A stretch of 63,853 nt of DNA, counting the filler, from Choristocarpus tenellus KU-1152 (taxonomy: Eukaryota; Protista; Phaeophyceae): assembly GCA_964200185.2 (NCBI GenBank). It is 11 parts of 11 records of this genome, joined end to end, with 100 filler letters (N's around TTAATTAATTAA, not from the genome) between each part and the next. Parts side by side here need not be neighbours in the genome. Positions count along the whole stretch, not along the records: positions 11,128 to 19,177 come from CAXNAD020005223.1; 10 more parts are not named here. One strand, written 5' to 3'. A program made the translations under genes and the position numbers. Under the pieces are notes generated by a model, which worked only from the letters and a program-made list of their open reading frames with translations, ran no database searches and had not been told where the DNA came from. Shown in pieces: positions 1 to 63,853 of this stretch. Every line of letters begins with the position of its first letter. The stretch's first letter is position 1.

Positions 1-468
1 GCCTTGCGTTGGATTGCTTGCTTGAATAATTAGTGCGGTCGGTGGAGTTGTTTGACTGTCGATGGTTGAGGTGGTAGAAAAAAATAGTACTTCGAAGTAG
101 TTTTTTCGGGGCGGCGTTTCATCGTCGTTTTGGATGGTTGATTGACTGAGAAGAAGTGTTAATTTCCAATATTTCTTAATTGTTTATCAAATATTGGTAT
201 CGTCGCCAAGTAGAAGAAGAAGCTATCACTAAGCGCATATAAGTATTGACATTATATGATGATCGACCTCTTTGTACGAATATCTCAGTCATGCCTGAGA
301 TATGGTTTGTTGCGATCTGCCGCTCTCCCCCACCCTGTCAGATACCCCGATCTGCATTTATCTATTTTCTCGGGCAAGTTGTTGGACTTGTCAGGGTGTT
401 TTCGGGCAACAGGCGGTCTTGGGCAGTGAGAAGGTCTAGGAGTGATCAGATTCGAAGCCGGGCGTATG

Positions 469-990
469 AACTTTGTTTGAGCTCTGCGCAATCCGTCAGA
501 CCACCCTGAGATTCATGATCCGGAAAATCCGTGCATTACGGTTTTCGGAAGTTGTAAATCCGATTATATCCGTACTTACAAATTGTTTAAAATACAAAGC
601 ACATACTTCCTTCATCTTGTACGTTTCCAAAGTTCCGAAACCAACTTTGTTTGAGCACTGGGCTATCTGTGGGACCACCCTGAGATCCATGATCCGGAAA
701 ATCCGTGTATTACGGTTTTAGGAAGTTGTAAATCCTATTATACCCATAGTTACAAATTGTTTAAAATACAAAGCACATACTTCATTGATCTTGTAAGTTT
801 CCAAAGTTCCGAAACCAACTTTGTTTGAGCACTGGGCTATCCGTGGGACCACCCTGAGATCCATGATCCTGAAAAACAGTGTATTACGTTTTTTGGAAGT
901 TGTAAATCCTATTATATCCGTACTTACAAATTGTTTAAAATACGAAGCACATATTTCAATTATTTTTTATGTTTCCAATGTTCAGTAGCC
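469..990 (+). repeat. 174-bp tandem repeat, about 3 copies
   Basis: Units start aactttgtttgagc at 469, 643 and 817; the third copy is diverged. Confidence 0.9.
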
Positions 991-1464
991 AAAACTTTAA
1001 AAAACAACTCTAACCCTCTACATATTTGAAGTACAAAATCTTACCAAATCGGACATATGGATTGTCATAAACTGTAGAGGCGATAAAAAGTGGTTCTTTG
1101 GGTAAAACTGATCACTTTTACCTAAGGATCCACTTTACACGTGCGTTAGGGTTTTTTTAAATAGTAAATCCAGTAATAACCGTTCTTAGAGTTATTAAAA
1201 ATACCAAGAACGCACTTTATGGGTCTCACACGTTTCCAATATTCAGAAACTAAAAGAAATCTTTCCAACTGGTACCCACTATTTATTTAAACACTAAATC
1301 CGCTTTTGGCGTCTTTAGTATTTAAATAAACACTAGAGACCACTAAAAAGCGGATCTATGGTATTCAAGATTAGCGCTGATCTTGTTTACCGTTGAACAC
1401 CCAAAACACGTGCGTTAGGGTTTTTACCAAATTCGAATGATATTCTAATCTTTACATCAAGAAA

Positions 1465-1910
1465 TACAGATACAAACCACATCCTTCATTGATCTCTAAT
1501 ACATTTGAAAGGTATGAAATGAAAAGATCACAAAAAACTGTCACTCTCTGTCTCTTTCCAATATAAAATCGTATGCTGTTCGATCTTCGTACTTTTTATA
1601 ACACAATTATCAAGGGAAAGACAAATCTGAGTTTTGAGGACCGACCGACCAGATGAAAGAAAGCAGCACCCAAATAATAATAATATTCTAGTCTTTGCAT
1701 CAACATATACAATTACAAACCACATCCTTCATTGATCCAATACGCTTAAAAGGTACGAAACGAAAAGGTCACAAAATCTGTTACTCTCTATCTCTTTCCA
1801 ATATGAAATCGTATGCCGTTCGATATTCGTATTGTTTGTAACACAATTGTCAAGGGAAAGATAAATCTGAGTTTTGAGGACCCAATGACCAGATGAAATA
1901 AAGCAGCACC
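1465..1910 (+). repeat. Direct duplication with a period of about 245 bp
   Basis: acaaaccacatccttcattgatc...aagcagcacc occurs at about 1472-1670 and about 1716-1910. Confidence 0.85.
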
Positions 1911-2851
1911 TCCCATCCCTCAGTCCTCATTTCAATTCCTTCCCCTCCGTACATACCACGCGCACCTGTTATTTACCGATCCCCGTCACACCCTCCCAAC
2001 CTTCGCCATGTCCGGCATTCGTTCAACAACAACCCACCCGCCCGCCGATGGCGCTGCCCATGGATCGAGAACGTGGTACAGCGATCTGAAGGGCATGTCC
2101 TCGCTCCTAGAACATCACTACCTCAGCACATACCAGATGAAACTCGGTAACATCACATGCACGGAGATGGTGCGTCCACTGAGCGAGCGTGGAGCCTTGC
2201 GCGCGTCAGCAAGTCTATCCGTGAAAAAGGCTGGCTGGAGCAGTTTTCTCCATCTGTGGTAATCCAGCTCATCGCCGAAACCGCGCTTGCCATTCCAGGA
2301 TGTACGCTGAACAGAAACCATTGAATAACGGTGCTGAAGAGGGAGTTTGATCCCGAACGCGCTTTCATGATACGGGTCTACATGGAGTTCAACCAAGCAG
2401 AAGAGAGGCTAATTGCCAGCGGTGGGTGATGGAGTGTTGTCGTTATTCCATGATCGCCTGATGACTCTTCTGATCTACCAAGTTGTTACCGAGTTTCCTT
2501 TGTTTGGTTCATCGTCAGTCAGCCCATTATTGATCTTTTCGCTGTTGATCTCTTTTATCCCTCGTGGTCTTTCTGTCGACAGCAACATGTTGCTCACTAC
2601 TGCCTACCGCGTGTGTCCCGCGACCGCTTCCCACCTACCCCTTGCCCAGTTCGCCCACTGCGATGTGCCGGCAGGTCCAACAACTTGTCCGAGTAAAATA
2701 GATAAATGAAGATCGGCGTATCTGACAGGGTAGGGGTGGGGGGTGGGGGGCAGATCGCAACAAACGATATCTCACGCACGGCTGAGATATTCGTACAAAG
2801 AGATCGATCATCATATAATGTCAATACTTATATGCGCTTACTGGTAGCTTC

Positions 2852-4469
2852 TGTCAAAATAGTATCATCATCGTCATCCCAACAAAGTGGACCTGCACCT
2901 TCGACACAAATGGAAGCTGGAGGCTAAGGAGACATGATATATGGTACGATCAATAACAAGCAAGAACTAGAGGTCATGAAGATACGTTGGGTACCTGGTA
3001 TGCCATGCCGAATATTGAGCAGTGGGACCCTGGGACAAGATGACAGAGTTAATCGAGGTAATGCAGTCGGAGCTGCAATCCTGAGCCTGAGCCTGAATCT
3101 GAGCCACAAGAATCTACCTATGGACCTAGAGCAGTGATCACAGCACTTGTCCCTGAAGGGGGCACGCCCATCGATTGGAGACCCCAAGATTCTTGCTTAC
3201 GGAATGAGAAAAGCAATTGCAGTATCTGCCACTAGGGGAGCAGGACATTAGCAAGAGCAGTAACTAAGCCTCCACCAGAAAGGAAAGGAGGACCTAACCG
3301 TGGGGAGCTTGGGAGCACTCTAGCCGCTGGGACCATAAACTCATGGAAGAGAACACAGAAGGTCAGCAGAAGAGGCGGCCAAGGTACAAATGGTCAACGT
3401 ATGGCCATATTACAACAAGATCCCCTACCAGAGACGAGATCAGGACCAACAGAAGATGTTTAAACTGTGGACTGATCAAGCATATTGGTCCTTGTTCTTT
3501 CGAAGGAATATGCTACAACTGTGGAGGTAACGGAAACCTTCAGATCGTTTGTCGGGCAAGGAGAGCGACACCGTCTTAACAGGTGGAGGAATTAGCTGGA
3601 CCCATAAAATAAAACCAGAGGAAGCTTGTCAGCAAAGGGCTGCCTGTACAAGACGTGTAAGTCCGGGAAGTAAATAAGATCTACTCCAGACCATCAAGAA
3701 CCGTCTTCCATACCAGAGGCACCCTGGCGAGGAAGGTTGTTAGCAAAGGACTTCACTCAACAAGAGGATGTACAAGACATTCAATTATGATAGGCTTCAA
3801 GCCTGGGGGAGTGAGTGCTACGTCCAACAAGAGAAACAGCAAAAGGGGGCTGGTTCAAATTTTTAACCATAAACTAAGCGAGGGGTCATCATGGGACACG
3901 ATTGTACGTCACTGTGTTGACTAGATGAATGACGTATGTTTGAGTTCAAGCAATCAGTGTTCTTCTATTGCGTTGACAAGATAAATGTGATGTGTGTGAG
4001 AATTGAACCAATCTGACGTCTTTTAATTCCATTTTTCATGGGGAAGTGTGCAGAATGGGAGTGTGCACAATAAGATCTTTTAAGTTTGAGAGTACCAGCA
4101 ACTCTTTCATTGCCTGCACTCTCATGGGGGAGTGTGCAAAATAGGATAATAGTCAGGTATACCTTATTTTGTGTATGAGAGATAGTCATTTTGATTAAGT
4201 GCATGTGATGTAACTAATGAGAAAGTACATCAGAATTATGAATGGAATATGTGTAAGTTTTGCTGATTTGAATTCAACTACTTTGATTTAATTGTTGACT
4301 TCTGTAGGAAGCACCTATAATAATAAAACAAGCAATGGGAAGAGACCCCACAAAGGTCACTCTTCTAATTTCAACCATGTGATCACATTCAGCAAAGGGG
4401 GTCGTATGAGGCTTCACACCTTATCTTCACTACTAACAAATATCATTACCTCCCAAGGTAATTTGCACA
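2852..4469 (+). mobile_element. Internally deleted LTR retrotransposon (Copia-like) with gag zinc-knuckle remnant and 3' LTR (4133-4469)
   Basis: Starts TG (tgtcaaaatag) and ends CA. A polypurine tract gggggag (4126-4132) is followed by tgtgcaaa...tttgcaca, an 8-bp perfect inverted repeat. Gag-like CLNCGLIKHIGPC..CYNCGGNGN at about 3460-3552. Imperfect 5-bp TSD gcttc/atttc splits the host inverted repeat. Confidence 0.7.
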
Positions 4470-4727
4470 ATTTCTTCTTCTACTTGGCGACGATAGTAAT
4501 ATTTGATCATTTAATTATATGGGAAAATAACACTTCTCAGTCACTCAACCATCCATAATGACGATGAAACGCCGCCCCGAAAAAAACTACTTCAAAGTAC
4601 TATTTTTCTCTATCACCTCCACCATTGACAGCCAAACGACTCCACCGACCGCACTAATTATTCAAGCAAGCAAATCCAACGCAGGGCATACATGTGCACG
4701 AAGATCAAACGAAATCATTGCCGCCCC

Positions 4728-4827
4728 NNNNNNNNNNNNNNNNNNNNNNNNNNNNNNNNNNNNNNNNNNNNTTAATTAATTAANNNNNNNNNNNNNNNNN
4801 NNNNNNNNNNNNNNNNNNNNNNNNNNN
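4728..4827. other. Assembly gap with an artificial six-frame-stop linker (also at 11028, 19178, 28443, 35112, 41511, 47414, 51945, 56217, 60134)
   Basis: An identical 100-bp N-run / TTAATTAATTAA / N-run block at every gap. Confidence 0.95.
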
Positions 4828-4851
4828 AGAAAGGGAAGGGGTGGAGGAGGG

Positions 4852-4897
<46 letters not shown>

Positions 4898-5276
4898 AAC
4901 TGAGTCAACAGTTCTTGCAAAAACATTGACAATTCATTAGAACTAAAGAAATCTTCGTAGGACAAAGGTTAGGGTTAGGGTTAGGGTTAGGGTTAGTGTT
5001 AGTCCTGATTGCCAACCATAGTGTATCTTAGCTGTGGACTACTAATAGCAGCCTCACCAAGTAAAAAAAGTCATCACATAATCCTCATACACACTCCTAT
5101 TACTGCTATTTATAAAAAAAAAGAAGCAACAATTAACAGAAAGATTCTTATAAGAAATCTCCTTTCATCGAAGCAACAGCTAACGGCAGTATTGTTGAAA
5201 AAACAATCCTCCAATACTCTCATCAAAGAGCCTATTTGTACCATTACCATTACCATTACCATTACCATTACCTCAC

Positions 5277-7731
5277 CTGACTTATCTCCTTCAATGATGA
5301 TGGGCTCCTCGTTCTCCTCAGACACCAGTACAGCACACATATGAGAGTTCTAACAAGGAGTGTGTCATGCGAAAAACACCATCAAATTTGATGTTGAAGT
5401 TGATGTTGAAGTTGATGTTTACATTTGCAAACATAGGGGGGAAGGGGGGTGGGGTCAGGGTAGTCACAAGTGAAACTGTCGTGCCTTGAGAAAACCAGTC
5501 GGAAGACAGAATTTTAGTAACCCTAACTCTTAACCCTAACCCTAACCCTGACAGAAAAAGGTATAGTGCACTAAAGAGAGGAAGGTACATATGGTTTGGT
5601 GCAACAAGGGAAGGCGGTTCTACACAATCATAAAAGGCGTGCACCACAATGGAAAACACGCAGAAACAATGAGTGTGAACAACAATCAAAGAGAAAAAAA
5701 ATAAAAAAAGGGAAAGAAAGAAAGCTCTGGTGAAATGACTAGCACAAGACACGAGTCAACCAAGGGCAGTACCAATTCATAGATTAATTCATAGATTAAT
5801 CCTCTTTTACTGCATTCAACTTGTCTGGTACAAGCAAGTGCAGCTACTCAAGCCTAGCCGATGATATTCATGGCTACATGAAAACACTGTCAAGACTCAC
5901 AGTAAGGGCATTGATCATAATCTCGTTCGAGAGGATGTCAAGCTTCTTGACCTGGTCCCCGGTGGAATTCTCACTTCCTGCAAGGCCGTACAGCCCGGCA
6001 ATCCCTAAGGTATGAAAGGTCAAGGGATAAAAAGTGAAACCCCCCCCCCAAAAAAAAAGGAAAAAAAAAAGGATGAGCATCGTGTAGAGTGTAACATCCA
6101 TTCCCTTGTTGCAATAAATAAGGACATTGCTGTGCAATAGAAGTGAGTGATGAAATCGTTAACTCAAGCACTAACCCTAACCCTAACCCTAGAAATATTC
6201 TACATGTAGAAATATTCTAGGTGGTAAAGAGGAGAACTCAGGACGACCTCATCATACCCCTTCACTCCAGCACTAACCCTAACCCTATCTGAAACTCTAG
6301 TATGTAAGTGAAATGTACAGACAGTTTACGAAAAAATAAAGAGAAAAGGAGAAAAAAAAATTAAATGTGAGCCAAAGTACCTCAGGGTTAGGGGTACAGC
6401 CACGTCCATTTGGAGGTCAAAATCCAAAGTTGCGATTTCGATGTAATTTTGACTATCTTGTTTCTTGAGAAGTGTCAATATCCTTGCTCTGGACACACCT
6501 TTTCATGACATACACATTTTACCTACTGCACAAACATTTTGGAGTATAAAAATGTAATAAAAAAAATCCATGGGAAGTATAAAAATGTAATAAAAACAAT
6601 CATGGGAAGTCAAACCCCAAACGGACAAACAGGGCAAAACTCGTACCCTAACCCTAACATACTTTCACTCTGAGTTACTGAGATCCAAAAAAAATTCTCT
6701 CCTCCACTACTGATGGCGTGTGCTGGTATCACACAATGCACTTGGACAGTATCGCTCAGCATCTTGAACTCACTTTAATTTCCCCAGAAGGGATCGGGAT
6801 AACCCTTCACCTGAGCACAATGATGACGTCAAGAACTGGGTTCTCCTAACCACAACCCACCGACAACATGATCCCAAACCGCAATTTTTGGCTTGCTGAC
6901 ACAACACCTATTCCCGCCCATAACCCTAAAACTCAGCCCACTTTCTAAGCCAAGGATTACCAGGACAAGATTCTTTTGATCCTCTTTCATTCCCTAACTC
7001 GATACAACCTGAATAAACTAGTAGGGCAACAGGGCTTGGACAGTTCAAGTTGTATTTCAAAGCATAAGCAGTTTCACATCTCAACAATGAACTGCACAAC
7101 GTGAATTTGCAAAGCCATTGCTGGTGAGGAGGAGGAAATCATTGTATCTAGTGCATATAGTCCCAAGTATTAGAGCATTTGGGGGTGGGGCATCAAAGAA
7201 AAGGCAGGGAGGGCAGATTGTAGATGGGTGCAAAGGTAGGCTCAATATACACGGAAAGTGGGTAGTAAAGGAGATCCTTGATACCGTGGGGTGAGGTTCG
7301 TTGCTACGACAGAGGCGCGCAACAGAACATCTCTTATCACCCTCAGAACGTTAGTGTTCATCATGTTCAGCCTCAAAAAAAGGCGTGTACATGGCATACA
7401 GCATATTTACGACCTTACTTCAAATACTTGGTTTCAATGTAGGCCTTCGTCGCTGAATCTTTTGATCGAACCTCACTTCGATTTTTGACAAACAATATCA
7501 CTCGTTGACCTCCAAGACAATTTCCTCACCCAGCCTCTCCTGGGATCCACCAAATTACCAACAGTCAAAAACTGGCTCACCAGCCTTCCGCACAGCGCGA
7601 GTGATGGCCTTGCAAGAGAGCTGGATGGCAGTCATGAGCATGGTCAAATCTTGGTCACCGGTATTGGCCATCATGAAGGCCGAGAGGGTAGGGACCCCAG
7701 AAACGTTCACCTTATCGGGGTCGAATGACAT
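5277..7731 (-). CDS. FBP: Fructose-1,6-bisphosphatase class I, cytosolic type; exons 1-3 only (7581-7731, 5901-6004, 5277-5349), remaining exons in the gap or outside the window
   Basis: In-phase GT-AG splicing gives [109 protein letters not shown]. This contains the FBPase motifs N.TGD.VKKLD.LSN and LVSEE. No targeting presequence. Confidence 0.95.
6369..6670 (-). mobile_element. MITE family A copy (Sola2-like termini) in FBPase intron 1
   Basis: Termini gagccaaagtacctcaggg / ccctaacatactttcactc; interior matches the other family A copies in reverse orientation. Confidence 0.75.
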
Positions 7732-8399
7732 GGCTGCTAGAGATGCAAGATGGAAAGAGGTCTACCGGTGCTGAAACCTGTGACAGGTGTGTCAGAAGCC
7801 GTTGACAACATCAGGCGGGACAGTCACATATATAGAGAGAGTGTATGATATTGTTCAGATCAGTGACTACGAAACCTCTCCATCACCACAATATCTGGTT
7901 TGATGAGGTGGTGGGAAAAGTACTTGCGTTTTGGGAGCGTACAAACCACTTCTAGATCCAAGGTCGATCTTCACATAACAATCAATGACTAGAGCATCAA
8001 TCCACCTCAATATTATCATTCGTCCTCGCACCTGCAGGATTTGACGGGAAGGAGGTGTAGAGGATCGTAGAGAGGACTATGAGACGGTGCATGCGTTGCA
8101 AAAGTTGGATTCGGACATTTCTACATCAACTTTTTCAATATTCTCCTTCCACTCAGAAAAAACAGAAGAAAAAGATGAAGTTGTAATTTTTTTGGTGATA
8201 TCTTTTTCATTTGTCAAGAATGTTCATTTTCAAAGGTCAAAGGTTGTATTATATTGAATTGGCGTTTCCAGTTACACACCTGGAAAATATGAGAGGGGAT
8301 AATAATATAATTTGGTGAGATTTTATTGGATATAATACGATACGTCTTAGAATATCTTTAACATTTATGATAACTGTTACTTTTACTGATTAGACTTTT

Positions 8400-8815
8400 C
8401 ATTGGTTTTTGTGATGACGCATCTCCAAATGTCAAAGGATACAATGATATATACTTAGCAGGAAAGGAGTAGTCGAATCCCGGCTACGCCAAATTGTCTC
8501 GGTGACTATGCGAGTGGCACTGTCTAGACGTGTCATGAGTTTTAAGCTAGAGTCACCAGGAGATGGCACGGAGGGGTTTATTGGATTCTTGGGATGCCTC
8601 CCTAGCTCCTCCCCCCGGGTGCAGGAGTAGGTAGATTAGAGGCACAGGAAGGCAGTATAGTACAACATTGATAGTGGTAAAGTAATAAATATATTAGTGT
8701 TTTTCATTTATGATACTTTAATTCTTTAGGGCTTATACTGACATAATATGTATGGTTGTCATTTGTTTCCCCCCTGACACATCTCCAAAATGTCAGAGGG
8801 CATAATAATAAATGT
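8400..8815 (+). repeat. Dispersed repeat family D (about 400 bp, bounded by a directly repeated tgaca..tgtca hairpin motif)
   Basis: The motif ggtttcccccctgacacatctgcaaaatgtca.agggcataataat recurs at about 8400, 8760, 9680, 35720 and 56000, and reversed at about 34725, 34822 and 36445. Confidence 0.65.
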
Positions 8816-9194
8816 ACATAAATATACTATTTTCTTTCAGTAGTTGCATCCTAAGGTAGCATCAATTTACCTTGTTCCAACCCGCCAATAGGATGGGCAC
8901 ATCTGCCCCCAAAACATCCCCTACACTATGGACACTCTACTTCTTTGAACAGATATCTGTTTCTTCATTATGGCACTGCGATTGTGTTATTCTAGGTGGT
9001 AGGTTGAACGGATTGTTGGGTTATATTTACCCTGTGAGTCACTCAGGCAAGAGTGGTGAAGATTGCCAGGCAAAACGGAAGAGACGGACCAAGACGAACC
9101 GTATCTGAGACGATGAGGGTAAGGTTGGACATGACCACAAGGACTGAGGAAAGTGGGGATGATCATGCTTCGGAAGGGGTTCAGAAAATAATCC

Positions 9195-9612
9195 CGCCAG
9201 AAACGAGAAATCTGGGAAAGATGGGAAATCCGCACTCAGAAAAAGTGGTGGTGAAGAGAAGCCACAGGAAGTCACAGAAACCTATCTTTCCTATTATCCT
9301 CCACAGTTGAACAGGAGTTCTCAGAAAGAACCTCAATCGGTATGTAGGTATCTAGCATACGGCAAAAACAGGATGCTAACAGATAACCCTCCTTTCACAT
9401 CACCTCCCTTCTTCAGAAAAGAAACTCGCAAGAGACGGAAAATCCTGGAGAGATGGGAAATCCGCTTTCAGAAACGTGGTGATGACGAGGAGACACGGGA
9501 AGTCACAAAAACCTATCTTTCCGATTATCCTCCACAGTTGAACGGGAGTTCTCAGAAAAAACATGAATCGGTATGTAGGTATATAGCATACGACAATAAC
9601 AGGATACTTTAT
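9195..9612 (+). repeat. Tandem duplication, period about 230 bp
   Basis: gatgggaaatccgc..cctatctttcc.attatcctccacagttgaac.ggagttctcagaaa..aatcggtatgtaggtat occurs twice. Confidence 0.85.
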
Positions 9613-10609
9613 AGTGTTCTCACGTTTAGGATATTTTATTTCTTTAATAAGGCTAATAATGACATATGTGTAGTTTTCATTGGTTTCCCCCCTGACACAT
9701 CTGCAAAATGTCAAAGGGCATAATAATAAAATACTAACGGACAACCCTCCTTTCCACATCACCCTCTTTCTCATGACTTTCAAAACTATGTAAGCATGAT
9801 TAGGAGTCAACCAAAAAGTGAGCCCTGGGAGAAAATGGGAAACAGGTGTGACTGTTTACATTCTATTCCACCATTATAATGCACTACTTCATTATTACAA
9901 AATGAAGTATAATGCGTAAGCATCACGTTGATGAATAACTGATCAGGACACCATTAGTCAAAGGTTGATGTTATGTGGTCAGCATCACACATTAAGCTCA
10001 TGGACCAGGTCTATGGGCATGGGGCCAGCAATATGGTCAGCCTGAATGGAAGTCGAGAGGTATATAGGGTCAGCAAAATGTGGCCTCTATATCTTATACA
10101 AACGGAGGATACTCAAGAATAGGGATATGAGAGTCAAACACTTTATAATGTCAAAACTATTTGACAAGAGTTTGAGTTCTGACCTTGATAAACGAGTGTT
10201 GTACGATGATTTTGATCAACACTCTAATGTGTGAAAACACAAGCGCTTGCACATGATCGAAAATTAACACAGCAGACGATGGGTTCAATGGACGATGTGT
10301 GCACACTTCTCCCTCACTTTCCTACATGATTGGAAATATTGCTCACAACCACTACAATATTCCAAGTGGACACAAGGACGTATGATGTTGGTGGCTCAAG
10401 TCTCATTATGATATGAGGTGACCGTGCGGTCATTGCACCATGTGGGGGAGGCATGCCAATCAGGAACAAAGAATGAATGAGGCTCACAGAATATCTTATC
10501 ACTTGCCAGTAGTGAACTTGAATATTTGTCTTTTGTTCAGGTTAGTCATTTCATGATGAGCAATATATACATTTCATGAAAATGAGATAAGTAATGAACA
10601 ACCACCTCT

Positions 10610-10998
10610 AGCACACAGGAGTGCTAATGTACCAACCTGGAACTAATACATGCTAATGTGGGTCAGTCTTTTGTGCAGGAAGATGTCGAGGAGGACATCT
10701 ACATTGAACTATAAGAGGATGTGGTAGCCACATGAGGACCGGTTGACAAACTCAAGAGGTCTCCATATGGTTTGGTTAGGGCATCGCACAATTGACATGA
10801 GAAATTGGTCAGGACACTCAAGGGGCTAGGTTTTGAACAGTGTCAGACTGATCCATATTTGCTACGTTTGGTGGAAAACGGTGATATCCAAATGCTGATA
10901 GCCAGTCGTGTGGATGATTTGCTGATGACTAGCCGGATGGTAAAGACGTGCAGAGCGGTGTTGGAACCTCTGAATAAGGAATTCTCTGTGAAGGTTTC
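10610..10998 (+). mobile_element. Ty1/Copia reverse transcriptase pseudogene fragment
   Basis: NVGQSFVQEDVEEDIYIEL..KLKRSPYGLVRASHN*HEKLVRTLKGLGFEQCQTDPYLL..ASRVDDLLM matches the Copia RT motifs (DV..AFL, LYGLKQ, YVDD), with stop codons. Truncated by a family B MITE start at about 11000. Confidence 0.85.
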
Positions 10999-13802
10999 AG
11001 GGTCAAAGTATCTGGGGGGGGGGAGTGNNNNNNNNNNNNNNNNNNNNNNNNNNNNNNNNNNNNNNNNNNNNTTAATTAATTAANNNNNNNNNNNNNNNNN
11101 NNNNNNNNNNNNNNNNNNNNNNNNNNNGGGCTCTAGGACGATAGAGTGAGTGCGATAGGTATTTCCTTGTGGAGTGATATGAATGTGGGTGTTGGATGAT
11201 TTATCTGTTTTGGTGCCAGCTGTTTTGGTGGTTGTGCATGTTTTGGGCAATGATAGATCGGAGAGACTTTTGGGGTTTTTTATTTATCGTTACGATTCAT
11301 GGTGTTGCAGTAGTAAGTACTCTGGTGTGATCGTGCCCCTGCGCATAACCAATTTACATGCTTTGGTTCCTGGGGTTGTGACAGGGAATGGACCGTTGGA
11401 GCGTTTGTGAGGCTGCTGCCATGTTCTTGGGGTAGATGCATTTCTGGGGTTTGTTGTGGGTATGCGGGGTAGTTAGTCGTAGTCACATTTATTGTCGTTT
11501 CCCCCTCTGACCGGTACGCTGTATTTGCTGGACAAGCGCACAACCAATGTGTCGTAGAGGTGAGATATATGAGTTGGGGGGGTACAGCAGAGAAATGGAG
11601 CCCTCGCCCTGCATGTTCGTGTTTTGAATGAGAACCAGAACTCACACGAGCTTCCTGAAGTTTTTGTTTTGTTTTACATCTTTTGCTGTCACGATATGGA
11701 GATGCTGCTCCGTTAGTTGCTGTCTAGTTCGTGCCTGCCTCAGTGGTACAGTGTTACAGTATCTCAATGTTTGACCAAGTCAATGTTTGACCAAGTCGGA
11801 GGCCTGAACACTACCCTGCTCAGTCCGTAGGCCATCTCCCCGCTGCTCACACGTACTCTCTGAGTAGTCGTATATATATATATATGTATAAATATCTGTA
11901 TATTTGAGTTTCTTGTTGTGAGTCCCGTCACCTGGATGCCCCTCGCGGCCACTTTTGTCCTCCTTCTGCTATAGGGGAGGATAAGTCGTTGAGAAGAAGA
12001 ACGTTATCCAGGCTGGTGTTGAAAGTCCGCAGTATTCGATTTAGTCGAGATGTTGAGGTACCGCTTCCCTTCCCCGGGAGTAGAAGTAGGAATAGATTCT
12101 GCCAACGGTGGTGGTACTAGAGTATGATTACGATCCCTTGGTGCCATGCTGCGCTGCATGCAAACAGAGCGGTGAAAGAGTTGGCTGAGAGCAGAGCAGT
12201 GAAAGAGTGCATGAAGTTGGGCCCTTGAGACCTTTGAAATATCATCCCGTGCGTGTGCGTGCGTTGCTGGCGGGGGACACTCAGAGCAGCTGCAATAGTA
12301 TGTGATACACTCCCTTCCCCCCCCCCTTCCCCCAATTATTGTGATGTGATACTCTCTTCTAACGAACCCTGCCGGCGAGCATGAATTTTATACATCCCTA
12401 CTTTGACAGTGTGGTAAAGGTGCCAGTTGCGTTGCCGTTGCTTCAGGGGTGTTCGTCTACATACATTGCTGATTGTTTTTATTATTATTTTGCCTTCGCC
12501 GCAGCTGTGAGGACCATCCCAACGTGTAGTGAGAGGCATTGCGACTGATTGAACGACTTCATCTGATTGGTCAGTTCTTGGGCATGTTGGGTTCGGCCAT
12601 TCCACTGCCCGTCCCTCCACCTCCCCTCTAGTGCTGGACCTACCTTGGGGTTGTCCACAATGAAACCCTAGCACCTCGAGTTTAGAGGTGTAGAGACAGA
12701 TAGGATAAGTGTACAATCCATATATAGATAGACTTAAAAGGTCAAGGTTAGGATCTCACTAAAACCAGGTATCCCTGAAAAGAAATCTGACTTTTGAAGG
12801 GGAGTCGGAACCTGTGAAGTTGATGCAGGGAACAGTGTCCGTTTATCGACTGAGGTACAAGGACACCCCATCTCTCTATATATATATTTTTTTACATGTA
12901 GTTGTGTCTTAAATCTGTGATTGCAATGTTGGAGCTTCACGCAGAGAGTGTCTTCAGGTGGCATTTTATAGTCTCTCGGAGTTAAGTGCATTGCAAGAAA
13001 GGAAGGTAAGAAAGATGTGACCCTGCAACAACAGTGAGCGTATTGTAACCAAGGTTTTGTTAGCCATCTTATAAATCAACCAAACGGAGGGTAATTTTTT
13101 TTCTACTTCAAGATTGCCTGAAAAAAAAAATAATACTTCAGTAAAATTCTGACTAGTAAATCTAGTCCCTGCTCCCAGAACTGAGGGGAAAGTGTCGGAA
13201 TTGTTTTGCTGGAGAGGTCGAGAGTACTTGCCACGAGGTTTCATTCCCCAACTTCTGGTCATCTTGTACAGGCCTACGTCAACAAAACCTGCACCTTGTT
13301 TGAGGGATTTCTATACTTAAGAGGGTTTTTTTTTTAATGTTGATGCGTGTGATCTTGAAATGTATGTTCACAAGAAGAGGGTCCCCAAGAACTCTTTTTT
13401 CACTCAAAACTATATTTCCTGTCCTTGGAATTCAACCTCTGTGCACCCTTCTTAAAAAAAAAATCTGCCACCTCCAATCAACACAAAGAGGTGTGCTAAA
13501 TAGTACAATCAAGGATAGTGACAAACCGAGACACTTGCACGGAAGAGTCGATATTAGTTGAGATGTATCAAGGGACACAATTTCCATTATCTTGTCACAG
13601 CAACAGACAAAATATCTGGGGCACATATAATACACACACACACACACATATGCTGAACAAAACCATAAAAAGAAAGAAAAAATATGTAATCTTTGCCAAC
13701 CGGACTGCCTTTTTGTCTCCTGCTATGCCAACATGACTACCACATATCATCTGTCAATCAACCAGACTAGATATTATACTATAGAACACAAGGTGACCAC
13801 TT

Positions 13803-13877
13803 CACAGTACTTTTTTTCAGCGACCATCCGAGGATGTCAGTTTCCCTTTATGGTGGCCGCGTCATTAGCGCATCGCA
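13803..13877 (-). promoter_or_regulatory. SECIS element (type II) in the 3' UTR of the selenoprotein K gene
   Basis: Minus strand reads ATGAc-gcggccacc-at-AAA-ggga aactgaca tcct-c-ggatggtcgc-tGAa. It has the AUGA/GA non-Watson-Crick quartet, a helix gcggcca/tggtcgc plus cc/gg, an apical AAA and a mini-stem. Confidence 0.85.
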
Positions 13878-14391
13878 CCCCTTCACCCCCCTTCCCCCCA
13901 ACCTTTTATTGCCAAAATATATCTACACAAGACAAAATTCAGGTGCCGAAAAGGGGGGGGGGGGGGGGGTGAAAAGAGGCTGCTCAGCCACTGTGAAGTA
14001 GTTGGATGTTTCCTGTTCCAATCAAATGCTACCCATTGCCTTTGCCTCTGGAGTAGCTCTTGCCCTATGACCTACCCACAACCACAGCCAAGAAGCTGTG
14101 AATTGATTATCTTCAAGGCTGCAGGTCAGGGCAGGCAAGAACAGTTACACAAATTCGAGGAGAGAAGAAAAAGAATGCACCATGCCTTCAGTAAAGGACC
14201 CAATATCCCTCCTTCCTATCCATCTCCCCAACTCCAAAAGGCCATAGCCCCAGGGTTACTACCGCTCTCATGTACTACTCACAAAGCACCTCTCTACTCC
14301 ACTTTCCTCCTCAGCAACAGCTTAGGACTGGGGAAGGAGGATGAGAAGGTAAATTTCATGATAGCACTAACGGCCAACCAGGGCTACGGCC

Positions 14392-15972
14392 TTAACCTCA
14401 TCCACCTCCTACCATGTCCTGGCAATCTGCCAATCAGCACGGTAAAGGAAAGAGGTAGAGGGGGTCACGCAACTTGAAAATCAGTTAGGTGGAAAGGAAA
14501 GATTTGTTTTCGTTTCGTTTGGGGTATAATGTAACTCAGAGATCAATTTTCTTGGCCAGGCTTGAAGATGGGTACCTAGTGCTTGCACATGAGCCCAGCA
14601 GAAGGGGAAGGATGTTGCTATGAATTAGTGCAAAACGTTCGGCACTCCTACAGTGCAGACAAGATAACGCTATCTGGCTACACAAAAAAACGTCATTACA
14701 TGAAAGACTTTGAGTCACCTGTCTGTTCCTGAGTCATGCGTGCAGCCTTCTCGCCTTGCTCAACAACCACATACATCTCACCTTTGTACCAGAACAGTCA
14801 CATACCAAATACCGTAGGACTTGGATTATGCAAGTTTCATCACTCTTTGAAACCCTCTCTGTAACCGTTCTTTGACACATCTAATCAATACAAAAGCTGA
14901 TGACCATTCCAAAAGTCCGTCAAAACCAAACCCATAACTCAGAGCAACTGCACCTCCACTTGGCCTTAACCCTTGGATGTTGGATCCCCTTCTCCGTCCT
15001 CCTCCCCCCCCACCGCCTCCTCCTCCACCTCCACCACCCCCTGGTCGGTAGTTGTGATATCCCCTCTCACTCCTGCGTTTCCGTTTTGGGGTTTTCTGCA
15101 CAAAAGATTGATTGACGTTAGGTTGGAATTTGGAAGTTGAACGAAGTGTTGAATATTCAAACAGATTATGTAATAGTTCACATTTTCACACTTCACCACA
15201 AGGATTAGGTACACCAGATTGCCTGCCACCACGACGTTCCCTAACGTGATATATCACTGGGTGCTCTTCACACCATAAGGAATGCTCATTTTGAAACCTT
15301 CCCCTCAAAGTCCCCTCAATATTGTGGCAAAAAACGATGGTTCGTGATACTACGGACACATTAGATATTCCCTCATGCTTACCTCCAACACACTCCCTTG
15401 CCCACATCAAATAGCCTTACACACAAGCACACCACATTAAACCAGACTCACCGTTGACATAGTACCAATGCTGGAAAGAAGATAGTGAAGTTTATCCCGT
15501 GGACCAGGCATCGCACCCCCAGATGAGAGATTAGCCAGCATCGATTGGGGCGATGGTGCAGAGATCACATTAGCGATTGGAGCATTAAATGCCGACCTAT
15601 ATCAATGAGTGGGTAAGAGACTAAAGATTCGCTTCCTGTTTCTGGTGGTCGTCCGTTGTGAAGGCGAAATCGTCGCATTCTAAGTTCCAATTACTTCACA
15701 GACCAGACCACTGTCTCGACTTGGGTACTCGAAAGAACGCGAAAGGAAAACGGCGACATCGACTTACAATAGACCAATAACGGAGAGTATTTTCCAGAAG
15801 ACGTCGGCCACGATGCTCAGTCGAAAAGGAGACCGCCTTGATACGACTTCGCCTGGGAAGTCAAGTGGAAAGAGGGTTTCGTAGAGGTAGATGATCGCAC
15901 CTTTCTATGTTATGTCTATCTGTCTCTTCAACAAAATTACTTTGATCACTCACCATTTCGCATGTACACCAT
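14392..15972 (-). CDS. SELENOK: Selenoprotein K (99 aa, Sec as penultimate residue); exons 15954-15972, 15768-15852, 15452-15470, 14954-15095, 14392-14426
   Basis: All four introns are GT-AG and in phase: MVYMRNGEVVSRRSPFRLSIVADVFWKILSVIGLFIGTMSTKTPKRKRRSERGYHNYRP(G15)RRRGSNIQGLRPSGDCQDMVGGG-U(TGA 14398-14400)-G-stop(TAA). This fits the SelK architecture (MVY..NG.V, SP.RLS...D.FW, single TM helix, basic Gly-rich tail, GGUG). A SECIS lies downstream. Confidence 0.92.
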
Positions 15973-16449
15973 TTTGGATAGCAATCTCCGCTATCCACAC
16001 ACCCCTACCCAACCCACAAGTTCGTTGTTTGTGCAAGGCTACTGGCTTTTCAACACTTGATATTTTGATGTGGAGATAAGAGTTCAATTGCGAAACGCCT
16101 GATTACCATTTCGGGGTGGAAAGCTTAGTTAGATATTACTTGTTGATATTGTAGGGGAAATAGTGTTGTGAAAGTAAAGTATGTACATTATTATATCCTC
16201 TAATATCTTCAAGATATGTCGTGGAGACCGAAAGAATATTATACAAAAATATACCAACTATACATATAAAAATAGGATTGAAAAAATTACAATCGAATCG
16301 TCTTCGAAACGCACAGAGCGTGGCAGGTACAATTCTGTAACTCCCCCAAAAAAGATGTGGGTGTGGAAAATATTTCGAGGAGGTACTTGTTTCGCACATT
16401 TCCATGTGTTGTCTGAAGACTTTTACATGACGTACGAGTATTGCTTCTT

Positions 16450-16745
16450 TGCAGAAGAAAAAGGGACCGAAGAGTTGCTGAGATGACGGGATCATGGAAT
16501 GAGATATTTTATATCAAAATTATTTGTTGCATCTTCTGTGTACAGAGAGTATGCGTCACCTATTCAATGTAGTATCCAAAGTAGTATAATGTGTATGTAG
16601 CAGAAGAAAAAGAGACTGAAGAGTTGCCAAGATCACGGGATCATGGAATGAGATATTTTATATCAACATTATTTGTTACATCTTCTGTGTACACAGAGTA
16701 TGAGTTACGTATCCATTGTAGTATATCTAAAGTAATATAATATGC
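16450..16745 (+). repeat. Tandem duplication of about 150 bp
   Basis: gcagaagaaaaag..gaagagttg..cgggatcatggaatgagatatttt..atttgtt..atcttctgtgtaca occurs twice (from about 16451 and about 16600). Confidence 0.85.
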
Positions 16746-17339
16746 ATCTAGGAAGTTTGGTATTAGGGTTATATTTATGTATGTGTAAATAGTATCTCAG
16801 TACTATATATGTATGTTTATGTATTTATGAAGGTGAGTAAAAACAGAATGAGCCCAATCTCCTGTGAAGAGAACAGGCAGTGAGCCCTCAAATACCTCTT
16901 GTTTATTGGCAATAATTTTCAATCCTAATTCGCTCCTTAAGCACCCACTCTCCCGCTTAGGACTCCGAAATGGAACAAGACAAAACATGTGGGAGAGGTG
17001 GGGGAAACACAAGGAAAACTTATTTGTGGTCTCCACATCGTTGTCTTCAATAACGTCAGGCATTTTCGTTTTTCTCTGTATTCCTTAGGTCAAAACCCAC
17101 CTGGGAAGCTTCCCTGGGATAAGAACTGCTGTGGGCGTATCTAAACATTGATAGGCGGAAACTGTGTGTTTGGTTCAAGATCATTGACTGTTGCACATGA
17201 GCCAACTACCCTATGAGGGGTAATAAGCAGGAATTTGTCCGAGGAGTTAGTATATTGCTATATATGTAACATATATATATATTATTGGCTATCTGCTCCT
17301 AACTATCTTGCACAACAACTTGCTGGTTGCTTTATTCCT

Positions 17340-18030
17340 CAGCAAGTCTTGCGCATGTAGGGAATCCATTTTGGCTGGTCTTTGCAATTTATTTGTGATA
17401 TTGCTCTCAGCAAGTTCATTTCCCCTCTAAAGGAATTTCATGTTGATAGTCAAGATGGTGTCATCGACACCAATGTCAAACATTACGACACCATGTTCCA
17501 TTGGGTCAGATAGTGATGCGACTAACTGGCACACTGAAAAGTGGTATCTCAATTTTTGGGAAAATCAGAGGTTGGTAACCTTCCACACCAAAATCCTTGG
17601 CCCATCACCCCAATAAACCTCGACTATCTGCCCGATAGAGTAGTGGGATACCAACGTTCGACAACCCAGTAGGTAAAAGGCATACTTGCAGTCTTGAGGG
17701 TGGTCTCAAGAGAGGCCAACCTAACAAACATCCAAAAATTGTAGAGTCTCCTTCCCCCACGATGTAGCACGTGGCATGGCTCTAGTTTCCTCACTTACCA
17801 CATAATCTGAATCACCATATTTCACTGCACTTCCTTTCCTGTTTACATTTCCGTGTTGACAACGAAGGGTTCCAAGATGCTCAACGCCATCAATATGACT
17901 AATCCAGTATAGTACCCTATATTCGAGCTATCTCCACCTTTAACAAGTGAGCAATCCCTTGCAGGTGGAACCTATGAGCAAATTCACAAGTGTACCACAT
18001 GCTTTCGCGTATTCTCCAGGTCAGGGCAAG
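17340..18030 (-). mobile_element. Highly decayed retroelement RT (DIRS/Ngaro-like)
   Basis: Ordered remnants GTLRCQHGNVNR (resembles GKLRL..D...VN), MPFTYWVVERWY..SGR*SRFIGVMG and DIGVDDTIL (resembles YVDD), with many stops and frameshifts. Confidence 0.35.
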
Positions 18031-19023
18031 AGGGTCTTAGCACCAAGTGATGCATCTACATGTGATACATAAGACCACAAAGTTTTCGCATTGGGGGGGT
18101 TGTATGCATGGCAGGGTTCCTTGCTGTTGGAGTTTGGCGTTGGAGTAAGGGGTAAAGTAATATGTTCTGGCATCAGAATATAACATCATTTTGTTATGCT
18201 GGAGCTAGGTCTCCTCAATTCCTAGGTATCTCCAGGTTTGAGCACACAGGAGGGGGACTGATTTGGAGAGAGGACTCTACCTGTGTCTAGGTTCTATGTC
18301 TTTGCATGAGGTCGATTATCATTGGAGAGGTGAACAGGAGTTGGTTGCGCTGATAGCCCAGTGTATTTCATTGGTTGGATGATGCGATCACATAATCCCG
18401 CTATTCACTAAACGCCAAATGAGCATTGTCTCATATTCGAACACTGTGTGTATACATATTTCCCGTAACTACATTTGTGCAGAACAGTTTTTGGGGTTTC
18501 ACGGTTTAGCCGCCAACTGTGACAAAGAGAGGAAAGCGCTAGTATCTCTTCTTGACCATGTATCTTTTCTAAATTGAGAATTGCTACCTCCTCCTCCTCC
18601 TCCTCCTCCTCCTCCCACTACAGTTAGTTCAAGACATAATTATGCAGTATGTTGTGGGTGTTGAGTGCTGTGCTTTTTCAAGTGATACTTACGGCCATAT
18701 ATATCCCACAGAACGTGTATGTGGGGGTGAAAGGAAAAGGCTTCGACAGGGGGTAAAGAGGAAGGGAAGCTGATCTACCAGTTAGAAAACCAATGTGCTC
18801 CAGCAGCGCTAGGAGAAAAGGAGCAGTTGGAGGTGTACCAGGATAAACCAGGAGAGGTTGTGCCTGAGGGGAAAGAATAGGGGGAGAAGTTCTGCACCAG
18901 CTATAAATCATCATGTTCCAGCACCACCAGGCGGAAAGTAAGGCACAAGGGGAGGCTCTGAATGGGGGGAAAGAGGACGAGAAAATCCATCTACCAGTCA
19001 CGCATGGCGCTCCAGCAGCACCA

Positions 19024-19177
19024 GAGTGAAAGTATCTTAGAGGGTACGAGTTTTGGTCTGTTTGTCCATTTGGGGCTTGGCTTCCCACGGGTTTTTTAAT
19101 TGTATTTTCCTACTCCAAAACGTTTCGGAGTAGGTAAAATGTATATGTTATGAAAAGGTGTGTTCGGAACAAGGATA
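19024..19177 (+). mobile_element. MITE family A, 5' part (runs into gap)
   Basis: gagtgaaagtatcttagagggtacgagttttg... Confidence 0.75.
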
Positions 19178-21899
19178 NNNNNNNNNNNNNNNNNNNNNNN
19201 NNNNNNNNNNNNNNNNNNNNNTTAATTAATTAANNNNNNNNNNNNNNNNNNNNNNNNNNNNNNNNNNNNNNNNNNNNGGGGTTCCCGCGCTTTTTTTTTG
19301 TTTGGTCGTGGGGAGAAAAAGAAAAAAATTATTGTGGCCTTTTTGGGGGCCCCCCCCCCCCCCCCGATGGTGCAAGGTCTGCCAACACACCATGGCATAA
19401 CTTGCATTTTTGTGTGTTGTTGCTACCCGGGTGCTGTCGTAAAGTGCTCGTTATTTGTATGGGGTTCCCAACTCTCTGGCTCACTCATAGTGTGTGTGTG
19501 TGTGTGTGTGTGTTTTCTCAACAGTCAGATCGGATTGCAGAGAGGGCTTCTGGGGTGTGATGGCCTTTTTCTATCACAGAGGTTGTGGTCCGCTTGGGAT
19601 TGAATTGGATTGGGTCAACAGTGGTTTGAACACCTGTGCATCTGCCATCCCTTTTGATGATTGGGAAGTGTATTGATTTTGTGTTGTACTTTTCTGAGTT
19701 TGTTCTGTGGGTGTGGGTGTGGGTGTGTGGATTTTGCTTATAATTAATAATACAGTAAGAGGAGACTTTATTTTTGGAGCGCTTTATCAAAAGGTGGTAC
19801 TTGGGTTTTTGTTTCTGTTTGTGTAGTGTAGGTAAGTCTTTGGGAGGGGGGAGCAAGGGGAAGGGAGTAGCTAGTCGATCGTGGTAGCAGGCTCCATGGC
19901 TGCTACAAGAGGACGGTTGGCTAAGAGGGTGGGTAGATTACATAATCATAATAGTAGTGCTTGGTAGCAATTGTTTGTTTTTGTGTAATTAATTTGTTGA
20001 TGAGGCAAGGGAGGCAGAGCTTGTTGTGCCCCCACAACTACTGTTGTTGTCCTTTTGTGGTTTATTTTTTTGTCCCAGTATTATGTTTCTCTTTTCTTTT
20101 TATCACGGTAGGGAATTTTCTTGGAGAAGGGTGGACGCTGATAATAACACTCTAGTGAAGCGATGAGAATGAATTGTCCTGCTGGTGCCTTGATGCTCGC
20201 ACCTCAATCACTCGAAATCAATAACCTGAGCTGCAATCTGTTCATTATTCCCTTCCAGACCTTGAGGTGCACGTAAGGTTTTTATGTAGCAAGTAGGGAG
20301 GCATGCTTTCCTGTTTGACTGCAACTGGAATTTGCACCGGTTCTCTGACTCAACTCAACCACCAACTTGTTTTTAGTTTTTTCCTCGCCTGCCCGATTGT
20401 GTGCAGACATGTGGGTACTTCAAAGGGTACTTCAAAGTGCACCTGTTTCATGCCTCCCTCCCATGAATATACACATCGAACTGATCCCATCAACTGTGAT
20501 CTGAGCAACAAGCTAAGCAAAGACTGCTCGTGATTCATCTATACTCTTTCCATGCGGGTTTACTTTTAAGCTCAATCAATGATTTGTACTTTTGATGATC
20601 ATCATCATGAAGATGATGGTATGTATTCTTTATTTGGTCGTCAACAGGGGTTTTTGGCCGTTACTGTTATTATAATTATTGTCATCGTTATTGTCTGTTT
20701 TTCACCTCATTACAGGTTTTGGTGATTTGTTGTCTGTTGTTTTTTCACTTACCAAGCTACAACCCACAATGGACCGTACTGGTTGATGACTATTCCTCTT
20801 GTCTGCAAACTTCAACTTCACCCGAAATAGGATGAGTTAGTATCACAACTCCTGCCTTACGATTATCGCCTCATGCTTCATCAACAGGTAGCCCGACCAT
20901 GGGCATGGGAAAGAATTTTTTGTCCATTAGGCCATCTCTTATGGGGAAGCAATCTAGTTCAAAATGCAATTTTTGGGATGACCTTAATGTCACCAATCTT
21001 CCCATCAATAAATTCGGTATTGATCGAAAACTGTTTCAGTAACCACACACTACTCTAAACTATATCAGAAATCAGTTCGATTATTTGTGGTTACTGCTCG
21101 CCAGTCGTAATACCCCCTCCAGGATATTGACTCAAACCGTTTCATACAGAAACTCGAAACATAATTCTGAAAGATTAATGTAAAACATGCACATAGATGC
21201 TTATTACCAATAATATACCACATAGCACTATATAATACTCAGTACATAAGGACACCACTTGAAAACATTTGGAAACTCCAAGTATCACCCAAGTACATGT
21301 AGGGTCACATGATACGTTTATAACCTCCAGAAGAATCTGCTGTATCCATTCTGCTGTGATGACATCATATGGTTCGAAGTCTCTAGGTGAAGGCCTCCTC
21401 TTCCGGCATCTCTTTTTACTCTTGTCTCAATCTTCTTTTTTTTAAACGCTCTGCCTCTACCCATACATACTGGACTTACAAGTACCTTGCTTGCCTCATT
21501 GATGGAAGGAGGTTGGCGATGATCACACGTTTACTCGGATGAATACTCAGATGAACATGTGTGTGCATCCTCTCACACACTACTGTTGTTGCAATTACTT
21601 CTACATGCAGAAGGAGTAGAGTACAAAATCGAGTCAACCCTCTATGACAAGAGATGAGGGCAGGCTTGCTAATTGGAGTCAATTTCTTGGGCAAAATATG
21701 AACCGCTTCCAGTTTGGGGGATGCAGTGCATGTACCTCTACAGTACACTTCCTAACCCTAACCCTAAACCTAAACCTAACCCAGCAACCAGTGAACTAGG
21801 CTGAACTCAGCCATAGCACACAGCAAGTAAAAAAGACCAAAGTGTGAGCTTATGGGGGGAGAGGGGAGAACCTCCCACAGAGTATACTACCAACAGCAA

Positions 21900-23750
21900 C
21901 ATAGGATTAGTATCTCTGGGGAGGGGAGGGCGGGGGGGGTCATGGCTGCTGCAGAAAATTGAGCAAAATCAGCATTTGCTAGCAAAAAAAAAACTAAAAC
22001 AGAATCAACTGCCGCACACACATGATCCTGCTGAAGCATTTTTGCCTGAAGCAACCGTTACTGTGTCCTGCCTGTAGGTTATCTCGTCCCAATACAACTC
22101 TGGTGGTTGTAGAGGGTAGCTCAGCCCAAGCCTCCCAATGTAGGCAGACATGATCAAGTACATCAAGAGCAATGAGCTGACATCAATCTATAGAAAAGGG
22201 ATATATGGGTCTCCCCACTGAGATGAAACAGGAACAAGTGAAGCATCGATCAGGGATCGCCAGGCCACAAAGGATATTTTTTGGTTCTGGAAGTCTTGAG
22301 GATCTGACACCTAACTAACATACATACCGTTGATGTAAAAACAGGAAGGTGTCCTCTGCATAGGGTTAGGGTTAGGCACCCCACCTTTTGCCACACCCAA
22401 TCGCCAATTAGTGGGACTAAGTATTGCTTCAAGAAGTAGTAGTGACTAACAGTCCCCGAAATGCAAAGGGAAACCAGGTATACTTCAGGCATTGAATGTG
22501 CTTCCGATATCACTGCAGTCGCATTTATAAGAGAGGTAGAACAGATCCTTAAGCAGGGCCTGTTAGCACCCGAATCACACGGTAGAAATTGTGATACTAA
22601 GTGTACTCGAGGCCAGCTGTTCTGGTTGCCTTTGATCAAGGCAAAAGCAGCTTCAACTACTACTAGTACTGCTGCAAAACATTCTCATACAAGGGGTTTT
22701 CACTTGTAGGCACAACAATTACAGTGTGGGCTAGAGAGGTGGTGTAGGTATTGACACTGGAACAGCAAAGGCAGAAGGATAGGGTAGGCATTGACATACT
22801 GAGGAAGGGGGTGATAAACAACCCTTCACATCTGCCATATTACCACAGTGGCACCCCACTCTTGGCTGTACAGAGTAGGGTAGAAACACTCCCTAGAACT
22901 TATAGGTCCGTAGTTGTACTGGGCATAAAACTGAAGGGAAATCGATGCCCAAGGGAGAACCAATGCCTCAAGTCACTGTATGGGTAGAGGTCACAATAAG
23001 TGCAGCTGATCACAGCTACATGACACTGTTCACAGAGGAAACATTTTCTGGGCCTCGCTCATCCAACCAACTAACAACTTCTTCCTGCTGCCCGTAGTAC
23101 TATCTTACAGATGAAAAAAGTGTAAATCTCAGGGAGTGAACAATGCATATTCAAAGGGGAGTTTCATGCCCCTTGAAGGTGGTACACCTCAAGGTGTAAC
23201 ACATCAAGTGTATGTATACTGTAATGTATTGTGGGCTTGGGGAACACACGCATGTAAAGGATACATTCTGCTATGTACACCCAACAGCTATTTGAAGGAG
23301 GGGGGGTATACTCACCCATGCATTGGTGGGTGGTTTTTGTCCTCATGAACTCAAGATTCAATCAAGACTCGATATTAATTTGTAGAGCACTGAAATAAGC
23401 AAGGGTGCCATGAAACTTCCAGCTCTTGAGGTAGATGTGCTTCCCTCTGCAGCATCTTCAACCTTACAATCGAGCATAATGTTGATGAGCATGTCAAGGT
23501 ATGAGGCCCCAAATTATCCTGTGAGTCACACCCCCTCTGCTCATGTAAGGCATTCAGGCTGTATTTTTCTATGTCTACAACATGAAAGGCATCATGCACA
23601 GATCTAAACTGCACTAAAGAGAGGATACCACATTGTGTTGCGACCAGTACCAACAAAGCACATGACGGAGTTACCCTTAAAGACAAAATACATCACTGCT
23701 AAACAACACTGTTCACTTCTAAAACACATGCACTTTCTGTGCTGTAGAGA
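21900..23750 (-). mobile_element. Decayed non-LTR retrotransposon (LINE) endonuclease/RT remnant
   Basis: Ordered remnants resembling APE (FVFKGN; VHDAFH), then RT motifs (FYRVIRVL; MPEV..SGTVSHYYFLKQ; QWGDPYIPFL; ITYRQD), with frameshifts and stops. Confidence 0.4.
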
Positions 23751-24034
23751 CCACTCTGTCCTCTCAGAACATGCGGAATGTCCTCAGACACAAGAAAAAC
23801 CCTTCCCCAGCATTTAACATGGCCCCTACCACCAAAGTCAGAACTGAAGCACTGCCAGTCACCTCAACTAAGAACACAAATCACAACAGGTGCACAGCCC
23901 CTCCTCCCCCCTCCTGTCCCGGCCAACAAACCATCTCACCCCCCAACTGTATACGCCTCTTATATCTCTGAAGCCACCTCCTGCACAAAGCATGAGTACC
24001 CTCTTCCATTGTCGCCCATGCACCTCAGTCCTCA

Positions 24035-26057
24035 TCACCCGAACTTGGTCTTTACTGTCAGTGTTGACTTGTTTCGGGGAACAATGGCTTTGCACACTCT
24101 TGTCTTTTTCCCATCCACCATCGACTCACAAGTGCCACAGTCTCCCTTGCTGCAATTGTACTCAATCTTTGCCCCTGATGCCTTGACCACATCCCTCAGC
24201 TTCTGCCCCTGCACCGCTTGAACTTTCCTGCCGTTAACAGTCACCTAGTTTGAGAATCAATGAACAGTGAGGCAGGGGGAGGGGGGAATACCAATGTATG
24301 GCCTCAATATTTGCAGCATGATTTGCTATTCTCAACGTCATTTAGAGTAGTCAATATCCCCTCACTTCGTCTTGATGTTATGCACAGCACCATGGTGTAC
24401 CTATTGACGGAAACAGTGCACCCCCACATTGTGCATCCACCATACCTATCACATTCAACGGCGCAAAACCCATTCCGAATCTTGGCAAGGTAAATCTTGT
24501 TTCACTGCCAAGGAGTCAAAGTATCTGGAGGGGGGGGGTGCCGGCATCCGTTTTTGACCCTGGCTCAAAGTATCTGGGGGGGGTGGCGGCTATCCATTTG
24601 GGGTCAATTTTTTCATATCGCGATTTTTGGGTGATTTGGTTCCATACGTTGGATGGATAATCAAACTAGACTTTTCCTGGTTTTGGTCCAAATGGACACT
24701 CTGGTGTAGACCCCCCTCCCCCCAGATACTTTGGGTCCAAGATCCAGCATTAACAACTTACTGCGAAATTGGACAGGATACTGCAAAAAAGAACATTACC
24801 TCCTTGACATAATATGTTTGTATCCTGTTCCTATTGAGTCTGGTGGAGAAATATTTCACCTTGCATATTCACCCACTTTTTCAAAACAGAGAGAATGCTA
24901 AGGGGAAGAGTGCACAAAAACACTCCCAATGCCTTGGACTCTTTGTATGTTGACCTTGAGTGTGTCATTCTGCAGATAACTGCAGCTTCGTTTTTTCCTC
25001 TTGGTATCTTGCCGTTCCATGACTCTTGGACAAGTGATTTGATCTTTCAGCTGCAATCAAAATATTCTTTTGGGGAACACCTGTAAAACTTACACATTAT
25101 TGACATCTTGTTTACCCTTTCATTTGGGATTTCTGATTGGCTAAACAGTCATTGCATCTCCACAGCTATTTCATGCCTCTAGAACCACATGAATTCAATC
25201 TCAGTCACTGGCCTCAAATAATTAAGCAATATTCTACAGAGAAGATAATCCTCAGTCACGTAAGGTTGAAGTACATCAACTCCCCAACAACTTTCGTTCC
25301 TTCCACCTTGCCATTCCTAAAATGAAGTGTGCTGGAGAGGTGCGGTAAGGGGCAACCTCCACTGCTTTAAATATTTGCACGTGAAAGGTTTTCAATGACC
25401 ACTTGTAAATACAGTGGGTCGAAGTGTGCTAACATTGTTCGCATTTGCACGAGCCTTGTGTTGAGGTCAAGATATCATCACACTATGGACCATAAACGTT
25501 TTCCAAGTTACAACTCTTCTTTCCAGTAGAGGGCATCCAGGAACCCTGCAGTTACGATCTGAACTAGGGGGTCGGTGTTTCTTGGTCTGGGTGATATATG
25601 GATCATCACTTGTTGATCATGACGCACGATGGATATGATGTGTGAGAGAAGGATGGACGTCCCATGCACAGTAGTAGTTGCCGAGGATGAAGCTGAAATT
25701 CTTCTTAGTCTCAAAAGCATGTACAACTATCTTCATGGAACGACTATTTACGACATTAATTCACTCGACCTGTCGATACTGTTAGGGGAATTCAAATAGG
25801 GGTAAAAGGGCAAGACCCACCGTGCACGTCTGGGGCTTATTCTTCAGTCCCGGGTTTTTCTTTTCACCATAATCTTCGTTGGCAAAAGCTTTATTGAGTG
25901 CATCTCCCAAGCCCATCTTCAATGGCACGGAAGACGACGATGACCTTCCAGTTGAAAGGATGCCTGCTGAAGGTCTCAACGTCAGAGGCAACCTAACAAA
26001 CGCCTCAATCGAACATGCGCAAAGATAGAGAACAGAAAAAACGCCAAAGGTCTTCAT
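24035..26057 (-). CDS. Plastid-targeted 2Fe-2S ferredoxin-domain protein (148 aa); exons 25821-26057, 24035-24244
   Basis: Signal peptide MKTFGVFSVLYLCACSIEA-FV (ASAFAP-type cleavage site), then a Ser/Arg-rich transit peptide. A phase-0 GT-AG intron precedes the domain with YNCSKGDCGTC...RVC (Cx4Cx2C..C). Confidence 0.9.
24513..24737 (+). mobile_element. MITE family B, full copy, in the ferredoxin-gene intron
   Basis: TIRs gagtcaaagtatctgg../..ccagatactttgggtc; 4-bp TSD caag on both sides. Confidence 0.85.
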
Positions 26058-26641
26058 TGCTATCAGCAGAAAATGGTCTCCCAGTTAGTTCTTTGATAGT
26101 AGTAACAACGGACAGCGTCAATCGGTTCACAACTTCGATGATGTCTTCAATACTTGATCGACAATCTGAGTCAAGGGATTTGCATATACTAAAGGTGGCG
26201 TTTTCGTAATAGGAGTTATGGGCTGTTTCACACGTACTTGGAACAACTTGCACGTACCCTCCATTCCTGGTGACACGCTTTTGTCTTCCGGATTCGGGCT
26301 TGACACATCTCGTTTCACCTAAGCCCTCTGTAATTTTGGAACCCCGCAACCTCATCAACAATATCACTTCAACAAAACGTTGAACGGATTGACATCATCA
26401 AATGCAAATTCCACTGTGTCATCCCTCCACCACATCTGAACTCATTGAATCAAAAGTCTAATGCCATAAACCAATAGACCCAATCAGTCACTTCAGCACT
26501 ATTTGTGGTGCTTGGTAGGTAGATATCTGCAGGCATGCACAAGGAGGCAATAGCATTTGGGGGGACGGGGGGAGAGGCAGATACCACCAGAGGGACAAAA
26601 GTGCGATGTTCTCAAGCAAAGCAAGAAATCTCACCAAATAA

Positions 26642-26821
26642 GACCCAAAGTATCTGTGGGGGGGGGTGGGGGTCTACACCAGAGTGTCCATTTGGGCCAT
26701 AACCAGGAAAGTGTACTTACATTGTCCATCCGATGAATGCAACCTAATCACCCAAAAATCGCGACATGAAAAAATTGACCCCAAATGGACAGCCGCCAAC
26801 CCTCCCCTGATATTTTGAGTC
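26642..26821 (-). mobile_element. MITE family B copy
   Basis: Termini gacccaaagtatctg / gatattttgagtc; TSD ataa on both sides. Confidence 0.85.
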
Positions 26822-28266
26822 ATAAGGTTGGTGTTTGAATAGTAGGATTGTGTCATATTTCTCAGACCCATAAATAAAAATTGTTTCTCTGTTCGAATCA
26901 CGTTTCTCTGTTATTGTCTACACAACCAACTGTTGTTGTTCCTTCCACTATGGTTGAGCTCTCACTGTTTAGCGATCAATTTGGACTGAACTCTTGACCA
27001 AAGCACAGCTTGGCTAAGTTTTTGTGAGAACAAGATAGAGTGAAACGAAAAGTGTTGAAGTACAGCCCTTGTGCACATTTTTGTGATCCGCGCACTACCC
27101 TTCCTCTTGTCCTTCCCATGCTCTGCAACATAGTTCGATTTAGCACATTGTGTTCATGCACATAAACACTCTATCCAATACAACATACAACAAATATGAG
27201 CTATAGTGCTTCAAATTACCCTAGAAATGTTTTGTTCCGAAGAATTTTTTTATTATCATGTATTCTGAAATAATCTCAATTTCTTGATCACGTAAACCCC
27301 TTGAACATCTTGGAGCTCACACCCAAGAGCAACACGTCTGAGAGAAGAGAGAGGGAGGGTAACTGTGAAGAAAGTGCTGCACAATGTGTGTATTGCATGT
27401 AATGAACCAGTCAATTTAAATTGTTTCACTCCGTTCCTACTACTGGCCACCTAGACTGCAGTCTCCTTCCTTGCTTGCATACCAAGTTTTTTGGTTTGAA
27501 CAGATAAACCACAAGTTGCCTAGACCAAGGTCAACTAATTATCTCTTCACATATATTACAACACGCCATCCTTTGCTACACACAATCTGCGTTAAATGTT
27601 TTCATGCTGCACAGAATTAGTAATCGTCGCCCCTAGTATCCATTCGATCTCAGGCAATGGCAGTATGTGACCCTACCTGTTCTATACAATTTTCCTAATG
27701 ATGACCACCAGCCCACATCTTGCTGAAAGGAGGGAAATGCCTTATCGCATGGCCCTCTGTAATAATGTGAATAATTACATTGTCTGCCTACTTGACGAGC
27801 TGGCAGCACTCCAGAGACTTGCATCTAGATATCCCCCTTGTAAGTGTGCATTGATCCATTTATGTTGTTGACTTGCTTCACCTATCCCCTGCCCTTTTGA
27901 CTATTCATGGAGTGATAACAAAAATATTCCCCACGAAAAAAAAAAAGTGCACATCGCATCCTATACTATTTCGTGCCCAACATCATTTTGCAGGTGCTTT
28001 CTGTTTAACCATAGGACATCCCTAAGCAGACTAGCAGTGCATATACCCGCACCTCCATCTGTCCAGAGGTTGTAACTGTCTGAACTACACTGTGTGATAG
28101 ACGGACATACCGAGTCATGAGTGGATAAGAGTTTTTACTTAGAAGCGTCTATGTGTCCCCTCATCAAAAAAAAATCTGATGCATTTTCTGCAGGTGTAGG
28201 TTGGACTATGTTTATGTTTTCCAAATGAGATACACTTGTACAGTAGTACAAACTACTCATGTGAAA

Positions 28267-28442
28267 GGCTCAAAGTATATGAGTGGGGGGTGGTGACTGT
28301 CCGTTTGGGGTCACTTTTCCATGTCGCGATTCTTGTGTGGTTTGGTTGCATGCGTCGGATGGATAATGTAAGTGCACTTCTCCTGGTCAGGGTCCGAATG
28401 GACACCCTGGTGTAGAGCACCCCCCCCCCCCCCCCCCCCCCC
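28267..28442 (+). mobile_element. MITE family B copy ending in poly-C at a gap
   Basis: ggctcaaagtat..gtccgtttggggtca..atgtcgcgatt..aatggacaccctggtgtag. Confidence 0.75.
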
Positions 28443-28779
28443 NNNNNNNNNNNNNNNNNNNNNNNNNNNNNNNNNNNNNNNNNNNNTTAATTAATTAANN
28501 NNNNNNNNNNNNNNNNNNNNNNNNNNNNNNNNNNNNNNNNNNTCTGCCTGCATTTCCTCATCTACTCTACCGTGGTGTCTATAGTGTATCAGTAGCACTA
28601 TCTACAAACAGAGACCAGGTAGGACCTCCATGTTACAGTAGAAGAACATCCAGGCTATAGTAGGGAGCTACCAATAATTCTAGTGCTGTGGTGCATACTG
28701 AGTACTCTCTTCAGTTTGAAGAGACCAGGTAGGACCTCCATGTTACAGCACGCTCCAGAAGCTTACCTCCACAGGATAT

Positions 28780-30300
28780 ATATAGCTCCAATCCACAAGC
28801 CTATAGATGACACTGAGACCTGCGCACCATCCTGTAGGAAGCACCTTCTGTTGAAATAGACTCCTTCAGCTGTAGGAAATATCGCTAGTAGTATACATGC
28901 AGAGGCAGAATACAATAATTGTTGGTTAATCCATATTTGTTCTTGTATACGAACGGATAGATAGGTACTGATTCCATTAGGCGTGGTGTTTTGGGGTTGT
29001 ATGGTCATATCCTCTGCTTGGGAATAATCTCTCTACAACATTTGGAATACTCCTGAACTTATCTCTTCTATGCACATACATGTGTTGGGGGATACTCTAA
29101 CACCTTCGATTAACGGGTAGGGGGAGGGTTTTCGAGGCAGTGTCCAACTAATGATCTGTGTATGAAGATGCCATGTTGTCGAAATTACTTGGTACATTAG
29201 CTCCATCTTTGGGTAGCACTGCCTATCTTATTGGCTGATAAATGTACGACATCTATTGGCACCACATCTTTCAATTGGGGGAAAAACCATCAAGGAGACG
29301 GACCAATACCGACATGATACAGTGGTTCAATAACGTTGACAAGACTAAGTATAACCTCGCATTGTATTGCAGAGGAATCACGAAGGAGCAATACTAACGC
29401 TACTATACAATATATGTCCACCCTTCTCCTTCTTAAAATATCATGCAATTCATCTCCTACAAGCAGGGTACAACAAGGCACTCAACACCAAGGTATCCCA
29501 TCATCAATCATGACCAAGTTGTTTCCAAACTCTTCACTTTACCTTTCCTACACAGTACACACAAAAAATATATTTTTTCCACTTTTCTTGTTCGCATTTT
29601 TTTTTGTCCATCACTAATATGCAATTAGTAACATACTTCCAGTAATTTGCTGGTTATGACAAGCTCCATCTTCAGATCATCTTCAAGAGGAAGTCAGTGC
29701 ATCACACTGCTGCTCTATACTCGAACACAAACAAACTATGATATCAACGACAAAGGTTTAAAATCGTGACCAACAAAAGGCAAGAGCATACACCCACCTG
29801 CATACGTACCATAACAAGCCCTTTGGAATTAATGAACCTTGTCTCCTAACATGACTCACCAGAAATAGTCCTATCAAAAGCAAAAATTGCCATGCGATCA
29901 TGTCGGTCCACGCTAGAAAATTTAATCCTCTACGAGCTTTGAAATGGTTGAGCCTACTTTTCAAAGTTAGGTCCTGATATATTGCAAAAATTCCTGTGTG
30001 TTGTCTCTCCTCCTAGATATTCTGGTAATAACCTTAGATCAATGGTGGTACCTGTAAACAATTGTTGTAGTTTGATTTGAGGTAGATAGACATTGATGAT
30101 GTTGCAACGTAAGAGCAAGGGTGTGACGAAAAAATCGGTTGAAGCTCTAGTTGTTACACCTATTCTCTTGCACCAGCATTCATAAGCTCCTTCTCTAAAT
30201 ATGGACTTGCAGTTGTTGAGCCCTCTCCCTCATCTCAGCAGTCATCCCCACTTCTCCTTCGGGCGGACTCTTGTTCCATCAATTTTGTGTGAGTCTCTCT
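28780..30300 (-). mobile_element. Decayed Ty3/Gypsy-like gag-protease-RT remnant
   Basis: Remnants LLPEYLGGE (gag-like), LVMIDDG (protease-like), TLPYPLIEG..EISSGVFQM..YGLTN (RT-like) in the expected order; heavily mutated. Confidence 0.3.
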
Positions 30301-32309
30301 CTCTTCTGCTTGTGCTCATCTGTATAGATGTGTACAATATGCTATTTCTCAAGTAGTATATGCCTGTGAGATCACATCAACGACGTGGTTTCACTTCCAA
30401 TAAATTGTTGGGACTTCTCACCAACTAGACCACCACTGTCTCGAATGTGAAATCTCATTGCCAGTGGGGGGAAACAAGGAATATATGGACGATCCCCTCC
30501 CAATGGTGTAAGTACACCTTCTATACAAGCAGAGTTCGAGTGTATTACAAAAAACTATAATATCTTGATAACACCACAAATAGATTATCAATACCACAAT
30601 TTGAACTATTCCAGAATACGTTATTCAGGTATGCCACCTGGCACTCACTTGGCACCCACTTGGACAGATTAACACATATGTCGGAACTATTTCTCATCAA
30701 ATCAGTGCTTATCAAATGTTCAAAGTGGTACAAAAGAGACCAATGAAAAAGCGAGCAACGAAAGCAAGAAGATGCTATACAGGGGTAACTCCATGTGGTA
30801 TGGCCAACACAGCACTAGTTTCTGACACACGATCACGTGGAGAGCCCTAACAACAGGATTCCAAACTTGATAGGAAACTCTAAACTCTCACTATTTGAAC
30901 ATTAAACTTGACATGCCTTGGGTCATAATGGTCCCAAATCTCCTTCAAGTGCTTTTTGGCAGGTGTTTATGGCGCGAGCAAACCACAGCAGGATATTGTA
31001 CATAATTCAAAGGCTAGTATCGATCCCTCTCTGATGAATCCGTAGGAGGATTAAACAGGGCAATATTGAACTTTGCTTCACAGGGAATATGGGCACCTTG
31101 GATAACAATAATACAAACTCACAGCTAATGGTTTCCATCACGCAAGTCGTAATTATCAGGGGACGTAGAGGTCGAGCATGGCACAAAGCACTTGATTATA
31201 TCCCTGCTCTTTGGAAGGTAGGGCAGGATCTCCTCTACCTCTTGCTGTACTCATCTTAGGGTTAGGGTTAGTACAGGACAAGATATACCATTACACCACT
31301 AGAATATTCTACATCTTGCAATGAGCAAAAAAAAATCTGAAACAAACCTTCTATTAAGGATCGTATCCCTTGCAATCTCAATGCAACCTTGGTATGTCAT
31401 CACAGTGCGCCTTCCTATCCACCTCCAAGATTGCTTCCCCTCGTTCCTTCCCATATGGTATGGCCTCCATTGGTAGAGTCTACAGCCCAATCTCCAAAGT
31501 CCTGGCCAAGTTGTCTAGCCAGCATGTCCATGTGAGGTTTCATGAACGCCTTAAGCTGTTTCCAAATGTGTATATAAAAAATAATTTGCACAGGAATGGC
31601 ACATGGGAAGTTGGTAGTATCATAAGTAATTAATAATCTTTTTTGGACTTAAGTCAATACGCAAAGCAAGACATTTTATCTCTAGCAGTACGTGCAAAGC
31701 ACAACAATATATTTTTTGTTAATAAAAGATGCAGTGGTTGAAAATGATATCATCCCAAAGTTGTATCAATTATTTTATTATGGGCCTACGTTAAAGAGGA
31801 GGAGGTTATGGCAACACAACAAACACATAGACCAAGAACAGTATCATCAATTACACAATTTGGCCAATAGTATCACCTGTATTATTGGTACTAATACTAT
31901 TTTTGTTCCACACTCACTCAAAAGTATCTCTACGCCTAGCCATAACCCTAGCCATAACCCTAGCCCATCACGTTCACTTGACAAGTCTGCTATAATACAG
32001 TTACCAATAATTAGCGCTTCCACAACACAGAACGACAGCAGCAACTGCTCCAACAAATAAAATACATGCATGCACCTCCTCTTATAGGCTTTATCCAGTA
32101 CTATTGATTCATCCATGATACCCTGGGGGTCTCTGGTGAGCGATCATAAACACAATCTATCTCCTAACAAAGCGGAAACAAATGAGGGCATGAGAGCAGA
32201 GCTCCTTAGCCCAGCCTCTTTGCAACAAGCACTAGAACTGAAAGGCATAAGACTCCGCTTAGACTTGAGAATAGTGCATTTCTATTCTGCCATGCAAAAT
32301 TATTACTTC

Positions 32310-32493
32310 AGACCCAAAGTATGTGTGTGTGTGTGGGGGGATTCTACACCAGGGTGTCCATTCGGGTCATAACCAGGAAAAATGAACTTGCATTATTCAT
32401 CCGACGTATGTAACCAAATCACCCAAAAATCGTGACATGAAAAAATTCGCCCAAATTGACAGCCGCCACCTCCCCCACGAGATATTTTGAGCC
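32310..32493 (-). mobile_element. MITE family B copy
   Basis: gacccaaagtatg...gatattttgagcc; interior matches family B. Confidence 0.75.
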
Positions 32494-33597
32494 TCAACTT
32501 GACCCAATTGCAAGAAGACCTAAAGCCTAAATGTACAACGGATTTCAAGACATAGATGTATTCCATCATGACCTTCCAGATCTCCTTAAACCATACCTTT
32601 GCCAGAGTGAGCACAAGGATATCATTTCATGCCATTTCTACGTAATGGGAACGTTTGGCAAACATCTAGATAAACACCTAACCCTTCATGAGGATGACCA
32701 TAACCCTAACCCTAACCCTATTGTAGTTCTAGCCCTAACCCTAAACAAAAGTCCAATAAAGCGACAACTTGTCCCTTCATAGGGATAGGGATACACAATC
32801 CAGCATCACATTGACCAATCAGCTTCTTCTGACATGGCCTACTAGCTCTCAAGCACTATGTAACAGAAATTAAAGTTGTCAAACACCTCCACTGCCCAAC
32901 CATGTGATGGGTGTCAACAGCCCTAACCTAAACACTACCCACCCAGCCTCCACAACAAAAATATGATTTAATGGAAATTGAATGTGAACAAAGTGTGCGT
33001 AAAACAAGTTAACCTTAACCTTAACCCTGACCTAAACTCCAAGCCTCAGCTTCACTGCACCAAGAAAACCTACGGGAACGTACTATGCGTCTGTAAGGCG
33101 AGAGAGATCCAAAGGGGGGCATATCAGGTGAAACTAAAGACCCAGGTCCATTTTTATAATCGTAACATTCAGTCCAACAACAACAACAACAATGAAGATA
33201 AGATCAGTAGTGTTATTAATAAAATGAATGCACACACAGGTGGCTTTAACAAGTCAGAAATCCACTGACTAGCACCTTGAAACGTGACCAGTCTAAGGGT
33301 GGGCTGCCGCCCAGTTTGGGAAATTCTCAATTACCTCATACCATAACTCTAAGTTGGCAGAGTGTGTTAGTAGGTCACGGTAATTACTGGCAGCGGTATA
33401 ACCAATCTGACACATGCCATCAAAGTTTCTTTCATATTAGACATACTATACATATCTCACAACCACAGTCCTATTAAAACCACTTTCTCTCACCTCCTGG
33501 ACCAGATTCTCTGGAAGCTGCTCTTCGTACTCACTACCCAGATGCCACCCTGTCCGCTTCTCAAAGTCTGGGTACTTGATGTTGAGGTGTTCCTTGA

Positions 33598-33853
33598 GAG
33601 TGAAAGAATCTTAGAGGGTACGAGTCTTGCCCTGTTTGTCCATTTAGGGCTTGGCTCCCATGTTTTTTTCATGACATTTCCCAACTCCAAAATGTGTCGG
33701 AGTAGGTAAAATGTGTGCGTTATGAAAAGGTGTGTCTGGAACAAGGATATTGACATTTCTTGGCAGACACGATAGCCAAAATTACAACAAAATCGCAGCA
33801 TTGGATTTTGGCCCCCAAATGGACGCGGCACTTCCCTCTAAGATAATTGGCTC
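33598..33853 (+). mobile_element. MITE family A, full copy
   Basis: TIRs gagtgaaagaatcttagaggg / ccctctaagataattggctc; TSD ttga on both sides. Confidence 0.85.
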
Positions 33854-35649
33854 TTGATGGCCTCTTTACCCATGGATGGGTACGTGTAAGATGGCACAGG
33901 CCATAAATTGACACAAAAACGATGTGTGCATAACACTTGAGACAGACTGCGTTAGCTTTATTACATTATTCAAGAGCTTTTCTCATCAATTTGGTAGCAG
34001 ATGCAGCAGTAAATATTAAATTCTCATAAGCATATAAACAGTACTTCAATACAGTAACCGAAATTTGAAAAGACCTGTACTGTACGGGAATAAGCCTACC
34101 ATCAAATGAATTGTGTGTATGATACCGAAATGGAATTATAGGAAAAACATGGTATGATATAGTAGTTTTTCCACCGTCAAATATAAGTATGTTGAGAGTG
34201 ATTTTGGAAGAAGTACGATGCGGAACGAGAAATGACTATGAAATACTGTCTACACTACACTGCCTTAATGAAAGTAATCTTGGAAAACAAACACGGTTAT
34301 CTTGAATTATATATAACGCGGAAGTCCACCGTTTCCCACGGTCAGTTGACATTCGGACCGCAAGGTATAAATGGTACAGTGTTTCCACAGTTACATTGGT
34401 TCCACAGCTATACTGGTTCCACTGTTTTTCATGGTGATCGAGATTTCTTCCACAGGTGACCATTCTACACACTCTGCAGTAGCCTCCTCTGATGAGGTGT
34501 TGGCAGAATCTCCAAAATAAAGATACCTATTACAAACTGCTTTTTGTCACGTGTCTGCTAACCCTAACCGTAATAATAAAATAGACAAATGTTAAGATAA
34601 TGGATTACTTAGGTTCACAATAATAGTGTGTCAAGAGTTGTATATTGATTGCAGCAAATATGTAGAATACATAATATCATACTATATTCTAAAACATCCT
34701 AGTATTAACATATATGTATAATTTTATTATACAGCCCTATGACATTTTGCAGATGTGTCGGGGAGGAAACCAATGAAAACTATACACATGTCAGCATAAG
34801 CCCTAAAGAAATAAATGACCTAATGACATTTTGCAGATGTGTCAGGGAGGAAAGCAATGGAAACTATACACAAGTTTTGTCACTCTAGGGGCTCCAGTAG
34901 GAACAGATGATTTAATTCGAGCTCACATGGCGGAGGTGATATAGAGCTCTGGGACTCGAGCTTTAGCTACACACCTCAGCGAGATGGAGGACAAGCAGGT
35001 GGCCTGGCTCCTCAACTCCTGGTCCCTCTCCTCTAGGCTAGGCTATCTGGTGAGGGTCACTCCACCTCACCTGGCACGCTCCACCATGGAGCAAGCAGAC
35101 AACACCTCCCTNNNNNNNNNNNNNNNNNNNNNNNNNNNNNNNNNNNNNNNNNNNNTTAATTAATTAANNNNNNNNNNNNNNNNNNNNNNNNNNNNNNNNN
35201 NNNNNNNNNNNATTGTATTTTGATGCCCAAATGGACGCGGCTCTACCCTCTAAGATACTTTGGCTCTTATTACAGTTGCAGTGCGGGAAAATGTTGAAGA
35301 TTGATCTATATCACAACCCTATTGTCTGAAATCTACAATCGAATATCTGCAAAATGGCCGAGGGCATAATAATATAATATATAGTGTCCGTCACAACCCT
35401 ATTAATAGCTCTATCAAGACGTGTCGTGTTTAACCTGGAGACATCAGCAGGGAGATGGGCAAGGAGGGGCTTGTTAGATTCTTGGGATATCTTCTCCAGC
35501 TCCTCGCCCTGGAGTGTAGGACCAAGCTAGGTTGGAGGCATAGGAGGGCAATGGCGTAGCATAACTGGTAGTAGAATAGTAAATAGATGATAGAAAAAGG
35601 TCTTTCACATTTACGACAGCTGTTGCTAGTTTTTCTGGGGTTCTGATAT

Positions 35650-35722
35650 CCGATTGGCTTTTGATTGGCTTTTGATTGACTTTTGATTGACTTTTGATTG
35701 ACTTTTGATTGACTTTTGATTG
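35650..35722 (+). repeat. 11-bp minisatellite (ttttgattgac)n
   Basis: About 6 direct copies. Confidence 0.9.
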
Positions 35723-37051
35723 GTTTTTCCCCTGACACATCTACAAAATGTCAGAGGGTATAATATTATATACATATAATCGAGAGTTGGCAATGGTGGA
35801 GAAATTAAGAAACCGTGCACAACCATCAGAATCCAACCGTACCGTGATGACCAACTATGGGTGATATTTCCCTCGCCATACCCTGCCGTCCAGATAGTAT
35901 TTAGTGTAAACATTGACCATACTGTCCAATTCATCAAGTAAACGTGACCGTAGCACAACTGACTGTACGGCGCTGGGGTGATCTTAGTGCAACCGTACCG
36001 CCCAGTGATACACTGACCGTAGAAGTTTATTAAATCAAACACAAATAAACACAGCAACTATATTCACTTTGTGGAAACCTTAAATCCTCAATTTTCGATC
36101 AACTTGTTGCCCTATTATTATTGTACAATAAGCAACTTGCTAGAGCGTATTGACACCTATGTCTACAGTATGACGTCATTCATCCCCTCATGACTAAGGT
36201 CACCTTTTTTTGGTAAGTGTATACATTATCAGTGTTGCAAGTAACAAACCTAGAAACACGATTTTGAGATTTTTAGGGAGCCGTGTGACTGATATATTGT
36301 TGTAGAGCACCTACCTAGGAAATTAGGTTCTATAACTGATTATTATCCCTCCTCGTTTAAAAAGTATTATTATTGTTCTGGGTGGTGACATCATGATAAT
36401 ATTAATAGTGAACCCATTAAATGATACTCCGGAGTATAATATAGCCCACTGACATTTTGCAGATATATGTCATGGAGGGAAAAAAGGTTAATACTATATT
36501 ACGTAGCATGCAGATTATAAGGTAATGAACTCCACACGTTCAAGTCATTCTTCTTTTAGTAGAAAGGCGAGTGTGACCGCACAACAAATTTGGCAATAAC
36601 TTAATGATGCAAGTGATTCCTTCACTCGATCAAACTGTCTAACCCTTCATTTCTACGCCATTTCTCTAACATTCACCCTTTAAAACCAATTAGTTACTCA
36701 TACTTCACTATGCAAGAACCACTTCATGAGGGTCAGTTCCTTTGTCTCTTCATGTAGAACCCCACATCTACTTCTGATTCAATACCAAGCACCAATCCTT
36801 CAACATCAACCTTCACCCACCCCCTACACTATTTGACTGGTTTTGTGTTGGTGTCTTATTTTGTGAACCCTAAGAGATGGCGTACCCAGTTCCACCGGGC
36901 CAACCTTCTCTAATTGTCTTCTTATCTTTCATCTTAAAACGTGGACTGTGGAGGACCCCCCAAATGAATTGGGCATGGGTTACTATGTTATAAATGTTTC
37001 CAATACTTATTCTGGGAAGAGCATGTCCGAGGGACACCTCTGGTGGCACAT

Positions 37052-37284
37052 GGGTCCAACCAACTGAGAGTTAGGCAGGGTGACGTTTTAAGGACCCCAA
37101 GAAAGGTAAAAAAGATGTCAGTTTTTGTACAATTGCAGAAAGAGCCTTTGCTCTTTTGTGGTGTCACGTTTTGTGTGGAAAGAGGAAATATCAATTTTGT
37201 GTACACTATTGTGTAAGTGAAACAATGAAATAGAGTGTATTGCAAAAAGGTCCAAACCTGCCGACCTCTCAACTGGTTTGACTC
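37052..37284 (-). mobile_element. MITE family E
   Basis: About 28-bp TIRs gggtccaaccaactgagagttaggcagg / cctgccgacctctcaactggtttgactc; TSD acat on both sides; a second copy lies at 55296-55522. Confidence 0.85.
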
Positions 37285-40200
37285 ACATTTTAGGTCGAGA
37301 TTCTTACTGAGAGTCTTTCTGGTTTGCTGAGGACTCAGTGCGGACAAATCTATTTGGTGGCACATCATCTCAGGTTGAGAGTCTCATGGAGGGTCTTTCC
37401 CGTTTGTTGCGTCCTAAGACTCCTACACACAGTGGGACACCTGTGGTCAAGGGTCTTGCCAAGGGTCCTCTTCTTGGTTTACTAACTTGTGCTGGTCATC
37501 CATGGACTCTTGGTCCCAGCTCTTCTCAGGGTCTCCATGAAGTCTTTGTTTCAGCTCTAGTTAGAATCTCCATGGATTCCTTGTCTCCGTTTGAAATCCT
37601 CTTGAGTGAAAAATTGTTCTAACTATTCCAACTCAAGGGTCAGAGTTGAGCTGGATCTGTTGGATTCCACCTGTGTCTGGGTCTTGTCCACACACACCCT
37701 GCTCGCTCGTGGAGCTATACGAACTGTCTTGATGTTTCCCTGACCAGTGGTCTTGGCTGATCTTCGCTTCTTTCCTGATCATGTTCTCCTCACGATTGTC
37801 CTTGTCAATACAACCTAGAAAATACCTGTCTTTGCCACCCCTATTCAGAGATCCAAACTATTCACAACTCGAAATATATGTATTACTATGCACACACGCA
37901 TTTTCGACATGTTGTAATGGAGAGAATAAGAACAAAAAAAGAAGGGAAAATGTAGCACAAGAATATACACGCTCTGGAGTAGAAAAAATTGAAAATAAGA
38001 AAAATCCCACAAGTGAACGCATTCGTAATATTTATAATAACACGCACACACAATACACTGGAGTCATATTGGGTCTACTAAGGACGCAAAACATTGCTCA
38101 TCGCGTATCACACAATGGAAACCAGAGGGAAAAGGAAAAAATAAAGGTATGCAAGAAAAACCAGCCCAGAAAGTGTGAATACAATGAGAAGCGGCAATCA
38201 ACAGTAGTGGTGATAGTAGTGTTGGTGCCAACTTTGACCTCCAAAGTGACCAACAGGGATTTTAGAACTAATACACAAGGCAGGCACTGTCAGAGAGCAT
38301 AAAAGCAAGTCAGCACTCTGTGCCAGCCATCCCTTCAACTATCTCCAAAAACGTGTTGGGATATTACAGGAGGAGGTAGAAGATAGGGTCACGGTAAGAA
38401 GGGAAGGGGGTTGAGTCTGACGACAGCTACAAAAAATTCTACTGATACAAGCCTAGTGATAGCTGCTATAAATATATATTTTTTGTGGATCGGGATGAGG
38501 AAGCTCATCAAATCCTCCAGGTGCAGCCTATTGGGGGTGCGATGGTGCACCGTTTGAGTTTTTGCGTGCGTTTTTTGGACGTAAAACAGAGTCAAAGCAT
38601 TTAAGAGGGTAGGGTCACGTCCGTTCGGGATCATAAATCCAATGTTGCAGTTTTGATGAATTTTGGCTATTGTGTTTGTTAGCAAGTGTCAATATCCTTG
38701 CTCCAGACACACCTTTCATAGTCGTACACATTTTAGGTTACGGTGTTTACGCAGAAAACCGAAAAAGGTGAAAAAAATCCGGTGGGAAGCCAAGCCCTGA
38801 ACGGACAAACAGGGCAAAACTCCTACCCTCTTGAACGCTTAGACTCACATCTGTATCTCTTTTCCAGAGTTTTGAGCAGTCAGGACTTACAAATTTAGAA
38901 GGTGATTGTCTAGAAAATATTCCATTTATTTCATGGAATAGCCTATATATGATGTAAAAGGTCCCCCTGACAGGTGAGATCCCTGTCAGAAGCACCATCT
39001 TCTGCAACCTCTATAATAAAATATTGCTCGTGTTTCGGTCGAGGATGGTTGGAGAATGACACGCAACTGCAACTGCAGGGTTGACTGTGAAGATGTGGAG
39101 ATTGGATTACGTTCTTTTAATACAATTCTTATATTAATAGTAGTATATTGCTATTAACATCACATAGTTCAGAGTACATAGTCACAGAATTCTTGGTATG
39201 TATGTCACTAGAGGAGAGATCATACACACGAAGATATCACGGACAACAGGCACAACCAAATCAGTCTGGGTTGCGTACATCATCACAACAGTACCTACGT
39301 AAGACGTAGGAAAGTCAGCTTAAGGTAAGACAAATTTTGACGAATCATAAATTTAATCACCTTCCAAGGTGTTGACCCCCCTCGCTCATTTTTATACTAT
39401 TTTCTGGCCCATTGAAGCCAAGTGCAAGTGGAAAACGCCTACTCCTCGCACTTCAGGATGGGATTACAGGTGAGAGCGAAACCCAATCCACCATTAATAC
39501 GCCTGCCAATAAGAGAAGGGGCGATCTCACGAAAATAACAGCTTGATGTTCCTCAACTAATCTGGAAAACAGCTTCGATGATCCAGCTCCTCCTGATCGA
39601 GTTCGTCAAGTTACAGATTCCATACACATTACAATATTTCTGCCACTGCCCAGGCAACTGGAAGATCGCTGTGTAAGAAAGTAAAAGAAGTATCGAAACG
39701 CCTTCCATATTTTACCCATTTTCGAGAAACAGCCAGGCTTAAAGAGGCGTGTAGCGTAGGTACATACACAAGCCAAATTGTTACATGCCTGCCAGTTATA
39801 GAAACAAGAAAGATGATAAAGGGATTCAGTGCCCTTTTATGAGACTCGAATGGCCTGTGTATTGATCTATACATGATCATAAATCATATTTTGTCTAGTG
39901 CGATGGAGAAACAGGAATTGCAGGGAAGGCACGCAGTCTTCACTACTTTAAAGACGAGATTAGACAGTTCATGCATCAGAGAAAAATAGCACACACACAT
40001 ACAAGTGCAAGGGAGGTAGGCAATGAACTTAAGGGTTAATCCCAAGTACATCACATTTGTTGGACCCTTGAAAGAAAGCCTGTAGGCCCACATGCAATTA
40101 TCACATCGAACCTTTCTATGTGCACCACAAGAAATGTACTTAAAATACCTGCTGCTAAAGTGGAGCAAAATTTACAAACCGATGGAGGTAGATAGGCACA

Positions 40201-41203
40201 TACCAAGTGCAGCACCTCAGTGTGGTACCGCACTTGCACCAAAACCAAACCAACTATTTTAGTGTGAACCACAAGTACAATGAATCAATCACTCAACAAT
40301 GGAAACAAAAGGCATGGAGGTGAAGTATGTTTCTTCATCACCTGAGGAACATTATCATCTGACCTACTCCTATCCAGTGTCGCGCACCTACCTCTAAAAC
40401 ACGTCACCAAGGACAACACTAGACAGCGCCCAAGAACTCATGTTGCCTTTCCTCTAAAATTCCTACGTTTGAGATATATTGCTCAAAAAGTATGAATACA
40501 ACATTCCAAATAACTTTACTATACCTAAAAAACGTTGGTTGCAGCATTCCGTTCATCTACATCCTGTACTGAAAAAACACTTTGTAACCAAAAAGGCGCC
40601 TCATTTTCCCCTACAAGCTCCTACATTTGAGATATTTGTATCAATACACAATTCGAAGTAAGAACAGAACATTCCAAACAAATTTTCTGTATCTAAAAAA
40701 ATAAAGCCTTTTTTCTGTTGTTTTTCTTCCATTCACCCCACATTCCCAACTGAAAAAACCACTCCATAATCAAGAGGCGTTTCTGGTCCACTACACGATA
40801 GATAGCCTCACCAACGGCACTCAAACACTCAACGACCAATCCAACACGCCATCAGGTTGTCTATACAAACCATAACCCCGGCATCTGTATATTGTTGCAT
40901 TATAGGGTTAGGGCTCAATGGACAGGAGCATACTAACTTCTACTACTGTGCAAGTAATTTCGGATGGTACTGTGGCATCTTCGTTAACCACAAAAGAAGT
41001 ACAGTGACTTTATACTGTAGTAATACCTACCACACCGGCTCTACTGTTTTTTTAACGGCATCAACTATTAACCCATCCAATTTCATCAATGCCTGCCAAG
41101 GCCGAGAAAAATATCCCGGTAGTTAAAAAAAAAACAGTACACCGTAGTAGCTACAAGAAGTCTCCACCAACAAGCACTGGAAAAAAAAAAGAATGAGCAG
41201 AAC

Positions 41204-41398
41204 TTATTTATCTAGTCCAGGTGTTGGCGGATCAAGATTGAGTCCACTCGGCAGGCCGAAAGGCCCTCCTTCTCCTCCCTCTGTCCGTTTGTCTATCTTC
41301 TTCGCCTCCATTTCCTCTCTCTTGATGAACTCTTCAGCATCCTGAACTTCCCCCCTGCCGTTGATGAACTTGTAACCGCCTTCGGGGGGCTCGAACTC
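41204..41398 (-). CDS. Terminal coding exon of an unidentified gene (possibly the 3' end of the helicase gene if the adjacent gap is large)
   Basis: Pyrimidine tract and cag acceptor, then EFEPPEGGYKFINGRGEVQDAEEFIKREEMEAKKIDKRTEGGEGGPFGLPSGLNLDPPTPGLDK*, with coding-like composition. Confidence 0.6.
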   Translation of the reverse strand, partial: EFEPPEGGYKFINGRGEVQDAEEFIKREEMEAKKIDKRTEGGEGGPFGLPSGLNLDPPTPGLDK

Positions 41399-41610
41399 CT
41401 GCAGGTGCGGAAAAAGAAAAATCACAGGGAACCTGACTCCCCCCCCCCCCCCCCCAAAAAAAAAAAAAAAAAAAACAGATTTAAAACCACCAACCAAAAC
41501 AAAAAAAAAANNNNNNNNNNNNNNNNNNNNNNNNNNNNNNNNNNNNNNNNNNNNTTAATTAATTAANNNNNNNNNNNNNNNNNNNNNNNNNNNNNNNNNN
41601 NNNNNNNNNN

Positions 41611-41778
41611 GAAGTGTCAGTATCCTTGTTCCGGACACACCATTTCATAACATATACATATTACCTACTCCGAATAATTTCGGAGTAGGAAAAATATCAC
41701 AAAAACCCCATGGGAAGCCAAGCCCCAAATGGATAAACAGGGCAAAACTCGTACCCTAACCCTAAGATACTTTCACTC
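41611..41778 (-). mobile_element. MITE family A, partial, with a TTAGGG unit inside its TIR
   Basis: Ends gtaccctaaccctaagatactttcactc. Confidence 0.75.
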
Positions 41779-41912
41779 GATAGTGTTATGACTTGAAACT
41801 CATCATGTAAATAGTTGCTGCTAATTTCTGGAACTCGCATGATCAAGGAAGACTGTGTTAAATTGATGGTAGATTGCACTTAGGTCCAGGAAAAGAGTCA
41901 AGAAGCCCTCAC

Positions 41913-44900
41913 CGTTCCTCTGTCCCTGTCGTTCATGTAGTGAAACTCGTCAAACACTACAGCAAATACCTCCTGAAGCTCTTCCTCGGACTTGACACCA
42001 TCCCCAACATTGTCGTACAGCATGTTCCTGAACACTTCAGTGGTCATCACTGAAACCTTCAGGTCATAGTGACATTAGGGGATTACAGAAGTTTATATGA
42101 GTGCTAACAACTACAGAGGAATGGTTAATTTGTGAATACAACCAAAGATCGTTGATAGCCTATTGATCTTACTCTAGAGTCTACAGTTGGTATATAAATG
42201 AATAACGGAACATCAACAAATCAGATATCGAGTTGCGTCTCGGTGTGTTCATATAATACCCAGGGTTAAGAAGTCAGGGATGGGGCAAACACGCAAACGT
42301 TTGAAGAATGATTGGGCATAGATAGGGCAGGCCAAAATGCCACATTGTTCTCACAAAATCATTAATTGGGGTGATCCTTGGGAGCTGGATATCAGCTGCG
42401 CAATAGAGTACAATAAAGGTACGCAATAGAGTACAATAAAGGTACCACAACAGAGTACAATAAAGGTACCACAATAGAGTACAATAAAGGTACGCAATAG
42501 AGTACAATAAAGGTACCACAACAGAGTACAATAAAGGTACCACAATAGAGTACAATAGAGGTACCACAATAGAGTACAATAAAGGTACCACAATAGAGCA
42601 GCTTTGCCAATGGGTCATTGGCACATTAGTTGCAACAAAGGTACCACTTTGACCAGTTGTCCCCAATATACCCATAGAACCACAAAAAAAAACAAGGGTA
42701 AAAAAAAGCTACCCCAAAAGTTAAACAGTACATAGCACACCAAGCAATTCAAATTTAAATTACTTGGCATGGTGTATTTAAGTGTATGAGTATCCTAGGC
42801 ATCCCCAATATCACAAGCACTTCAAGCACAAGTAAAACCACCATTAATTCACATTCAGGTTGCAGCAACTGAGTAAAATTGGACTAAAGCACTCAATGGG
42901 AATCACCTGAGCTTCACGATTGAAGCTGCTGTCCCCAGTGAGGAGGCCAACCCTTTCTGGTCCAAATTGCTTCTTGAAGTCAGCGTACTTCTGGTTGGAA
43001 AGAGCCTTCAGGGGGGTGGTGTAGAACACTCTTAGATTAAGGGCAAGGGCATAGTATATTGCCAGCTCCCCTGCAACTGTCTTGCCACTCCCTTGTACAA
43101 ACATCGGTCAGAAAAAGGCGGAAGTTGTTGGGGCTGCTCCACTTACGAAGCAAATTTTGTTATGTCAAATTTCTCCACACCCATAGAAAGATCATTAGGG
43201 TTAGGGATAGGGTTACCCTAACCCTAACCCTACGTAGACAAGAAAGAAACAAAAATAATCAAGTGCAAAAAAATTGGACACAATTTTGCTCGATATGAAC
43301 TTGGCCCTTACGAAATCAGAACCAGTGTGTTGCATTTAGGATTGATGTAAGGGTTCAATAAAACAAATGTATGTTAAGGCATGACCTGATGTGGATAAAC
43401 TATCAATTAATGACAGGGTTTGAGTTGTAATACAGTGCAGAAGCCCATATCTTTTACATCACCACAACCAACCTCCATGCAGGCACTGGCAACATGACCA
43501 AGCACAATTAACCCTAACCCTAAACCCATACCACATAAAGCAAAAAAAAATCCACATATGCCCAATAAAACACTTTAAACCCCACCACCCTGTACTAGCC
43601 ACTCTAATGACATGAAAGTAAACATATCACCCTTACCCCTGTCTTAAAAAAAAAAAAACTCCAACATCTGTACACTTCTCTCATCACCTAAATGCTTGCC
43701 AACTCCCATAGCTACTCACTGCCCACATCACCCAGCCTTGTAAATAAAGTAGCTGTATGTTGTAAAATAACAAGAAGATCATGTCAGCTCATAAAACTGA
43801 GCACTCCAATGATGAGCATCTGTAGCCTAACCATAATCCTAACCTGTGGGTGCAGACACTATAACGTTCTTCCTGTTGGCTAGTGCACCAAGAGCCTCTG
43901 TCTGAAACCCGTCTAGGTCAAATGGGAAGAGTGCCTGGAAAAGCTCTGGTCGCACCTTGAAGAAAGATCAGAAAATAACAGAATCAAAATATTGCGCAAA
44001 ATAGGGGAAAGGGACATGAAATATGTATGAATACATGCCCAACATTTGAAAATACTTGCATCGCAGTTGAAGTTATAATCAAACTACATAGGGTTAGGGT
44101 TATAATCCATCTACTTCAATAGGGAGGGTCCAGAAAAGCCCTGCCTGTACCATGGGAAAAGATTAAAGGTGTAGAGTCAAAATAAGGAACAATGTAGGGA
44201 TATAAAAGTACCATGTCACTTTCCAAGGCAACTAGGTATTACTGATTGCATTCAACCTGTGAGTCATTCCCATTGCCACAAGTAGCATTTTTCATCTCTG
44301 TTCCATATACCCTCAACAAAAGTGATAGGGTTAGTATTACCCTTGTATTAACCCTAACCCTACGACACATAAAATATGTCCCCACAGGACTAAAATCAAG
44401 AGTACAGAGCAGTTTGTGTACACAATGAAAACAGGGAAAGCGTAACCAACCGTATTTCAGATCATCAAACGGAGTGTGATCCCCAAATTCAAAGAACAAT
44501 TACAAACCATTACGGAAAGAACTTCTTGATCAATCTCATATGTCATTTCTCACTTCGTGTAGAGTAAAATTATAGTGAGGGAATGTAGAGACACAAAGGT
44601 AACACCACTCACATTCCAATATTGTTTTCAAAATTGTGTCAGGGTTCCATCCTCTACAAATAGAAGAGAGGACACTCAACCAAACCCAACTCCAACTCTA
44701 ACACCAGACCAAAATGCTCAAACTGTCAACACTCATGGTTACATGTAGACAAGGCATTAGAGAATGGGCGGTTTGCAAACAATACCTTCTGGATCCTAAC
44801 CCTAGCTTGAGTAGAAAACCAACAACTGCCACATCTATTTTCACTGCAACTTGAGTCATTTAGCATGTAATACATACTACATGCCAGCACTAGCCCTGAG

Positions 44901-46233
44901 CCCTAACCTATTCTTGACTAAGACACTTCATTCTACTAAACCCTCACCCTGCCCCAACCCCACATAAGCAGAGCTGCAGATAATATGTTATAAAAACCCT
45001 AACCCTAAACCTGCACATGATATCATCCTAAATACTAGCCCTAACCCTAAACTCCATCTGAGCAAAATTGTTTTAAGCAAGGTTACATTCACTGGGACTC
45101 TGAAGGAACTAGTCACTGGCCAAACTGCAAGTTGAATGCACCACTATCGGAAGGAGTAAACTCATAACCCAATCCTAGGCCTAACCCACAAGGATGGAGG
45201 AGATCTCACACTCACAAGAACTGATTTTCCATGAGTATGATATGCACCAGCTTACAAAAGTACATAGTTAGTCATGACTGTCATGGACAATTCAAACGAA
45301 AAACAATTGAGCAATCACCTAGCATAAAAAATTACCAATCACTTTGAGGTTTGCGCACTTACTCTAAATTAATACTGCACATATAAAGTTATTCTTGTAA
45401 GAGTATTTTATCATCCCTTTGCATACAGTCAACCTCAACACCATAGCTCTTGACAATCACTCTATAAATAGCACATGGTGCTTTCCCACTAGGACATTGA
45501 CATTCATCAGGCCTCCTACACACATTAGGGCAACGATCATGACATAACCCTGAATGCTATTACAAGATATCTAAGCTGCGTCATTTGCTCAAAATCTGTG
45601 TCTCTGTCAACAAGTCATGAACCAGGTTTCCCACCTCGCCATCAGGAGATGCCTTCACAATACGCTGCAGCAGTTCAACAGCCTCTGGCTTCCCTGCCAA
45701 CATCAACAACTCTCCCCACCTATTGCATGACAGGAATCAAAGAGATTCTTAGAGGGAAAAGATGTAACATCAACATTGTGGTAGCTAGTTAAATGTATCT
45801 CAAATAAGGTTTTCTGTCAAATCATGCCAAGATAATACTTCAAGCGCTAGTAAAAATAATCAAAGGGGTGGGCAACGGGCATGTTGCAAACAGAATTGCT
45901 CATTCCTAAACCTCTTGATATCACTCTCTCACTCAAACTTGCCATTCAGGATCAGATTATTTACATTCATCTTAATACCACAGAATTTCACTTGAATGCC
46001 CCACAAAAGTCTGTACCCAAACAAAACAAATAAACAGCTGCCAATCTCCCTGCAATAACCCACATGGACTGCAAATCGTCAGGAAGCTTGGCCATGGCGT
46101 CCTGGAATCCTTTCCTTCCTCCTTGCCACCGGGAGTCACCAGTGTCTGCCCCTTCCTCACTATGGTCCAGAGCGTCCTGTTCCATGTCACTATCATCGCC
46201 GCTATAAATGTTATCTTTATATAGGGTTGCCAT
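41913..46233 (-). CDS. Ski2-like/HelY-ISE2-type DExH-box RNA helicase, N-terminal exons (about 46233-46064, 45635-45719, 43844-43955, 42907-43091, 41913-42056); start uncertain, downstream exons lost in the gap
   Basis: In-phase splicing gives FPFDLDGFQTEAL..VIVSAPTGSGKT (Walker A), YTTPLKALSNQKY, VGLLTGD, VMTTEVFRNMLY and VFDEFHYMNDRDRGT (DExH). Confidence 0.93.
42400..42600 (+). repeat. 24-26-bp minisatellite (caatagagtacaataaaggtac(ca/g))n
   Basis: About 8 copies in a helicase intron. Confidence 0.9.
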
Positions 46234-47563
46234 TGGTTTCAAGTGGAAATTAGAAGCAAGGTTCAAAGCAAAGGAAACTTGAAAATGGAAAACATTACAC
46301 TCCACGTTATAATTTGGCAACCGCTTTAGTCAGAACAAAGAGATAGAGGAATAGAAAGTGTACGGTTTGGATAATAGGAACTGTGCCAAAATTGGCACAC
46401 GACAATATAAACTAAAGGAGAACATGTCTCCACCAAAGCCCAAACATTGAATTCAACACTACGTAGTAGATGTTGGACTCATTGCCATTCTCATAAAATA
46501 GATAAATCCATCGCTTTCAATCCGTTAATCTGGAGCACAAATAATAGTAGTAGCTGGTATTTAACTCAGGGAGAGGTCCCCCTTTCTTACAAGTGGCTAC
46601 GGATTGGAGGTGGGTATGGATCGAATGAGGTAGCTGGTAAAATGGGTAGGCGTGAGTGGCAAGGGCAGGCTGAAGGTGACGCGTGGCTGGGAGAGGTGGT
46701 GGCGATCTCGCTAACTAATTATCACCCAGTCACAATACAACCCTTGATAAATCTATTTGGCTCTGGTGTTGCGGAAAGCATTAGCAAGCAGAGGTCCTGC
46801 AGCTTAGGCAGTTTTCGAGGTGAGTGGCATCAACAGAATTATGTTCAAGCTTCAAGACACAAGATGTTATGCAGGCATACACATATGAGAGTTGACAGAT
46901 ACACAAGAAGAACATGAGAAGAACACACCCTCCATGAATTGTGTTGTCAGCGATCTCCATAAGGTTGTAATGTATGGTAAATGGTAAAGTCGTGGTGAAG
47001 GTGGTAGTTGGCAAATTGGTTGGCAAGATGCACCTAATACGAGCAAAAAAAGGGGAATAAGTTGATTGAAACTCAATATCAAAGGAAAGTAGAACGGTCA
47101 AACGTGTGAGGGGAAACCCTGCAATTAGGTTTAGAGTTAGGGTTGGAAGAATGATTACCCACCATCATCATGAAAGGACAAGAGGTCATTGAGGAGATCC
47201 CCATCTTGCACACCAAGCCTCCCCCTCCCCCTGCCACCCCCCAATCCCTCCCCCTCCACCAAGTCCAGAATCTCCTCAGCAAGGCTACTAGCACGTCGTC
47301 CCTTTCCCGCCATATCCAGGAAACCCTGCCCAGGTGCATCATCCCCCCCTCTCCACTCCTGTTCTCTTCCCCACTTGGCACCTCTGTTTCGGCCCTTTCC
47401 CTCCCTCCAACCCNNNNNNNNNNNNNNNNNNNNNNNNNNNNNNNNNNNNNNNNNNNNTTAATTAATTAANNNNNNNNNNNNNNNNNNNNNNNNNNNNNNN
47501 NNNNNNNNNNNNNGTTCTGGGGGGAACGGCGACCCGGGGTGGGCTCCTCCCACCCCCGCCGCG

Positions 47564-47597
<34 letters not shown>

Positions 47598-47894
47598 AGA
47601 TACTTTGACCCTCCTACCTGAGGGAATTAGTAAATTTGAGTGTTTGAAGTGCCTCCAAGCTATCCAGGCACACCAGGATGTTGGCATCAATTACTGTACT
47701 TTGTGCCAACTTGGACTGTACTGTACTTTCTTCTTTTCTTTATTGAAAAATTCAGTTAACTGATTTCTAGCTTAATACTCAAGGACTCATGCCCCCTCCA
47801 GCACCCAACCCCCCTTTTTCTACCTCTTCGGCATTGGTTGATGACCTTGACCTTATTGACCTGATTGGCGGTTTTTCATGCTGGTTTTCCTCAG

Positions 47895-50199
47895 GAAATG
47901 GCGGGGGATGTTGGAACTGGAGTGGGAAACGTTTATGAGTCTGCCCATGACACGGTCGAGTGTACAATGAAGTCGGTATGATAGGGTTAGGGTTAGGGTT
48001 AGGGTTAGGGTTAGGGTTAGGGTTGGATAGGGCATCAGTATGTTAACAAGAAGTACGAACTGCAACTTTGATGGAAGAATCGGAAATTGCTGGTAGGTTA
48101 TTATTATATGTGTTAGTACGAGGAATATTCTATTTGTATGTGTTTCCGTATTTATACTTGTGTACCTGTGTACTGCTATTGCTGTCAGGGTATGAATGTA
48201 TCGGTCCTGCTGTGTCACAAGTCACAGGTGTGTCTTCAAAAGTGATGTCACAAGTCATTGAGGAGTAGAGCCAGCACAGCCCTTGTTTCTTATGGTATGG
48301 TAGTACTTTAATGTGTTCATGGTGGGGAGTACTAGAGAAGGTCCGGAACGTTTTTGTCTTGTGTGTGGACTAGGATTAGGGTCTTGCTGATTTTGAGGTG
48401 ACAGGGTTAGGGTTAGGGTTAGGGTTAGATGCGAACATGTGTCCCATAGATGGCTAGCTAAATCGATAACCAACATGGATCCCCCTTTTGCTTCCTGAGT
48501 ACTTTGAGGTATTGTCTGTTGTCTGTTTGGAGTCGAAGTATCTTAGAGGGCACACCCGCGTCCATTTGGGGACCAAAATCCAATGTTGCCATTCTGATGT
48601 AATTTTGGCTGTCGTGTTTATTAGGAGGTGTCAATATCCTTGTTCCAGACCCACCTTTTCATATCGTGTACATTTTACCTATTCCGAAATATTTTGGTGT
48701 AGGAAAAAGTTGTAAAAACCCCAAGGAAAGTCAAGCACATACATATTGTCAAACAGATACATCTATCTCTCTGGACATTCCCCAATCCCTCCATTCCCCC
48801 AAGCCCTCAATATATTTCTTATTACTGGAGGTAGTAGTGATGATATTTACTTTCACTCTGAGTCAGCCAGTACCACTTGTTCATAAATCTGTGTCAAAGA
48901 TGGTTGGCTATTGTACCAAGTTTGAATATAGTTTATGTCTTTTGTTGGTAGTTTGTTATTGTAGTGAGGTACTTGTATTCATTTTAGTGATGGTTTAATA
49001 TACTTTGAAATATTTAAAACTCCAAGTCCATTAACATTGGTGTTACTTCTAGTATGCTATTGAAGGGTTAGGGTTAAAACCATTAACATTGATGATGGTT
49101 CTAGTATTTTATTGAAGGGTTAGGGTTAAAAGAGAGTGTATTTTGTTGGAATGTACTCTGTACTAGTAGTGTGTAACTTAAATGTTTTGACTAACAGATA
49201 TACCTTTTATTGTCACAGTCAGTCAGTACCATGCATTGACCAACCTCTTCACTAAATCTGTCATCGATCTACCACATAAAACTCTTATTATTGTTATTTT
49301 TTTAATCATTTTCCAATCGCCCTCTCCCATTGGTGCAATAATTTTATTCCCTTTTCTGTTAATGTAAAAAAGGAAGCGCACCATTGGGTTGACGTTTTTT
49401 TTTTTCCCACTGTTCCACTGTTCAAACTAAGGTCACAAATGCTGTGGACTCTGTCTATGGTTCAGTGGTTGGTGCAGTAGGAGATACCGTGAACCAGGTG
49501 ATGCAAGACTGCTTGTCATCTTGTCATCTTGTCATCTTGTCATCTTCTCTTTTATATGTTTTTTTGTTGTAAAAGTTTTGACCTGTTTCGAGTTTTGTTC
49601 GTTTTTTAGTCATTTTCTTAGTCATTTTTTGAATCCTTTTTTCCCCTTGATTCTCTTTATAAATCAGGCTTAGTGCAAGTAATAATGATTATTTTTGTAT
49701 TTCTAAATGTATGCTGTCATTTATATTTGTTGTTTAGAGTTGTTTCTCTTGTTGTGATGAAGGAAATGTTTTTTATTATTGTGATGAAGGAAATATATTC
49801 ATGTTGTTGTGATGGAAGAAATATATTTATACTGTTGTGATAAAGGAATATATTTTTATTGTTTTGATCAAAAGAGACCATGTCATCAGTATGCCGTAGC
49901 ATTAATGTGTTTCATTTCCCCAGCTACTATAACATTGATGGCACCTTGATCTGGAGGCAGGTATAATGTGCCAAACCAACCTTTGAAAAAGAATTAAAAG
50001 CAGAGGGGAGGGTAACTTTTTTGTTGAAGACATTTCTGTTACTGCATTTGTTACATCAAAGGTTGATTTTATTAATGACTCTAGGTTTGCTTCTTAGTCC
50101 CAATAATATTTTCCCCTCATCAATGTTGATATATATGAACATCAGTGTGCTTAGACCAGGGACAAGCCTCTGTACCTCCCCTCAACATCATCATCATTA

Positions 50200-50234
<35 letters not shown>

Positions 50235-51160
50235 GCTGTGATAACTGTTGATTGATCTTTTTGTTGTCTTTTCAATCCATTATTACCAGTATATGCAGGC
50301 AAGTGTCCTTGGGATCTTCATGTTTTTTGTTATGAATAAAAATAGGTGTAGTTTCCTATGTCAGAATTTTATTTTTTTTATTATGTTTGTACTGTTCTTG
50401 GATTGCTTATCATCTTTGTTATAGTCACATACAAAACACTACTATATGAGTGAAGTATCTTAGGGTTAGGGTACGAGTTTTGTCCTGTTCGTCCATTTGT
50501 GACTTTGCTCTCCACGGGTTTTAAATGACATTTTACCTACTCCAAAATGTTTCAGAGTAGGTAAAATGTGTTTGTTATGAAAAGACGTGTCTGGAACATG
50601 ATAGATATTGACATCTCCTAACAATCACGATAACTAAAATTACATCAAAATCACAACATTGGATTTTGACCCCCACACAGACGTGACTCTACCCTTTAAG
50701 ATAATTTGACTCATATATATATATATATATATATTGTTCAACTTTCAAGTAGTTCATATATATATATATATACAAGGTAAGGGTTAGGGCATGTAACTAT
50801 ACTTTTTTTTGTGCTCATTCCATGTCTAACCCTAACCCTACAGAAATATGCCGTTTGACATTGACATTGAATGAGCTGGCGGCGGCGTGTACTTGCATTG
50901 TTTGGGTAATAATGCAATTGCCTCCTCCTTGTTACAAAAACCATGTGCATTTTTTTTTCACCATTTTTAGTACCAACTTCTCCCCCACCTTTTTCTGTCC
51001 TGAATCTCAGGTTTCAGCAGTGACTGGGGGCAGCGTTGAATCGACTATCAACATTGCCAGTGCCAAAGCTAGCAATACTGTGAGCTCGGTCAGATCGACA
51101 GCGTCTGGTGCCTTGGGTGCCACCTCCGAAGCTGCAGATGGAGTGTTTTCTGCTGTGAAG
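47895..51160 (+). CDS. Internal exons (47895-47975, 49432-49497, 51011-51160) of an unidentified Ala/Ser/Val/Gly/Thr-rich amphipathic-helix protein
   Basis: Three phase-0 AG/GT-bounded exons: EMAGDVGTGVGNVYESAHDTVECTMKS | VTNAVDSVYGSVVGAVGDTVNQ | VSAVTGGSVESTINIASAKASNTVSSVRSTASGALGATSEAADGVFSAVK. ORF 47170-47413 may be an upstream exon. Confidence 0.7.
47982..48025 (+). repeat. Interstitial telomeric repeat (TTAGGG) x about 7
   Basis: Direct reading; one of many short arrays in the window. Confidence 0.9.
48530..48740 (-). mobile_element. MITE family A, partial
   Basis: gagtcgaagtatcttagaggg followed by the family A interior in reverse orientation. Confidence 0.7.
50448..50712 (+). mobile_element. 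MITE family A, full copy
   Basis: TIRs gagtgaagtatcttaggg / ccctttaagataatttgactc; TSD atat. Confidence 0.85.
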
Positions 51161-51556
51161 GTGATGGCACCATCCCCTCTTGGATTGGTAGCTAGTTGGC
51201 ACAACCTGCCACAATGGCACTAACGATGGCCTTTCTTTCCTTGTTGTACTGCTGTCCTTGTCCTGTAGATGTCTTTTCTCAATATATATTTTTTTAATTG
51301 TTATCTATTGTTATTATTATTTTTAATTATATATATATCAACACATATATTTTTTAACTGTTACATGTTATTGTAATTTTTGCATTATTTTGTATTATTA
51401 TTAGTAATTGTGTTTATTTTTATTTTTAGTTGCATTTTTTTTTTTTGTAAATTAGTTGTTATCGTTATTTTATTTTTTGTTATCGTGTGAGGAGGTACAG
51501 GACACCCACACAGTCCTGTCTTGTGTCCTCCTCTCATTACCTCTCGGAGCATCTTG

Positions 51557-51862
51557 GACCAAAAGCATTTTAAGAGGATTAGGATTAGGGTTAGGGTTAG
51601 GGTTAGGGTTAGGGTGGGAGGTTTGCCCTGTTTGTCCGTTTGGGGCTTGTCTTCCCACGGAACTTTTGTGCCCCTTTTTCAGTTTTGTGTGTGAATACTA
51701 ACCCTAACCCTAAAATGTATAAACAACTAGGAAAGGTGTGTGTCCAGAGCAATGATGTTGATACTTGCTGACAAACACGATAGCCAAAACGCATCAAAAA
51801 TCGCAACATTGGATTTTGGTCCCCAAACTGATGCGGCCCTACCGTCTTAAATGCTCTGACTC
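51557..51862 (+). mobile_element. MITE family A copy carrying expanded TTAGGG arrays
   Basis: Family A interior; (TTAGGG)n in the left TIR and (CCCTAA)n internally. Confidence 0.75.
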
Positions 51863-53192
51863 TTGATGATTAATCTGTTAGGAGAGAAGTAGTTTTCTGT
51901 GCCTGTACTTATTGTGTCTCCTCTGACTCAAAAGTATGTGGGGGNNNNNNNNNNNNNNNNNNNNNNNNNNNNNNNNNNNNNNNNNNNNTTAATTAATTAA
52001 NNNNNNNNNNNNNNNNNNNNNNNNNNNNNNNNNNNNNNNNNNNNTGGTGTGTTGGGGAGGGGGGGGGTGGGGGGGGGGGTCAACATGAAGGAGGCACACA
52101 TGAAGCATACCCTAATCAAGCATAAAAAAAAAGAAGGCAGTGGCGAAGGGGATGAGCGTACTTGAGCTTACACCCCCAGTAGTTACAATACTAGTGAGGT
52201 CAAGGCGGTGTGAATCTTGGTCGCCAGTGTGTTGTTGCAGTGTGAGAAAATTTCAGCGAAGTTCTGGGCGCATCCTTAGGCTATACTGATATACTGCCAG
52301 TGACTCACATCTTCACATATCGAATATTGTAGGCAGCCATCAAACAAATACGGACCGGCTATATAACTGGTGTGTGTGCTTACTTAGCCTACTTTACAGG
52401 GAGGGAGGGAGCTGTGAGGGCTGCTGCAGCCGGTGTGAGGGAAATGGGATGCGATGATGTGTTTTGACTCTAGTTGGTAACCTAAAAAGGAGAACTTCAA
52501 ACACGTCTCTTGAGGTAATAATACAAGAAACGCGGTGGCATGCAGGGGAGCAAAGGATTCACCATGGAAGGCTTTTGGCTCCATTGCTGTTAATGCATCT
52601 ACAGATACTTGGGAAGAAACAAACGCCTACATCATCCTGTTTTTCCTCCTTGTCAAGATTATGCGGCCCTCCCACAAGTTCAAGCATCTGGCCATACATG
52701 AAAACGCCTGATGGAGCAAAGGCTGTGTTGTACAGGTGAACAAAATATCACTACTACAGTGGTTTAGCTGTAGCTGCAGCCTTTGCTATCATTAACAGCA
52801 ACTTTCTCGAGGATTGCTGAGAATTGCTGCCCTGGGATTGTTAGGGTGAACGCAATACACAACTCAGTGATTTCTTGTTATTGTTAGCATGATTCCTCCC
52901 ATACAGACATGACGGTGAATACCTCTGAGGGACTTCGAATTCCCTAACATGGAGCACTGTTCACAAGGCGAAAAGCTCATTTGTTGCACACCTGATGTGT
53001 ATCACATTTGCTGAGAGACCGAAATAAAAAAATGAGATTTTCACCCAGAAGCACTGAAAGATAGGGTTTCGGATACATGCAAAAAAGCAAGAGTCGTGGT
53101 TCAAGGTGGGGGTGTGTGCTCACAGCTGGTACAACTCGGCAGGCAAGGCAAGCAGCTAATGATTACATTTTGAAAAAAAAAGGATCACTCAC

Positions 53193-54583
53193 TGAGTTCA
53201 TAGAGCATGAAGAGCTTCTTGCTCTTGCTGGTCACAGACTTGACAGACTTCACCAGGCGCCGCTGCTCTAGTGTCTTGAGGGTCTTCGTTAATGTTTGCT
53301 GTCGCAGGTGTCACAAAGTAGAAATAGGGTTGGTTCATGGGATAATGGGTAGGGGATGAGGTTTCTGGTTCGATGGGCAACAACATAGGTGGACAGAAAT
53401 CCTAAGTGGCAACCAGCATTAGTAACCTCTCGAATGACCAATGAAGCCTTGCCTGCTGGATGTTCGTGCTCGACTTGATATCCCGTGTCCAGATACCCTT
53501 ATTCCCTGACTTCTCAATCACTTGGTATATCATCATCTGCTCTGCACTGTAGACAATGGTGGGGGAGGTGGGAGCGATTGCAACGGTACGCGTGAAGGTC
53601 AGTCGACAGACAGCCATAAATTGAACTCAATGTTGATATCTTGACTAGGGGTAAAGTGAAACAACCAAAAGACGACTAGTCAATAAGCCCAGTAGCAGGC
53701 GGACCTAGCAGAAGCGAGAATAGCTGTTTCTAAGTCTCCTTGTTTTCCCGCATCAATCTAAAGTGCAAGGTCCCCAAGCTTGCCTTTCGCACCAATCAAG
53801 TATCCACGGAAAGTTAACCCACTTGTCAGGACGTTCGAAAACGCGTAGCTCCTCCAAGGTCACGTCATACTTATAATAGTTTCTCGGATGTCACGTCATA
53901 ACTGTGGGTGTCTAAGATGACAGGGTAAGAGGGAAAACTCACGAGAGGCCCTTGAGCTTCTGCGCCTTTTCTTCCTGGATGAGCTTGTACCAAACAGTGT
54001 CGTTCTCGCCCTTGAGTAGAATAAGTCGGTTCTGTTGAGGATGAGCCAGGGAGGAGGTTCAGAAGAGCAAGATAGACGGCTTAGGTCAATCGACATGTAG
54101 GGACAGTGAGCTATTGATGGAGTAGGACATCATCAGGTGAAGCGAGAGATAAGATTGAAGCAGGAGTGGTGGAAGTCCAACAGTAGGGAGAGTATTCGAC
54201 AAAAAATTGCTGTCTGGGTCACCATGAGTGAATACTAAACACGGGAGACGCCTCACATCAACCAAGAGGGAGTTCACGACATCAACCAGGTAGGGATAGT
54301 CATCACCAAACTCCTCGCTTAGCGCTTCGCTGTGGACGCCATTGGCCTGCAATGAAAAGGTTCATTAGCAGGGTTCAACACAATTCTGGTTAGATCATCG
54401 CATGGACACGAAGGACTAGTAAGGGAACGAGAAGGGAATAAAGCGCACTGGTTATCGTTTTTTAGGACAGGATGAGGCATCTCTGTTCAGCAAGGTACAA
54501 ACAACACTCACGTTGGTGCACGCCGTAAGCATGTCCATCAGCTTGGTGTGGAGACGTTTGAAGTGTTCATCAGAGAGAGGCAT
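53193..54583 (-). CDS. POLR3F: RNA polymerase III subunit RPC6 (C34/RPC39), exons 1-5 (54512-54583, 54257-54346, 53943-54031, 53453-53546, 53193-53298); C-terminal exons not found
   Basis: MPLSDEHF..VVNSLLVD-NRLILLKGENDTVWYKL..KLKGLSAEQMMIYQVIEKSGNKGIWTRDIKSSTNIQQ-QTLTKTLKTLEQRRLVKSVKSVTSKSKKLFMLYEL. This contains the RPC34 winged-helix motifs (IE..GNKGIW.RDI, L..LE...LVK.VKSV...KK..MLY). Confidence 0.93.
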
Positions 54584-55295
54584 CTTCGCATTGGAGACTG
54601 TCGACTAGACCACCCCTAGTTTTCACTACCTAATTCAACCCAACCTCCTGATTGAGAAGCACCGTACTGGTGAACCAAGTAATGTTGGGAAGTAAGAAAA
54701 CAACAGTACTAAAATCAATGTACAAGAAATTCATGAGGAGGGGGATAGATTGGTTTGAGTACACTAGTACAAACTGTTTTATATATCTTCACAACAATAA
54801 CATTTATTTTGAGTAGTGGTTGGTAATAGTAAGAGCAGTATTAATGCTATCGGATCTCTCAAGTATCGTTTTTGTATAGCGGTGTGTGTGATCGGTGAAA
54901 CTCTCATTATTTTAGTTAGTAAAAAAATCAAAGAAAAAACTAGAAAGTCAAATATCTTAAATTGGAGTTATTACCCATATTTATTTGTACTTAACCTAAA
55001 AAAGTAACCAATACAGAAAGAAACTCCTCTACTTCTACTTCCAACACTGCTTTTCCCACAACTTTCTTGAAACAGATACACTACAAAGTCGTTTCCACCA
55101 TTCGACTTGTCCTAACTCGAACCCTAAGCCTAACCCTGGAAACCGCCAGTCCCTGCCTGGTCCATCCCAATCATAAAAATAGCTGGTGCGAGGGTAATAA
55201 GCAACTCGGACATCGGAAGTTTCAACGAACTGATTCCGTTCACAAGAATAACAGTGATTATTCTGAACCTCTGCAATGTTGAGATGATTGCCTCG

Positions 55296-55522
55296 GAGTC
55301 AAACCAGTTGAGAGGTAGGCAGGTTTGGACACTTTTGCATTCTAATCCGTCTTTCTTACCCTGTGCAATACACCAGTTGATATTCCCCTTTTCCACACAC
55401 AATGTGATACCACAAGTAAATGAAAGCCTCTATCTGCAATAGTACAAAATAGCATATTTTGCTCTTTTCTTGGGTATCCAAAAAAGAATGCAACCCTGCC
55501 TACCTCTCCGTTGGTTTGACTC
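55296..55522 (+). mobile_element. MITE family E
   Basis: TIRs gagtcaaaccagttgagaggtaggcagg / cctgcctacctctccgttggtttgactc; TSD ctcg/ctca. Confidence 0.85.
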
Positions 55523-56371
55523 CTCACTACTACAACAATACACTTGATAAATTCCCGTAAGTAGCACGTATCTGTTGTATGGACCTGAGATTGCAAATTT
55601 CAGTTGCTCTCAAGTACAAAATTTGTTGTTTATTACTAACATGGACTATCCTCCTTTTCAAAAATCTTTAACAACAAAAAAGAGATACATTTGCAATGTA
55701 CGTGTAAGTTTCGTGGGATTCTTCCCTTAATTCTTGCCCACTTACATAATAGAAACAGTTCATAGTTGTTTTTGGTTGTTTTACAGGGTTTTTTTACCTC
55801 TGGATGTTTTACATAAACATCCCTTTGTCGTTAGTGTTTGTGATATATACTTAGCAGGGACAGGTTGGAGACACAACAAGGCAGTAAGTGTAGTACAACA
55901 TAGTAGTAGCAAAATAGGAAATAGACTTAACGTTTTTCACTTTTGTGACAAGTGTTACCTCCTTAGTAGGGACCTTTCAGACATGTGAATAGTTTTCATT
56001 AGTTTTTCCCCTGGTACGTCTGTAAAATGTTACAGGGTATAATAATAAAATAAAATGTAGAAGAATATAGTTCTAGTCCATTCTGTTTTTATGTTTATAT
56101 TTTTGTTTGTTATTACATGACCTTTTTGTGAGAGTCACATTGCACAGAAGGTATACCCTGAAGGTGACCTATCTTGAACATCAGGATATTCATGTTACTT
56201 TTGTTGTTTTTTGCATNNNNNNNNNNNNNNNNNNNNNNNNNNNNNNNNNNNNNNNNNNNNTTAATTAATTAANNNNNNNNNNNNNNNNNNNNNNNNNNNN
56301 NNNNNNNNNNNNNNNNGGGGGGGGTTGAGAGGGGTTTGCTTGAGACTTCGAAGGGAGGTTTCACGGCTCTC

Positions 56372-56695
56372 CTAATTCCAACAGAAAGACAAGATGACTG
56401 AGACATCCTTCTCCTGTTCCAATGTTCGATTTATTTATTTTTTAATGGATCTCAGTGGAAAATTCTTCCTCTTTTACTTTTCTGCTCATCATTTATTTTA
56501 CAAAAATATATAAAATTTTCCTTCTTTTTTTTTCTTCAACGCTCTCGTCCTCTGTACCCATCTCTCTCTCTCCCTCCCTCCCTCCCTCCCTTTGACGCAC
56601 GAGTTCAAGTGCTTTTGAACCACCACCACATGCGTCCAAATCCCTCACGCAGTCCACAGTTGAATCGAAATCAACTCGCTGTGAGGTTGTCAACC

Positions 56696-56732
<37 letters not shown>

Positions 56733-59447
56733 ATGATAGATAGAATGATAGATAGATAGATAGATAGATAGAATGATTTCTCCATTTATCGAGTAATTCC
56801 ATTGTTCGAAGTATTTTATGCAAGTATTGCAGACACCGTATCCTCTACTGAGTTCCATCTCCCCTCTGTTGGCCCAGAAAACTTCACTTGTCAACAGCAA
56901 TCAATGCCTTCCTTCTCTTGTCACATACACATCCCCGTCCTGTTCCAAGGACACCGACAAAACTCGTTTGTTTTTTATTTTTTGTTTTGTTTGTTTATTT
57001 AAAATGCATGTAAAATGTCCTTTTTTTTCAAAATTGTGTCAAAACTTCTCGAACAAGAAATAAATAATATATATATGTGGAAGTGTTACACTTTCTAGCG
57101 GAAAGAAGATTAGGAATGATATGCGTAAGTGTTACACTTTCTAGCGGAAAGAAGATTAGGAATGATATGCGTAAGTGTTACACTTGCTAGCATAAAGAAG
57201 ATTAGGAATGATATGCGTAAGTGTTACACTTGCTAGCGGAAAGAAGATTAGGAATGATATGCATAAGTGTTATACTTGCTAGCGGAAAGGGTCCTACACA
57301 ACCAACCAACACACATCCAACCATAAGATGCCCACAGACACCCATTAAAAACTCAACCGATGGTATCCTCCTCTTAAACAGAATCACCCGCGGATCACTC
57401 ACATACAGAGGGACACTCCAAATTTGAAGTATCAATGCGTTGAAGTATCAACGCGTTAACACTCCAAATTTGAAGTATCAATGCGTTGAAGCATCAATGC
57501 GTTAACACTCCAAATTCGAAGTATCAATGCGTTGAAGTATCAATGCATTAACACTCCAAATTCGAAGTATCAATGCGTTGAAGTATCAATGCGTTGAAGT
57601 ATCAATGCGTTAACACTCCAAATTCGAAGTATCAATGCGTTGAAGTATCAATGCGTTAACACTCCAAATTCGAAGTATCAATGCGTTAACAACATTATCG
57701 AACAAAATCTGCACCTGTTGTCATGTCATGCCATAATCTTCAAAGCCGACTGAAGAGTGTCACGCAATCATTGCCACAGCATGACCACAGAGCCGGCCAC
57801 AGCATGGCCACAGAGCCGGTCTCTTGAGTGCCTGTCCACTTGACACTCCCAACGCATGCCCTAAGAAAAAGATCGTATTCAACACCCAACAGTTACATAC
57901 CATACACACACCCAACAGTTACATACACACACACATTAAGAAAATGTACCCATGTACAGTCATCACACCTCACCGCTACGTCAAAAAATGTTTTCCCAAA
58001 CCGATCAGTAGAAATTTCTCAGAAAATTCTGTGGCGTGACACATCCATCGATAAAAAATAAACAAATAAAAGAAAACAAATAAAAGAAACCCAAGACATC
58101 GCTAAGCACTTAAGACCTAAGACTACACTAACACTTATCTCAAGACGATTGCACGCATTCGGGCGCAATCCGTAACACTGACCCTAACCCTTGCACTGTG
58201 GTTGCAATGCAGGTCACACACAAAACACCTAATACATATATAGAGAGAGCCGGTTTTAAAAAACGCCTGTCTTCCCCTGCCTCTATCGGGCTATACTACT
58301 CTTGTGCACAGACATCGATATATATAAATATATATATATATAACAATAAAAATAAAAATACACTGTGCTGTACTATCCCTCCAGTTTACAAGTCAGTTAC
58401 ATGCTCTACAGCAACCACACCTCCAGGGCGCTACGCATTACTCCTTACGGTTACAAGGGCTCTAGAGCGCCACAGAGTCTATACAGATAGATATACTACG
58501 CCCAGAGCATACTTACTTACACCAGTGCCGCATGTTGGTACATACAACAACGGGCACCAATTCAAAACCTCTTGTTTGTATTGATTGGTAGTTTGTATTG
58601 ATACAGAACAATTACCAACCAATTACCTGTGCACGTCCATAAACGCTAATTACCATACAAACCAAAACAAAAAAAAACATTAATCTGGGATGGGTGTCAT
58701 AAAGATCACCCCCTGGCATGAAACACAAGTGCACACACACAAACACACAAACATACAAACACACACAAACACACACACACACACACACACCTGTGAGTTG
58801 GTGTTTCCCCAAGCCACTGCACCCGGGTGCTGATGGAGAGCAGCCTCTAGCTTACGCTGGCTGTCTTTTATCGCTATAGGCCACAGTCCCTCCTTTATAA
58901 ATAGGTCTGCAGTGGGACTGGACAGACCTATCCCACCCTGTATGCATGCCTCCACCGCTGACGTAAGCGCGACCAATGCCTCCTGCACAGAGAGAACAAG
59001 GAAAAAAAAAATAAGTGCGACGAAGTATATATATATATACCTCAAGATTTATTTTTTTTAAATAAAAGTTTTAAATGTTTGAGATTCTCAGTTGGTTCAG
59101 TAGAGCACCGCCCCACCCCCCCCTTGAGTCACACCCACCCTGGATGGAGTGTACAACTAATACGAGAACCCTGGATGGAGTGTACAACTAATACAAGAAA
59201 TTCTCACTCCTTCCATGTAACAGCAAAAAACGTTGACAACGGACACAACTACACTTGACACGCCTTCCTAAATTCATGATAAAAACAAAAAAACGACGGT
59301 ACGCCCTTCCCCCCCCCAAAAAAAAAAAGAAAAAAAGACACACACACACGCACACACACACACACACAGTTTACTCAACAGAACAAATGCAGCCGCTTGC
59401 CAAGCATCGCGTTCAAAAGCACTCTGAGGAGATCGCCACTCTATTCC
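56372..59447 (-). CDS. 3' exons of an unidentified gene (about 59447-59390, 58791-58982, 56601-56678, possibly terminal 56372-56413)
   Basis: Phase-0 AG/GT exons EALVALTSAVEACIQGGIGLSSPTADLFIKEGLWPIAIKDSQRKLEAALHQHPGAVAWGNTNSQ | RVDFDSTVDCVRDLDACGGGSKALEL | EKDVSVILSFCWN*. An upstream GIEWRSPQSAFERDAWQ exon has an uncertain donor. Confidence 0.55.
56697..56772 (+). repeat. (GATA)n microsatellite
   Basis: Direct reading. Confidence 0.95.
57081..57290 (+). repeat. 46-bp tandem repeat x about 4.5
   Basis: Unit aagtgttacactttctagcggaaagaagattaggaatgatatgcgt. Confidence 0.9.
57413..57690 (+). repeat. Compound tandem repeat (acactccaaatt plus 1-3 copies of a 16-bp gaagtatcaatgcgtt subunit)
   Basis: Six higher-order units, mostly 46 bp. 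Confidence 0.9.
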
Positions 59448-59774
59448 CTGCATGACAAGATTCATTACAAGATTCATTACAAGATTCAAGCAGAACCTAC
59501 TGCCCCCGCCTTACCTTACCTGCAACAGGGCACACACAACTCAAATCAAATCAAATTTTAAAAGATAAAAAACAAAACAAAAACAACAAACAGTTCGTTG
59601 TTGAATCAATCTCTCCCTGACAACAAGACACCTTACTCTTTCAATAATGCCACCTGTTACACCCTCCACCAACCCCCCCCAACCCNNNNNNNNNNAAAAC
59701 AAAAAATTTTTTTTTTTTTTTTTCTTCTTCCCCCCCACCCCCCCCCCTCTCCTTTTTTTCTCTCTCTCCCTTTT

Positions 59775-59823
<49 letters not shown>

Positions 59824-60233
59824 AAACGTGACACTCCCCGTTCCAGGAACGATCCCACCAAACAAACAAAAAAGTTGGCAAAAAATTACACATGGGCCAG
59901 CAGCGCCCAGACCGGTGCTTTTGGTTGATTGGCTGCAAGGTGTATGACTGTGTCTCAAACTGTTGACAGTGTATGTTACATTTACTTTACCATTAGCACA
60001 AAACTAAAAATTATATCCTCTGACCTCCCCACTGACCTGTCATACTTGTCAGTAAAACAGGGAATCTTCTGGATATTCTTGAGAGCCCCCCCCCCCACCC
60101 CCCCCCCCCCCCCCCCACCCACAACCCCCCCAANNNNNNNNNNNNNNNNNNNNNNNNNNNNNNNNNNNNNNNNNNNNTTAATTAATTAANNNNNNNNNNN
60201 NNNNNNNNNNNNNNNNNNNNNNNNNNNNNNNNN

Positions 60234-61748
60234 CAGACCAATCAACAGTCAGTGTTGACTGGTGAAACTGCACTGTATCAAGGGACGAACAGATGAGTAG
60301 CCTATGTTTTAACGCAGAGCCCCAAATCACTTTTACAATGATATTGGACAGGGTTGGCCAGGTAGCGATGATGAGGCATGTGATATCCGAGCAAGTCCTA
60401 GAAATCGCTATGTTAGACTGTTTGGATGACGACTACCACATCACCGAACAATATCTCCAGCACCATCATAAGAGTGAGCTCTCGAGAGTCACGATACAGC
60501 AAGCTGTTCGTTCGAGCTACTTCTCTCTTCAACGGGAAGCACCTGATCGCGGAGAGCCAGGGAGCACTCTGTCCACCCAGACCCAGCTAAAGGTTAGCCG
60601 AGGTGGCAACCAAGGTACGACTGGTCCTCGTACATACCCTGGGACGACAGGATCCCGTACCAGGGGGCTGACCAAGGCCAGAGAAACATGCACAAGGTGC
60701 GGATTGGTAAAACACACAGATCCGTGTACATAGGACTGTGCTACAGCTGCGGGAGCAGAGACCACACCAGCAAGCTGTTTGCCCTCAGAGGAGGGTGGGA
60801 CCACCAACGTCGACGGGAAGTTCATATTGCCACAGGGCGACTCCACTAAAGTCGGCGGAAGAACTGGCTGGATCAGAGGAACCGGGTAGGCCAGGGGGGA
60901 AATTTAAGACCATGTTAGCCGCAATGACTAAGAATGGCGAGGTGAGCTTGAATGCTCTCGAAACGTGGTGTTTTGATTCGGGGGCCTCCAATAGTGCGAC
61001 AAAAGACTCAACTCATACGTATGATTTCACCGCATGTCCACAAGGCCACAAAATGACTGTGACTCACGGCACATCACTACCCATTGTAGGGTATGGAAAA
61101 ATTGATTTGAATTTCAATGTTGGCCACGATGAGTGGGTGAATGTAATGTTGGCATCTGTTGCACCTTTCCCGAAGATAGCTTTCACTCTTCTCTCTTCAC
61201 ACTCTGCTGGTGGGGCTAAGGAAGTGACCATCAAATTGACTGGTGATGCGTAGCACATATCTGATGGGGAGGGTTTCCCGCTTGGTTTTAAGTGGAATGG
61301 ATCCATGTATACGGCTAACGCCGAAAGGTTACCATCCCCACAAGAAACACCTTTCGTAGAAACTGTCTCTTCAACACACATGCACTTCAACGTTTTTCGC
61401 CGCATTCTCAACCATGTTGGTGAGCAAATCCTTCAACGCACTGCACATTGAACAAGGAATCACACTGTCCGGGAATTTAGCATCAACAAAGTGCATAGGA
61501 TGCATAAAAGGGATTAGGATAAAAGATCACGCCGCCAAGTCCACCAATGTACGAGCTAGCGGACCCTTCACTCGCATCTTTTTATTGATCTTACAGGACC
61601 ATAAAGTGCGTATCGGTAGGGTTGTGAGAGTGGTGGGTTGCTCCATGCTGCACCAGGACCACTAAAAATGAGCCGAATATTCCCCATTCTGTGCTCCATT
61701 TTTTCGGAAACATTTCAGAACGGAATTCTTTGCAAACTCTTCGATTCT
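60234..61748 (+). mobile_element. Ty1/Copia gag-protease-integrase pseudogene
   Basis: Zinc knuckles CTRCGLVKH..C / CYSCGSRDH, protease WCFDSGASN, pre-integrase CIGCIKG and GPFTRIF..DLTGP, with frameshifts and stops. Confidence 0.88.
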
Positions 61749-61970
61749 GGGTCAAAGTATCTGGGGGGGGGTGCCGGCGTCCGTTTTTGACCCTGGCTCA
61801 AAGTACCTGGGGGGGGTGGTGGCTGTCCATTTGGAGCTAAATTTTTCATGTCGCGATTTTTGGGTGATTTGGTTCCATACGTTGGATGGATAATGATAGT
61901 GCACTTTTCCTGGTGTTGGTCCAAATGGACACTTTGGTGAAGACCCTCCCCCCCCCAGATACTTTGGGTC
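61749..61970 (+). mobile_element. MITE family B, full copy
   Basis: TIRs gggtcaaagtatctggggg / cccccagatactttgggtc; flanks ttct/ttcg. Confidence 0.85.
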
Positions 61971-62749
61971 TTCGTTGTGCTAATGTTGAATATCCCAAGG
62001 AATCCAACGCAAAAATCCGCTTAGTAATAGGAGGTAATCTCAAAGAGCTATAACGAAACAGCACAAACGTATGGGATAGATAAAGTATCTTGCCCCTTAC
62101 TGTGCCATCTGAGTTGCACTCATTCCCAGAGTAGAGGCAAAAATACTCTACCCCTGTCTTCACTTCTAACTCCCAACCACTAGAGTCAAGCAAATTATCA
62201 AGTTCCTGCATGTACAAAGTTCTACTCACTTCTCCCAAGCCCCTTTAGGGTGAAGGAAATGGATGTGTTGTGTGACAAATGGGAAGGTCAAAAAGTGTTC
62301 GAGGAAGTGTTGTATTGTAGAAACATTGCCTCTTACCGTACCAAATTCAGTTGCCCTCAATCCCAGAATAGAGACACATATACTCTACCCCTGCCGAACT
62401 ACTCAAGCTCCTGTCTGTACGAAATTGTTCTCCATGCGCCAAAACCCCTTTGTAATGAAGGAAATTGAAGTATTGTGTGGGAAATTGGAAGGTCAAGAAG
62501 GTTTTTGTAGAAGTGTGGGATTGTAGATATCTTGCCCCTTGCCGTACCAAGCCAATTTCCCTTACTCCCAAAACAGAAGGTGCAACATATACTCTACCCC
62601 TGGCTTAGTACTCCTCACTGCCGAAATAGTCAAGAAGCACAAATACAAAAACCTGGGACTTAAACGTAAAAATGAAGTTTATGAAATCTCCTTTATGACA
62701 CATTGCCTGTGACAGTTCCTAAATGCACGAGTTTCGCCCGCAGCTCCCG

Positions 62750-63560
62750 AACCCCCTACATCATCATTCTTATCATGAGAGGGTGTAGCCCATCTTCTGG
62801 CATACTTAGCAGCAATGCACCCAACTACCATATCCTCCCCTCCTCACTTAGGGATTACTCCTGCCATTTAGCCTGTGGATAAGGGTATTGAGGGGTAATT
62901 TGAGTGGTGTCCTCATCTCACCTAGATGCTGCTCTATATGCTAACGCATTAGTCAATCTCCTAGTGTGTGTCCTGTCATCAATGGCCAAACCGTTTTTTG
63001 CTCAAGTACCCCCAAACTCCAATATTGACCTTGGCTACCTTCTTTCCCTAACTCGACAAGTCAATCTCTTGATCCCACTGTTGTATATGTGTATCACGTC
63101 TGACCTCTCCACACTCGTTAGTCTACCCACCCAACTCTCTTTCTCGTGTAATCCTCACACAGTCTGATTATCCCCATGCTCTTGCCATCAGGTCCTATTT
63201 CCCCACGCTATGCCGCCAGCAAAAATACATCTCAGAGTCCCCGACTACGCACAGACTCATTGAATAACCGAACCTTGGTGGCTCTATCAGAGTCTACAGG
63301 TACCTGCAAGGATTTGATTTAAAGCATTCCTCAGCGTCCGTCTTACTCATGACACACCCTGCATCGGTAAATTCTTTCGCGGTCTAGGTGTTATGCGCAG
63401 CATGAGGTAGAACTGCAGAAAAAAGCTTTTGGAAGGGGTGGGCGGTTTGGCAAGCAGCACCAGAGTTCTCCCTTTGGGCCCCTACCATCGTTCTAGCATA
63501 TGAGGTCATGAGGATTCCTGAACACCACCTACTAGTCACTATCTTCATTCTGGTATCTTG
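62750..63560 (-). mobile_element. DIRS/Ngaro-type (tyrosine-recombinase) retroelement RT remnant
   Basis: FRNPHDL..VMSKTDAEECF..QVPVDSDRA..FGYSMSLCVVGD..FCWRHSVGK*DLMARA parallels the YR-retroelement RT motifs (RIIHDL; SK.D...AFRQV.VD; FGWR.SPG). Confidence 0.5.
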
Positions 63561-63632
63561 TGACTGTACTGTTGGACCCGCCTTACACGAAACACCAACA
63601 TGTCTTCTGACTTATCCTCTGTCGATATCAGA

Positions 63633-63853
63633 GAGTAAAAGTATCTTAGAGGGTACGAGTTTTGCCCTTTTTGTCCCTTTGGGTCTTGACTTCCCATGTT
63701 TGTTTTATTAAATTTTTCCTAATCAAAAATATTTCGGAGTAGGTAAAATGTATACGCTATGAAATGGTGTGTCTGGAACAAGGATATTGACACTTCCTAA
63801 CAAACACGATAGCCAAAATTACATCAAAATCGCAACATTGGATTGTGGCCCCC
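63633..63853 (+). mobile_element. MITE family A (runs off the window)
   Basis: gagtaaaagtatcttagagggtacgagttttgccc... Confidence 0.8.

Follow-up and report, generated by a model that had tools for sequence, protein, structure and literature searches.

A transcribed SelK-family gene with a probable selenocysteine codon and a type II SECIS-like hairpin in Choristocarpus tenellus

SelK (SELENOK) occurs in almost every eukaryote that uses selenocysteine (Sec) and is among the most widespread selenoproteins (PMC2375036). The family is already counted among the selenoproteins of algae, where its members are almost only Sec forms (PMC7539508). In mammals, SELENOK is an ER membrane protein with roles in ERAD and a cofactor of DHHC6; the Sec of the human protein is at position 92, and it is through Sec92 that mammalian SELENOK supports DHHC6-dependent palmitoylation (PMC5789314). 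The human protein is also described as forming an intermolecular diselenide, in the work of Liu et al. (2014) as cited in PMC5789314. Here we describe a locus from Choristocarpus tenellus KU-1152 (Phaeophyceae; assembly GCA_964200185.2) that is very probably a true gene for a Sec-containing SelK. The window, that is the whole stretch of DNA that was analysed, comprises 63,853 nucleotides and joins 11 parts of 11 records with filler letters between them; all positions count along it. The locus lies in an 8-kb piece (11128-19177) from record CAXNAD020005223.1. It shows every SelK and selenoprotein feature that we tested, save the gathering score of the Rfam SECIS_1 model.

The minus strand was read over positions 13600-16200. 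Five coding exons between 15972 and 14392 join in phase through four GT..AG introns. The coding lengths of 19, 85, 19, 142 and 35 nt sum to 300 nt, or 99 codons plus a TAA, and the exon phases (1, 2, 0 and 1) keep the frame open across all joints. The introns measure 101, 297, 356 and 527 nt, with GTGAGT, GTAAGT, GTGAGT and GTGCAG as their respective donors and a pyrimidine-rich acceptor ending in CAG in each case. An earlier, sequence-only reading of the window had proposed five exons of these sizes with in-phase GT-AG splicing, and a 99-residue product ending DCQDMVGGG-TGA-GGT-TAA; every coordinate and length, as well as the product, agrees with the minus strand. The C-terminal codons GGA GGT GGA TGA GGT TAA occupy 14409-14392, with the TAA at 14394-14392. 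The UGA falls within the last three codons and after Gly-Gly, as is characteristic of the SelK_SelG family. Judged by eye, the 99 codons have a SelK-type layout, in which one hydrophobic segment towards the N-terminus precedes a basic tail rich in Gly. The segment, LSIVADVFWKILSVIGL(F)IGTM, likewise read by eye, extends over exons 2 and 3, and exon 2 carries most of it together with the conserved N-terminal region of SelK. Exon 4 includes 15 consecutive GGN Gly codons at 14995-15045 (minus strand), where contigs from elsewhere in one sequencing run (X1, see below) also match; CCT/CCN runs that resemble this tract are found at 18578-18631.

Gene finders can easily miss or truncate a gene with five exons, two of them of 19 nt, and a late UGA. 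The ORF list holds a single fragment here, of 91 residues (14826-15101), which begins in exon 4 and runs into intron 4; the sequence-only reading was thus right that the ORF track offers just a mis-extended piece of exon 4. Three lines of evidence place the gene beyond chance: the Pfam match of exon 2, the rarity of the strict SECIS pattern, and the agreement of RNA-like contig ends with the exon edges. The coordinates of the gene and of its 3' features are collected in Table 1.

Table 1. Features of the SelK-family locus, in window coordinates.
Feature	Position	Strand	Description
Exon 1, coding part (predicted)	15972-15954	-	19 nt, ATG GTG TAC ATG CGA AAT G
Exon 2	15852-15768	-	85 nt, translation EVVSRRSPFRLSIVADVFWKILSVIGL
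Exon 3, long form	15596-15452	-	145 nt, upstream acceptor at 15598-15597, in frame
Exon 3, micro-exon	15470-15452	-	19 nt, completes Phe, then IGTMST
Exon 4	15095-14954	-	142 nt, basic stretch, run of 15 Gly, then RRRGSNIQGLRPSG
Exon 5, coding part	14426-14392	-	35 nt, (D)CQDMVGGG, UGA, G, stop
In-frame UGA, proposed Sec codon	14400-14398	-	codon 98 of 99, in the last exon
3' UTR, stop to SECIS	14391-13875	-	unbroken in contig 10 of run X2
Type II SECIS-like hairpin	13874-13806	-	Rfam alignment, folds and strict pattern

We searched the Pfam collection exon by exon, with single-exon queries. Exon 2 alone (27 residues) matched the SelK_SelG family (PF10961) with an E-value of 5.7e-5; its score of 24.1 bits exceeds the curated cut-off, which is 23.3. 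The gene is a member of this family, and the SelK identity assigned in the sequence-only reading is borne out by the match. It spans positions 8-34 of the 86 positions in the profile. The putative exon 1 translates to MVYMRN plus the first base of a split Gly codon, giving seven residues that take up profile positions 1-7 ahead of the exon 2 match. This fit, together with the ATG context (CCAAAATGG), the phase and the consensus donor (G|GTGAGT) that directly follows, suggests that the coding region begins here. Exon 4, whose sequence is low in complexity, gave no Pfam match when searched alone.

Three public runs from one study (X1, X2 and X3) cover the stretch. Contigs of X1 and X3 cover everything and are DNA-like, whereas those of X2 are RNA-like, a property judged from the behaviour of the contigs. 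X2 has zero depth from 15981 to 17400, upstream of the gene. Within the gene, its contig 16 (15768-15853) corresponds exactly to exon 2 plus one ambiguous G that either the intron or exon 1 could supply, and contig 12 (14954-15096) corresponds exactly to exon 4, again with one ambiguous G. Both borders of the 19-nt micro-exon coincide with X2 contig edges, at 15452 and 15470. A joint from 14426 to 14954 skips 527 nt bounded by CT..AC, read as GT..AG on the minus strand, and marks the exon 4/5 junction. Introns 2, 3 and 4 are covered by X2 contigs of lower depth, as expected of unspliced precursor RNA. No X2 contig was found over exon 1 and intron 1 (15854-15980), nor any exon 1/exon 2 joint among the X2 contigs; the exon 2 contig departs from the genome one base beyond the acceptor, in support of that site. 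The gene is expressed, and exons 2 to 5 have the structure given in Table 1. Of the splicing across four introns envisaged in the sequence-only reading, X2 recovered the joint between exons 4 and 5 as well as the edges of exons 2 to 4, and the joints of the micro-exon by arithmetic on contig depth, but not the exon 1/exon 2 joint. The 3' UTR reaching about 13800 that this reading called for agrees with contig 10 of X2 (1361 nt), which carries the exon 4/5 joint and then runs unbroken from exon 5 through the stop and the SECIS to 13097, so that the SECIS is continuous with the coding exons.

The core of the SECIS-like hairpin consists of AUGA at 13865-13862, an unpaired AAA at 13849-13847 within AUAAA, and GA at 13818-13817. 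Helix II has 9 bp with one bulged A and is followed by the internal loop AUAAA, and the apex is formed by a 4-bp mini-stem with an 8-nt loop. The core lies 535 nt downstream of the UGA on the same strand. A strict pattern, defined as ATGA, AA 10-13 nt further on, GA, 9 of 9 pairs and at most one bulge, was matched once in the 8-kb piece, at this hairpin; 0.017 matches would be expected per 8-kb strand, or about 0.003 in the 1.5 kb that follows the stop. A looser pattern that admitted 8 of 9 pairs and A/G-TGA was dropped as evidence (2 matches, 0.8 expected), and its plus-strand match at 12814-12853 was taken as chance. The upper stem alone folds at -14.7 kcal/mol, with z=-2.2 relative to shuffles; a plain minimum-free-energy fold of the 96 nt around the SECIS does not stand out from shuffles (z=+0.74). 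The weak helix I forms 4 of 5 pairs, of which two are G-U, and a small local hairpin competes with it. The Rfam SECIS_1 model, searched on 13760-13940, aligned over its full length (1-64 of 64) with AUGA, AAA and UGA in register, at 18 bits (E=0.41) where the gathering score is 35. This match emerged only in the narrow search of 181 nt; the whole 8-kb piece against Rfam, at E-values up to 1, gave no SECIS and only weak microRNA-like matches on a C/G hairpin next to it. The SECIS_1 model leans on animal sequences, and a low Rfam score therefore weighs little against evidence based on shape. The sub-threshold score is a matter of model sensitivity and is outweighed by geometry and position. A canonical type II SECIS about 530 nt downstream, as proposed in the sequence-only reading, thus holds for geometry, strand and distance, and falls short in the Rfam threshold and in helix I.

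The same two shortfalls could be taken to mean that the UGA is an ordinary stop in a SelK-family gene, the protein ending ...MVGGG and the hairpin being a chance look-alike. We regard this as improbable, since the strict pattern would arise only about 0.003 times by chance in 1.5 kb on the right strand, the UGA-Gly-stop is located where the Sec of the SelK family sits, and the 3' UTR extends past the hairpin. The near-exclusive occurrence of Sec forms among algal SELENOK members (PMC7539508) also argues against termination at the UGA.

Directly upstream of the SECIS, a C18 tract and a G-rich tract pair with each other to form a hairpin of some 100 nt (13983-13874, minus strand). A 196-nt fold that includes it has z=-3.9, and the weak microRNA-like Rfam matches, which occur on both strands, stem from it. 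Homopolymer length at 13953 and 13969 varies between runs. An AAUAAA at 13910-13905 (minus strand) lies in the loop region of this hairpin, about 40 nt upstream of the SECIS core, and would cut off the SECIS if it served as the main poly(A) signal. The X2 contig continues across it, which indicates that some RNA reads through, contigs being unable to show 3' ends. The X2 contig breaks at an A8 run (13093-13102), and RNA-like X2 contigs go on from 13100 to about 11215 (about 1.9 kb) with little change in depth (241.7 against 254.7). No Pfam-matching open stretch was found over 11215-13100, and the RNA there belongs either to a 3' UTR longer than 3 kb or to another, abutting transcript that is non-coding or unrecognised. 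On the plus strand, an open stretch of 202 codons (13869-14474) lies antisense to the 3' UTR and exon 5; Pfam gave nothing credible for it, and it was attributed to chance.

The X2 contigs also revealed a second form of exon 3, which is absent from the sequence-only reading. A joint from 15594 to 15766 skips 171 nt bounded by CT..AC, with the cut shifted by 2, and uses the exon 2 donor. Translation of the resulting long exon 3 stays open and adds 42 residues, in which no Pfam match was found. This isoform looks minor, its joint contig having a depth of 20.8 against about 1525-1580 for the inferred contigs of the canonical junctions. The 19-nt side of the micro-exon is too short to be listed as a contig joint, and the canonical path was approached through depth. 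Summed bin by bin, the listed X2 pieces (which account for 9 of the 11 contigs) match the depth exactly except in three bins, which contain the micro-exon, the 3' end of exon 2 and the start of exon 4 on its 5' side. Two of the surpluses amount to 19 x 1525 (28982) and 29 x 1525 (44234), and fit one unlisted contig that joins the micro-exon to the first 29 nt of exon 4 at a depth of about 1525. The remaining surplus of 47504 would correspond to about 30 nt of the exon 2 end, again at similar depth. This arithmetic implies that the exon 2-3-4 path through the 19-nt micro-exon dominates.

A main product made from the 145-nt exon 3, with the micro-exon minor or not real, could appeal to the alternative joint being the only listed one between exons 2 and 3, and to a 145-nt X2 contig that sits exactly on 15452-15596. 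We find this very improbable: the shortness of the 19-nt piece explains the missing canonical joint, another X2 contig starts exactly at 15470, and the surplus depth of about 1525 fits the 19 nt of micro-exon plus 29 nt of exon 4 within rounding, while the alternative joint reaches just 20.8. The inner acceptor (cttctttccag) is also much stronger-looking than the outer one (ttgatatag), and the 42-residue insert belongs to no Pfam family.

Contig depth in X2 is 2390 for exon 2, about 1525 for the inferred junction contigs and 217-255 for exon 4 and for exon 5 with the 3' UTR. The 5' exons are thus 6-10 times deeper than exon 4 and the 3' UTR, in a quantity that is no measure of expression level. 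The drop may come from the (GGN)15 tract, from a paralogue or allele with the same 5' exons, or from an artefact of per-contig depth. That the locus is a non-functional copy or pseudogene of SelK is scarcely credible, as nothing specific favours it beyond an exon 1 that lacks RNA support and the 5'-to-3' fall in depth, and the frame is intact over five exons with consensus splice sites, the gene is expressed and spliced in X2, and the SECIS is intact.

A few other features of the 8-kb piece were noted. Ten long open stretches in the flanks gave nothing credible against Pfam. A 125-nt sequence recurs as a direct repeat within 16451-16724, its two copies being 90% alike and separated by 149 nt; an X3 contig skips 16486-16634 (149 nt) with 32 letters common at the joint, which looks like a one-unit copy-number variant of this repeat in the DNA. 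Many X1 contigs partly match the AT-rich TA-repeat stretches at 12868-12897 and 17271-17282 and continue into unlike sequence; these stretches are probably dispersed simple repeats.

For the Sec-containing SelK gene that we favour, we infer Sec insertion at the UGA, and the localisation and function of the product, along the following lines. The locus is a transcribed nuclear SelK/SELENOK gene of 99 codons whose penultimate codon, UGA, would be read as Sec. Its product would combine the conserved N-terminus and one hydrophobic membrane segment with a basic, Gly-rich and probably disordered tail. The mRNA retains a long 3' UTR with a type II SECIS 535 nt beyond the UGA. Recruitment of SBP2 and of the Sec-specific elongation factor by a SECIS is the standard mechanism of Sec insertion in eukaryotes. 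The element described here would recruit SBP2 and the elongation factor with Sec-tRNA in this manner, and the UGA would then be read as Sec. Because the UGA is in the last exon, an mRNA on which recoding fails should be spared nonsense-mediated decay. Homology with mammalian SELENOK suggests that the product spans the ER membrane once, with the Gly-Gly-Gly-Sec-Gly tail in the cytosol. A tRNA scan of the 8-kb piece found no tRNA, and hence no tRNA-Sec in that piece. One may further imagine that the Cys eight residues before the Sec, for which the sequence-only reading raised a possible selenosulfide, forms an intramolecular selenenylsulfide with it, as a self-contained redox centre, and that the 42-residue variant, by changing the region next to the membrane, could provide a second functional form; we consider this extension doubtful.

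The locus is of value chiefly for annotation, as two of its coding exons are only 19 nt long and a UGA comes two codons ahead of the stop. A SelK gene would also mark this genome as one that uses Sec. The locus brings nothing new on how selenoproteins work, SelK being among the commonest selenoproteins of eukaryotes.

Compared with known systems, the predicted protein is closest to SelK/SELENOK. The GGG-U-G-stop end resembles that of human SELENOK, which is 94 residues long; Sec92 is third-last there, whereas the Sec is penultimate here. As in human SELENOK and the genes of Ostreococcus, Dictyostelium and Drosophila (PMC2375036), the product has about 95-100 residues, an MVY start, and one hydrophobic segment close to the N-terminus ahead of a basic tail rich in Gly; Sec would come after Gly-Gly at the very C-terminus, and the last exon contains the UGA and the 3' UTR the SECIS. 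The gene differs from known SelK in its uninterrupted run of 15 Gly, in the Cys 8 residues before the Sec and in the minor in-frame splice variant of 42 residues. The exon 4 translation shows no evident counterpart of the proline-rich SH3-binding element described for mammalian SELENOK (PMC5789314). The selenenylsulfide imagined above would be intramolecular, in contrast to the intermolecular diselenide of the human protein. The G-rich protein of Drosophila (SelG) belongs to the same Pfam family and has a Gly-rich C-terminal half. The hairpin, in turn, resembles the type II elements of Rfam SECIS_1 (RF00031) in its AUGA/GA core, its helix II of 9 bp with a bulge, its mini-stem and its site in the 3' UTR. 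It differs in its score of 18 bits, where the gathering score is 35, in its weak helix I and in the C18/G-rich hairpin of about 100 nt directly ahead of it. The unpaired AAA is located 12 nt after the core, in an internal rather than an apical loop, as in type II SECIS elements.
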